A stretch of 63,358 nt of DNA, counting the filler, from Olpidium bornovanus S191 (Eukaryota > Fungi > Olpidiomycota), in NCBI GenBank assembly GCA_017911155.1. It is 32 parts of 32 records of this genome, joined end to end, with 100 filler letters (N's around TTAATTAATTAA, not from the genome) between each part and the next. Parts side by side here need not be neighbours in the genome. Positions count along the whole stretch, not along the records: positions 60,900 to 63,358 come from JAEFCI010008647.1; 31 more parts are not named here. One strand, written 5' to 3'. Below, piece by piece: positions 1-63,358 of this stretch. The translations under genes and the position numbers were made by a program. Position 1 is the stretch's first letter; each line of letters begins with the position of its first letter. The notes beneath the pieces are model-generated. The model was not told the origin of the DNA, searched no databases, and was given only the letters and a program-made list of their open reading frames with translations.

Positions 1-790
1 CATCTTCGGACCGCCTTGCGGGCGTCGGCAAAGGCGCCGTCGTCGTTTCTAATGCCCTAGGGACCTGTTGTCGTCCTGGGGGGTAACACACATTGGGGGA
101 CGCCCGGATCGCCCTTCATGGGCTCGCAGAGAGCTGAGCGAGGGCGGCGGAAGGGCAACGGCCGCGAGGAGAGCCGAAAGAGAGTGCGCTCGAGTAGGGC
201 TGGCGAGAGTGCTGGGAGGGTTGGGGCAAAGGACCTCACGGAGAGATACCGTTAGCGTTTTCGTGTCCCGTAATAGTCCGTCTCTGTTTCTCCCTTCATT
301 TTCTTTATTTCTCAGAGTGCGGGAGTGGCGGTGTGCAGGGAGGAAGGAAGGGGGGGGGAAACCGTTGTCATCTCCCGCCAGCACCAAAGAATCGATTCCC
401 TGAAATCTCAAATGAAATCTGGGAAACATTTTGTGTCATCAACACAGACAACCCGTTCGGCCTGCAGGCCGTATTTTTTCCGGTATAAGGGGACACCGGG
501 GGGGAGCGGACAATGTTGAAACGCCAGGGAGCAATCTCGATCCCGAGCGCGTCGTGTCTGGAAGGATCTAACGCCCCGGACGCGCGCCGCAAAGTCCCGG
601 CGGGGGCAAAGGGTTGTTTCAAAACGATTCTCGGTTCTCTTTTTTTTTTTTTTTTTTTGTTTTTCGCCTTTTTCCCGGGGGCCCCCCGCCAGCCTTTCGT
701 TTTTCTCCCCAGCAAAAAAAACGCCCCCCCACGCCCCGCCCCCTGTCCCCGATGCGATGCTTTTAGTCGTCAGATCAAACCAAACGTCCC

Positions 791-1922
791 TCACGCTCGG
801 AACGACCGCCGCAGTTCATTGAAGGCTCGGCCGCACTTGTGCCCGTGGCGCTCGTTCCGGTGGCACTCGTAGCAGCACTCGACGTTCGCGAACCAGGGGT
901 CGCGCTTGATGTCGTGGGCGGTCCACCGCCTCTCGGGGTCCGGGTCCAGCATCCGGAAGAGAACGCGGGCTGCGTCTTGAGACAGCCGCAAGAAGAGCTC
1001 TAGGTTCGGTTTTCCCCGCTTTTCGGATACCGGGATTTTCGGAGGCTCTTGCTGCTGCTGCTGCTGCTGCTGGCGGTGGTGTTGCTGTTGCTGCAGCTCT
1101 TGTTCCTGGTGGGTTTCGCGGTTCTCCGCAGCGCGCACGCCTTCTGTCGCCTGGACGACGTCCACACCGCCGGGAGCGGCCAACCCGGCCCCGGAACTCC
1201 CTGTCCATCGGTTAGTCGATTAGTATTAGCGTCCCTGTCATGGGACGTGCCAGGTGAGACGAACCGTTGGCTGCGGCAGCGTCCGGTGCTCCGGTTTCTG
1301 CTGCGGCGGCGCCGAATCCTTCGGCATCCGCCGGCGAGGCGCCCACAGGAGCCTGGTCTGGCGAATGTTGCGCGGCCCTTCTAGATTCCAGGTAAAATGC
1401 AAACCGCGCGTCGGCAGTTTCCGCCCTGTGCCAGGGGATGGCGCGGTAAACCAACGTGTAGTACACAATGCCGGCTGCCCAGATGTCCACAGGGCTCGCC
1501 AAATAGTCTGAAGAGACGAACTCCTCCGCCGCAATATAAGGCTCTGTTACGGGAGCGGACACGAGAAATTCTGCATAGCGTTATCTCGAAACCCGTGCCG
1601 ACAGACGCCGTCGCGCAATCCAAATTCGGAACTCTCCCTCTGCACGCTTGCTCCCGGGGCGCTCTGCACCAACCAGATCCGCAGAGCCCTGTACTCCTTC
1701 GTGATTCCTTTGAAAACGCTGTCCTTACAACGCAGTTCCCGGCACATAGAGAGACGGCGTCAGACAGATTGCCATTCACGCGTCGCAACAGGCCGAGCAC
1801 GGTTTTTCACGGAAACGCATGTGACGAAATCGGCATACTTGAAGACTTCGCTGATCCCGAAATCTGCTATTTTTAGTATGTGGCCCGACGCGTCAAGGAG
1901 GAGGTTTTCGGGCTTTATATCT
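791..1922 (-). CDS. HAL/NPR-family Ser/Thr protein kinase, C-terminal part, spliced, 5' truncated
   Basis: Spliced motifs RDIKPENLLL..KIADFGISEVFK, GLCGS|EPYIAAEEF, VDIWAAGIVYYTL and RMLDPDPERRWTAHDI; introns with GTATGC/GTTGGT/GTTCGT donors and a CTAAC..CAG acceptor restore the frame. Confidence 0.85.
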
Positions 1923-2038
1923 CTGCACCTTTGCCGGGNNNNNNNNNNNNNNNNNNNNNNNNNNNNNNNNNNNNNNNNNNNNTTAATTAATTAANNNNNN
2001 NNNNNNNNNNNNNNNNNNNNNNNNNNNNNNNNNNNNNN

Positions 2039-2074
<36 letters not shown>

Positions 2075-2198
2075 AAAAAAAAAAAAACCCCGCAAGACGC
2101 GCGCGCAACACCTCCCTCCCTCCCCCGCCCTCTTTCCTCCCCTTTTTTTCCTTTACTTTACGCTGACCGCAAAAGAAAAAAAAAAAAAAAAAAAAAAA

Positions 2199-3426
2199 AT
2201 GGCCCCGAACGACTTCGACGACGACAACGAGTTTGACGTCGGCGGCCTGGGCCGCGCGGGGTCCGGCGGCCCGGACATCTACGGGGACGGCCTCGACTTC
2301 GGCGTCGACGACGGCCTCCCGGACTTCCCGCCGCCGCCGCCGCTCCACCACCAGCAGCCCTCTTCCTACCAGGACCACCACCACCACGACCATCACCAAC
2401 CTCGCCACCACCAACACCAGCAGCACCACCAGCAGAACCGGGACCTGCACCACCAGCAGCAGCGCCAGCCGGCGGCGCACCCGCAGCAGCAGTCGCGGTC
2501 GCACCACGCCGGCCAGCAGCACCAACAGACCGCCGCGCACGTCCCCTCGTCCCGCGGCGCCGACCGCGGGATGTACCACATGGTGCACGCGCTGCCGCCC
2601 AAACCCGAGGTCGTCATGAGGGCGGACCCGGCGGACCACGCGGCCGGCCTGCCCGCGGCGGAGGCGGCGGCGCGCTCCGCCCCGCGGGAGGTAAAGCGGG
2701 AAGACGCTGGGTAAGCTGTGCGGGCGAACAAAGCGTTCAGGGAACAAAAAAAAGCATAATGGGCTCGTTCTTCTTTCCTGGTCCGGTTTGGGCGCGAACG
2801 AAAAATTGCTTTCGGCCGCAAAAACCAAAAACCAAAAAAAAAAAAAAAAAAAAAAAAGAAAAACAGGTTTGTGGGACGGCGAAAATAAGAAATCATGCTG
2901 TCCGCGACAGCTTCCTTTGCCTTTTGAGCTCGCTGTGTGGTTCCCGTTGAAAACCCTGTGTGCGCAGCCCGTCCCGTTTGTTTTTACACCCTCGGGCTTT
3001 TCAAACGTGGACTTGGATGCTGCCGTACGCCCCCCCGCCGTCTATCCCTGACCGGCTTGAACCGCGGGAACGTCCGCGTCGCCGAACTTCTGCACTGAAC
3101 GGCGGCGCTCGCGCATATACCAGCAGCAACGCCTTTGAAAGCATCTCCCTTACAAAATAGCGCCGGCCAGATCCAGCTAGAAAATCACTTGCAGATACCA
3201 TGGAGAAGGAAAACGCTAGCGACGTTTGTTGGTCCTTTACTCTCAAACTCTCCTTCATAAAACTACAAGTGGCGTATGTAGCTAACCTATTTCTGCTAAA
3301 TCTTTTGTTTACACACTCTCTACACGCCACGTACTTGCCTTCTGCTGCAAAAACAAACAAAAACAAAAACACAACACTACCTTAGCAAAATCTTCGTAGG
3401 TGGCTTGAACTGGGAGACTACAGACG
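2199..3426 (+). CDS. HRP1: Hrp1/Musashi/hnRNP A-type RRM protein, first exons (His/Gln-rich N-terminus plus RNP2)
   Basis: Exon 2199-2710 (GG|gtaagc) joins exon 3386-3426 in phase 2 to give EDAGKIFVGGLNWETTD, the Hrp1-type RNP2 signature. Confidence 0.8.
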
Positions 3427-3864
3427 GTAAGAGCGGCTGATGACGGCCGATTCGTGCATTGTACACCTTGTGATCACCGTTCGATGAGGAATTTCCCTTG
3501 GAGACGACACTTGCGTGGGGCGTCTGGGGCCAGGGACGGAGTTACGCCTGATTTATGGGAGTGGTTCGTCGTTTGAAGGCGCTGGCAAGGAGATTCACGT
3601 TTTACGTAAAAATCCGACTTGGATGCAAGGCATTCAGCAGCAGAACCTTTTTGGGATTGGCGGTCGTCCCGGCCGCGCTGTGAAACATAGCGATGTTCTT
3701 GTAGCAAGTGCCCCGTTACGCGGCCTCTCGGGGAGCAAGTCTCCGCTTACATACGCCTTCCGCGNNNNNNNNNNNNNNNNNNNNNNNNNNNNNNNNNNNN
3801 NNNNNNNNTTAATTAATTAANNNNNNNNNNNNNNNNNNNNNNNNNNNNNNNNNNNNNNNNNNNN

Positions 3865-5340
3865 GTCGATCTGCTCCAGCTTCTTTCGGCGGACTTGGAT
3901 CGATACCCGGATCCGGTGAACCTGGCGGCGAAATGGAGTTCGGCGGACCCGGGCCAACAGCCGCCCGCGCCGCCGCAACGGGGGGGGGAAACGGAACAGG
4001 CGCAGTTGTGGAGCATCATCGGCGACGCGGAAGCTAACGGCTTGCTGTTCCTCTGCTCGTACATGCCGCCGGTCCGAAAGCTGGCCATCCGGATGCTGGA
4101 GCTCGCCCTGGAGCTGGCGTCGAAACTGGAGCAGCGGACGACGCGGCCCCGCCACCGGCGGACACTGCTTTCGACGGCCGGCCACGCGGGGGGGGCTGAC
4201 GCGGGCGGCTCGCTCCGCCGCAGGGCGAGGGCGAAGCCGGAAGGATACTCGAGGATCATTAAAGTGATCGAGGGCGAAGGGGCTGCCCTCGTCGACGCCA
4301 ACCTGGCTGACGTTCCCGGCAGCATCAGCCGCCTAGCCGAGCAGCAGCGCGTCACCCAGCAGAAACAGCACCAGCAGCGGCCGGCGGGAGCGGCGCTGAC
4401 GTACATGGCGACATCGGAAGACCTGGCCGACATCGGCGTTTGGTATGCTTGCTTCCCAGAGCTCGTCCGGCTGTGCTTCAAGTACTGCCCGGTGCCGATG
4501 ACCATTTGCCGGCAGTACGTCACGAATAGGATCTTGCGGCTTCACCCCGCCATCGTTTCTGCCGCCGAATCTGGAGGGACGCCGCCGCATCGTCCGGCGA
4601 ACGCGCCGGCTTCCGGAAAGTGGATTTTCAAGCCCGTTCCGACCGGGGACGACTTCGTCGAGCAGTGGAGGGCTTACCTCATCTTCGCGTGCACGACGAT
4701 AACCGTGGCCGACGACGGCGGGGTCGGAGGCCAGGGGGCGCCGTACTCACGAAAAAAGTCCAACGCCGTGGAGAGGGTCGGCTGCGCGCGCGACTTGTTT
4801 CGTGTCGTGCTCCCGCTGCTGTCCTGCGACCACGCGGGCGTCCGCGATGCCATCGTCGCGGCCATCGGACGGGTGAACAAGAACTGCTACCGCGTGCTGC
4901 TCGAGGACATGCACCCGCTGGCGAAGTCGGTGCTCGACGACATGAGGGCCAAGGCCGTCCTGAAGGGCCAAGGGAAGCGCAACAAGCGGATGGACCGGCT
5001 GCGGGGCGAGATCGCGCACATCTACCTGCTGACGGCCGACCTCCTGACCGCGGGGCCTTACTCCACGGACTCCAGCCTGATCTCGATGCTGATGGCGTAC
5101 GTCAAGGAGACGAAGATCTTCCTGTCGGACCCGGAGGTCCAGCTGGAGTGGGACCACCAGCGGCTGCGCCAGCACTTCTGCGGGCTCGTCGAGCGGCTGA
5201 GCGAGTGCGTCTCGCGGCTGCCCGACCCGTCGCAGCTGCTGAGCTTCGAGGCCCGCGTGAGCCTGTTCAAAATGCTCGAGGAGTGGTGCGGGCACGGCCA
5301 ACACGGCTCGACCACCCGCGAGCGCGAGGCCAACATGAGT
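3865..5340 (+). CDS. TAO3: Cell morphogenesis scaffold Tao3/Pag1/Mor2 (Furry family), internal exon; 3' boundary approximate
   Basis: Long open frame with VEQWRAYLIFACTT, LRGEIAHIYLLTA, EWDHQRLRQHFCGLVERL and FEARVSLFKMLEEWCGHG, typical of the MOR2-PAG1 middle region. Confidence 0.85.
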
Positions 5341-5554
5341 GACAGCGGCGTAGCGTCACGGGGTAAAGGGAGGTGGGGAAGAAAGTGGAGGGGAGGGGGG
5401 AAGAATTCGTTCCTTTCCTTTTTGGGGGGGCCCTGGGTAACCACATCCTCACACNNNNNNNNNNNNNNNNNNNNNNNNNNNNNNNNNNNNNNNNNNNNTT
5501 AATTAATTAANNNNNNNNNNNNNNNNNNNNNNNNNNNNNNNNNNNNNNNNNNNN

Positions 5555-6375
5555 CAGCTCGTGGGGGGTCTTGCCGCCGAGCACTCGATGGGGAAGGCGG
5601 TGATACAGGTAAACTGCCGTCATCAGCGCCTCGCCCCAGAAGGCGTCCGGCGCTCCGTGATGTTTGAGAAGAGCCATGGTCTTCTCGGTGAGCGTACAAT
5701 TGATCCGCTCTGCAAGTCCGTTTTGTGATGGCGCGTCCCTGACGGTGAGCTGATGCAGAATCCCCTTTCTGGCGAGGTAGGACTCCCATGCCTCCAAAGT
5801 ATATTCACCACCTCCGTCAGATTGGACCATCTTGATTCGCCCGCCATGTCGCGCCACCGCCGCGGCCCTAAAAAACTTGAACTTGTCTAGGCATTTGCGC
5901 TTCTGACGCATGAGATATATGTGGGCGTATCGAGAATATTTGTTCACAAAGGTAACCGCATAGCGCGCTCCTCCAAGCGAGGGTGATGGGAAACTCAGGA
6001 GATCAAAGTGGATCTTCTCCAGAACATGAGTTGTGACGGGTCCATCCCGGGTCCGCGGTCGGGTTGCCTTTGCTCCCTTGGCGCGGGGGCAAATCGTGCA
6101 CGGTGAGGCCTCGTCACCACCATCGCCGTCACTAAGTCCCAGACGCGGATGTCCAAGACGCGCATGCTGCATCGAGCCTTTGTACCTCGCAGTCGGGTCA
6201 TGGGCCGTGAGGGCTATCGCGCTTGTCTTACCCGCAATCTCATTGACTCCGGGGTGACGAGGGGTGACGTTGAGAACGTAAAGGTTGTTCGGCCGGAGCG
6301 TGCCTGTGGCAAATACTTTGCCGTTCGCTGAGAGGTAGCACCCGTCGCGATTGTTGACGGACCTTCCTTTTTTTG
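5555..6375 (-). mobile_element. Ty1/copia retrotransposon A: GAG-pre-integrase plus integrase core, interrupted by a second element
   Basis: NNLYVL, HARLGH, IHFDLL, SDGGGEY, QNGLAER, FWGEALMTAVYL, KTPHEL; DDE residues present; FVNKYSR replaces the usual FIDDYSR. Confidence 0.93.
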
Positions 6376-6530
6376 TGTTGGTCCCATGACCCTGATTTCG
6401 GGTGACCCCAACCAAGCAGGGCTTCCCAAGCTGCCTTCCATAGTCGCTCTACCATACACAAATAAAAATAAAACAAAAACCTGACCGTACACCACTGTCC
6501 TCTGAGCCGCTCAGCTCAGAGGTTATGAGC
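6376..6530 (+). mobile_element. 5' LTR (~143 bp, TGTTGG...CA) and half-tRNAiMet primer-binding site of copia element B
   Basis: TGTTGG at 6376 sits exactly where the pol frame of element A breaks; AATAAA inside; ends CTCA at 6518; GGTTATGAGC at 6521-6530 is the Ty5/copia-type PBS. Confidence 0.7.
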
Positions 6531-6707
6531 TCAAAGACTCTCTGAGAGACCTCGATTACTCCTCCTTTCCTGTCAAGTACGGGGGCCGGCCGGAAGGCGA
6601 CAGGCTTGAGGAACTCGTTGTTCGGAGCGTACCCTGGTTTTTGTTTACGTGTTTTCTCCGCTCTTCTCTCCTTGACAACGAGCTTAACCTTCGATCTCGG
6701 ATCGACC

Positions 6708-7302
6708 ATGACCGTTAGGAGGAGCCCTTCCCCCCTCGCGCTTGCGGCCAGGGAGGACGCGGCGCGCCTCGGCGGCCGCGGTACAAAGAACTCCCAGCTT
6801 GGCCTTGGCCACGCCTCTGCCTCTCGTGAGAAAGAAAAAGCAGCAGCGGAGTCGGGCGCGTTGTCCGGTCCTGAGAAGCCCGGACCGAAAAGCGCTGTGC
6901 AGCCGACTCCGCTTCCGTCCTCAGCTCCACAAGTCGTGGAACGCCTCGAGCCTCAGGGAACCAGCGCTTCTGGCTCCCCGGCCATCGAGAAGAACACTTC
7001 CGAGTTCATTTCGGCCGAAGAAGTTCGTCGTATGTTCGAGCAGACGCGGCAAGAGCTTGCTCGCAAGGACAACCAAATTGAACAGCTACTCAAAGCACTT
7101 TCGATGCGCGAGGACAAACCGCCGGGCCGTCGCGACCGCAACGACGACCGTGACGAAGACGGGGAAGACCGTCGCCGCTGTGGCCCGTCCCCCGCTGAAA
7201 GTATTGCCTCGGTAGCTTTGAGTTTGGCCACAACTCATGCGAGTCATGCATTGTCCTCCGAAGAGAAGAACATACGGAAGTCACTCATTGCGGCCATTCC
7301 AA
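6708..7302 (+). mobile_element. Probable gag N-terminus of copia element B (3' truncated)
   Basis: Intronless ORF starting ~180 nt after the PBS, with a coiled-coil segment (EEVRRMFEQTRQELARKDNQIEQLL); no diagnostic gag motif is reached. Confidence 0.5.
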
Positions 7303-7402
7303 NNNNNNNNNNNNNNNNNNNNNNNNNNNNNNNNNNNNNNNNNNNNTTAATTAATTAANNNNNNNNNNNNNNNNNNNNNNNNNNNNNNNNNNNNNNNNNN
7401 NN

Positions 7403-8544
7403 CATGGGCTGGGCCGCGATCAAATCCGTTTCAGATATGCCGTCAACCTCTGTTGACTGAACGTAGGTTTTTTATTTTTTTTTATTTTTTATGGTTTTTT
7501 TTTGAAAAAAAGAAGTCAAGCCTCTTTTCGTGTACGGCCTAAAAAAGTGATCTCCCCACTTCCCCCCCTTCGCGCGTTCGTCGAAGCCGCGTGACCAATC
7601 GCCTGGATTATCCGATTTTTGCCGTCGGACCTTGGTGAAGTAAAAGTGCGGGACGTATACGCCGATGAGCGCGTCCAGCTTGTCGTCCGCGATCTTTGTT
7701 CTGTCCTGCACCAAGATGCCTTGATCTGGAGTCCAAAACAGGGATATGACCTGTTGACGAGCAGAAAGTCAGCAGAAAGGAGGAAAAAATAATTCTTGGA
7801 ACGCGTTAAATAATTTGTTTTCCGCTGCTGAGAAAGGCGATGATGAAGGAGCGTCTTCTCTTCGTTTGAATCGCAGATTTCATTATTTTTCTTTTTTTTT
7901 TTATGTTACCTCCGCCTCCACTTTGACCTCGTCTGCGGCAAGTTCTTCTTTCGCAGCGTCGTCGGAGGCGGCGGCGGCGGCGGCAGGCGAGTTGTCGCTT
8001 CCGGGCGAATTTCCCCCGGCCGTCTTCGTCCCCGCTCCGTCGATCCGCCCGCCGCCCGACATCCGAGCCGCCTCGGTCTGGCAGACCAAGAGCCGGGGGT
8101 CGGCGCCGTCCCAGTAATGGCGCAACGGCTTAAGGTAGAACAGTGGGGAGGAGGAGTTACTTTTTTTTGTTTCAATCCCTCCCCTGCCGCGCGCCGCACG
8201 GGGCACTCACGTGCACGTGGAAACCGGAAAAATCAAACATGTTGAGGCTGTCTTTTTCGATATCCAGCACGTAGAGCTGAATCTCCGTCTCAGTGCCGGT
8301 TTGTTCTGTACATGCAACGACAGCGCGTTCACGGACGCGGAAGGAGCGCAATCTAAATAACCACTACCCACTCCTCTCCCCCAAAAACCCGCGCGCGCGC
8401 GCGCGTGTCTGCCGAACTCGTACGTTTGGCGTCCGGAACCGCCAGGAAGCCAATCAGCGTCCCGTTACAATTGGCCTTTGCGGATATAACGGCTCCTTGC
8501 CTCAGGGAACGGACATGAATTTTGAATGATGTTAAAACTCGCAT
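7403..8544 (-). CDS. IFT140: Intraflagellar transport protein 140, internal exons
   Basis: Exons read GAVISAKANCNGTLIGFL, LYVLDIEKDSLNMFDF, PLRHYWDGADPRLLVCQ and SLFWTPDQGILVQD..LIGVYVPHFYFTK, collinear with remembered IFT140 segments (FYDVEMDTVTVFDF, HFWDQSEPRLFVCE, LLGMEVPYYYF). Confidence 0.8.
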
Positions 8545-9671
8545 TAGCCTGGCGCGAGCGGTGTATCTCGTGCAAAGTTGCCCCTCGTTATTTGTCAGGC
8601 ACCACCGTCGCCACTAACTTTTCCACGCTCCGGCNNNNNNNNNNNNNNNNNNNNNNNNNNNNNNNNNNNNNNNNNNNNTTAATTAATTAANNNNNNNNNN
8701 NNNNNNNNNNNNNNNNNNNNNNNNNNNNNNNNNNCCCCTCCCTTTCGACCGCGTCCTCGGAGCCAACCGAGGCCCCGGCCGCCGATGATCCCCCTCGGCG
8801 GGCGACGGTCGGGCGCTGCGTCCTCGGCACGCGCTGACGGGTTGGGTTTCGCGGGGCGCGCCGTTCGTTCGTGCCTGCGTTTGGCGTTCCATTATTTGCC
8901 TACCCGCCGCGGGGCTCCCCGTTTTTCCACTGGGGCGCAAATTATGCGCAACAACACCACCTCCCGAGACGCGAACTTCGTCCCGTCGACAAATCCCGCC
9001 AACACAATCATCCAGATTCTGGGGGGACATCATGCCCCGTTTGACTCAAAGTATCCAACGTTTGGCGGCTCGCTAGCCATCGCTGGATCTGTGTGCCCTT
9101 GTTTCGTGCCGGCCGTAAGGATCGTCGGCTCTCTCCGCGAGCACGCAGTTCAGGTCCTCCGGTCGGTGGTTGCCTCGCCGCAACTCGGGGAACGCATTGA
9201 TTGACCGCTGGTGATGAAGAAACCGTCGACGCCGTGCCCCTTCCATTCCTGGCGTCTCTCTTATGGGGGGGTTTTTTTGCGGGATTCGCGGGAATCCGTT
9301 GGCCCCCCATCCCAAAAAAAGGAACGCCAGCAGCCGTCAAAACCCAACTTAGCTGTAGAGGCTTTGCCGGGGTTTCCCCATCCCTTGCAATCCGCAAACA
9401 AATATGACTTAGATTCTACAAGTTCGAAATAGTAAGCAAACAAAACGAGTTATTGCCCACTCTGCTAATCCCACGCACCTGCGAATTCTGCGGCGTCAAA
9501 AAAACAAAGAAGCCTTTTCTACTTCTTTCCTTCGCATTGTGCTGCTCCAACACGGAGAGCACAGCTTCACGGATAACGTGACCGCCTGATTCCCTGGCGC
9601 GTCTAATGGGGGGCGTCTCTGTGGCTGCGGCGCAGCATAGCAATTGTCCGCAGCCCCAATTTATACTAGAT

Positions 9672-9817
9672 TTATATAACCCTCGGCCCAAATTATGTGT
9701 CCAAGGCCTGAATTATACTATCCGCGGCCGAGTTATGCTGCCCGCGGCCTAATTTAATACTGCCCGCGGCCCAGATTATATTGTCCGCGGTTCGGATTAT
9801 ATTGTCTGCTGGTCGGA
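9672..9817. repeat. Degenerate 20-22 bp tandem array, ~7 units, core TTATAYTGYCCGCGG
   Basis: Units such as ttatactatccgcggccgag, ttatgctgcccgcggcctaat and ttatattgtccgcggttcgga. Confidence 0.7.
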
Positions 9818-10201
9818 TAAGGAATAGAGTCCCCAGTGTACGGGTGGATGTTTTGAAACTCGGACAGGAATGACCTCCAAGAGTTGGGAAAACTGCCAGG
9901 CTTTTCTTTTGGGAAACTGAGCAGGTGTGCGCTTTTCAAAGGTTTCTTTGGCTTGTATCTCGGCGGNNNNNNNNNNNNNNNNNNNNNNNNNNNNNNNNNN
10001 NNNNNNNNNNTTAATTAATTAANNNNNNNNNNNNNNNNNNNNNNNNNNNNNNNNNNNNNNNNNNNNCATGAACAAGGCGCGTGAAGAGCGTGGGTCGGGG
10101 GCGTGGGGCACTGCAAGCCATTCGACCCTAATGTCTAAGGGCCGGGTGTGCGATGTCTGGCGAAAACAGAAACAAAACAAAAAAAACAAAAAAAACAATT
10201 C

Positions 10202-11346
10202 TCAGGATCTCCCGTGTGCCGGCGACAGAGAGGAAACCAAAAGGTCGAAGAGGGCGTCCTGTCCTGTTTTGTAGTCGTCGTAAACGACGTTGACGAGCCA
10301 CCACGTGCGGTGGATTTCGGAAAGCAACTCCCGCGTCGCGGAGCGCGGGGGGTGTATCAGGCTCCACTCGTCCCAGATCGCAAACGCCTCCGTCTTTTCT
10401 TTCCGGAAGAAGACGAAAAAATTCTCAGAAAACGGCGGGTCGTTCCCCTCGTGACGACGGAACACGCAAGGCGCGAAAGTCAATCAGCGGACCTTCCACG
10501 CCATAAATGCCGGTTCGTCGACAATGGTTGGTTGCACAATTTCTTGACCGACGAAGACGCCCCACGTCACAGCGTTCCGCGCGTCCTTCGAAGCGTTTGT
10601 CTCGCATCCGTCGTGCTGGGTCAACAAGCGTCAGGGAACTACGCGGCGGGAAGTTCCTGTACGTCGACCGCCAACGGCTGACCTCCCCTCCCCCCCGCCC
10701 CGCAAGTCTCAGTGACCGCACCCACCTGAAGGCTTCCTGCGTAATAGGTGACCTTTTCGCTCCGCCGAAGCCGGTCGAGGAGTGTCGCAGCACGGTCAGG
10801 CGCGACGAAGAATTCCACAAATGCCTTTTGGTAGACCCAGCCCTGGGTCCCGCGAACACGCGGGCCCCAGCCGACGATGGGGTCGTCGTTGGCCACGCCG
10901 TCGACGGCCGGCTGACTGCCGACCGTGAACAAGTGCATGCGGTTCAGCTCGGCTAGCCTGGCAGCCACGGAGCGTGACTCCGGCAGGAGAGGGTCCGGCG
11001 ACCACGGCAGCGTTCGCAACTCGCATAGGCAGTAGCTCGCAAAGAGGGAGCCCAGGTCGTCCAATGTTTTCGGCGAGCCCCAGATCCGAAGCGCTTCCTT
11101 TGGCTGGCAGCGTGGCAATTTCAACGGTGGACCATACGCCGATTTTACGAAATTGCGTAATGCATGCAGCAAATCTCGAAGGTAACAAGCGGAGTCGAGC
11201 CAGCACCGTTTTAATACGTCAATGACGAACCTCAATGTGGAGTGATACGCCGTAGCCATCAATCTCGCCGAAGGCTAACGGGAACGCAACGTTTACCGGT
11301 CAACAACGCCGTCCGATGGGGTCACCTGCGACCGAACACGCGCATG
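10202..11346 (-). CDS. MET12: Methylenetetrahydrofolate reductase (Met12-like), C-terminal exons
   Basis: [71 protein letters not shown]. Confidence 0.88.
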
Positions 11347-12677
11347 NNNNNNNNNNNNNNNNNNNNNNNNNNNNNNNNNNNNNNNNNNNNTTAATTAATT
11401 AANNNNNNNNNNNNNNNNNNNNNNNNNNNNNNNNNNNNNNNNNNNNGTTTTCTCTATCTTTTTTTTTTCTTTCTTGTTGTTGTTGTTGTTCCCTGTCGCT
11501 ATATATCAGCAAACGCTGCTCGATGCAGTCCTCGATGCAGTCCAAAACGAGTCAGTTGACATGGTCCTTGTTCTTGGTGGCGAACAGGGTGGACGGATGT
11601 TGCTGACCCCAGACAGCATCCACTTCTCTCCCTCTGATCTGGTCTGCCCATAATTAATACTCCCTGGCCTCCTCCGTACTTTGATCTCCATTATTAGTAT
11701 ATATCCACATCTTTGTGATTTGGATCAATAATGCCGCGGTTCGGGTCAGCCGGGAAGTAGTCGCCTTACTCCGATTGGTCCCTTCCCCCCGCCCCCACCC
11801 CCGCGCGCGTTTGCGATTGGCCTCCTGTTTTGCCTCATCTGCTGCCGACTCGCCGCCGGCCCCCTCTTTTCCCCCCCCAAACGGTCCTTTTCCCGAGGCC
11901 CCGTTTGCCTCGGGGCGTTTTCCGCTTTGATACGCCTCCGGCGGACGTTTGCGTCCTGTTCGGGCGAGGATTGCCCGCGACTCCTCTCAGATCCTTCTGC
12001 GGCCCCCCCCCCCCCCTTCCCTCCCACACCCCCCCGCGCAACACCGCGCGGGAAGAAACGGGAAATCGCGCGACGCGATCCCTGCGATCACGCGCCTCGC
12101 GGTCAGCGCGGCCAGCACCCGCCCCCGACTTTTCCGCGATTTTCACACACGTGGTGATTTGGTTAGTCCTCTCGGACCGCTCGAGATTAAGGTAGGCCGA
12201 GAAGCTCTCGGCGACGCCTCCTCCGAATTTTTGGGAGGCAGCTCAAAAAGGGTCCCATCCAAGCAGGCGATGACACAGAACGTCCATCATACCCCCTCCC
12301 CCCCCCCAAACGGTGGACGGGCCCATCTCGATGGACATGCAGAGGTGGGCCGTGGCATTTGCAGGGAGAGGCCTGGAGGGCATCGTGTGTGACTGCGACA
12401 TGTCTCAAAATGAGAACGGGCGGCCATTGTAAAATTTTTTTTCTCCTTCTGCAAGGGCAAACCGGACAGAGTGGCGCGTGTGGGTTTTGGGCAGACATCC
12501 AATCTCAATCGGTGTGTGTGTGTGTGTGTCCGTTGCGCTCCTTGGTTGTCAAAAAGTCAAAAGAGGAAAGAAGGAATGCGCCCGCGCGCCCCCCGCGCCC
12601 TTCCCCCCCCGCCCGCCGCCCCGGCCGCGCGCGCCGTGCCGTGCCCGAGCCGAATGCCGCGCCCAAAAAGAAAACGA

Positions 12678-12731
<54 letters not shown>

Positions 12732-12831
12732 NNNNNNNNNNNNNNNNNNNNNNNNNNNNNNNNNNNNNNNNNNNNTTAATTAATTAANNNNNNNNNNNNN
12801 NNNNNNNNNNNNNNNNNNNNNNNNNNNNNNN

Positions 12832-14076
12832 ATTGATGCCCGCTCGAGTGTGCGTTCTCACCAGTTTGCTCGGATCTGCGTCGACCCGCATTCCCTTCAC
12901 TAGCGACTCAAACCTCTCAGTTTCCTTGTGGACGTTCTTGTAGTTCGACATGGCGTTTAAAACCATTGAATGGCCGTGCGGAGGGTCGACAAAGCAGACG
13001 GCCGCGAGCAACTCTAGGACAACTGCTTTCAGTCGATCATCGTTGCACTCGAAGGCGAGCGCCATGTCATTTATTCCACTCGGCAACTTCATCATAGCCA
13101 ACAATCCAACAGAGTTATTCAGCAGAGCTTTTAGGGCCCTGATGGCGTTGTGCTGAGTTTCACGTTCGTCGGCCGAGGGCCTGCGGATTGAAACGCAGCC
13201 AGCAGTTAGCGGATGAGTGCGGTTACGCGGGGCGGGAAGCAAAGAACATGCTACCTACGTGGGCAAGGTGGATAATTTCGACACGACATTAAGGAGCGCG
13301 GGCAACCCCTGAGCGTTGACGAACTCTGATACCCATGAGAGCGGTTCCGTGCGGAGAGAAACTTCAAGGACCTGCACAAGCTTCGACATGTGGGGGGCAT
13401 CCGGAAACATGCGCAATTCCTCCACATATTGTGCAGGATCCTTCTTGGCAAGATCCAGTTGGCTGACCTGTTCGCACGCAGCCCAACGATTAGTTGGACA
13501 CACCATACGCCGTCCAACGGTCAATTATTCTATGAAATGTCCGATTACACGGGGCTGACGTACGCGCACCGACCTTAGTCTCTGCAACCTTCTGCTGAAG
13601 AAGAAGCATCCATTTGCGTTCCGGCGGGAGCGACCTCATGGCGTTTGCCTTTGGCTCCGGCAACGCAAGCTCTGCCTACCCGTCGAGTAATATTCGACAG
13701 GGAGAAAAGAAAAAAAAAAAAAAAAAGAAAAGGAATGCGCCCGCGGATTAGTTGGCAAACGACATGGTACATCTGTGCTTGCTTGCGTGTGTGCGCGCGT
13801 GCTGCACGTCGATCGTACCATGAGAGATTCAAACCGCTTGTTCAGCTCGTCCAGCGGCGGCATCGCTTCGGTCGCGGCAACCAGTCCAAGCTTAGACTTG
13901 TTTTCGTCGTCGTCCGGGACCTGCGCGGTCGGAAGAGGTCCGGATGCCGTCGTCGCCGACTTGACGACCTCCGCCAGTTCCTCCCTGCTGCCTTTCGCCT
14001 TCTTCGCGCCATCTGCCGCCGGCTGCGCAGTTCGCCCCAGAGGCTCCTTTTCGGTTTTGGAGCACAGCCCACCCAT
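12832..14076 (-). CDS. Diaphanous-related formin, N-terminal GBD/FH3 exons
   Basis: MGGLCSK start; MPPLDELNKRFESLM, AMRSLPPERKWMLL, LEVSLRTEPLSWVSEF, HNAIRALKALLNNSVG and VLELLAAVC are GBD/FH3 hallmarks. Confidence 0.88.
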
Positions 14077-14404
14077 CGCTCGATCTGGCAGGTTGCGCCC
14101 GCGGCGTGCGGGCGTCGAAGCTGAAGTGGGCGGGGGTGGGGGGTGTGCCGGGGAGAGATGTCGAGTTTTTTCGCAGAAGGTCGGGGACGACGGGGGCCGA
14201 ATTTTTCTTAACGCTCCGCGCGGACCAACCGAGCGCCCCGGGTTTTTACGCCCCGCACAACACGCACGCACCAAATCCCCGACCCGCACACTCGGACCCG
14301 CACCCGCCCCACCCGGCCGGAGAGAAAGGGAAACCGCGCCGCTACTTTCTCTCTCTCCCTCTCTTTCCCCATCGCGTGCTGGGAAATCGTCATCAGAAAA
14401 AAAA

Positions 14405-14710
14405 ATGGAAGGCCACACGGTGCAGGCAATCGACTTCTACGACGGATACAAGAAGCTGTGCGAGGAGCGCAACCAGTACACCATCGACTGGCTGCTCCGC
14501 GAAATGGAGGTCGCCATCGACGGCGGCGACGTGCCCACCAACTTCCGCCTCAACGGCAACCAGGAGGAGCTGCGCAGGTCCCGCATCGACGACCTGTACC
14601 TTGACAGCGTGCTGACGCCGCTGGGGAAAAGCGCCTTCGTGCGTAGGCTGGACCTGTCCTTCAACATAATCGGCAACGAGGGAGCCCGCCGCCTGGCCAA
14701 ATTCCTGTCG
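14405..14710 (+). CDS. LRRC34-like leucine-rich-repeat protein, first exon
   Basis: FRLNGNQEELRRSRIDD..VRRLDLSFNIIGNEGARRLAKFL is a RanGAP/NLR-type LRR resembling the LRRC34 N-terminus; GTGAGA donor at 14711. Confidence 0.6.
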
Positions 14711-15108
14711 GTGAGAGAAAAGGAAAGAGAGAGAGCTTGCGCGCGGGGCCCGGGGGAAAGAAGAGTTTTGGAAGTTAAAAAAATCACCGCCGGATTCGCC
14801 GTCGGGTGGGCGGGTGGGAGGGGGGCGGGCTGACGGGGGAGTGTGCACCATACAGAATTGTAGCTAGGCTAAAAGCAACATGCATTGAACAACGGAGATC
14901 GCCGCCCTGATTGGCCGGGAAGAGGAGTGGGGGGCGGCCGTGTGTTGACGAGGTTATACGTCATCTTCCACGCTTCCCCTTTTCGTCTGGACAAGAAATN
15001 NNNNNNNNNNNNNNNNNNNNNNNNNNNNNNNNNNNNNNNNNNNTTAATTAATTAANNNNNNNNNNNNNNNNNNNNNNNNNNNNNNNNNNNNNNNNNNNNC
15101 GTCGTCTT

Positions 15109-15154
<46 letters not shown>

Positions 15155-15157
15155 TTT

Positions 15158-16310
15158 TTACACTGTTTGGCGCCAGTCGGAAAAAGCTGCGCCCCCCGAT
15201 ACCCGCTTTCTCCGGGGAGGCCGGCAGGAGCACGTGGGACTGGTATGGCGCAACCGGCCTAGACTCACCAATACTTGATTGACCCTGACGCACAATTCTA
15301 TGCGAGTGAGGGTTACCTGCAATTTTCTCTTCATTTGTTGAACATCCAAAAAAACCCCCCCCCCTTCAGATAATGAAAAGCGGATTTTGGGTATCTCGAA
15401 GTTTTATTCGAAGTTATAGCAAAGTTTGAAGATGTCGATGGCCATTTGGTTTTGCATCGCACGCAGCCGGATTTGATACGCCAGACTTCACCCAAATCAA
15501 AGTCGACGATTTCTTTTTTTGGGCGGGTCATATGATGTATTGGGCATGTTTGTTATAGACATGTTGGGAAACACTACCTCAACAAGATTTCGGAAACACG
15601 TGCACGATAGGCCTTAGTAAGAGCCGTCGTACTAATGACGAGCTGCACGTTTTTCTACTTCCCCCCAGAAACTATATACAGCAAATTTCAAGTAAAGCGT
15701 GCTTTGCTCATTCCGGCTTAAAACACCAATCAAAAGTGTGCGTACCGTTCACGATAAGCACGCACGCAATGATATTTGGAGTAGAGCTTGAAAACGTGTT
15801 GTGTTGCTTTAATTGCCGTCGCAATGGCAGTACCTCTTGGAAGTATACACGTCACGGTTGAGTCTATGTCTTAACACCAACTTGCCTGACAAAGTCGCGC
15901 GGTTCAGACGGCCCGGGAACAAAGGCGGCCTGGCGACGACTGGAGAGTTGTGATATCCGCCGCGCGCCACGGCCGTGTTCCGGCGGGCGGCATCGGGTCC
16001 AGACAGCGCTTCGGCGGTAGCGCACGCGGTTCCGGGCCCGTAAACAGCCCGGGAATCACCGCTTCCCGGATGTCAAAGGGGCGAAGCTTTGACAAAAGCG
16101 GTTTGGATGTGCTGAACCAAAGGTGTCGTAAAGCCCGCGGGGGTCGCCTGTGCTGCGTGGGGATGGACGCGCACAACGTGTCGCAATCGGACACAGCGCA
16201 GGCGGATCCGGTTCACAGGGACAAACGCAAAAGTCCTTTCTGGAACGGTCTCAACGGCGCCGAGAAAGCTGTCGAGCAGATCTCATGTGCATCTTGAAGC
16301 CTTTCCACCA
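15158..16310 (-). CDS. Unidentified multi-exon gene fragment
   Basis: Several short segments bounded by AG/GT (e.g. IATAIKATQHVFKLYSKYHCVRAYRER; FWGEVENVQLVISTTALTKAYRARVSEILLR); family not recognised. Confidence 0.35.
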
Positions 16311-16317
16311 GATTTTG

Positions 16318-16370
<53 letters not shown>

Positions 16371-16502
16371 CCCCCCCCCCCCCCCCCCCCCACAGCACTC
16401 CCNNNNNNNNNNNNNNNNNNNNNNNNNNNNNNNNNNNNNNNNNNNNTTAATTAATTAANNNNNNNNNNNNNNNNNNNNNNNNNNNNNNNNNNNNNNNNNN
16501 NN

Positions 16503-16690
16503 AAGAGATTGGTGAGCGGGGTCATGTCATCCGCGTAGTTCGGGATCCAATCTTTGAAGAAGTTGGCTAAGCCCGCAAAGGACTGGACGTCGTGTTTATC
16601 CTTCGGGGTTGGCCACGCTGTAACCAAGGCCACGTAGTCTGGTCTAATGGCGATGCCGGCGCCTGACACCACGTGGCCCAGGTAGTTGGA
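16503..16690 (-). mobile_element. Ty3/gypsy reverse transcriptase thumb/connection fragment
   Basis: YLGHVVSGAGI..WPTPKDKHDVQSFAGLANFFKDWIPNYADDMTPLTNL. Confidence 0.85.
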
Positions 16691-16892
16691 GGGTCAATCG
16701 GGCACGTTTTTTTTTAGACCCGACATGGACCGTGCGAGAAAGAGCGAGAGAAAGAGAAAGAGAGAGAGAGAGAGAGCGAGAGGGCGGACGGAAACGCGAC
16801 GCGCGCGCCCTCGGGGCACACCCCCTCCCGCCGAGTGAACATAAAAAAGAAAAAAAAAAGAGGGAGGACACGCCGCCCGGAAATGACCGCCG

Positions 16893-16925
<33 letters not shown>

Positions 16926-17040
16926 GGGCGCCCCCCCCCCCCCCCCCCCCAACCCTCTATCCGCTGCCCCCGGCCCCCGCCCGTTCCCGGCCCGGAGGGC
17001 ACGGGAAGGGGGGACAAGCGGTCAACGCTTTTTCGCTCGC

Positions 17041-17430
17041 CTCTTCCTCGTAACCGACGGCCTCGACGGTCTCGCCCCGGCCGGTGAAGACCGCGGCGAA
17101 GTCCAGGTCCTCGCGCTTGCGCTGCAGGCCGTCGACGCCGACGAGCTTCGCCTCGGGCCACTCCTTCTGATACTCGCCGGCGAACAGGTGGTGCCCGACG
17201 TCCGGGCAAACGACGTAGCGCACCCTCCCGGCGCCGAGCTCCCCGATCTTGCCCCTGGTCGCGGCGTCGAGCTGGGTCGGGGCGAACACGAACAGGCCGC
17301 CGTCCCTCATGACGACCACGGACATTCGGGCCCCGATCTCCGCGAAGTTCGAGCGCGTGAACGGCCGCGAGAATATCGTGATCGCGGGGTCCAGGGAGCG
17401 CACGCGCACGGGCGGCGGCAGGATCGGCAT
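17041..17430 (-). CDS. DUF4336 / metallo-beta-lactamase-like protein, first exon
   Basis: FSRPFTRSNFAEIGARMSVVVMRDGGLFVFAPTQLD..VRYVVCPDVGHHLFAGEYQKEWPEAKLVG; exon appears to end at a GCGAGC donor. Confidence 0.75.
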
Positions 17431-19034
17431 TGCTGCGGCGCGGGGGCGGAGGTGAGGTGGGGGGAAAGGTGTGGCGTTCTTTTGGGCGAGCCGGAGTGGC
17501 GGCGGGAAAAAGGACCGGCAGGGAAATCTAAATACAAAAACCAAAAGCCAATTTTGACTCAAACTCTAAAAAAAAAAAAAAAAAACCCCGGAATAACCGC
17601 GAGGCACGGCAATCCCGTCCCACCGCGAGCCGCGACCTCCGCCCGCCCCCTCCCTTCTGTGCAAGAAGGCGGGACGGGGATAGGGAATGTCGGCCGCCGT
17701 TGGTCCGCCCTTTGTGTTTTGGTTTCGCTGCATTCGAGCTCGGGGTGGCGTTTACCCTATGCCCTCTCTTCCCTCCCCTTCCCACCCCTGCCGAACGCGA
17801 ATGTGCACGCGCTCTGCGAAAACTTCCGTCTCCCTCAGCGGGTCCGTTTAATGATAAAAAAAAAAAAATTTGGGCGGGCGCATACGTAACATTCAAAGTT
17901 CCCGAAACTTGAAACTGGCAGGNNNNNNNNNNNNNNNNNNNNNNNNNNNNNNNNNNNNNNNNNNNNTTAATTAATTAANNNNNNNNNNNNNNNNNNNNNN
18001 NNNNNNNNNNNNNNNNNNNNNNCATGCGGGCAATGCTGCTGTATCCTGGTGCAAACTGAATCTCAGTCGAAAATACAGTACTCCTACTACTCGTTTTTTT
18101 CCCCCAACCCAAGATCGTCTGTTTTCAGACCTTGTCTCTTTCCCCCCTCCTCCCCCCCCCTCTCTCCCCTCTCTCACGCGGATTACGGCAATGGCAGCGA
18201 AGTTGCGTTTAGCAGTACGCCGAGGAGCGTTCTTTCGTGAGACGTGTTTGCGGACCCCAAAACACGCGCGGACGAAAGTTGTCGCGGGCACAAATGCGTT
18301 TGCGGACGCCCGTTCGCCTTCGTTCCCTCTGTTCGCCGACTGCTGCTTGCGCACGGTCGCCTCCTGCCACGGCGGTCTCGGACGTGTCACAGTGTCGGTG
18401 TGCCGCGGCGGTCGGCAACCGCATTTCTCAGTCAGGGTGCGCCCACCGCCAACCACCTCACTCCGGCTCGGGGACACAAAAGGCCTTCTAGCTTTCATCA
18501 GCCAACGTCCCGGCGCAAAGCGCGAGCGAAGCTCCCGCCGGTCAGGGCTCTCGGCCTTCCGCATCCGAAATCAGAACAAAAACAACTTATGGGCGTCCGT
18601 CGTAGACCCGAGTGTCTTACCAGTGTGCCACGTACAGATTTAGGGTTACGTCGCCGCCCCCCGAGGTTAGCTGGTCAATGCGAAGTCGGTCATAATGACA
18701 GACCCTTGCCGCCTGCCTGATTGCGGTCGGGGCCCCACAGTAGACACAGGCATTGCAACCTCGAAAAACATCGTGTTTTTCACGCGTGGGCTCACCTGTC
18801 CAATTGACCACTGTCGCGGAAAGAAGAACAGAGCGGGAACGACGGTCACATCGCCGGACGTATGTACAATACAGGAGCACATGCTGCGGGATTTGACGAC
18901 CCTAATCGAAGGCCGAACGTGGAGGCCGCCAGAAACGGACGCGGGGGAAAATCTCAGAGCTGTACGTGTACGTCCGCTCGCCGAGCGCAGATGTAGCCCG
19001 ACGTCTCCATCTCCCGCAGCTGAAAACATCGCCA

Positions 19035-20386
19035 TTATCGCAACATCGATGATCTCCTGAGATTCGTGTAGGCGGCCGCGGACGGCTGATCGAATAGCCG
19101 CCTAATGGAATACACTTGCACCAGCGAACACACGATCAGTGCTGCGAGCCTGCAAAGCGCGAATTTCGTCACCCGAGAATCGAGGGCTTCGGCGAGATAA
19201 AAGTGACGACGGACCCTAAATTCGCAGAAAATCGAAAACGGGCCGGCGATAAGTTGCGCAACCCCGCCGCGGTCCACCCTCCTCCATAAGACGCAGAACG
19301 TCGAACTTTTCGCCCCGTTACCGAAGGCAGAAACAGTCCGACGGCCATCCCGGCACTCACCGCAGCCCATACGTGTCCATCTCCTGGGCAAGTTGAGCGG
19401 AAGCCTCACGGAGGTTGACCACGCTCTGCTCCATAGATGTATAGACGGTGGGTTTCCCGTGGGCGGGGTCTGCTTTCGCCGCCTCCTTATGCGGGTTCAC
19501 GATGAGATTGAAGCTGACGATCTTCGATCCGTCGCTGGATAAACCGCCCCCAAAAAGGCGAAAAACTTGGTCACCCGGGGATTCCACCTTGGGATGAAGG
19601 CAGGGTGTGGGGGGAGGGGGGATGTCGACGAAAGAAGGGAGCGCTTACGAGGCGGTGTTATGGAAACAAAGCTTGTGTTCTCCACCGGCGCGCGCCACGA
19701 TGTCTGCCTGGCCGGACTCGGTGGTGTTCACGTATACTTCATTTCACCGCGGTGACGCAGAAACAAAGCGCGGCGGAAGGGACATCGTTAGCGGATCCTC
19801 GTCAGAAAACAGCGGGCCTCAGGCCCAGCGACAAACAAAAAGCATCTTTCAGCGCCACGTACGCTGGGCCAAGTCGGGGCCTGTCACCTCCGCCTTCACC
19901 AGGAACTTGGATCCCGCCTCCACCTGCGGCGCGCGGGGCATGTGGGCAACGGCGTAACGAACGGGGGTTCGAGTTGCGGCTCGGAGACGCGTCGCTGGCC
20001 GGCGGACCGGCCGGACCGCCGAAACAGCCCGTCAACGTGGGGACTCCGACACGCCGCGGCCTCACCTCGAAGGAGACCGCCCATACGTCCCCCGCGAGCA
20101 ACTCGTCGTGGTAGCAGTCGACCTGGTTGCTTTCGAGGTGAATCGATAGCGGGTGCAGGAGGTTGCCCTCCGCTGCCGGAGCCGCGCAGAGGAGGGCCGC
20201 CGCCGCCACCAGGAGCAGCGAGCGGACCGCGAACCGCGGCCCTCTTGACCCCGCGAGGACCGAGATGCGGCGAGTCGACGAGGCGGCGAGACCGCCGCTC
20301 GTCCCTCGAGACTGTGATGGCGTGCGCTGCGGGAGCCGGCGGCACCGGCTCGTCGGCGGCGGGTCGACGGGCCAAGGGGCGGGCAT
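19035..20386 (-). CDS. p24/emp24/GOLD cargo receptor, five exons; start codon uncertain
   Basis: Signal peptide, DCYHDEL, VSFE|VEAGSKFLVKAEVTGPD, EHKLCFHNT, KIVSFNL, coiled coil, RHFYLAEALDSRV, TM helix then QVYSIRRLF; all splice phases are consistent. Confidence 0.88.
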
Positions 20387-20609
20387 GACGAAAACGGAAA
20401 GGGCGGGGGGAAAGGGCGGTGCGGTGGTCCCGTCCGGGAGCGGGGGCGGGGTCGGGGGGGAAGGGGGGGGGGGGGGGGGGGGGGGGGGGGCCGCGGGGGG
20501 GGGGCCCCCNNNNNNNNNNNNNNNNNNNNNNNNNNNNNNNNNNNNNNNNNNNNTTAATTAATTAANNNNNNNNNNNNNNNNNNNNNNNNNNNNNNNNNNN
20601 NNNNNNNNN

Positions 20610-20745
20610 AAAAAAAAAATATAAAAAATGAAAAAAAAAACTAAAAAACATAAAAAAATCAAATAAAAAATAAAAAAAAAAAATATAAAAAATGAAAAAA
20701 AAACTAAAAAACATAAAAAAAATCAAATAAAAAATAAAAAAATGA
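20610..20745. repeat. A-rich ~64-bp unit, two copies, at contig start
   Basis: tataaaaaatg..ctaaaaaacataaaaaaatcaaat repeats at 20620 and 20684. Confidence 0.7.
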
Positions 20746-21014
20746 TGGATCTGCGATTTGCGCCGAGTCAGCGCGGGGAAAAACAAAAAAAAAAAAAGAA
20801 AAAGGACCGCATGCGACGCGACAAGAAGAATCGCGGGCGGGGGCGAGCCAGGGAGGCCAAACGCCCGAACGCAAAGGCCGCTGCTTAGAAATCCTCGTAT
20901 GCTTTTTACAGAGCTCCGCACAACGGTCGCCTGCCTCCTCCTCCCTTCTTACACCACTTCACCCCCACCCACCCACCCCCTTTTCCCCCCCTCCGCCTGC
21001 GCCCAGGTACTCAC

Positions 21015-21436
21015 GCATATGTCAGATATTCCAATTCGCCGCCCTCCGGATCAAGCACGGCGGCAGCCAACGCGGCGATCACCAGGCACATGTCGACGAA
21101 GATCAGCGACAGCACGGCCCAGTGCACCTCGCGGCGCTCGAGGAAGCTGGCCAGTTTTCGCCTCTTCGTCCGCCGGACGCTCGACTCCTCCTCCATTTCC
21201 TCCGAAGGGTCCGACGGGTCCTGCTTTGGCCGCCGGACGCCGTGGTTGCCGCCGACCTGGAAGTCTGTGTTCGCCGAGTGGCTCACGGCGAGGGTCGGCC
21301 CGCCGCTGCCGTGGCCGACGCGCGCGGTCGGAAACTGCGGATCCGCAGCTGGGCGATTGTCGTCGCCGCCGCGGCTGAGCGGCACCGCCTGGACGGAAGA
21401 CGGCTGCCAGTAAGCGGTTTCAGGTGGCGGCGACAT
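21015..21436 (-). CDS. Voltage-gated proton channel Hv1-like, first exon (N-terminus plus S1)
   Basis: KRRKLASFLERREVHWAVLSLIFVDMCLVIAAL resembles the Hv1 S0/S1 region with the mid-S1 Asp; GTGAGT donor at 21014. Confidence 0.6.
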
Positions 21437-22034
21437 CGAAGGGGAGGGAGGGGGGCAGGGTGAGGATCGGCTTCGGGCTGTGCGGCGGGCGGGAAGGCGA
21501 GGAGGGGCCGGCCGGACGAGCGATTTTCCGAAACGGGGCAGAGAAGAGGGGACGGCGGGGGCGGGGAGGTGACGTTTGCGTCTTTCTCGCAGCCCCCCGC
21601 GTGCAACACACACACACGCACGCAAACACAACTCGCATCACACACAACACCCCACCGCCTCTCCCCCTTTGCCCCCCCTTCCCGCACCCCGCACTCCCCC
21701 GCCCACGCGGTTATCCACCCTTCCCCCCCCCCCCCCCCCCCCCCCTTTTTTTCCGGGGGGGGGGGGGGGGGGGGGAGGGGGGGGGCCCGCGTNNNNNNNN
21801 NNNNNNNNNNNNNNNNNNNNNNNNNNNNNNNNNNNNTTAATTAATTAANNNNNNNNNNNNNNNNNNNNNNNNNNNNNNNNNNNNNNNNNNNNAAAGGGGG
21901 GGGGGGGGGGGGGGCCCCTTTTTTTTTTTTTTTTTTTTTTTTTGTCACGGAAGAGATATCGCCGGAAAATCATCCGCCCGCCCGCGAGGGACGTCTTCGA
22001 GACCGCCGGGCGCGGCGGCCAAGACGCCACTTAC

Positions 22035-22696
22035 GTCACCACGCCGCCGTCCATTTTCACAACGGTGCGGAACACCAGCTTCGCGAAAGGCACCCCGCCC
22101 GCGCCCTGGCCCGGGCAGGCGACGAAATGGTGACCGGCGGGGAAGGTGAACTGAAACGCGGCGGAGCCGGGCGGCGTTCTCACGCTGTAGATGAACAGGA
22201 AGCCTTTGGTCGTCTGGGCGGCGGTTTCGCAGTCCGGCGCGGAGCGGGCGGGTTGCGTGCGGGGGGGGGGATGGGGGTATCCCAGTTGGGCGCATTTTTA
22301 TCGTTAAATAAACGAGAACCGCCCTTCCTCTCTCTCAGGTTTTTTTTTTGTTGATCTGGGTGGTGAGGGAGGGTGTTTTCGGAACGCGCGTACCATCGCC
22401 GCGAGACTGGCGCCGTCTGCGGCCCAGACAGCGTCGAAAAAGCTCCCCTGCTCGTCCAGGCTCTCCGGGGCGCGCGACGCCCTGCACGTGACGGCGCAGG
22501 GGGCGACGTTCCATAGGGCGATCTCGGCGCGGCCGACGGCGGCGAACAGGGTGGCGTCCGGGTTCGGGGCCCACGCGAGAACGGCCGGCGACGAGGGCGG
22601 GGACGGGGAGCCCGGCGCGGGGGAGGAGGCGGCGGCGGCGGCGGCGGCGTCGCGCCTGGCGCAGAGCGCGCGGGCGTGTCCGGCGGCCCAGTACAT
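22035..22696 (-). CDS. RIC1: Ric1 (Rab6/Ypt6 GEF subunit), first two exons
   Basis: MYWAAGHAR start, LFAAVGRAEIALWNVAP, ESLDEQG, TKGFLFIYSV and GPGQG-like..LVFRTVVKMDGGV match fungal Ric1 N-termini. Confidence 0.7.
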
Positions 22697-23662
22697 GGCA
22701 GCGAAAAGCGTCACTTCCTCCTGTTCGGTCCTCCCCGTCCCTGCTCGTCCTCCTGGACCCTCCTCCCTCTTCGGCAGGTTTCCTTCCTTCCTTTCCCCCC
22801 CCCCACCTTCTCGCGCGCGGCCGTGTCCCCGTGCGGCGCGGGCGTGGGCGTGGCGCGGCAGCGCGGCGGGGCGTCGTGTGTGTGGGGCGGATGATGCCGC
22901 GCGGACGGAGGAGCCGCCCCCACGACCGACCGACCGACGTTTCGGGCGGACGAAATCCGCGGAAAAAAAAAAAATGGTGATAGAAACCAGACAGAACGCG
23001 CCTGGCGTCCACCGGAATCACGCGGAAAACAACATAGACGAAAAAAAAAAAAAAAGCGTTTTGCTCCAACAACCGTCCGCCCACCCCCCATTACCACCAC
23101 CACCACCATCACGCGCGCGCGCGCGCTCTTGTTCCTCGATGGGGTTTCTTCTTTTGCTTCCCATTGACCCCGTGACCGCATTTTTCTTTTTTTTTCTCCT
23201 TTCTTTTCTCTTTCAGACGGATGACCCCGCCCTTCCATCCCTTGTCGCACGGCAGTTGCCCCGGCTTTTTTTTTTTTTTTCCTGGTTTTTGCTCGTCGGC
23301 GACGGCCGCGATGTACAGAAGTCGCCCCAACTTTTACTGACGCGCTTCCTCTCTTTCTTTCTCTTTGTCTGTACGTATGGCCGAGCCCCCAAAACGGGGG
23401 ACGGCAGACTGGGCCCGCAGTGTTTCGATCTCGCAAAGCGCGCCACCTGCGTCGCGGGCGAAAATGAACAAATTGCAAGGTTCCAACTAGGAAAACGGAA
23501 AAAAAAAAAAAAAAAACAAAAAAAAAATTGCCACCAGCCCTTCCCGTTGAAGGAAATCCTTCCCCGTTTTGCAACCCGATCAGCGGAGAGAGAGAGAAAG
23601 GGGGGGGCAAAAGGGCGATGCAACCACCGCTCCCCCCTCCCCACCCGAGCCGGTTTCGGGGT

Positions 23663-24842
23663 CTATCCTGCGTAGAAGAGCGGCTTTTTCACGTTCATCC
23701 CGTGTTCGCTCAATGCGGCCGAGAGGTCAGCAATTGTGAGCGTGGTTTTCTTTTAATTTCCAACAAAAAGGAAAAACGACGGAAAACGAGGGCGAACGGG
23801 TGGGTTTCTTCTTTTTTTTTGGAAGACCTCCGAAAAGAAACGATCTCCCCAAACGCAGGAAAAAACGCCTTCTCGCCGGACCCCTTCCCAAATCTGAAAC
23901 GGAACGCACCTTTGTCGGTCCCTTCTTAGACCCCTGCTGCCTAACTTTGCAGTGGTGGTACGCGTCCGTCGCGATGTCAGACATGAACTTTTGCGCGGCC
24001 AGCGCGAGGAGGCGTTTCCTGGTGGAGGGGAGGAGCGGACAGGTTCCTCCCAAAAGTCAGGGCGCAAAGCACGGGTCCTCCCGCGTTGGCGAAAGAAACC
24101 CCCAGCCCGTGCGATAATGGCCGCCCTCTCTTCGGGGAGGCAAAACGATAGGCCAAAAGCAAAAGCGCAATAAAAGGCTCCGTACGTTCTCACGTCGTCG
24201 CAGTCGAACCCTGCTTTGTTAAGATAATAGTCCATGACGAGGTCCGGGATCTAGAAGGCGACGGCGGGTCGAATCAGTCGTGCGGAAGTGGGAAGGAGCG
24301 GGCGGGGGGCCGCATCCGTCACCTGTCGAAAAGTCGGGGAGGGCACCGCCGACGAGGCGAGGTAAGGCATTCTGTCCCTTTCCGGCCGTCCGGAACACGG
24401 GGGGTGGTGGAATTGAAGAACGCGCCGTAGACCGGCGCGCGCGCGGGCGCGCGGCGCCCCTCCGTCGATGGATACGGGCGCGGAGAAAGCGAACGGCGGC
24501 CAAAACACGCACCACCGGGGTGTACTCGTCGATCACCCCCAGGAATTCCGCGAGGGCCCTGTCCCGCTTGTCCGCCTCCGCGTCGAGCCGCGAGGGACGG
24601 CGCGGCGGACCCTCCTCCTTCCCGCCCCCCTCGCACTTGCCGCCGCCGGCGGCGGCGTCCTCGCCCGGCGGCGCCTCGTCGGCCTCCGCGGGCGAGTCCT
24701 CGGGCGGGCGCGCGGCGGCGTCTCGGGCGGGGCGGGCGGGGGCGTCGGCGGCTGCGGTGTCGGCGGGCGGCGCGGCGGTCCCGGGCGGCTCGGAAGCGGG
24801 CGGGGAGGCGGCGGCGGCGGCGGCGGCGGCGGGAGAAGACAT
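23663..24842 (-). CDS. TAF10: TFIID/SAGA subunit TAF10, four exons, complete
   Basis: LAEFLGVIDEYTPV|IPDEVMDYYLNKAGFDCDDVR|KRLLALAAQKFMSDIATDAYHHCK|TLTIADLSAALSEHGMNVKKPLFY-stop. Confidence 0.95.
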
Positions 24843-25018
24843 TGCGAGACCGGGTCAGGGAGGAGGAGGAGGAGGAGGGCGAGGCCGCGTGGCTGCTGCG
24901 GGTGCGGTCCGGTCGCGCTCTCTCTCTCTGTCTCTCGCTCTCGCTCTCGTTCTCGTTCTCTCCCTTCGTCCGCGCGGGCGAAGCCAAACCCGCCCCGCCT
25001 CGGTTGCCCGTCCCCATG

Positions 25019-25043
25019 ATTGGTCACGTGACTTCCGCCATTT
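25019..25043. promoter_or_regulatory. Motif cluster in the divergent TAF10/thiolase promoter: ATTGG (CCAAT box) overlapping palindromic GTCACGTGAC
   Basis: gATTGGTCACGTGACttccgccatt lies in the 321-bp gap between two head-to-head ATGs. Confidence 0.5.
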
Positions 25044-25066
25044 CTTTCTCACGCTGCCCTCGGCGC

Positions 25067-25120
<54 letters not shown>

Positions 25121-25163
25121 CCCCCCCCCCCCCCCCCCTCGCCCCCCCCCCCCCGACCGAAAA

Positions 25164-26576
25164 ATGGCGCCGCTCAAGAACGTGTACATCGTCGCCGCCA
25201 AGAGGACGCCCTTCGGTGAGAAGCGGGCGCCCCCCCCCGGCGGTGATAGGCCCTGCCGCGCGCAAGGGGAGGACCGGGGAAGCAGGGGATTCGGGGCACG
25301 AAAACGGAAAACGGAAAAAAGCCCGCATCATTTTTTTCGGCCCGAATCATTCTGACTCGCCGTTCCTTTATCTTTCGTTCCTTTTTCCCCCCGCGCTTTT
25401 CCCCGCGGCCGGCCTCTCTTCCCCGCCTCCCCCGCCCAAAGGCGCCTTCGGCGGAGCGCTGAAGCAGTACACGGCGAACTACCTCGGCGGCGTCGCCGCT
25501 GTCGCCGCGCTCAAGCAGCTGCCGGGCAACGTCAAGGTGGACTCGGTGATTTTCGGGAACGTCATCCAGACTTCGAAAGGTCCGTTCTTAATGTGGGGCC
25601 TTTCTCTTTTTTCTTCTTTTTTTTTTGCGCGGCGGACATATATATCCCGTTTTCCTCGGGTTGACCCGCTCAGCGTGCGACGATTTTTTTTTAATTTTTC
25701 TTATTTCTTCTTCTGCAGATGCCGCCTATCTCGCCCGCCACGTGGGCCACCGCGCCAACTTGCCCGTCGAAGTGCCGGCTTTGACGATAAACCGGCTCTG
25801 CGGGTCCGGGTTCCAAGCGGTCGTCAATGCGGCCCACGAGATCCTTTTGGGCGAGTCGGACGTGGTCCTTACCGGCGGGGCGGAGAGCATGAGCCAGGCT
25901 CCTTTTACCGCTCGCGACGTTCGGTGGGGCACTCGGTAAGAACCAAGCGCCGGTCGGGGCCGGCGGCCCTCCCCCCCGTTGAAAACTCGCTGCTGCTGTC
26001 GCAGACCTGTGTTTTTCGAGACGCCGCCTGCGTGCCGGCGTGTCGGTTTGCTGAAAACGTTGGAGGCAGTGCCGTCCATTGGCGGCGCGACAACACCTGC
26101 GGTTTTCTTTTTTTCCTTTTTTTTTTGTATCCGATTCTGGCCGCATGACAATGCCTGTGGCTTTTTTGTTTATTAATCAAGGTTCTGGCTGCGCGACAAT
26201 GCCTGTGGTTTTTTTTTTGGGCCGCCGCCTCTGGGCCGTCCGTTAATGCCTGTGACTCCTTTTCTTCTGTTTATGAATCGCCGCGTGCACGACGACGCCT
26301 GTGACTTTTTTTTTTAAACCTCGACTTTGGCCGCGCGACAATGCCTATGCCTCTCTCGCTCTCTCTCACTCACTCTCTCTCTTTTTTTTATTTTCCCCCT
26401 ACTCAGCCTTGGCGTTGACCTGACGTTGGAGGACACCCTGGCTACCGCGCTGGTGGACCAGTACCCCACGCCCTGCCCTATGGGCGTCACCGGGGAAAAC
26501 GTGGCAGAGAAACACGGAATTACGCGCGAAGAATGCGACAAATACGCCGTTCAGAGCCAGCAACGTTTTGCGGCAG
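25164..26576 (+). CDS. ACAA2: ACAA2-type mitochondrial 3-ketoacyl-CoA thiolase, N-terminal exons
   Basis: VYIVAAKRTPFG|AFGG, YLARHVG, PALTINRLCGSGFQ (catalytic Cys), ESMSQAP, LEDTL, ITREECDKYAVQSQQR. Confidence 0.9.
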
Positions 26577-26884
26577 GTACGAATTTCGTCGGGGGCAGAA
26601 GGGGGGGGGGGGGGGGGGGNNNNNNNNNNNNNNNNNNNNNNNNNNNNNNNNNNNNNNNNNNNNTTAATTAATTAANNNNNNNNNNNNNNNNNNNNNNNNN
26701 NNNNNNNNNNNNNNNNNNNATGGCAAACCCGAGGCCTCCTCCTCCTTTCTCTTTGAGAAGGTCTCCCTTGACTGCGGAAGCAGCGCGGGGTGTGTTCAGG
26801 CTCTCTCTCACCCGAGGAGAAGGCGGGCGGGCGGGCGGGAGGCGGCGGCGGAGGCGGGCCGGCATAACCCGCCCTCGCTCTTTC

Positions 26885-26929
<45 letters not shown>

Positions 26930-27040
26930 GTCTCGTCTGCCGCACACACACACACACACACACACAAGCCACCCTCCCCCCCCCTCACCCTCGCCCGACA
27001 GAAGAGGAAAAAAAAAAAAAAAAAAAAAAAAAAAGAAGAA

Positions 27041-27808
27041 ATGTCGGACGCCGACGACGACTCGCGCGCGGCCTCGGATCCCCGCAAGCGCGGCTTGGAT
27101 CTGGAGGACGACTCTTCCGCCTCCGACGACGGCCGCGGTCCGTGCGGCGGCGAGCCCTCCGGCGATCGCGGCCCCCCGGGGGCGGCCGGCCCGGCCAGGA
27201 GGAGGAAGAGGCTGGCGGTGGGCGGAGGCGCCCGGTCTCCGGCGGACGAGGCCGGGCTCAAGCGGGACGGCGGCGTCGACGGCGAGGCGGCCGCCGCAGG
27301 GGAGGAGGAGGACGAGTCCCGCGTCGAGCCGGCTGCGCTGGCCGGCTTGCCCGCCGAGCCGCTCGGCCCGGGGTTGCCGCCGCTGGCGAACACGGAGGGA
27401 GGAGCCCCGGGGACGGCAGCAGCAGGAGATGCGGGCGGCAACTTCGGCGGGGAAGGCGGAGCCGGGCTGTCGTCCACACCCACTCCGAGCGCCGTTACTG
27501 CGCTCGGAGGTGCCGCCGCCGCCGCCCCCGCCCCCGCCGCCGCCGCCGCCGCCGCATCCTCCCCGGCGGCACCGGCTCTGCACGCGATTGGCACGCAAGA
27601 CGACCAGAACCCCGCCAACGTGCCGTTCCCGTTATCGGTGCGGTGCCTCGTGACCACGAAGGACGCAGGTGTCATCATAGGGAAAGGCGGCAAGAACGTC
27701 AGCGAGATCCGGACGAGGTCGCAGGCGAAGATCACGATATCGGACATGGTCCCCGGCGCGCAAGAACGCATCCTGACCGTGGCTGGACCGGTGGACGTGG
27801 TTGCCCAG
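27041..27808 (+). CDS. KH-domain RNA-binding protein (Pbp2/Rnc1/hnRNP K-like), first exon
   Basis: VRCLVTTKDAGVIIGKGGKNVSEIRTRSQAKITISDMVPGAQERILTVAG contains the GxxG KH loop. Confidence 0.88.
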
Positions 27809-28233
27809 GTGAGAAGATAAAAATGCGGAGGAGGGAGAAGGGGGGGGGGGAGAAGGAGGAAGTTTTCTAGACGGCTGGTTTGTGGTTGCGAGGAAAAGCT
27901 GTGTGTCCGACCTGCGGTGCCGCCTTGCGGAGCGTACGGGGGGGCAAACGCGTCGAAATGCGGTACGGTGTCCCAGAGGGCGAAATACATCGTTTGAGCC
28001 TGTTCTGGAAGGCATGAATTAAACGTCCGACGAGAAGTGGTGTGTCGTTCCGGCTGGCCGAGCATGCGATCCCATCCTTCGTCGGCTCTCGTTAACCGTC
28101 GTGCACGCGTACGCTTCTTTTCGCCCTCTCTCCNNNNNNNNNNNNNNNNNNNNNNNNNNNNNNNNNNNNNNNNNNNNTTAATTAATTAANNNNNNNNNNN
28201 NNNNNNNNNNNNNNNNNNNNNNNNNNNNNNNNN

Positions 28234-29282
28234 CATGGGTCGACGCGCTCGTGTACGCAGCTTTGGCCGCGGCGAATTTACCGTCTCGGAAAGCGCGGTT
28301 GCCCTCCTCGCGCTTGCTCTTAGCCGCCGCCCAGTGCTGCTCGGGAGTCTCCGCGACCTCCTCGAAACCGAGAACCTCGACCTCGAACTTCAGAGTGGAG
28401 TTCGCCGGGATATTGGGAGGGGAGCCCGCGGCCCCGTACGCTGCGCGGAAGCGGACCCGACCGAGCGGGGCGCGTCGTTATTCCGGGTCCGACCCCTGCC
28501 TTCGTTTCAGAGCCCAAGGAAATCCGAAAGGGGTTTTCACCGCTGAGGGGAGGGGGGGGGGGGCAGTGACGCACCGTATTCGGGCTTGCATAGCAGCTCG
28601 GCCAGCTCTCCCACTCGCATGGACTGCACGCCGACATCCCAGCCCTTGATTACCTGGCCTGCGCGCCAACACACCAGGTTAAGACCCCGTTCTCACCGAG
28701 CGACCGGCGTGGCGAACTGCTCGGGCGTCGGTGGCGCGGGCGGGCGCGTGCTCCTCCTTCACGTTACCTTGGCCGAGCCTGAAGTTGAAAGGCGCGTCCC
28801 TGTCGCGCGAGGCGTCGAACTTCTTTCCCGAGGGGTAAAGCGTTCCGACGTAGTGCACTGGGCGGCCGCAGCGGGGCGAAGAGCCGTGAGACGCGCGGTC
28901 GGACCAGTCCGCGAAACGCAGAAAAAAAAAAAGGCGGCCCGGAGACACCCGCGGAGACAGACGGAAGGACGAAAAGCGCGCGCGCGCGCGACTTCTCCTT
29001 TCCAGCAAACAGACGGAGGAACGCACCTTCGACGTTCGCTCCCTTCGGGACCGACTCGCCGGATCCCTCCTTGAGGACGCGCTTCTTGAGGCCGCCGTCC
29101 TCGGTAAGAGCCACGAAGCCTTCTTCCCCGCCGACGTCCGCCTCCTCGCCGGGAGCCTCAAGCGGCGGGGCGGCGGCGGCGGCGGCGGCGGCGGCCTTCA
29201 GCGAATGCACGTCGGGCGAGGCTGGCGCGTCAGGGGCGGTTCCGAGGGCGCCCACGTCGGCGGCAGCGTCGACCTGGGTCAT
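28234..29282 (-). CDS. FKBP-type PPIase followed by TPR start (FKBP51/52-like), 3' truncated
   Basis: [72 protein letters not shown], then [21 protein letters not shown]. Confidence 0.9.
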
Positions 29283-29545
29283 GGCGTCCGGAGGGGTTGG
29301 GGGGGGGGGGCGTGGCGTGCGGGCTCTGACGGGGGTCGGGGGAGCAGTGTGTTCCCAAGGCGGGCGGCAGTACGGGGACTGGACGGGTAGGAAGGGGGCG
29401 GAGGCGGGGGAAGGGGAAAAGGGGGACCCTCAGCCGGGTGAGAGAGACGGGGGACCGGAGGGGAAAAGGGGCCCGCCGCTTCCTCCTTTATCCCCCCCCC
29501 CCCCCTCCCCCCCCCCCCCCCCCCCCCCCCCCGGGCCCCCCGCCC

Positions 29546-29608
<63 letters not shown>

Positions 29609-29822
29609 AAAAAGAAGAGAGCTTCTTACCGAAGGAGAAGCAGCGACAGAAGGAGGAGGGAGTTTGGGGGTTGGCGCGGGGCAGGTTGTGAAGGTCCATG
29701 CCGCTTGGCGCAGGCGAAGAACNNNNNNNNNNNNNNNNNNNNNNNNNNNNNNNNNNNNNNNNNNNNTTAATTAATTAANNNNNNNNNNNNNNNNNNNNNN
29801 NNNNNNNNNNNNNNNNNNNNNN

Positions 29823-30196
29823 ACCGTCACGTGGGTCATCGGCTCCCATGCATACGAGTTGGACATCCCAAGGGGTGTCCACAAGTTGTTTCATGCTTCC
29901 TTGCGCCGCCACACGGCCGTTGACCCGCTCTTCACAATCCCAGCCCGACACTCGACCGCCCGCCATTGTTTCAGACGGCGACGACAATGGCGAGTTTTTT
30001 TTTCGAGGAAATCCTCCAGGCGGAGATCCACGCCCGCGGGCAACGTTATGCCCTCATCATGTGGACCGGTTGGCAGACGCCCACCTGGGGGCCGGTTACT
30101 GCCATCACCGACACCGCCGCCCTCGACCGTTATGAGGCTCGCTACGGCCCCATCGTCACGCATGACGGGCCCCCACGGCCCCCACGCCGCCCTTAG
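29823..30196 (+). mobile_element. Chromovirus (Ty3/gypsy) integrase C-terminus plus chromodomain, frameshifted
   Basis: VIGSHAYELDIPRGVHKLFHASL, then after a T-run shift EEILQAE..RYALIMWTGWQTPTW..DTAALDRYEARYGP. Confidence 0.8.
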
Positions 30197-30200
30197 CCGT

Positions 30201-30513
30201 GGAGAGGGGGGGGGGTAGTGTCACGGGCTGTGCCGCCCCCGGTGTCGGAGAAAATCGGTGCCCGACCCCCGAGTCACGTGCACGGCTTGCACATCGAAAA
30301 GATCATCAAACGCACCTAGGATGGGGGGGGGTAGTGTCACGGGCTGTGCCGCCCCCGGTGTCAGAGAAAATCGGTGGCCCACCCCCGAGTCACGTGCACG
30401 GCTTGCACATCGAAAAGATCATCAAACGCACGTAGGATAGTTCCCTTAGCTGCCGAAAATAATAAACAAAGGAAGGAACGGACCTTAGTTTTCCTCCCGG
30501 ATGCCTCGCGACA
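30201..30513 (+). mobile_element. PPT and 3' LTR of the chromovirus (LTR 30335-30513, TGTCACG...CGCGACA), preceded by a 116-bp duplicate of the PPT and LTR start
   Basis: Purine tract GGAGAG(G)n then TGTCACGG at 30219 and again at 30335; AATAAA; terminal inverted repeat with one mismatch. Confidence 0.8.
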
Positions 30514-31062
30514 GCTGTAGACCACGACGGGCTGCCGGTACGCTTCTTGGGACAGGGCGTGAGTGCGACGTTTCGGCCTTCCTGGGACCAGCCATAGGGC
30601 GCGTCGGTGCGGTGTTCGAAGGGACCATCAAAGGCCAGAGCGCTACAAAGGTAAGCACCGAACCCACTCTTCCAGTTCCCCGGGGTAAGTCACCCCGCTG
30701 TGCCAGCACCACCACGCAGCATAGGCCCCCGCCATCCCGTCTCCGCTGCCATCCCTACGAAGAGGGGCTTGTACTCTTGACACCGGCGGGGTGTGCCCCC
30801 GCGCCACCGCCGTGTGGTCCAGAAGGGCGGACTGCGCCGCCCGGGTGTTGTCGCAGGTGATCCCCGACTCGCCGGCGGTGCTAGCCCCCCCTAGGAATAG
30901 CGCCACCCCCCTCACCGGCGCTGCCGCCGTGACCGGTAAACATAACACCCCGCCGGCACCGACAATCGGTTAGAAGAACTCACCACCGGTGTGCCGTGGC
31001 ACTGTACACCACCCCGACCGCCGCCCAAGGCCGCCAAGGAGGAAACCACAGAAGGTGTGGCA

Positions 31063-31499
31063 GCGGGCGGCGGCGGGACTCGAGGACGGCGGGCGGCGGC
31101 GGGACTCGAGGACGGCGGGCGGAGGACTCGGAGGTGAGGACAGGGTGGTCCCGTGACCCGGGGCCGACCGATAGAGTTGCCCCCCTTCCGTAACTACACC
31201 ACACGCAGTACCCCACCGCCAACCACATCCCCCCTCCTTGGTAAAAGAGACTGCCCCCGTGCGTAACTGCACAAGCACGGAGCCCCACGTGGGGACCACC
31301 ACCGCGCGGGAGAAGAACCGCGACTGCAACCGCATCTGCGATCGTGAGGATGAGGAACGACTCTGCTGTCGTCCTGCCCCTCCGCTCGACCTCGACAGGC
31401 ATAAGTAGTGCCCTTGACGTCGAGCCCCACTTTGTTCTCGACTTCGATTCCCCACTTTGCCCTCGACTTCGATTCCCCACTTTGACCTCGACTTCGATC
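31063..31499. repeat. Two minisatellites: 26-bp x~2.5 (31063-31130) and 25-bp x3 (31425-31499)
   Basis: gcgggcggcggcgggactcgaggacg and ccccactttg(n)ctcgacttcgatt units. Confidence 0.8.
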
Positions 31500-31995
31500 C
31501 CGAGCCTTACTGTACTCATTAGCCCTCGTCACCGTACCTGTAGCATCCCGCGCAGACCTGACGAGGAAGAATAATAAAACATTCCAACCTAGCCGCAGTA
31601 CAACCGGCCACCTCCATCCCCCCTACTCTACCGTTACCTCTCGCATCCTCCCCGAGCCCGAAGCTAAACAATCGTCTTCGTAAAGAGAACCCGCCTTTGA
31701 GCCGTCTGCGGTCCTTCTCGGCAGGCCCGCCACAGGCTTGAGTACCGACACTGGCTGGGGGATTTTACGAAAATGCTGCTCTGTGTAAGCTTGACTTGTA
31801 TTAAAGTTTGTTTGGCACAGGGTAGCTGCCTGCTGCTCCGCGTTGGCGTACTTCTTCTGTTATTAAAGGTTGTGGTAATATGCACGTTGACCCTTTTGAT
31901 GATTCGGGTTATTTGGATCAAATTTTACTGGTTCCCGAGTCTTTGAAATGCCCGGCACCTTTACCCTTTTTTGAGGAACTAATGCTGGCGGGTCA

Positions 31996-32333
31996 GTGTG
32001 GAAGTCTGTGCGGCGAGTTGTGGGGTCCGCCCACGAGAAACAGGAGGGGTTACAAGGGATACATGACAAACCCGAGTTTGGCTACCGTGGCATCGAGCGC
32101 ACCTACTTGAAAGCAAGGGAACGCCACTGGTGGAAAGGAATGAGGAAAGACATTGAGGAATTCGTACAGGCTTGTCCACAATGCCAGTTTTACTGTAAGA
32201 AACGACTCTATGACGAGCTGCATCCGATTTACACACTCGCGCTGTGCTTCTCGTGGGCCCTGGATATTGTCGTGATGTCTCCCGCATATGGCTTTCAATA
32301 TCTCGTCCTTGCACGGGAAGAACTCACGGGGTG
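31996..32333 (+). mobile_element. Ty3/gypsy integrase remnant (zinc-binding domain plus start of core)
   Basis: IHDKPEFGYRGIERTY..RHWWKGMRKDIEEFVQACPQCQ, WALDIVVM, YLVLAREELTGW; second His lost; truncated. Confidence 0.85.
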
Positions 32334-32410
32334 GAGCACTTCGCCCGCCGATTTTTACCCCTGAACTCCTCTCTATAAAACAGGGTAGATTCACGGAATA
32401 AACGAGCCCC
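32334..32410 (+). repeat. ~78-bp dispersed element, copy 1
   Basis: gagcacttcgcccgccgatttttacccctgaa..tataaaac..ataaacgagcccc; near-identical reverse copy at 58142-58220. Confidence 0.85.
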
Positions 32411-34080
32411 GGTGGAGTTCTCCTCCCCGAAAAAAGCACGGGAATCCTACACTTTGTCCCCACACTCCCGCTTTACATTGGTAGCAAGTAATCTTTCGTC
32501 TTGTCGTTCGGCAGGCGGCCTCCGCGCCCGTGATGTCCGAACGCGGTCTGGTGCCGTTCCATTCTTTGGTCCGAAATTGACAGGATCAAAGTGTCTGTCC
32601 ACATCCGTGGGTTACCATCGAACAGTTCGATGATTCGATTGTTTTCCGGGACCCACGGTTGGTAGGGCCTTGCTCGTCTCGGAGTACCCCGAATCATGAT
32701 GAGCTTCTCGGTGGCCCTTTCCCATGACCGTGCCACGATCCTCCTTCGGTACGTGGGCGAGTACCATGCTGTTTGTGATACAGAGGTTGTCGTGTTTATG
32801 CGGTTCTTTCCGAAAAACTCCTGAATGTTGGATCCCTTCCGCCCAGATACTTGTGGGGGGGTGTGGGGGGGGGGAACTTGACATACAAGTACAACTTATG
32901 GCCCACCACAGCTCGTCGACTGCACGGGTCGACCGTGCCGGGTCGACTGCAAGAGCAAACATTACGGGTGTTGTGGTGTGTCTGTGCTTGGGTGGGGAGA
33001 GAGAATTTCTCCAGTTTGAATCTCTTCTGCGCACGCCAAGTGATCACGCCTGTTCACGTGCACCAAAGCTAGTTCTGCTGTGGCGTAGTAGAATCCTTTC
33101 AGAGAGCTCCAACTCCGGTTGGGCCGTGGTAGGGCGGCGCTTCGGCACCTTCTGAGATTGCTGTAGGTGTCATTTTTGTGTCGATGGTGTTCGCAGCGCT
33201 GGCGTCGACGGCCTTCTGACTCAGGCGTTGCCACGCGGGGACTGCATAACCAGTTCCAAAGTAAACGGCTTCGGCGTCGTTGAAGTTGGGTCCCCACCTC
33301 CGGCGCCCGCTCCGACAGACGGCCGCGCCCTCCCTTGCCATGCGTTCTCGGCTCGGCCTCTCTCGTTCCATCTCATTTTTTCCAAGAGTTGGAAATAGCT
33401 CAAAAAAAGCGAGTCAATGGTCCTTCACCACTGCCACAATTGTACCATACTATACTAATTATCGTACAATACTATAAATTGTATATAGAATTATCCTGAA
33501 CCATTCAAGTCCGCACATTTCGCGGTTTGATGCCGAAGAGGCAAGGCAACTCACCGTGGTGGGTAAAACTCCGGCGTTCAAATGAAAGCTCACACTCATC
33601 ACTGGAGCCGGCGTCCTACGCATTGGAACGTTGACAGATGAAATGGGGAAAGCGCTTCCATGTATTTGCCATGTGGCTTGGTCGTGGGGCTGTCCCGTGG
33701 CCCATTAACACCTTGTCACACAAAAATCGGCTGCAGAGGCTGATGTCCCACATGGCCACAAAAAACTTCGTCCGTCAAATTCACCTCGAAACGACCCACA
33801 CCAGCCCACGGCAAGATGCAAACGCTTTTAGACGTCCCCCGACGATAAAGAAGCTAGTACATGATGAAAGCTCCCAATAATGCGCGACGAACATCTTTCG
33901 CGCACCTTGGTGTTGCCAATCGGCATCGCCCAGGAGATTGGCCCCAACGAAAGAAATTCCGAAGTAAGCCAACGGCACCCNNNNNNNNNNNNNNNNNNNN
34001 NNNNNNNNNNNNNNNNNNNNNNNNTTAATTAATTAANNNNNNNNNNNNNNNNNNNNNNNNNNNNNNNNNNNNNNNNNNNN

Positions 34081-34172
34081 CTTGCGCGGAGGACGCCGGG
34101 TTGACGGTGAACGCCCAGACGGTGGTGTGCTCGGCAAAGACGCCGTCCATGCCAAATCCGCCGGGGAAAAAG

Positions 34173-34204
<32 letters not shown>

Positions 34205-34222
34205 AACCCAAACCCCCCGGGG

Positions 34223-34257
<35 letters not shown>

Positions 34258-36215
34258 CAAAACGCAGGTCAGAGGGCGTCGAGGCGCACCTTGTCGACGG
34301 GGGATTCGTCCGGGCGGCATTCTCTTGTTGGGCCGGTCGGGCTGTAAGGGGCAACGCCGCGCAAACCAGCGGCGTTTGATTTGAGAAGACGGACAAGAAA
34401 AAAAAAATCCCGGCCGTTCTCCAACTCCCGTACCACGACGGCTCGTCCTGGTGGCTCTCGTGAAGCACGTAGCGCCGCAGGTCCGTGCGGATTTCAAGGA
34501 GCCGCTCGCACTCCTTCCGCAGGGCTTCTACCGGCGTGTCCCCGCGGCCGGAACCGCCGCCTTCGCGGGGCAGACGCCCGCCGCGTTGCCCGGGCGCTTC
34601 GGGCGGTCGGCCTTGGCCGGCGGGGGAGGCGCCGATCTCCGGAGCGGCGGACGCGCGTCCGGGGGTGGGCGCGAGCGACGGGTCGTCCGCGCGCGGAAAA
34701 GGCGCAGCCGCCGCCGCGCCGAACGGCGCGTCGGGAACGAAGGACGGCGCCGGCAGCATGTCGGACAGCTCGACGGTGGCGGAGCGGCTGGTTTCGTAGG
34801 AACCGGAGGCGGACGAGTACCGCGGCCGCTCCATGCAGCAGGTTCCGGTGCAGACGTAGGCTCCCTCCAAAAAGCCGTCGGCCCCACCGCACCCTCCTTC
34901 GCTTACGCTGGACATCGGCGAATGGCGGCTGCTGTCGGACGCCGTGAACCGATCGTAACGCGAGGCGTAATCGAGGCCCGTTGCCGAGTAAAAGGTGCGA
35001 GCGGGCGCAGCGCGGTTGGCAGGAGGCGGCCGACGGCCCGTCCAAAATGTTCCGCGCGGCGACGCGAGCGACTGCTGCAGACCGCGGTGGGTGGCCGTCG
35101 GATCCGACAAGTCGTAGTCGTGAAAAACGGGGCGGGACATGAGAAGGTCGCCTTCCTCGGGGCTGGCCGCCGTCGCGCCCCCGTTGGAAACCATCCCGCC
35201 GGCATGGTGGCCGTATTCGCTGCCGACCGTCCCGAGGGAAGCGCCCTTGTATGAGGAGGTTGACGCGCGGGAAAAGGCGTCTGCGCGATCTAATTCTGAT
35301 GAAAAAAAAAGCGAGTCAGCTCCGACCGCACTGCGGCGGCCGCAGTTTAACGAGCGCCCCAGGCCGGCGGTACCGCCTCCAGCGGCCGGCTGGGAAGGCT
35401 TTCCGCTTCTGGAAACCCGCGCGGTTGCCCGCCAAGGACCCGTGCAAAGTTGGCGGACGGCGGTGCCACGCTCACCTCTGCGGTGAATCTCATCCGATTC
35501 CGGCGGACTCGGTGGCACAGGCAGGCGAACCATTAGTCTGCTGAAGTCGGGCCCCCTGAGATCGAGCGTTCCGGAGGGCATGTCAACTACGGCAAAAATA
35601 TCTACGCCGCTCAAAAGCCGCTCCTGGAAACAGTTACAGCCATCTGATCCGGTTCTTCTTGGACTTTGCGACGTATCCCAGGCCCTGGAGCACGTTCGTT
35701 ATGTCGTAAACTCGGCGCTTTTGAACTCCCAGTTCGTCCGCCGCGAGGTTCAGGTCCAAGTCGTTGGGAGTCGCGTTCCTCAGGAGCTGCATGAATTTTC
35801 TTGTCAGTAAGCTCAGAGAAGTGTCGCCGGCGGCCCCGGCATAACTCGGCTGGTTGGCTTCGCAGGCCGGCGCCTTGGCTGAAGACGGCCAGAAAAGGAC
35901 GGCGCGGCCAAAAGGGCGATCAGGCACGGGGTTTGGCCAAACGGAGAAGTAGTCGCACGGTCGGCTTGGGGGGGGAGGGGGCGGGAGGGGGAAGGAGGAT
36001 CGTGGCGGCGCCTTACGGCATTTGGGCCCGGCGCCCACCCTGGGCCTGCAGTACGGGCTGAACGCGTTTTTCCTGGAAGACTTGCGCGTCGGCCTCGCGG
36101 GCTGGGCCGCGACCAGCAGCGAGCCGCGCCCGGGGTCCGGCAGCGGTGCGGCGCAGCGTTGCCCGCGATCGGTGAACCGCTGTTGCTGGACATCGATTGC
36201 CTGGAACCCCTCCAT
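34081..36215 (-). CDS. E2F: E2F-family transcription factor, spliced, 3' truncated
   Basis: [56 protein letters not shown]|G winged-helix domain; later [16 protein letters not shown] and [11 protein letters not shown] resemble coiled-coil/marked-box segments. Confidence 0.88.
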
Positions 36216-36393
36216 GATGTGGAGAGAGCGGCCGAAGAGTGGCGGGGAGGGGAGGAAGTAGGAGAAGGGGCCCGGGCGCGGGCGAACGAGAAAGGAGCGG
36301 ACGCGTTCCTGGGGCGCTGCCGCGCCGGAGCTTTCCGGTCTATGTGAAATCTATTTTTCTATCGACGCGATCAAAGGGTCATAGGTATACGCG

Positions 36394-36427
<34 letters not shown>

Positions 36428-36433
36428 CGGTGT

Positions 36434-36472
<39 letters not shown>

Positions 36473-36694
36473 AAGTCAAGGCAATCCGCCGCCTCCGCGT
36501 CGTTGGTCAAGCNNNNNNNNNNNNNNNNNNNNNNNNNNNNNNNNNNNNNNNNNNNNTTAATTAATTAANNNNNNNNNNNNNNNNNNNNNNNNNNNNNNNN
36601 NNNNNNNNNNNNCGCGTATCTCCAATTATGCGCGTGCGGGAGGACGGGGGAAAAGGGGGTTGTGTGTGTGCCCGGCAGCACGAGCCCGGGGCGC

Positions 36695-36733
<39 letters not shown>

Positions 36734-36840
36734 CCTTTCCCCGCAGAATCCTAACCCGCCACCGCCCGCCGGCCCCTTCCTTGGCCCCTTCTTCCCCATT
36801 CCCGCCCGCCACTCGCCGCCGCACACCCACCGGACGCACG

Positions 36841-36880
<40 letters not shown>

Positions 36881-36901
36881 CCCCCCCCCCCCCCCCCGCC
36901 C

Positions 36902-36945
<44 letters not shown>

Positions 36946-37618
36946 CCACCCCCCCGCTGACCAGCCCGCTCTGGAGGAGACAAAACGCGCCCCGCGGCAC
37001 TCGGCCTGGACGCGGGGGGGAGGGGGGGTGGCCGCCTAACCGCAGCAACCGCAAACATCACGGACAAAAGCCAGGTTTCGGGAACGATGCGCATTTCCCA
37101 GACGGAAACGACCAACGTCGCCCGGTGTTAAGAGCCACCACAGCGACCGATCTCGGGTTCTACGTCAGGCAAGCGAAAGCAACGGATCTCTGGTTGACCC
37201 TCGAAGTAAAGCGATAAGGTCGGTCGAAGCAGAGCGGTAAGTCCGAATCATCTCGACGACTACTTTCGAACACAATTTTTTTTTTTTTTGCTGTTCTGAT
37301 CAGCGCAGGAAAGGAAAAAAAAACCGGCTGTTCAAGGGCCGCGCCAAACGAGGCCGGGCGCGGGGGTTTCCGCACAGAGGCCGAGGAAATCCCTCCTCTT
37401 CCTCCCTCCCGCGGGATTCTCCGCTCCTTTTGGGGGGAACCAAAAAATAAAAAAAAACCGGCGAAAACGGCCCCGCTTGCAGGATTTTCTGAGCGCATAA
37501 AATTGGCGGTAACTTGAGGAAAGGCAAACTGCAGACGAAACCTTTCTCCACATCCCAACAACCCCCTCCCCCACCCCCCCGCGGACGTTATTATTCTTTG
37601 TTTCGTTGTTTTTTTATT

Positions 37619-38149
37619 TCACGGCGAGTACGGGTGGCACTGAAGGTGGTGGGATGTGCCCGGGGCCGCCAGCAGCGCGTCCGCCGCCTCCGCGTAGCGT
37701 TCTGGCGCGGCTTCCGCGTTCGCTTTTCCGGCCATGCCCACGACGTTTCGCACGTTGTACGAACACGGCTCGGACGTCGAGGACCCCCAGAAGTCGACCT
37801 CGCGGTCGTTCAAGCGGTCCGAGTTCTTGGAAGGCATGACCTGAGGAGCGGCGGCGGGGAAAGCACTTCGCGTCAGCCGCGAGCGAGGAGGAACCCGGGC
37901 GGGCGAAACAGAAGACGAGAATCGAAGAAGTGGGTGGGGGGGGGGGGGGGGGGGGGAAAGAAAACGGGAGGCGGGGGGAAAGGGGAGGAAAAACAAATCC
38001 TTGAAGCGGAGAAACCCTCTAACCCCGCCATGCTTACCGTCGTGTACCGGAGGCCGCCCCAGCTCGCCGCCCACTGGCCGAACGTGCTCCCGAAAGTGAC
38101 CACCAGCTCGTCGCTGAGCGACAGCAGCCGCAGGTCGAGCAGGGCGGTC
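37619..38149 (-). CDS. Fucosyltransferase-like protein (GT37/xyloglucan FUT-like C-terminus), last two exons
   Basis: ALLDLRLLSLSDELVVTFGSTFGQWAASWGGL and STSEPCSY parallel the plant FUT motifs YLLSL(T/S)D.LVTSAWSTFGYVA.GLGGL and S.EPCF. Confidence 0.6.
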   Translation of the reverse strand, partial: DRPARPAAAVAQRRAGGHFREHVRPVGGELGRPPVHDGKHGGVRGFLRFKDLFFLPFPPASRFLSPPPPPPHPLLRFSSSVSPARVPPRSRLTRSAFPAAAPQVMPSKNSDRLNDREVDFWGSSTSEPCSYNVRNVVGMAGKANAEAAPERYAEAADALLAAPGTSHHLQCHPYSP

Positions 38150-38249
38150 NNNNNNNNNNNNNNNNNNNNNNNNNNNNNNNNNNNNNNNNNNNNTTAATTA
38201 ATTAANNNNNNNNNNNNNNNNNNNNNNNNNNNNNNNNNNNNNNNNNNNN

Positions 38250-39095
38250 CATCTGCGACGGGGCGGCCGCCGTCGTCGTCGCGAGCGAGGACGCCGTCCA
38301 GCGCTACGGGTTGAAGCCCCTGGCCCGCGTCGTCTCGTGGCACGCCGTCGGTGTGGAGCCGACGGTCATGGGGCTCGGCCCTGTGAACGCTATCAAGGGA
38401 GCTCTGAAAAAGGGTAATAAAAAAAGCGTGTCCGGCTCCGCTCCCGGCGGTCGCCGTTCGAAGAATTCGAAAGAAGAGGGCGTGGGTGATGGGTGACTGC
38501 GACGCGCGTACGGTTTTTCTTCACGCTTTCTCTCTCCTCTCTTTCTTTCTCTCCCGACGTTGTACCGCAGCAAAACTGTCCCTAGACGATATGAACATCA
38601 TCGAAGTCAACGAGGTACGGCTTTTTTTCTTCGCCCGGCCCGCAATTCTTTGATCACGTCGCTTTCCGTTTTTCGACTTCCGCGCCGAGCGCGGTTCCTG
38701 TCGTTCGCGGTGACCTCTTTTTTTATTTGTTTTTTCCTCCCTCCGCTTTTGACGCAGGCGTTCGCGGCGCAGTTCCTCGCGGTGGCGCGGGAGCTGAACC
38801 TGGACCCCGCCGCGATGAACCCCAACGGGGGCGCGATTGCCGTGGGACACCCGCTCGCCGCGAGCGGCTCGAGGATCCTCGGCCACCTCGCCTACCTCCT
38901 GAACCGGAAAAACGAAAAGTACGCCGTCGGGTCCGCCTGCATCGGCGGAGGTCAGGTACGCGCGTGTTTCTTTTTTTTTTTGTGGTTGTGGTCGCGGCGG
39001 GCGACATCTTCAGTGGATTTCGCGTTTTTTATTGGCGCTCACGGCTCCAAACTTTTCTGTGCCAGGGCATCGCCGTCGTTCTCCAGAAGCCGTGA
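38250..39095 (+). CDS. ACAA2: ACAA2-type thiolase, C-terminal exons (complements 25164-26576)
   Basis: [62 protein letters not shown]|GIAVVL. Confidence 0.9.
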
Positions 39096-39566
39096 CGGTC
39101 CCGTTTTTGGGGCGGGCGCGCGGCGCGGCGCCCGTGTGCCGCCTCGCTCCGATAAACCCTCGTTGTGACTGCAGGAGACAAAAAAAAAAAAGAAGAAGAA
39201 GACAACCGGAAATCAGCCGCACGCTCCGGATGTTTCTTCCTTTATGATTCCTCAGAGCAACAAAACTTCCCACATTACCTCCCCACTCCCGGCCCCCTCC
39301 TCCCACCCAGAACGAAAAGCGAACGAAAAATATGCGTCAGAAAGGAAGCGGTGGGAGGGGGACGATTTTTTATTTTTTTCCCCCCTCCCCTGTGTCTCTC
39401 TTTTTCCGTCTCTCTTTCTCTTTCCGTCTTTCCCTCTCTGATTTCACGGGCAAACGTTCCATGACGACGCCCCGGAAGTAGTCGGAGCGAAAAACGGGAA
39501 AAGAGAGACGGAGCCGGGAGACGGCGCGCCGCGAATATTCTCATCCGGGGGGATGGGAGGGGGGCC

Positions 39567-39664
39567 TGTTGAAACGTGACCTGAAACGGTGGCGTTTTAG
39601 AGGTAAAACGTACGTTTCGGGTGTGGGCGCAATGTCTTCAGGCCACGTTTCAACACCCCGCCTC
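39567..39664 (-). mobile_element. PPT plus 89-bp LTR-like cassette with 19-bp terminal inverted repeats
   Basis: TGTTGAAACGTGACCTGAA (39567-39585) and TTCAGGCCACGTTTCAACA (39637-39655) pair at 18/19; GAGGCGGGG tract immediately 5' on the minus strand, downstream of a copia RNase H remnant. Confidence 0.7.
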
Positions 39665-39827
39665 ACTGTGCACAGTTTAACGCCCATCACGGTTACTTTG
39701 AATCTATGTGGCGCCTTTGTCCTTTGACCGTCTCGGACTCAGGCGGTTTTCTCGTTTGGACGCGTTCGCAGCGCCGTGTGTACTAGATGCGTCGCACCCA
39801 GATCATTTCGCGACCTCGTAAACTATT

Positions 39828-41000
39828 TCACCTTATCCAGCCGGCTTTGGCGAACAAATCTGCCGGGTTGTCGACCCGACGGTACGCGCTCAACCGCAAT
39901 AAAACGTCAGCCCCGCGCACCCCCCGCGAAGGCGGGTGATATTTGACGTCTGTATGTTTTGCTTCTGCTGGTTGCCTTGCGCGTCGGCCGCCAATTCGGC
40001 CGCTCCCCCGTGTTATCGGCCGTGAGCTTCGCCGGCGACGCCGTCGCGGGCCGGGTCGGAGGTGCTTCATGCTTCCGCGTGTCCACCGCGCGTTTCCTCG
40101 GCAACCGCCGAAACCGCGACGAAAACTCCGCTTCGCAAGAAGACGTTCGGAACCCCTCCTTATTTTTGGTTTTTGACGGGATGGATTTTGGGGGTGTCTA
40201 GCCTGCCGGCCGGGCCCCCGATGACCCACTTCTGTTTTCGCCGGAGCCGCAGCGTGCGCCGAGCTCGGCCAGTTTCGCCCCCTTTCTACACCGGCGCGAC
40301 GCGCGCCCGAAGCATCCGCGTTTTTCACCCGTTTCCCCCACGACCAAGCGGCAACCAGATGCCCCTTTGGCCTCCAGACATTATTCAGGCCGAAAGCGCG
40401 CAGCGAACAGAAAAGAAGCGGGACGCCGCGACGCACACGGAAACGTGTTTCCTCAAGCAGAAGTTGCCCGTTTTTTTTTTTTTTTTTTTTTGCCTGGTTT
40501 TCCCCGGGCCGCACGTCGACATATCCGAGCCGTTCGGGGAAAAATCGGTCCGCCGCACGGAGCTTTTAACCCGAACGAAATCGAGAAGCACCACGCTCAA
40601 TGCGCGGCAGACGGATATTTGCCGACGCCTTCGCGGGTTGACTTTTGAAAAAACGGGCGGTTGTTTGCGGCGGCCATTTCGTAAAAACGGGGGACAGGGC
40701 AGGAACGCGAGGCAGACCGGTGCCGGGATCACGCAGGGGCCAGCGCGTGTTCTGCCCGGCTGGCCCGCTGGCACACCAAAGCTCCAGAATCCCCGTGAGA
40801 CCTCGCCGACTTCGTCCGCTACGCACCCGGCCTGCGGGACTCCGGAAACATACGTCGCCTGGATCTCGATCAGTTCTTTCTGGGTGTCGATGAGTCCGCG
40901 CTGGGGGTGGCCATTGGGTCGACGGTTTGAACGCTGTAGGCGCGCTAGCTCACGGGAGGTAAGTCTTCCAGCACCAGCTGGGATCAGCCAGACGGAAGCG
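39828..41000 (-). pseudogene. Heavily decayed Ty1/copia RT-RNase H remnant; 5' boundary approximate
   Basis: KHTDVKYH and VDNPADLFAK (RNase H end), LTADN and GYVD-like pieces in shifting frames. Confidence 0.6.
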
Positions 41001-41320
41001 GCGGGCCGCGTTGATTTTGCGTTGTGATTGGCGAGCCCGTTCGGCACGCCCCGCACCTGTCCGGGTGGGGGAGGCGACGCTGTCCTCCTCAGATACCATT
41101 TCGGCCGGGGCCGAAGGAAACGGTCGAAACGGAACGTCAGCCTGCGGCCTCTCGCTCCTCGCCCGGGGGGCGTCCGGAGCGGCGCGGCTTTGGCCGAGCC
41201 GCGTCACAGGCGCGCCTTCCCGCGCGCCGCCGCCGCTCCCGAGGGCGCCGCTCGTAAGAACCGGGCGCGTCAGCCGGGCGGGGCCAGAGCGACGAGCGCC
41301 TCGCCGCAGTGCCCCGCAGA

Positions 41321-41580
41321 TTGCAAATTAATAAACAAAAAATATATAGATTTCCTTGCGTATCGGTTGCAATTGATAATTAAAATAATTAATATATAGC
41401 CTAATACATCAAATTAAATTAATACCTAGTATAATAAAAGATCCTCTCTTCGGCCGGTCTCGTTTCTTTTTTTCTTTATTGCAAATTAATAAACAAGGCA
41501 TATATAGATTTACTTGCGCATCAGTTGCAATTAATAATTAAAATACTCTCCTTGGCCGGTCTCGCTTCTTTTTTTCTCTT
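41321..41580. repeat. AT-rich imperfect direct duplication
   Basis: ttgcaaattaataaacaa..atatatagattt.cttgcg..ttgcaatt.ataattaaaata and ggccggtctcg.ttcttttttt each occur twice; the second copy lacks ~55 bp. Confidence 0.75.
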
Positions 41581-42129
41581 TTTTTTCGTTGTTTTTTTGT
41601 TTGTTTTTGTTTTTTATTCCTCCGAACGCCGTCGCTGCGGTCGCGCGTTTTTTTTTTATCGTTCCTGGAGCTCGCGCAGGACGCGCAAAGCGCGTCTTCT
41701 TGCTCGGCAAACAGGCTTAAAGGCGCGACCTGCCCGAGCAGGTTCTTGATCAGTGCCGTCGCGGCCACGGTATACTCGGCGGGAGAGGGTTTGCCGCGCG
41801 TGAGCGTGGGCGCGCACTTGCGCGCGGTGCAGGTCGGTGGGGGGGTGGGGGACGGAGAGAGGAGAGCGAAGGGCCGGCGAAGGCGGGGAAAAGTGGGTGC
41901 CGAGATTTCAATTTGCTTTGTTTTTGTTTTTACCTTTTTTTTTCTTCTTTTTCTTCTTCTTTCTTCTCCCCCGGCATTTACGTCCTTGAGGCAGAAGGTT
42001 AATTTTGTGAGCGGGAAGAACGGAGCATGNNNNNNNNNNNNNNNNNNNNNNNNNNNNNNNNNNNNNNNNNNNNTTAATTAATTAANNNNNNNNNNNNNNN
42101 NNNNNNNNNNNNNNNNNNNNNNNNNNNNN

Positions 42130-43481
<1,352 letters not shown>

Positions 43482-44184
43482 AACGGTCATTTGCAGCGGG
43501 TCTGGGGCCGACACGCGGTTTTTTTTTTATTTTTGGGTGCGGAAAANNNNNNNNNNNNNNNNNNNNNNNNNNNNNNNNNNNNNNNNNNNNTTAATTAATT
43601 AANNNNNNNNNNNNNNNNNNNNNNNNNNNNNNNNNNNNNNNNNNNNCATGGCTAATGTTCTAACGTGATCCATCCAAACTGGCAGGCGATGGACGCAGTG
43701 CGTTTCCAATAATCTGGCATATCTGAAGAATCTGATTAGTGGGTTTTGGCACGGAATTTGTGGACGCTGCTGCGTAAATCTGCAAACTTTGGGCGGCGAA
43801 GGTTAGATGGGTTCCTTTGCTGTCCAGAGGTGGATCTATCTTATATTACATACCTGGGCCCTGACCGTCATTCGTGATTTAATTGGCTCCGCCTTATATT
43901 ACGCATATTACATGCCTAGACCCTAACGTTCGAGTGCTGTGTCTATCTCCTTTTCGGGGGGGGGGGGGGGGGGGGGGGGTTTGCTATGCGTTTGCCTCGG
44001 AGCATTGAGAAAATTTTTCCCAATCCTCCAAAGAGAATAACTGTCGTTTTTGCGCAGGGAAGAGAAAAAAAAATAATTCCACGGCGCCACACGGGTCATG
44101 CCCTTTTTTGCCGGGCCACGCGGGCAGAACGCCCCGAGCCTGCCCGCCTGCCCTTCTCTTTCCGAACCAGAGCCCCCGGTGTGG

Positions 44185-44802
44185 TGTGCCGCGCAGGGAG
44201 CTTTCGTCTTGTCTCTTTTTATTCACGCAAGATCGTAGCAAACTACTGGAGTAGGGTGGCGGTGAGAAGCGGGGGAAACTAAGAGTGGCGGTGGCAGGCG
44301 GGGGAAAGCTAAACACGGCTAAAGCTAAACAGGACTGTCATGTAATTCAACCCGGACATTCCCCTTCCTCGAGGCCGGCATAATCCACGCAGGCCTCGAT
44401 CTGTCGGGGGCCGCGGGGAAGCTTAAGGTTATGGGGCGCTCATGGTACAGTTTCAATCTTCTCCCGGAAACCGCTTCCTCAAATGCATCCTCCTCTCAAA
44501 GGCGCCGCAAAGCGACAGAGCCATTTCTGTTTGTACGTGCGACCTCAAAGGGCCCTACCCAGTCGGGCTCTAGTTTCCCGGTCCACGTCGTTTCCTTCCA
44601 CGACTCGTATCGGAGGACCCTGTCCCCGACCTTAAGAGGGGCAACCCGAGCCCTCTGTCGTTGCCGCTCCAGCCAGCGCTTATGATCTTGAGCAAGGACG
44701 ACAGCCAGGGTAGTTTTGCGTACTCGTTCCAAGTTCTGCAGCTGCTCAAGGCGTGTGGTGTAATGGTCAACCAAATTCTCAAAATTGCCCTGAGGAGCGA
44801 GC
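44185..44802 (-). mobile_element. Ty3/gypsy integrase C-terminus (44496-44802), PPT (44359-44370) and ~174-bp 3' LTR (44185-44358)
   Basis: LKVGDRVLRY..KLEPDWVGPFEV; GAGGAAGGGGAA then TGTCCGG; AATAAA ~35 nt before CGGCACA. The LTR 3' end is tentative. Confidence 0.75.
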
Positions 44803-44902
44803 NNNNNNNNNNNNNNNNNNNNNNNNNNNNNNNNNNNNNNNNNNNNTTAATTAATTAANNNNNNNNNNNNNNNNNNNNNNNNNNNNNNNNNNNNNNNNNN
44901 NN

Positions 44903-46051
44903 CATGAACTTCCTTTCGACGTCGTCAAGGTAATTGAGAATGTCAATTCCGTGCGCTGGATCAAATGGCTCCAGCCCCGGTATCACTGGACTATCGAATA
45001 GTTCGTCCGCCGTGTCCGTTTCTCCGCGTTCGATTTCCAAGGCACGAAGCTCTTCTTGGTAAGCTGTCAACAATTCTACGGCTTGGACCAATTGCGAGGA
45101 CACTTTTTCCGCGGATTCTCTAAAGCCCTGAACAACCCCAGCTTGTATGAGAACTCTTCTCTTTGTCGCGAAATAGCGCAGCTCCTGCTCCACACTGCGC
45201 AGTTCGTCCGATGATTGCAGCGACGGCTCACCAACAGCGCCCAGAGAGGACGAGAAAGAGAGAGGGTCTCGTATCTCGGGCAAGTGGCTTCTCGTTAGTT
45301 TTGACAAAGGCGTGACGCACAGTGCCGTTCCGGTAACGTTGTCTAGCAACATCGACGGGGCGTTCGCGGATATACCCCTGCTCGCGGACGCGGTCGACGC
45401 GGCGGAAACCAGCACGGCGACGCCGACAGGTTCTGGGGGGTAGGAGCGCGCCGGCGTCCCGTTCGCGCGGCGCGGATCCGCGTTCTTTACGTCCCTCCCA
45501 TCGCCGCTCTCTGTCAGATGCTGGCAGCGCGCAAGCAACCCGTCAGCGTTCTCGCCGAGGGCGTCATGTGCCGACGGCGCGCCCTGGCCCTCACGGCGCC
45601 TCGCGGGGAAACCAAGTTCCTCCACGTCCCTGGGCTTCGGCCCGTGGGGTTCGCTAGTCCGCGGGGCCGGCTGGTATTTCTGATTCGGCGTCGGCGTCTG
45701 CGACGGGCCAGTCAAAGGCGGGGCGGAGACCGCGGCCGGCCGGTCTGGTAGAAAGGGCGGAGGCACTGGCGGCGCGGCGTCGGCGTCGGCGGCGACGGTG
45801 TTGCTGCTGGCAGGGGCTGCGGTGGGGGGGCCGGCTGGGGGGGCTGCGGCGACGGTCGAGCCGTTGGCTGCAGCGCTGGGGTAGGCGGCGTGGGTGGGGT
45901 TTGGCTGCTTCTGCGCGAGGCTGTTCAGGTTGTTGTCGTGTTCCGGCGAATCCCGGGGCGTTGCAGCCGAGGAGTCCCTTGTGGCGCGCAGGAACGCCTT
46001 GAAGTCGTCGACCTCGGCGACCAGGGTCGTCTCCGGACGGCGCGCGGACAT
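44903..46051 (-). CDS. Uncharacterised protein: disordered N-terminus, coiled-coil C-terminal region; 3' truncated
   Basis: Intronless open frame of at least 380 codons from MSARRPETT; ELRSVEQELRYF..YQEELRALEIE heptads. Confidence 0.6.
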
Positions 46052-46265
46052 GCCGGGAACGCGGGGCCGGCTGGGTTGGGCTGGGCTGGACGGGGCCAGC
46101 TGGGGGTGAGAGAAGCTGTCGTTTTCTTTCCTCCCTCTCTCCCTCCTCGTCCTCCCTGTGGTCCTCCGCTCGTTTCGTTGTTGTTGTTGCGTGCGCAAAA
46201 AGGATGGGGAGCGGGGCGGAGAAAAATGTGTGACGCAAAAACGCCAAAAACAAGCTAAAGAAAAC

Positions 46266-46308
<43 letters not shown>

Positions 46309-46531
46309 CGCCGCATTTTTTCGCACACATGTCGCCCTCCCCTTCCGAACNNNNNNNNNNNNNNNNNNNNNNNNNNNNNNNNNNNNNNNNNNNNTTAATT
46401 AATTAANNNNNNNNNNNNNNNNNNNNNNNNNNNNNNNNNNNNNNNNNNNNGGCCATTTCAGGTATGTCAATTGAATTTGGTTGTAGAAATGAGGAGGTAT
46501 ACTGAAAAGCTTTCAGACACTTCCTCCTCAC

Positions 46532-47019
46532 TTCGTTCTCCTTGATCCTATCCCAAGGACCTTTCATCATGTCGTAAAATTCCAGCACTTCGGCATTTCT
46601 TTTCTTGTCCTTTTGGAGGCTTGCGTATAATTTTTCGTTACCGGACCAGGCCTGGGCAACAGCGAAATTTGGCGTAACAATTGACAAGTCAAGAGCGATA
46701 AACCCGTCAAACCAGGAGGTTTGGAAACGCTTCGGAACGCACTTGACGTATGTACAGCTTGTCCACGAGTCTTTGCGGAGGAGATGATAAAAGGATTATC
46801 AGCGAAAAAACGAGCGAGAAAAACACATCCGTATCACAAAGAAAGACGCAGCGATCCCACGCCTGAACGACTTTCCGAAGCGGGACAGGCAAAAAAATCC
46901 GCTCACTTGACCGCCTCGACCAGTTTTCTGACAGCGGCAAGGTCGTTCTCCGGCAGACCGGACAAGTCCGCGCCCAGCGTAGCCGGCCGAAACCTGCTTT
47001 TGCGCGCTTCCAGCGACAT
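46532..47019 (-). CDS. M49/DPP III-like peptidase of bacterial/plant Nudix-DPP III type, N-terminal exons
   Basis: Three exons splice to MSLEARKSRFRPATLGADLSGLPENDLAAVRKLVEAVK|LVDKLYIRQ|AWSGNEKLY..LEFYDMMKGPWDRIKENE. Confidence 0.65.
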
Positions 47020-48032
47020 CGCCCGCTCCGTGCTGGCGTTGAGGGCCCGAGCGGAAGGGCGGAGGCGAGCAAGTACGTCTGCTGACGCTGAACACGGCGC
47101 GCAACCGTCACGCTGACGTTGGAGGCGGCTGGTGATCGTCGGTGGCCGGATCCTTTTGGAGGCGGTCAAGATACGCATAGCCGGTCAGCGGATGCCACGC
47201 CGGGCGCACCCGACGACCGCCGTTCCAGTTCTCGACGTCGTTGGACGGAGGACTGAGAGAAGCGGCTGGCGGGCGGGGTTGCAAAGGGAGACGGTGAAAC
47301 GCACGCGGATCGCGACCGGGCCGAGTGCGACGGGAAAACGCGGCGGCTCTTGCGGGAAGCGGCGCACCGCGGCGAGCACAGCCGAGCGCGAAGCTAGCCT
47401 GCCTGAAGCGAGCACGCCCTCCTTTTACGGCCTTAACTGTGGGGCCGATCGGGAGGTGTGTCGGGCGCGGCGGGCAGGGGCGCCGGACGCTGCTGCGCGC
47501 CCGCAAAAGCGCATGACCGCCCCCGTTCCGCAGGGGCGCGCATTGTCGCGCGAAAATTCGCCGGCCGCACGCGCTGCGCATGAGAGAGAACACAGCGCGC
47601 CGAAAACGAACAGGCGTGCGGAGAAGGGCGCGCTGATGAACGATGACGACGACGACGGCGATTCACGTGCAGAAAGCACGATCTGCCGCCCGCCGTCAAA
47701 CGGTGGATATGCGGTCGCACTGTGCCGTTTGGGTACGCGGCGGCGGAGCAACGAGCCCTGCTCGGCAAAAAGCACGGTCGCCCCGAAGCCGGCGGGCCCG
47801 CATATGCCACCCATGCGCGCGATACTATGACAATCTAGTGCGGGCAGACTTCCTCCGTGTTTGTGAGATTGCAATACCGCGTTTCGCTGCCCTTTCATCG
47901 GAGGCGACTCTCTGTCACCATCCGCCGATACCNNNNNNNNNNNNNNNNNNNNNNNNNNNNNNNNNNNNNNNNNNNNTTAATTAATTAANNNNNNNNNNNN
48001 NNNNNNNNNNNNNNNNNNNNNNNNNNNNNNNN

Positions 48033-49469
48033 GCTCGCAGATGCTTTGCGCACGCGTCTATCCAGCCGTCGGCGCCCAGGGCGAGACCAAAGTTTGCGGG
48101 CGCGTACGGCACGTACGCCCACACCTGCCCGATCGGCCAGGTGTACGCCATGGGGACGCGGTTCCGAAAAACGTACGGCACTCCCGTGGGGGTGGTGTAC
48201 CGGAAGGTGCTGAACGTCGTTATGGCCGGTAACAAGTACGGGGCGGACACGCTCCGGCACGCCATCACTGGACCCGGAGGTCCCATAATCACAACTTGAC
48301 CGGGCTGTAGCGGCCACAGGACGGTCGGAGACGCCGCAAGCCGGTCTCCAACATGCCCGGACTCCCCTTCCTCCGTTCCACGCTGCATCCTGGGAGGCAC
48401 GGGCCCCGGGCTACTAGGTGACGACCGCCGAGAAATCTCGGAGGAAGAGTCTTCACCGACGAAGTTAGCGCCGAATTCTGAATTTTTTTTTTCGACGGTA
48501 GACGGGGTAATCCATTAGAATCCTCCCAAACTGTCTATCCAACGACTCGCCAATCAACAATCACCGGAAAACCACAACAGAGGACCCAACCTTGCGGTGC
48601 CGAAGCGGGCGCTGTTTCGTGCTGGCGGTAGCGGACGTCTGCCTCCGAGTCCATCTCAAGCTGCCGGCCGGCCAACTCAACCTTTGCTGATTCAGAGCCG
48701 GCTGTAGACGTCGAGGCGGTGCTGACACCAGCCGTTCCACTCTCCACGCTCAGCTCGCGGCCGGAGGCGGCATCTGGCGGAGCGCGCGACAACGCAGTGG
48801 CAGGAGATTCCGGCGACGGCGATTTCGGCAACGCCGCGGTTCCTGCGGGAGAGGTCCGGATCGTCCGCCGTGCAGATTTCTTCTTCGGTCTGCCCTGAGC
48901 GCGGCGCTTGCCGTCGGATTCGGAACGTCGGATGCCGACTTCTCGATGTTCGGCGCCCCAGGCCGCCTCCGGCAGGTCCTCCTCGGCCGCGGCAGCCGCG
49001 TCCTCGGCATCCGGCGAATCCCTCGGGGCCGGGAAGATTCCGCTCGCGGACGTCACCTTTTTCGCGCGTTTGCACTTCTTGGGGGAGGGTTCGTCTTCGC
49101 CGCACTCGGCGAGCTTCGCCTTGTTGTCGGCCTGCCGCTTCCTGCGCTCTCTCCCGTAACAGGTGCTGCAGAGCTCGTAGTTGCGTTTCCACACGGCCTT
49201 GGCGGTCGTCCCGGGGGCGCGGCTCCCGCACATTGTGCACTGCGCGCAGTCCTCGCAGAGGTACCTCCCCTTCGGCACGGACTCGAGCGAGGGGCTCACG
49301 CACTGGATGTGGAAACCGCGCTCGCACTTGTCGCACACCAGGAGGTCGCACTCCGGCTCGGCCTCCTGGCAGAGCTCGCAGAAAAGGCAGTTGAAGCAGC
49401 GCCAGGAGCTCGGCTTGGCGATCGACAGCCTCCGGCCCGCCGGAGCGTGCAGCGGGCCGCCTGTGGGCC

Positions 49470-49503
<34 letters not shown>

Positions 49504-49779
49504 GCCCGAAGGAGGACCGACGGGGGCGGGGGCGGCGGCGTCCTCGCGAGCGGCGTCGGCGACCGCGTCCGCGCAGAGGGCCTTGTCGAAGAACACCTCG
49601 TCCACGGTGATCCCGGCGGCGCAGTACTCGTGGTAGGCTTCGCCGCACTGGGAGCAGAAAACCAGCCGATCCGTCCGGGCGCGCCCCCGGCTGCCGCATA
49701 TGCAGATGTCGCCGGCGTAGCAAACGTCGTCCGCGGAGTCGATCAGCAGGAACGGAACAGACGGTTTCGTCGCCTCCAT
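48033..49779 (-). CDS. Tandem PHD-finger chromatin protein (MLL/Trx/Trr-like cassette), two exons, 3' truncated
   Basis: LVFCSQCGEAYHEYC..WRCFNCLFCELC..LLVCDKCERGFHIQCV..YLCEDCAQCTMCGSRAPG..WKRNYELCSTC; phase-1 intron (CAAG|GTTGGG..GCTAAC..AAG) links to a second exon. Confidence 0.85.
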
Positions 49780-49852
49780 GTTTTATTTGATCTTTCTCCC
49801 AGGTGTCCCCCCCCCCCCTTCCCGGGTCCCCCGCAGGGCGCGAGATGAGAGA

Positions 49853-49866
49853 GGGGGAGAGAGAGA

Positions 49867-49930
<64 letters not shown>

Positions 49931-49931
49931 A
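49853..49931. repeat. (GA)n microsatellite upstream of the PHD gene
   Basis: Long gagagaga run. Confidence 0.9.
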
Positions 49932-50059
49932 AGAGGACTTTTGTGGAACANNNNNNNNNNNNNNNNNNNNNNNNNNNNNNNNNNNNNNNNNNNNTTAATT
50001 AATTAANNNNNNNNNNNNNNNNNNNNNNNNNNNNNNNNNNNNNNNNNNNNAGGGGGGCG

Positions 50060-50129
<70 letters not shown>

Positions 50130-50639
50130 GAAAGCAAGGCACTCGAGCGGCGGGGGGAGGGGCAGAAAGGGATGCCAACTTTGCGAAAGCAAAGTACTTT
50201 GCTGGTGTCACGTTCATCCTCCTCTCCGGCTGAACGGCTCGGCTGAGTGGTGCCATGCCAGTCTTGGCATGCCATGGCAGGGTCTATAGCTGGCAACAAT
50301 AATAATTCAACGCACCGTTGTGAAAGAGAGGGGAGAGGGGGAAGGTGGGGGGGGGAAGCACAAGAGCCGAAAGGAAAGCCTGCTGCCCTTACCCACCCAT
50401 GGAAGGGGCAAGAGAACATCCATACAAAGTAGACTTGACGGGCATGGAGAAAAACGAAAAAATGCCTTCCGCCACTTTTAATTTCGCCTTGGAATTCGCA
50501 TCCGCGCACTCCGTCTCCGTCTTCGTATCCCGGGTTTCCGTTACACACGAATCTCCCCCACCCCCCGAACAACTGAGGCCCTGCGCTTGTCAGAGCCGCG
50601 CCTGCCAGATAACTTGAACGGCAAACCCGAAGTTTTGAA

Positions 50640-51155
50640 GCCGCCCATTCTCCCTTTCCGAAAGCTAAATTTGACACTCCTTCGCCCGCCCTCCGCAAAT
50701 CTCGCAGCAATCTGATGTCATTCACAAGAATAAACGTGCGGGGAAACACGAGGACAGTGATATGTTACCTCATGAATGCCTCCATCCGGGAGAGTGCCGC
50801 TGCGAACACAGAAAGTTCCGAAAGCGGCCGGTTAATGAAATGTCCCGAAACTCAATCGTTTCGTGCAAAACGCTTCGAAAGGTACCGTATGTATCCCGCG
50901 GAAGCTTGAACTTCAGAGATCCGGCAAAGCTGGTCACTGCGATGGCTTTCCGCCGAAGACTTTCCAGGTTCTATCCGTAATTCGCAGGTGAATAAACATT
51001 TTTTATTTAAAAAATTCGTCGTATTCACGACTAACATGCTCGAAGCGAAAAGTAATACAACATATCGCAAACGTACCCTTCTCCGCGCCTCCTCGTTGTA
51101 CGCCGCCGACTTGTCCCTCTCGTAAAGCTTCGTGATTACCGTCATCGTGGTGACC
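50640..51155 (-). CDS. Unidentified multi-exon gene fragment
   Basis: Phase-compatible exons give TVITKLYERDKSAAYNEEARRR|..SLRRKAIAVTSFAGSLKFKLPRDTY|AALSRMEAFM|RLLRDLRRAGEG; family not recognised. Confidence 0.4.
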
Positions 51156-51578
51156 NNNNNNNNNNNNNNNNNNNNNNNNNNNNNNNNNNNNNNNNNNNNT
51201 TAATTAATTAANNNNNNNNNNNNNNNNNNNNNNNNNNNNNNNNNNNNNNNNNNNNGGAAAAGACAGGAGAGGCGTTGAGAAGTCGGGATCCCCCGCGACC
51301 AGCAAAACAAGACGGAAAAAAAAAAAAAAGAGAGAGAGAGAGAAAACGAGAGAGAGAAATCAAAGCCAAGATCATGGCAACCAATCGGCCCCCCCGCAAC
51401 GCCGCAGTCGGAAAGGAAAAGGAGGGAGGGGGGGGGCGCCCGACGGGGCCGGATTACAGATCGAAAAGGCAGCGCTTTTCGCGGGCGCAGAAAAGAAAAT
51501 CCCGGCTTCTCGCCCCTTTTTTTTTTTGCTCTCCGGCCGACAAACCGTCCCCCTCGCCGTTCCTTCCCGGAAGGTCAA

Positions 51579-51618
<40 letters not shown>

Positions 51619-51625
51619 TTTTTTT

Positions 51626-51657
<32 letters not shown>

Positions 51658-51956
51658 TTTTTTTGTTTCCGGCGGCTTCTGCTCCGGTCCCGCTTGAAAC
51701 CTTCCCTGGACGGAATAATCACGGTTTTATCGCAGACCAAAGAAAAAAAAAATAAAATAAAATAAAAAATAAAAAAGAAAGAAAAAAGACCGTCGCCCCC
51801 TTTCTTCCTTTTCCCAACCAGCCCCCACCTCCCCCCTCCCTTCCCTCGCCCCCCCCCCCTTTCCGCCAGCGAAAAAAAGAGAAACCAACAAAAGAAAACG
51901 CCCGCGGGACGGGCATACTTCGAGATTTTTTTTTCTCGTTTCCTCAAATTCGCATC

Positions 51957-52520
51957 ATGTCCAAGCAGCGGTCGAGGCTCGCTCCGGGGGCGAAAGGCGA
52001 GGGGGGGCGGAACGACATCGAGAGAATCGGCCTGTTCAGCGAGATCGGGTACATCTCGACGGGCGAAAAGTACAGCGACAATGCGGGCAGTAAGGAAGAA
52101 GCCCGGCGTCTTGTTTCCTCCCTCCTCTCCATCTTTCTCTCTCTCCCTCTCTCTTTTTTTTTTTTTCGGACGAACGAACCGAAGGCCGCGGCATATAAAG
52201 ATGCTTGACAAGATTTCTCCCGCCGCCCGGCCTGTTTTCTTTTTTCTTTTTTCCTTTTTCTTCTTCCTCGTTCGGGGGGTTTCCTCTTTTGCCAGTCAGC
52301 CTCATCCCGGAGAGAGGAAAGGGAAAGCAGCTCCTCACGAACCCCCCCAAGAGGGGCCACGACCTGCCTTCGGTGTACGTCGAGAAAACCTTCGTGCGCG
52401 CGTTCGAGGGGGAGGGCTACACGGACTACGTGGCGATGCGGAGGAGGGACCGGCTTTCGAAGAGGGGGCCGAACATTGTCCAGGAACCTTTTCAACCCTC
52501 CCGCGTCCCGCCGAAGCCGG

Positions 52521-52523
<3 letters not shown>
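51957..52523 (+). CDS. CFAP96: Cilia/flagella-associated protein 96 (C4orf47/UPF0602), first exons
   Basis: EGGRNDIERIGLFSEIGYISTGEKY and TFVRAFEGEGYTDYVAMRRRD match the remembered C4orf47 N-terminus (EGGKTDMERIGLFSEMEYIT; FVRIFEGEGY..VRRRD). Confidence 0.8.
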
Positions 52524-52576
<53 letters not shown>

Positions 52577-54386
52577 CTTAAAAAAAAANNNNNNNNNNNN
52601 NNNNNNNNNNNNNNNNNNNNNNNNNNNNNNNNTTAATTAATTAANNNNNNNNNNNNNNNNNNNNNNNNNNNNNNNNNNNNNNNNNNNNAAATGCCCGGCC
52701 CGCGTGGGGGCGGACTGTCCGTGGAGGATTCTACGCGGTGGATAACGGTCGCGGCACCAAGAAAAAAGAAGACCCACCGTACTACTTTGCGCCTGCCCAG
52801 ATAAACATGGCCGTGTTGGCCGCGCCTCTGGCTGCACAACAGCATCTGCACGTGGCGGGGTGGACGACGAGCAGGGTGGCTCTCCTCTTCGCTACCACGC
52901 TGGCAGCCGATTTCTCCCCGTGTTCACGGCGGTGACGCCGCCGCCGCCTCTTGCACGGGCGCGCGCGCTGGTGTACACATGCAACGCCCGCGAGGGAACC
53001 GGCCAGCGGAGGGCCGGAAATGATAAGGGAGTCCGTTTGGCACCGCCGAGCTCTGACTGGGCTTTGCGCTCACGTTCTTGCAAACGCGGCTCTGATGAAA
53101 TGTCGTGCGTGGTTTGTGTTTTTCGTGAACCTGCGATGGTTTAACGCGCCGGGGACCCTCTCACCAGACTACAACGGCCGAGAACCGTCTGATCCCTTGG
53201 CCGTCCGCTAATTCTCGCCTTCCCGCCGTTTGGACAACTCGCCGGCGTTTCTGCTCCTCACCAACTTCATTCCGTCGGCTTTATCCGTGGTGCCGTTCGC
53301 GGCAACTTATGCCGTCTCGGAGCATTTCGCGATTCGAAACTCGAGCTACGGCACCCACTTCATTTCGTTGTATTAGGCGACGTGCTTCACAACTTGGTCC
53401 GAGCTGGGCCCCGTCAAACCATGTGGGAGGTGAGCGCTGTGCTTTCGAACTGATCCCCTGCGAACCGGGCAGCTCCCCACTTCTTTTTCCGGGCTCTCAA
53501 CGGGGAACAAGTTGGGGGCACGCCATGTCCCCAGTTGGCGCCTATCCCGGGGGGATCGCCCATGGCTTGACTTCATGTTAGCCTGTTGTCGTCCGCTCTG
53601 CGGTCGTGGAATAACTTCGTCTGGTACACGGAGAACACGCACAATAACTGAAATCCGATCACCGCCACGTTTTGAATGAAGAAGAAGTCGACGAAAACGC
53701 GGAATCCCCGGAAGACGAGGAATCTCAATTATGAGACCTCTCGATACGGCCGACGACCGGTTTTTCGCCATCATGACTACGACAAATAACCGCGCACCAA
53801 AAAACGAAAATAGATGAGACAGGCATACATATGGGTCGTGGTCTTTCTGACCGCGGTGATTGTAAGCGAGATCCAGGATCTCCCCGGTACAGCCCTGACC
53901 TCCGGATACTCACCGGATTTATTGGGCCGGATGCCCTTCGGATGCGCCACGGCAGAAGCCAACGATGAATCCCGCCCAGTCGTTGAGATACTGTTCCGGA
54001 AACCGCGGGCCCCGGCAAGGGAGGAGGCTAAGTCATCCTCTGGTCCGAGGCCGCGGTGCAGATCGCGACGACGAAGGAGCGCCAGAACCTGTTTCGACGG
54101 CTAAATAAAATTGCCGTTTCACAGGGCATCTCCATCGCCGTCTCGTTCCTAAAGACCTTTTATAGTCCGGTAGACGGCAAGGGTCGCAACGTAGGAGTCC
54201 GTCGTGAGTCTCAACGGCGGCGTTATCTATGAACAGGAAAAGGCATCTGGTGCCATTCTTAGAATGCTACCGCGTCCGCGCCGCGCAGGAGGGCATGGTG
54301 GTTTGCCATGTGTCAGGGGTCGGGAAAACGGGCGAGGTCGTTTGCCGCGACCTCGACCATCCGTCTGTATTCCGCCACTGCACCAT

Positions 54387-54463
54387 TATTACCTACTATT
54401 AATATTTATTACCTACTATTAATATTTATTACCTACTATTAATATTTATTACCTACTATTAAT
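54387..54463. repeat. 20-bp AT-rich minisatellite (tattacctactattaatatt) x~3.9
   Basis: Exact 20-bp periodicity. Confidence 0.95.
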
Positions 54464-54646
54464 TTATTAGTATTGGGAAGTTACTGTAATAATTATAAAT
54501 TATTTAATACACCTAATTATCTGATTAATGCAATATTCTAGCCAACNNNNNNNNNNNNNNNNNNNNNNNNNNNNNNNNNNNNNNNNNNNNTTAATTAATT
54601 AANNNNNNNNNNNNNNNNNNNNNNNNNNNNNNNNNNNNNNNNNNNN

Positions 54647-55678
54647 CATGTCGCAGCTGACCGAGCGCACCCTCATCATCGACCGCGGTCTGGCGCTGCA
54701 CAAGATGATCCGGTGAGGCGGATAGACGGCATAATCTGAGTTGGCAACGCTACCGGCTGACGCAAATTCGAGTCACTTAGGTTGATTACCCACTCTCTAG
54801 GAGGAGAGGGCTACCTGAACTTCGAGGGCAACGAGTTTGGGCACCCGGAATGGCTGGACTTCCCACGTGCCGGAAACAACAACAGTTTCCACTACGCCAG
54901 GCGCCAATGGAATGTGGTCGACGACCACCTGCTGCGCTACAAGTCTCTTAACGAGTTTGATCGCGCCATGCAGCTTCTGGAAGAGGAGACTCGATGGCTG
55001 ACCTCGCCTCAGGTTCGTGTGCAATTTTGTCCCGGACGGGCAGAACGTGTGGAAATTTGAAGTTTTATGTAGGGGGTGCTATTTGAGGGGAAGGGGTGCG
55101 GAAAGTCGCTCAAGTGGCATTCCGCTGCTTCTCGGGGAACGCAGGCATTCGTCTCGCTCAAGCACGAGGTCGACAAGGTCATTGCCTACGAGCGTGCCGG
55201 CCTCGTCTTTGTCTTCAACTTCAACACGAGCAAGTCATTCACGGAGTACCGCATCGGCGTCGACGTTGCCGGTACATACCAAGTGGTTCTTGATACGGAC
55301 GCGAAGGAGGTAATTTTTGAGTGTGCAGGTCCTCGTGGCCTCTGCGCACTTCCGAGCGCCCGTTAAGGCGAATGCATAGGTTAGGTGCCAACAGAGACTG
55401 CCCTCTGTTTTACCGATTCCGCCATTACTCTCCCTCTCGCCCTGTCACAGTTTGACGGCCACCAACGAATCGACCGTTTGCGCCGGCACTTCACAGAGCC
55501 CCTCGAATGGAACAACAGGAAAAACTTCCTCCAGGTAGGCTTGCCGGAGCGGAGTTGCGTGTTTTACAAAGTTCCGGTGTGTTGGACGCTAAACGCCCAC
55601 ACCGGCGGTTTTTTTGCATCCGGAAAACGGCAGGTTTACATTCCCTCTCGCACGGCCATTGTACTCAAGAAAATCTGA
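54647..55678 (+). CDS. GLC3: 1,4-alpha-glucan (glycogen) branching enzyme, C-terminal exons
   Basis: [12 protein letters not shown]|[57 protein letters not shown]-stop. Confidence 0.96.
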
Positions 55679-56255
55679 CCTGCCGCGTCGTGCGTCTGCG
55701 GGGAGGGGCCCGCTTCGCGAACGCTTTTTCTTTTTCGGGTTATAGAACAACGGATCGTAGATAATGTCCAATTCGGTGCAGCACGTTTTTTTGTACGATT
55801 CTATATTCGGGTGCAGGGGGCGGGATTCTTTTGCCTGTAAGAATCGATAGAATTAAGAATTTTTTTTTTTTTTTTTTACACGCACACACTCCCGTGCATC
55901 GCTTACACAACGTCTAATTGGCGCAGAGACGGTTAGGGGCCTGTTTGTAATTTGTCGGCTAGAACCGGCGGAGGACGGCGGGATGGGCGTGAGCGCGGGT
56001 TTTCGGGGGAGGGCGCGGGTGGGGACAGGGGGGGCCGTTTGTTGCCGCCTTGGGGGCCCAAACGCGAGCCTCGGGCGCCGTGGTAACGAACGGGGGGTGG
56101 GGTGCGCACTGCGCATTTTCAGGGTGGTTTAGTAGATTTGGTGACGGTCGCGACGATTTTCGCCTCGGAGAAAAGGAAAAACGCACGCGCCCACGCACCA
56201 CCGCTCGCCCAATCTCCTCCTGTCGAAAAGTAAATGGGGGCGGGGGGGGGGGGGG

Positions 56256-56286
<31 letters not shown>

Positions 56287-56554
56287 CCCCGGTCTCTCGG
56301 GGCGGGAGGGGCGGGTGGCGGAGGAAAGNNNNNNNNNNNNNNNNNNNNNNNNNNNNNNNNNNNNNNNNNNNNTTAATTAATTAANNNNNNNNNNNNNNNN
56401 NNNNNNNNNNNNNNNNNNNNNNNNNNNNCATGGTACAGGGGGTGGGGCGCGCCCGGGGCCCCCCGCGGGCCCGGGATTTCTTGGCGGCGGTCCTTTCAAG
56501 CCTTTTCTTTCTCTTTTTTTTTTTTTTTTTTTTTCCGTGTTGCCTCCTTCGCAG

Positions 56555-57704
56555 GATGGTCAAGGAGGACCATTATGATTACAGCCCGTTCAGCGTCCGC
56601 AGAGGGCGAGCGCCGGTTCCCGGACCGCCGGTTCGGTAGGAAACCATCTCGTTCGGCCGACGCGGGCCCGCCCAGTCAGAACTCTACCTTTTGGTGACGG
56701 CGTCTCCCTTTTATCCTAGGCTCGATGTCGGTGGCATCCGCAGCTGGCTCTCGCTCGGGCCCAGCCCCACCGGCGCTGTTGCGTGCATGTCGACCGGCCA
56801 GCAAAAGTCAAATCCGCCGCCCTTGTCGTCGGACTCGGAGAGCTGCACCGATGACGACCTGTCCGAGCCTTCCGCGCCCACCGTCAACGCGGGGGGCGCG
56901 AGTTTCCTGAGCACGGGACCGCAGACAGGGTCCACGGTCGGGAATGTGGGAGGGAGCATACCTCCAGCGCCGCCGCCCCCGGCGGTGCTGAAGGAAAACA
57001 GCACCGAGACGGTTATCAAGCGGCTCACGGCCCCGACGGTCACTCAGGCGGAAGCGAAGGAGTATCGGAGGTCAGTGCCGGGAAAAATTTCGGGGGGCCG
57101 CGGGCGGTTCGGTTTCTTCAGGCGGTCCCCTCAAGCAACTCGCCCGGGGGGCGGCAGGTACATAAACCAGTTCCGGACCGTGCAGCTGTGGGCGGCGTCG
57201 AAATCGCACCACACCTCGCCCCACCGCCGCCGAGGGCCGCACCGGCTCCACTCGGTCCACTCGCCGCCGCTCGACACGGGATCGCCCGACGCGGAACGCG
57301 CGCATCCCGAGTACGCGACGTACATGGCGTACGTCCTCCGCGGGAGTGCCGGCCCGTCCCGGCAGGCGGCGGCGGCGGCGGCGGCCCCGGCCCCGGCCCC
57401 GGGCCCCCGGTCCGCCGCGACCCCGCACTCCCGGACGTCCCAGAGAGGGGAAAGCGCGGCCGAGTCCTTCGCCCCGCCAGGGTCGTCCGCGCCCGGGGCG
57501 GCGTACAAACGGCGCCGGCTGTTCGGCGGCGGGCGCGGGCCCGCCGCGCAGCCCGGCAGCCTGAGGGTCCGGGAGGTGGACGAGAGGGTGTACGCCGCGT
57601 ACGCCTCTTTCCCCAACCGGGTCATGAAAGAGCTCCTCCCGGCCGCAACCGTCCCGGCCGCGGGCCGCTACGAAGAGTACGCGAAATGGCTGCAAGTGCG
57701 ATGA
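56555..57704 (+). CDS. FIG4: Probable Fig4 polyphosphoinositide phosphatase, C-terminal tail exons
   Basis: DYSPFS, VIKRLTAPTVTQAEAKEYRR|YINQF and terminal RYEEYAKWL resemble fungal Fig4 C-termini; the SAC domain is not on this contig. Confidence 0.5.
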
Positions 57705-58141
57705 TTCGGTGGGTGGGTGTGTGTGTGTGTGTGTGTGTGTTTGTGTGAAAATTCCGTCGTGTGAAAATTTGCCGAGCTGCCGGGGAGAAAGGGTGGTTCG
57801 CCCACGGTTGTTTTTTTTTTTGCCCGCTGATTTAGCAGGGCCGGCCGCGGGGAAAAACTTTTCGCCCCAAAAGGGAAAAAAAAAAAAAAAAAAAAAAAAA
57901 GAACGAAGTCTTTGGCGAATCAACGAGGGCGTTAAATCTGATCTCAAAAACAGAAAATGTTTTTGAAACAGGGCGTCCGTTTTATCTTTCCCGGGGGGCG
58001 GCTTGATTCGCCTGGCGGCCCTGTTTGGACGCGCGGTCTTTCTGGTGAAGTTTGCGGCGGGCGACCCGCGCAGGAGCGAGCCCACGGAGCTCCGAACGAC
58101 GAGGAGACGGGGGGGGGGGACGGGGGGGCGGGGGGGGGGGG

Positions 58142-58220
58142 GGGGCTCGTTTATTATTCCGTAATTCCACCCGGTTTTATAGAGGAGTTTCAGGGGTAAA
58201 AATCGGCGGGCGAAGTGCTC
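58142..58220 (-). repeat. ~78-bp dispersed element, copy 2
   Basis: Its reverse complement aligns to 32334-32410 with small indels. Confidence 0.85.
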
Positions 58221-58814
58221 TATCCTCCCCTGGAAACCCCACCTTTCTTTCTCGTCAATTCCCCCCACCCCCCCCCCCCCCGTTTGCGCCCGGGTACCCC
58301 CCCGGGGGGCGCGAGAACGGTTTGCAGGAAAACGGGACTCGGGAAACGCGGAAGGGGGGGGGGGGGGATTANNNNNNNNNNNNNNNNNNNNNNNNNNNNN
58401 NNNNNNNNNNNNNNNTTAATTAATTAANNNNNNNNNNNNNNNNNNNNNNNNNNNNNNNNNNNNNNNNNNNNCCCCCACCCCCCGGCACCCCCGCCCCCCC
58501 ACACCCCCCCCCCCCCCCCCGCCCCTCGCGCGCCGCTCTTTCGCCCCGCCCGGCGGGAAGCTGCGGGCAGCCGTGTTGTCGCCGGCTCTTCTGCTGACCG
58601 CCCGCCCTCCCACCGCCCCGGCGTGCCTGGGCAGAAACGCGGCGGTGGAAAAATTTCCGCTTCGCCCGTCACCCGCGGAGACAGAAAAAAAACCCCCAAC
58701 TTTTTTGGGCTTCACCTTTGCTCACTCGCCGCGTCTTGCTTGTTCCCTCACCCCGTTTCCTTTCTTTTTGTTTCTTTCGTTTTTTCTGCTCCTATCCGCC
58801 GCGTCGCGTGACAG

Positions 58815-59488
58815 ACCGTCAAAAGGCGTAACCACGGACGCAACAAGTCCAACCGCGGCCACGTCAAGCCCGTGCGCTGCACCAACTGCGCCCGCTGCGT
58901 GCCGAAAGACAAGGCCATCAAGCGCTTCATTGTCCGCAACATGGTCGAGTCCGCCGCCATCCGCGACATCACCGACGCCTCCGTCTACGACGGTAAAGTT
59001 CTCTTTCGACAGCCTGCTTTTTCTCTCCTCTTTCTTCCTTTCCCCTCCCCCCCTCTCCCCGCCCAACCCCGCCCCGCCCCGCCCGCCTTACTACTGTCGC
59101 TTTTTTTTGGCAAGGCTGCTGCGCGGCTCTTCCAACTGCGAGCCTTTCTGGGTTCTTACTGCTCTGTGCGCCTTTGAATATCAGAGTTCACCCTCCCGAA
59201 GCTGTACATCAAGCAGCACTACTGCGTCTCCTGCGCCATCCACGCGAAGGTCGTCCGCGTCCGGTCCCGCGAGGGCCGACGCAACCGCGCCCCGCCCCCG
59301 CGCTTCAGGTTCAACAAGGTAAACGGGTGGTCCACGCGGGCGGGCAACAGACCTTTCGGTTCCGGCGCTGCGAAACTCGGTTTAAAAAATTACCTGCCTT
59401 GATTACTCCCGAAATAACCGCACAGGACGGAAAGAAGATTCTCGTGGACACCAGGAAGCCTGCCGGGCCCGTCCCCGCCAGGACCTAG
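58815..59488 (+). CDS. RPS26: 40S ribosomal protein S26 (eS26); the ATG exon is not on the contig
   Basis: [55 protein letters not shown]. Confidence 0.98.
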
Positions 59489-59819
59489 GGCCCTTTTCGG
59501 GTACACCGGGGCTTTATTTGCCAGCAGACGACGCCGCAAGCCAGACGTTCGCTGCGCCGGGGCCGGGCACGTAAAGAAAAAAAGAAAGCCCGGCGGAAAA
59601 GTGCGTGCAGGCCGCGTCGGTCGCCTCGCGCTTGTGCGTCCTGACGCTTCAGACTGGTTCCCCGGTAACTCGCAAAGTGTCTTGTAACGGCGTGAACCTT
59701 GTTGCGGAGTAAATACGAACATAGTTTCGGTATGGAAATTGTTGCCTCGTGCCGTGGAATGGAGGGGGGTGATTTGTGAATGCGCAATCGCGACGCCCCA
59801 TACGCTGCTACCCCTTCTC

Positions 59820-59860
<41 letters not shown>

Positions 59861-60540
59861 CGCCGCGCGAGTTTTCGGTTACCGCGATTTTGCCCGGAAG
59901 GGGGGACAACCGCGCAAAAAAGCGGCGGGTGGGGAAGTGTGGGGGTTTGGGAGGAGGGGGTGTGGAGGGGTTGGCGTTTGCCGGGTTGCTCGCTGGCTGG
60001 CCCAGTCGTCTGCGACCATTCTCAAGGTCAGTTGGAAAATGCCAGTCAGCAAAGAATTCAGGCAGGGGGTGAGAACCGGGAGGGTTGGGCACGATCGGAC
60101 CGGTTTAAGAAAACGAAAAAAAAAAAAAAAAACAAAAAAACCGACCTGACGGACGACAAGGAAGCGGGAAAAAAAAGAAAAGAACAAAAAAGATGAAAAG
60201 ATAGTCGACGCGGAATCCGACGGGGTGGCGGCCGCCGCAAAACGACGAAAACCTCCCGGGAGAAAGAGGCGGCAGACGGGCAATCTTCCCCTTTCCCCCC
60301 CCCCCCCCCCCACCCCCCACCAGCGGCCTCTTCCCTTACCCCGCCCTCCACCCTTCCTCCCCCCCCTCCGACCCCGCGCGAACGTTCAACATCACGGATA
60401 TAAAGAAAACAGCGCCCCCCCCCGCGATCACGATATTGGGCCGGCCCCCGTCGGCACCCGAGCCCCAGCCGTCCGTCATCTCGCGCGTCCCGCCTGGAAC
60501 GTCGCCGGCGACGGAAACGTCGCCAAAATTTATGCCGTGA

Positions 60541-60799
60541 AAAAAAAAAAACCAAAAAAAACCAAAAAAAACCAAAAAAAATCAAAAAAAAAACCAAAAA
60601 AAAACCAAAAAAAAACCAAAAAAAAACCAAAAAAAAACCAAAAAAAAACCAAAAAAAAAAAAAACCAAAAAAAAACCAAAAAAAAAACCAAAAAAAACCA
60701 AAAAAAACCAAAAAAAACCAAAAAAAACCAAAAAAAACCAAAAAAAACCAAAAAAAACCAAAAAAAACCAAAAAAAACCAAAAAAAACCAAAAAAAACC
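60541..60799. repeat. (A7-8CC)n low-complexity tandem repeat running into contig end
   Basis: Regular 10-nt period aaaaaaacca over 60680-60799, degenerate upstream. Confidence 0.85.
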
Positions 60800-60960
60800 N
60801 NNNNNNNNNNNNNNNNNNNNNNNNNNNNNNNNNNNNNNNNNNNTTAATTAATTAANNNNNNNNNNNNNNNNNNNNNNNNNNNNNNNNNNNNNNNNNNNNG
60901 AAGAGGGAAAAAGTCTTACATTGCTGTCACCCGGACCACCCTGGTTGCGGTCGAACACAG

Positions 60961-62738
60961 TTGTTGATGCTCGCGTGGAAGTGGGGCCCGGCCCTCGCCG
61001 CCGGCAACACCATTGTCATGAAAACCTCTGAAAAGACCCCCCTTACTGCGTTGTACGTATGCCGCCTTGCCGCCGAAGCCGGCTTCCCGGCCGGCGTAAT
61101 AAACGGTAAGAAACCACACGGCTGTGACACGTTCAGAAACGGAATGTACTCGCTGTTGTTTTGGGTTGAGATTCGCCTGTTATGCCCGGGGACGGATTGT
61201 TTTCGCTGTTACTTTGGATTGAATTCTGCCTGTCACAGCGGAAGCGGAGCGTTTTTTGCTGTTACCTTTGGATTAAAATTCGCATGTCACACCGGGACGG
61301 AATGTTTTTGTTGTTACTTTGAATTTCGCCTTTGCACGGTTTTAAACCAGTGCTATCCGGCTTTGGACCCACTGCGGGAAACGCCGTGAGCTCCCACATG
61401 GACATCAGGAAGGTCGCTTTCACGGGGTCTACCAGGGCCGGCAAACAAGTCATGGCCGCCGCGGCATCCTCCAACCTGAAGAAGGTCTCTTTAGAGCTTG
61501 GCGGGAAAAGCCCTTCCATCGTGTTTGCGGATGCGGATCTCGACCGGGCGGTCAGATCGACGTCCATGGGCATCTTCTTCAATCACGGGCAATGCTGCTG
61601 CGCGGGATCCCGGGTATTCGTGCACGAGGATATTTACGACGAGTTTGTGCGGCGCTTCCGTGAGCATGCGCGGGACATCCGTGTCGGCGACCAGCTCGAC
61701 GACTCTACCGATCACGGACCGCTGGTCGACGGGATCCAGTTTCATCGCGTCATGGGCTACATTGAAAAGGTTCTGGTCCCCCTCACCCAACCCCTTTTTT
61801 CCCAACCTGCAGATCGTGGATTCGTCTCATCCATGGCCATTCCGCTAACTTTTTTTTGCTTTGCTTTGCAATTCTTCCTCCGTTATTTTTGGTTCAAAGG
61901 GCAAGGACGAAGGCGCCACTGTTGAGATCGGCGGCGAGCGCGTTGGCGCCGAGGGATACTTCGTGCCGCCGACGGTCTTCTCCAGCGTCGACGACGAGAT
62001 GACCATTGCGCAGGAAGAGATTTTTGGTCCGGTTGCTTGCTTACTCAAGTTCAAAACCGAGGACGAGGTCGTAAAGCGCGCCAACGCCACCGAATACGGC
62101 CTCGCCGCGTCCGTCCACACCAATGACGTCAAGCTCGCTTCCCGCATGGCCGCTCGACTCGAGGCCGGGACCGTCTGGATCAACTGGTTAGTTATCCCCC
62201 GCGATAAAGACAATTTCGGGTTAGGCGTCCGTCCCTTTTCTTCGAACACGAAAGTGACATCGGCTTCTGGTCGTTCCCTCTTGAACGCCGGCCGAAACAA
62301 ATTCTATTTTGTCAGCCACGCAAGTGCCGCCCTTTAATTGCGTCCGTTTTGCAAAACGTGAAAGGAACCTGTCTCACATTTTGGAGTTCCTTGCTGCTTC
62401 CTTCCGTCTTTCAGAATGGTACGTGTGATATGATTTCATTGCACTTGTTTGGCGTAGATGTGATCTCTCTCCGTGACGACGGCGCGACGACATATGTTTG
62501 ATTAAATGATCCAACGTAAAATTTGCGGACAATAGTACTCAGCGAGCAGGTTCCGTTCGGAGGATTCAAGCAGTCTGGCTCTGGCCGCGAGCTTGGAGAG
62601 GAAGGCCTTTACGAGTACACGGAAGTCAAGTCGGTGATCATGGTGAGTTGTGCTTGACATGTACTTTTTGTCCCCACCCGCTCCTCTTACGCCTGTCATT
62701 TCGATGAATTAACCGGCTTGACGCAGAACCTGGAGTAG
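60961..62738 (+). CDS. Aldehyde dehydrogenase (Ald4/5, ALDH2-like), 5' truncated, with two 4-nt microexons
   Basis: [73 protein letters not shown]|NLE-stop. Confidence 0.96.
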
Positions 62739-63358
62739 GCGGAAGGTGCACCCAAAGGTCGCGTGTACAATTTTTTTTTTGGTTTCTGCCCCTCAAAAAA
62801 AATGAAAAGAAAATTACCAAGGGAAGCGGGAGGGGGGAAGCATTGCTGCCCCATTCGCGCGGTGACTCCTCCCAGAACTCTATCCCCTAAATTCTCAGTG
62901 TGATTCTTGGATATTTTTTTTTAGCCGGTCATCACCGGCGGAAGATTTCGAGTCCTCCCAAGCGAAGCGCGCGTCCTGCGAATTGGTATAACTATTTGAA
63001 GTGCGCGATTTCTGAACGACGGACGTGGAACCAAAGGAGACAAAGGAAGACGAGTGCACAATGGAGGGACCAAGGATGGAGGGCGGAGAAGGCGGACGGC
63101 GGGGACGCCGGAGACTGCACTGCGCAGTTCGGAACGCTGTTGAGTTTCTACAGGCTTTTCGGTTTGTTTTGTGTGGCGTCGGCGTGCGGGATTTACAGGG
63201 GGAAGAAAGGAGGGATGATTCCCGCAGGAGTCTGCGCTACCGGCTACGTCCGACCCCCTTTCCCTCTTTTTTCCAACAGGATGATAGGGGGGAGAGAGAG
63301 CGAGGCTTGTGTGCGCCGCTTGGAGCGAGGCATGGTCTGGACCGAATAAACATCGACA

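Follow-up and report, generated by a model that had tools for sequence, protein, structure and literature searches.

Tiny microexons and their misannotation are already known from fungi and plants. In Coprinopsis cinerea, long-read annotation recovered 1,165 genes in which an internal exon measures 15 nt or less and 89 in which an exon measures 3 nt or less; these microexons are often frame-critical and overlooked by gene predictors (PMC12230235). Plant microexons of 1-15 nt are pervasively misannotated and can be predicted from the homology of the flanking coding sequence; they include an adjacent pair (5 nt and 12 nt) in rice, which was confirmed by RT-PCR (PMC8831610). GT-AG introns make up 98.7% of fungal introns, GC-AG introns being the main non-canonical class (PMC7072748). 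Here, we describe an aldehyde dehydrogenase (ALDH) gene of Olpidium bornovanus which, with little doubt on our part, contains two back-to-back 4-nt exons, CCAC and AATG, the first of them placed before a GC-AG intron. The pair resembles the C. cinerea microexons: in both cases an intron-rich fungus has constitutive coding exons only a few nucleotides long, whose omission breaks the frame and which predictors miss, the Olpidium case being known from the genomic sequence and from contigs of a homologue. C. cinerea belongs, however, to the Agaricomycetes, whereas in Olpidium (Olpidiomycota) two 4-nt exons adjoin each other, three introns fall within 12 coding nucleotides and one of these introns is GC-AG. 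With plant microexons the pair shares misannotation, predictability from flanking homology and occurrence next to one another, but most plant microexons are of ancient origin and kept throughout the land plants, whereas of the three Olpidium intron positions a single one recurred elsewhere (in Gonapodya). Thus, the Olpidium pair is an extreme but ordinary case; particular to it are the Olpidiomycota lineage, the direct adjacency of two 4-nt exons and the GC donor that follows the first.

The gene lies in the last part of the window (the whole 63,358-nt stretch of DNA that was analysed), at positions 60900-63358, which are the entire 2459-nt O. bornovanus contig JAEFCI010008647.1. The + strand carries an ALDH1/2-type aldehyde dehydrogenase gene from which the 5' third, situated beyond the contig, is missing, leaving the C-terminal two thirds of the protein. 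Our seven-exon model yields a 978-nt coding sequence and a 325-residue product, and comprises the following features (transcript contigs are those of a close homologue, introduced below):

60900-60960, + strand: 3' end of an upstream intron (...acacag)
60961-61105, + strand: first ALDH exon inside the contig, LLMLAWKW...GVIN, ending in phase 1; the next junction is contiguous in transcript contig L008
61106-61350, + strand: intron of 245 nt, GTAAGA...CCAG, holding a tandem repeat of about 53 nt
61351-61769, + strand: ALDH exon with the catalytic motifs (LELGGKSP and the Cys motif), within the uninterrupted Pfam Aldedh match
61770-61899, + strand: intron of 130 nt with a weak donor, GTTCTG...CAAAG; junction contiguous in the transcript contigs
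61900-62186, + strand: ALDH exon ending ...GTVWIN plus TG, phase 2
62187-62315, + strand: intron of 129 nt, GTTAGT...TTTTGTCAG; acceptor with 9 of 11 pyrimidines, then CAG
62316-62319, + strand: microexon 1, CCAC, which finishes Cys (TG+C) and gives His (CAC); identical bases in the transcript contigs
62320-62414, + strand: GC-AG intron of 95 nt, GCAAGT...CTTTCAG; acceptor with 10 of 11 pyrimidines, then CAG
62415-62418, + strand: microexon 2, AATG, which encodes Asn (AAT) and supplies the opening base of the Val codon; identical bases in the transcript contigs
62419-62535, + strand: intron of 117 nt, GTACGT...CAATAG, phase 1 in the Val codon
62536-62642, + strand: ALDH exon starting TA CTC AGC; contiguous junctions in the transcript contigs
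62643-62726, + strand: last intron, 84 nt, GTGAGT...ACGCAG; absent from the deposited annotation, the transcript contigs ending ...VMNLE and stop
62727-62738, + strand: terminal coding exon, NLE and the stop codon, followed by the 3' UTR (about 81% match to L008)

The model protein matches Pfam Aldedh (PF00171) with 451.7 bits (cut-off 23) over profile positions 140-461 of 461 in one unbroken stretch, and both catalytic motifs, ELGGKSP (Glu) and GQCCCAGSR (Cys), are intact, the matching columns being invariant in the homologue alignment. The G+C content is 0.43-0.50 in the introns of the model vs. 0.60 in its exons. In its full Pfam match, catalytic motifs, C-terminal motif and 60-71% identity to chytrid and other fungal ALDHs, the protein resembles fungal ALDH1/2-type enzymes (yeast Ald4/Ald5-like), but it has His in place of the usual Tyr in the C-Y-N triplet. 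The locus is best explained as a functional, intron-rich gene for an ALDH1/2-type aldehyde dehydrogenase, of which the activity and the NAD+ cofactor are predicted. Its best database match was KAG5458329.1 ('MAG: mitochondrial Aldh2 [Olpidium bornovanus]', 339 aa), which is placed on the 2459-nt contig and is therefore the contig's own deposited annotation. Removing one intron only, 62254-62549 (GTGACA...GAGCAG), and reading through the last intron reproduced this protein exactly. It misses both microexons and the last intron: 23 unrelated residues replace CHNVLSEQ, the C-terminus reads ...VIMVSCA (...VIMNLE in our model and ...VMNLE in the homologue's transcript contigs), and the Pfam score, 430.3 bits, is 21 bits lower than that of the model. 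The deposited annotation was produced with MAKER using SNAP, GeneMark and Augustus, of which SNAP and Augustus ran on Rhizopus oryzae parameters. A first-pass annotation of this DNA had expected predictors to miss the microexons and to call a pseudogene; they did miss them, but what was deposited is a wrong intron and a wrong protein rather than a pseudogene. The public record can now be corrected for its 23 spurious residues and wrong C-terminus. Moreover, the case indicates that Rhizopus-trained predictors mis-handle intron-dense Olpidium genes, which matters since the proteome serves deep fungal phylogenomics.

At the microexon cluster, the codons for Cys-His-Asn-Val, straight after GTVWIN, are split by short introns of the U2 type, a GT-AG intron of 129 nt, a GC-AG intron of 95 nt and a GT-AG intron of 117 nt, so that three introns interrupt 12 coding nucleotides. 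Removal of all three gives ...ATCAAC TGC CAC AAT GTA CTC... and the product WINCHNVL within a full-length enzyme. Re-reading the sequence confirmed the coordinates, flanking hexamers and intron lengths given for the cluster in the first-pass annotation, including the end of exon 61900-62186 (...TGG ATC AAC TG/gttagt) and the start of the next large exon (TA CTC AGC at 62536, after caatag). As it had also claimed, a direct join of 62186 to 62536 does not fit: without the microexons the frame shifts, and with both of them the nine-residue spacing from W[VIT]N to PFGG and the C-H-N-V residues are regained. The two units read ttgtcag/CCAC/gcaagt and ctttcag/AATG/gtacgt, i.e., internal coding exons within the microexon limit of at most 15 nt, each with an AG acceptor before it and a GT or GC donor after it, in a gene with other spliceosomal introns. 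Intron 62320-62414 has the make-up of a U2-type GC-AG intron, running from GCAAGT to TTTCAG, without motifs of the U12 type at donor or branch. GC donors usually read GCAAGT, and the AAGT consensus at +3 to +6 is typical for GC-AG introns. Like such introns, the Olpidium one begins with GC at +1/+2, continues with AAGT and ends in a normal AG acceptor; unlike them, it follows a 4-nt exon, leaving only three exon bases (CAC) for upstream pairing, and the usual G at -1 is absent.

Transcript-level evidence for this structure comes from a close homologue. The 90% cluster of KAG5458329.1 has one other member, a 525-aa protein (P0241), whose ORF runs uninterrupted on contigs of 1706-1772 nt in four sequencing runs (SRR10938831, -33, -35 and -36; contigs L008-L011). 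Each contig extends beyond the ORF by a short 5' leader (46-47 nt) and by a 3' trailer, and the four coding sequences are identical. From their size, their ends and their colinearity with an intron-containing gene we infer that these contigs are mRNA assemblies. The 978-nt coding sequence of our model aligns to that of P0241 without gaps and with 93.7% identity; 43 of the 62 differences fall at third codon positions, and the codon differences comprise 43 synonymous and 16 non-synonymous ones. The NG86 estimates over the 325 codons are dN 0.023, dS 0.225 and dN/dS 0.10; the window copy has been under purifying selection. All six junctions of the model are contiguous in the four contigs. At the microexon site the contigs read ATCAACTG-CCAC-AATG-TACTTTGC, vs. 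ATCAACTG-CCAC-AATG-TACTCAGC in the model; the stretch CCACAATG is identical between them, all eight microexon bases match, and the His of C-H-N is likewise present in the transcribed relative. Among the donors of the interval, only GCAAGT gives the mRNA that is found in this 94%-identical relative, and the 3' UTRs of the window gene and of the transcript contigs match at about 81%. A close relative or paralogue, 6% diverged, thus appears to express an mRNA exactly as the two-microexon model predicts for the window locus. The gapless alignment upholds the central proposal of the first-pass annotation, that two consecutive 4-nt exons, one with a GC donor, are needed to restore both the frame and C-(Y/H)-N, and none of the outcomes it had named as contrary (other exons, a single 8-nt exon, no in-frame product) occurs in the homologue's transcript contigs. 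Exact searches of JGI metagenome contigs gave 0 matches for the expected 24-nt spliced junction of the locus itself, ATCAACTGCCACAATGTACTCAGC, and 0 matches for the exon-intron boundary GGRACCGTCTGGATCAACTGGT, which was used to look for a second genomic copy. Additionally, a 99-aa C-terminal protein query for transcript fragments gave no match above 72% identity, and apart from P0241 the searches returned no protein fragments at least 90% identical to the model.

The two-microexon path can also be ranked against every other way of splicing the interval. Between 62150 and 62570, every path was enumerated that contains one, two or three GT/GC-AG introns, none shorter than 40 nt, and keeps the frame open; the paths were scored with an HMM of 27 homologues. 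Among the 11,520 stop-free in-frame paths, which encode 11,507 distinct products, the two-microexon path ranks first (224.2 bits). The margins between paths are small because few residues differ, and splice signals were therefore assessed separately. The interval contains 43 GT/GC and 10 AG dinucleotides; its three best donor matches are those of the model, GTTAGT (62187), GCAAGT (62320) and GTACGT (62419), GCAAGT being the best of all apart from the C at +2. The acceptors ending at 62315 (9/11 pyrimidines) and 62414 (10/11) are the most pyrimidine-rich internal AGs and the only two preceded by C, and twice in the interval a model acceptor and a model donor pair 4 nt apart. Neither intron 62187-62315 nor intron 62320-62414 has a strict YTRAY branch motif in its final 60 nt. 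In dinucleotide-preserving shuffles, C-[YH]-N-[VLI] arose by way of one or two microexons with bare AG...GY flanks in 41 of 20,000 cases. Only 72 of 100,000 shuffles held at least two microexon candidates no longer than 8 nt whose flanks equalled the real ones in strength; the thresholds of this second test were set after the real sites had been seen, which somewhat favours the model, and the margin over chance is still large. Among homologues, the spacing from W[VIT]N to PFGG is nine residues in all 231 in which both motifs could be located, and the triplet at the C-Y-N site is CYN in 160 of these, CYD in 29 and CHN in 7.

Of the other readings of the locus, the one that fares best keeps both microexons and attributes the C of the GC donor (62321) to polymorphism or to a mistake in sequencing or assembly, so that the intron would truly be GT-AG. 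We regard this as improbable: the sequence holds no hint of error, and GCAAGT is just what a GC donor usually looks like. The assembly is, however, a fragmented short-read metagenome assembly, and the prevalence of GT-AG among fungal introns speaks for a true GT, as the standing of GC-AG as the commonest non-canonical class speaks against it (PMC7072748). Still less credit can be given to a decaying pseudogene, or an unproductively spliced locus, in which both 4-mers are chance look-alikes. Such a view could draw on the locus-specific spliced junction being without a match in the metagenome contigs searched, and on the contig being a fragment of a metagenome-assembled genome with the 5' third of the gene outside it. 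Against it stand a dN/dS of 0.10 over 325 codons relative to a transcribed homologue, exons without frameshift or stop, the intact catalytic Cys and Glu motifs, and the shuffle tests, which make chance unlikely.

A single 8-nt microexon, CCACGCAA (62316-62323), with a donor GTGCCG 4 nt inside GCAAGT and a 212-nt intron reaching 62535, would yield WIN-C-H-A-I-LSEQ and the junction CTGCCACGCAATAC, vs. CTGCCACAATGTAC under the two-microexon model. This exon is in frame, needs no non-canonical donor and ranks third of 11,507 by HMM (220.8 vs. 224.2 bits). Nevertheless, GTGCCG fits the consensus at one of the four scored positions, the near-perfect unit ctttcag/AATG/gtacgt would be left unused, Asn would be replaced by Ala (Asn in 189 of 231 homologues, Ala in none), and the contigs of the 94%-identical homologue carry CCACAATG rather than CCACGCAA; we consider this reading even less likely than a pseudogene. 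The deposited model, in which the exon extends to 62253 (retaining the 67 nt of 62187-62253), the intron is 62254-62549 and a lineage-specific insert replaces CHNVLSEQ, is a public annotation from MAKER with Rhizopus-trained predictors and offers an in-frame GT-AG intron, but it is scarcely credible, given that it deletes a segment of invariant length in 231 homologues, scores lower against Pfam, relies on a weak donor (GTGACA) and an acceptor within conserved coding sequence, omits a last intron that is real by the transcript contigs, and introduces an insert absent from the homologous transcripts. The homologue's transcripts rule out the 8-nt exon, the deposited model and a pseudogene for the homologue itself and make all three very unlikely at the window locus.

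How the two 4-nt exons might be spliced follows from a familiar mode of recognition. Where fungal introns are short, splice-site pairing by the spliceosome takes place across the intron, i.e., introns are recognised one by one. The three cluster introns are of ordinary length for this ALDH gene, and each has good 5' and 3' signals of its own. Each would probably be recognised singly, by intron definition, through a 5' splice site, a branch region and a 3' splice site rich in pyrimidines. On this view, the 4-nt exons would be left over between neighbouring, independently recognised introns, with no need for special exon definition. The two introns flanking a microexon would probably be removed stepwise rather than together: with only 4 nt between an acceptor and the donor after it, the bound factors would overlap, and simultaneous assembly on both introns therefore seems unlikely. 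The proposal that the cluster reflects unusually fine exon definition in this lineage is unsupported by the tests made: all introns of the gene are short (84-245 nt), which fits recognition intron by intron, and exons of 1-3 nt are already documented in C. cinerea (PMC12230235) and in plants (PMC8831610). Adjacent 4-nt exons, one of them before a GC donor, nonetheless lie near the lower limit of the spliceosome. They add an example from a zoosporic fungus to those from mushrooms and plants and leave the current understanding of splicing unchanged.

Intron positions were compared in nine orthologue genes, from a Logan relative, Phlyctochytrium, Cladochytrium, Blyttiomyces, Boletus, Batrachochytrium, Gonapodya, Synchytrium and Homalodisca. 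The codons from W-x-N to PFGG are unbroken in the 71%-identical Logan relative (L001), Phlyctochytrium planicorne (L002), Cladochytrium replicatum (L003), Blyttiomyces helicus (L005), Boletus edulis (L006) and Batrachochytrium salamandrivorans (L012). In Gonapodya sp. JEL0774 (L004, 585-686), a phase-1 intron lies in the codon after C-Y-N (AAC TGT TAC AAC G/gtgggt...tttacag/TT TTC), in the position and phase of window intron 62419-62535. Synchytrium microbalum (L013, 2876-3200) has an intron (AAC AT/gtaagc) 1 nt downstream of the position common to Olpidium and Gonapodya. Two small exons come next in S. microbalum, one of 23 nt and one of about 22 nt (the latter with a boundary set by eye), making the gene intron-dense in this part as well. 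A Homalodisca vitripennis contig (L007; 6308-6325, 8450-8540 and a minus-strand paralogue) carries two convergent ALDH paralogues, in both of which an intron interrupts the Trp codon of GTVW in phase 2, seven coding nucleotides upstream of where the Olpidium cluster has its first intron. The positions of introns 62187-62315 (Cys codon) and 62320-62414 (between His and Asn) were found in 0 of the 9 orthologue genes examined. Hence, to the question raised in the first-pass annotation, whether orthologues keep these positions, the answer is yes for 62419-62535 (Gonapodya) and no for the other two in this set. Intron 62419-62535 may be old, or its site may be prone to intron gain, and the other two look lineage-specific. 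Given the position shared with Gonapodya, together with the Synchytrium intron 1 nt away and its small exons, this stretch of ALDH appears intron-prone in early-diverging fungi. The clustered introns share no repeat family that would suggest an introner-like or duplicated origin, and their mean column identity in a forced alignment is 43%; with no sequence similarity among them, the three are not recent copies of one another.

We may speculate, as a doubtful extension of these findings, that introns were acquired at neighbouring sites in the Olpidium lineage and that ultra-short exons are numerous throughout its genome. If true, a considerable part of the published proteome of O. bornovanus, from which the position of Olpidium in the fungal tree was derived, would be mis-predicted, and the lineage would offer a useful system for studying intron gain and the splicing of 4-nt exons.

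Several further observations concern the remainder of the contig. The weak donor GTTCTG (61770-61775) is real, its junction GAAAAG/GGCAAG being contiguous in the transcript contigs; a donor that is real yet poor implies that donor strength alone is a weak guide in this genome. Intron 61106-61350 is about twice as long as the other introns because a tandem repeat (window positions 61136-61325) fills most of it, with a unit of about 53 nt in about 2.6-3.6 copies of 75-88% identity. Past the stop codon, 62739-63358 starts with some 150 nt of 3' UTR that has a homologous counterpart in the transcript contigs and continues with G+C-rich sequence, within which short GGACGGCGG-type repeats lie at 63078-63115; a 149-codon ORF occupies 62900-63349 on the + strand.
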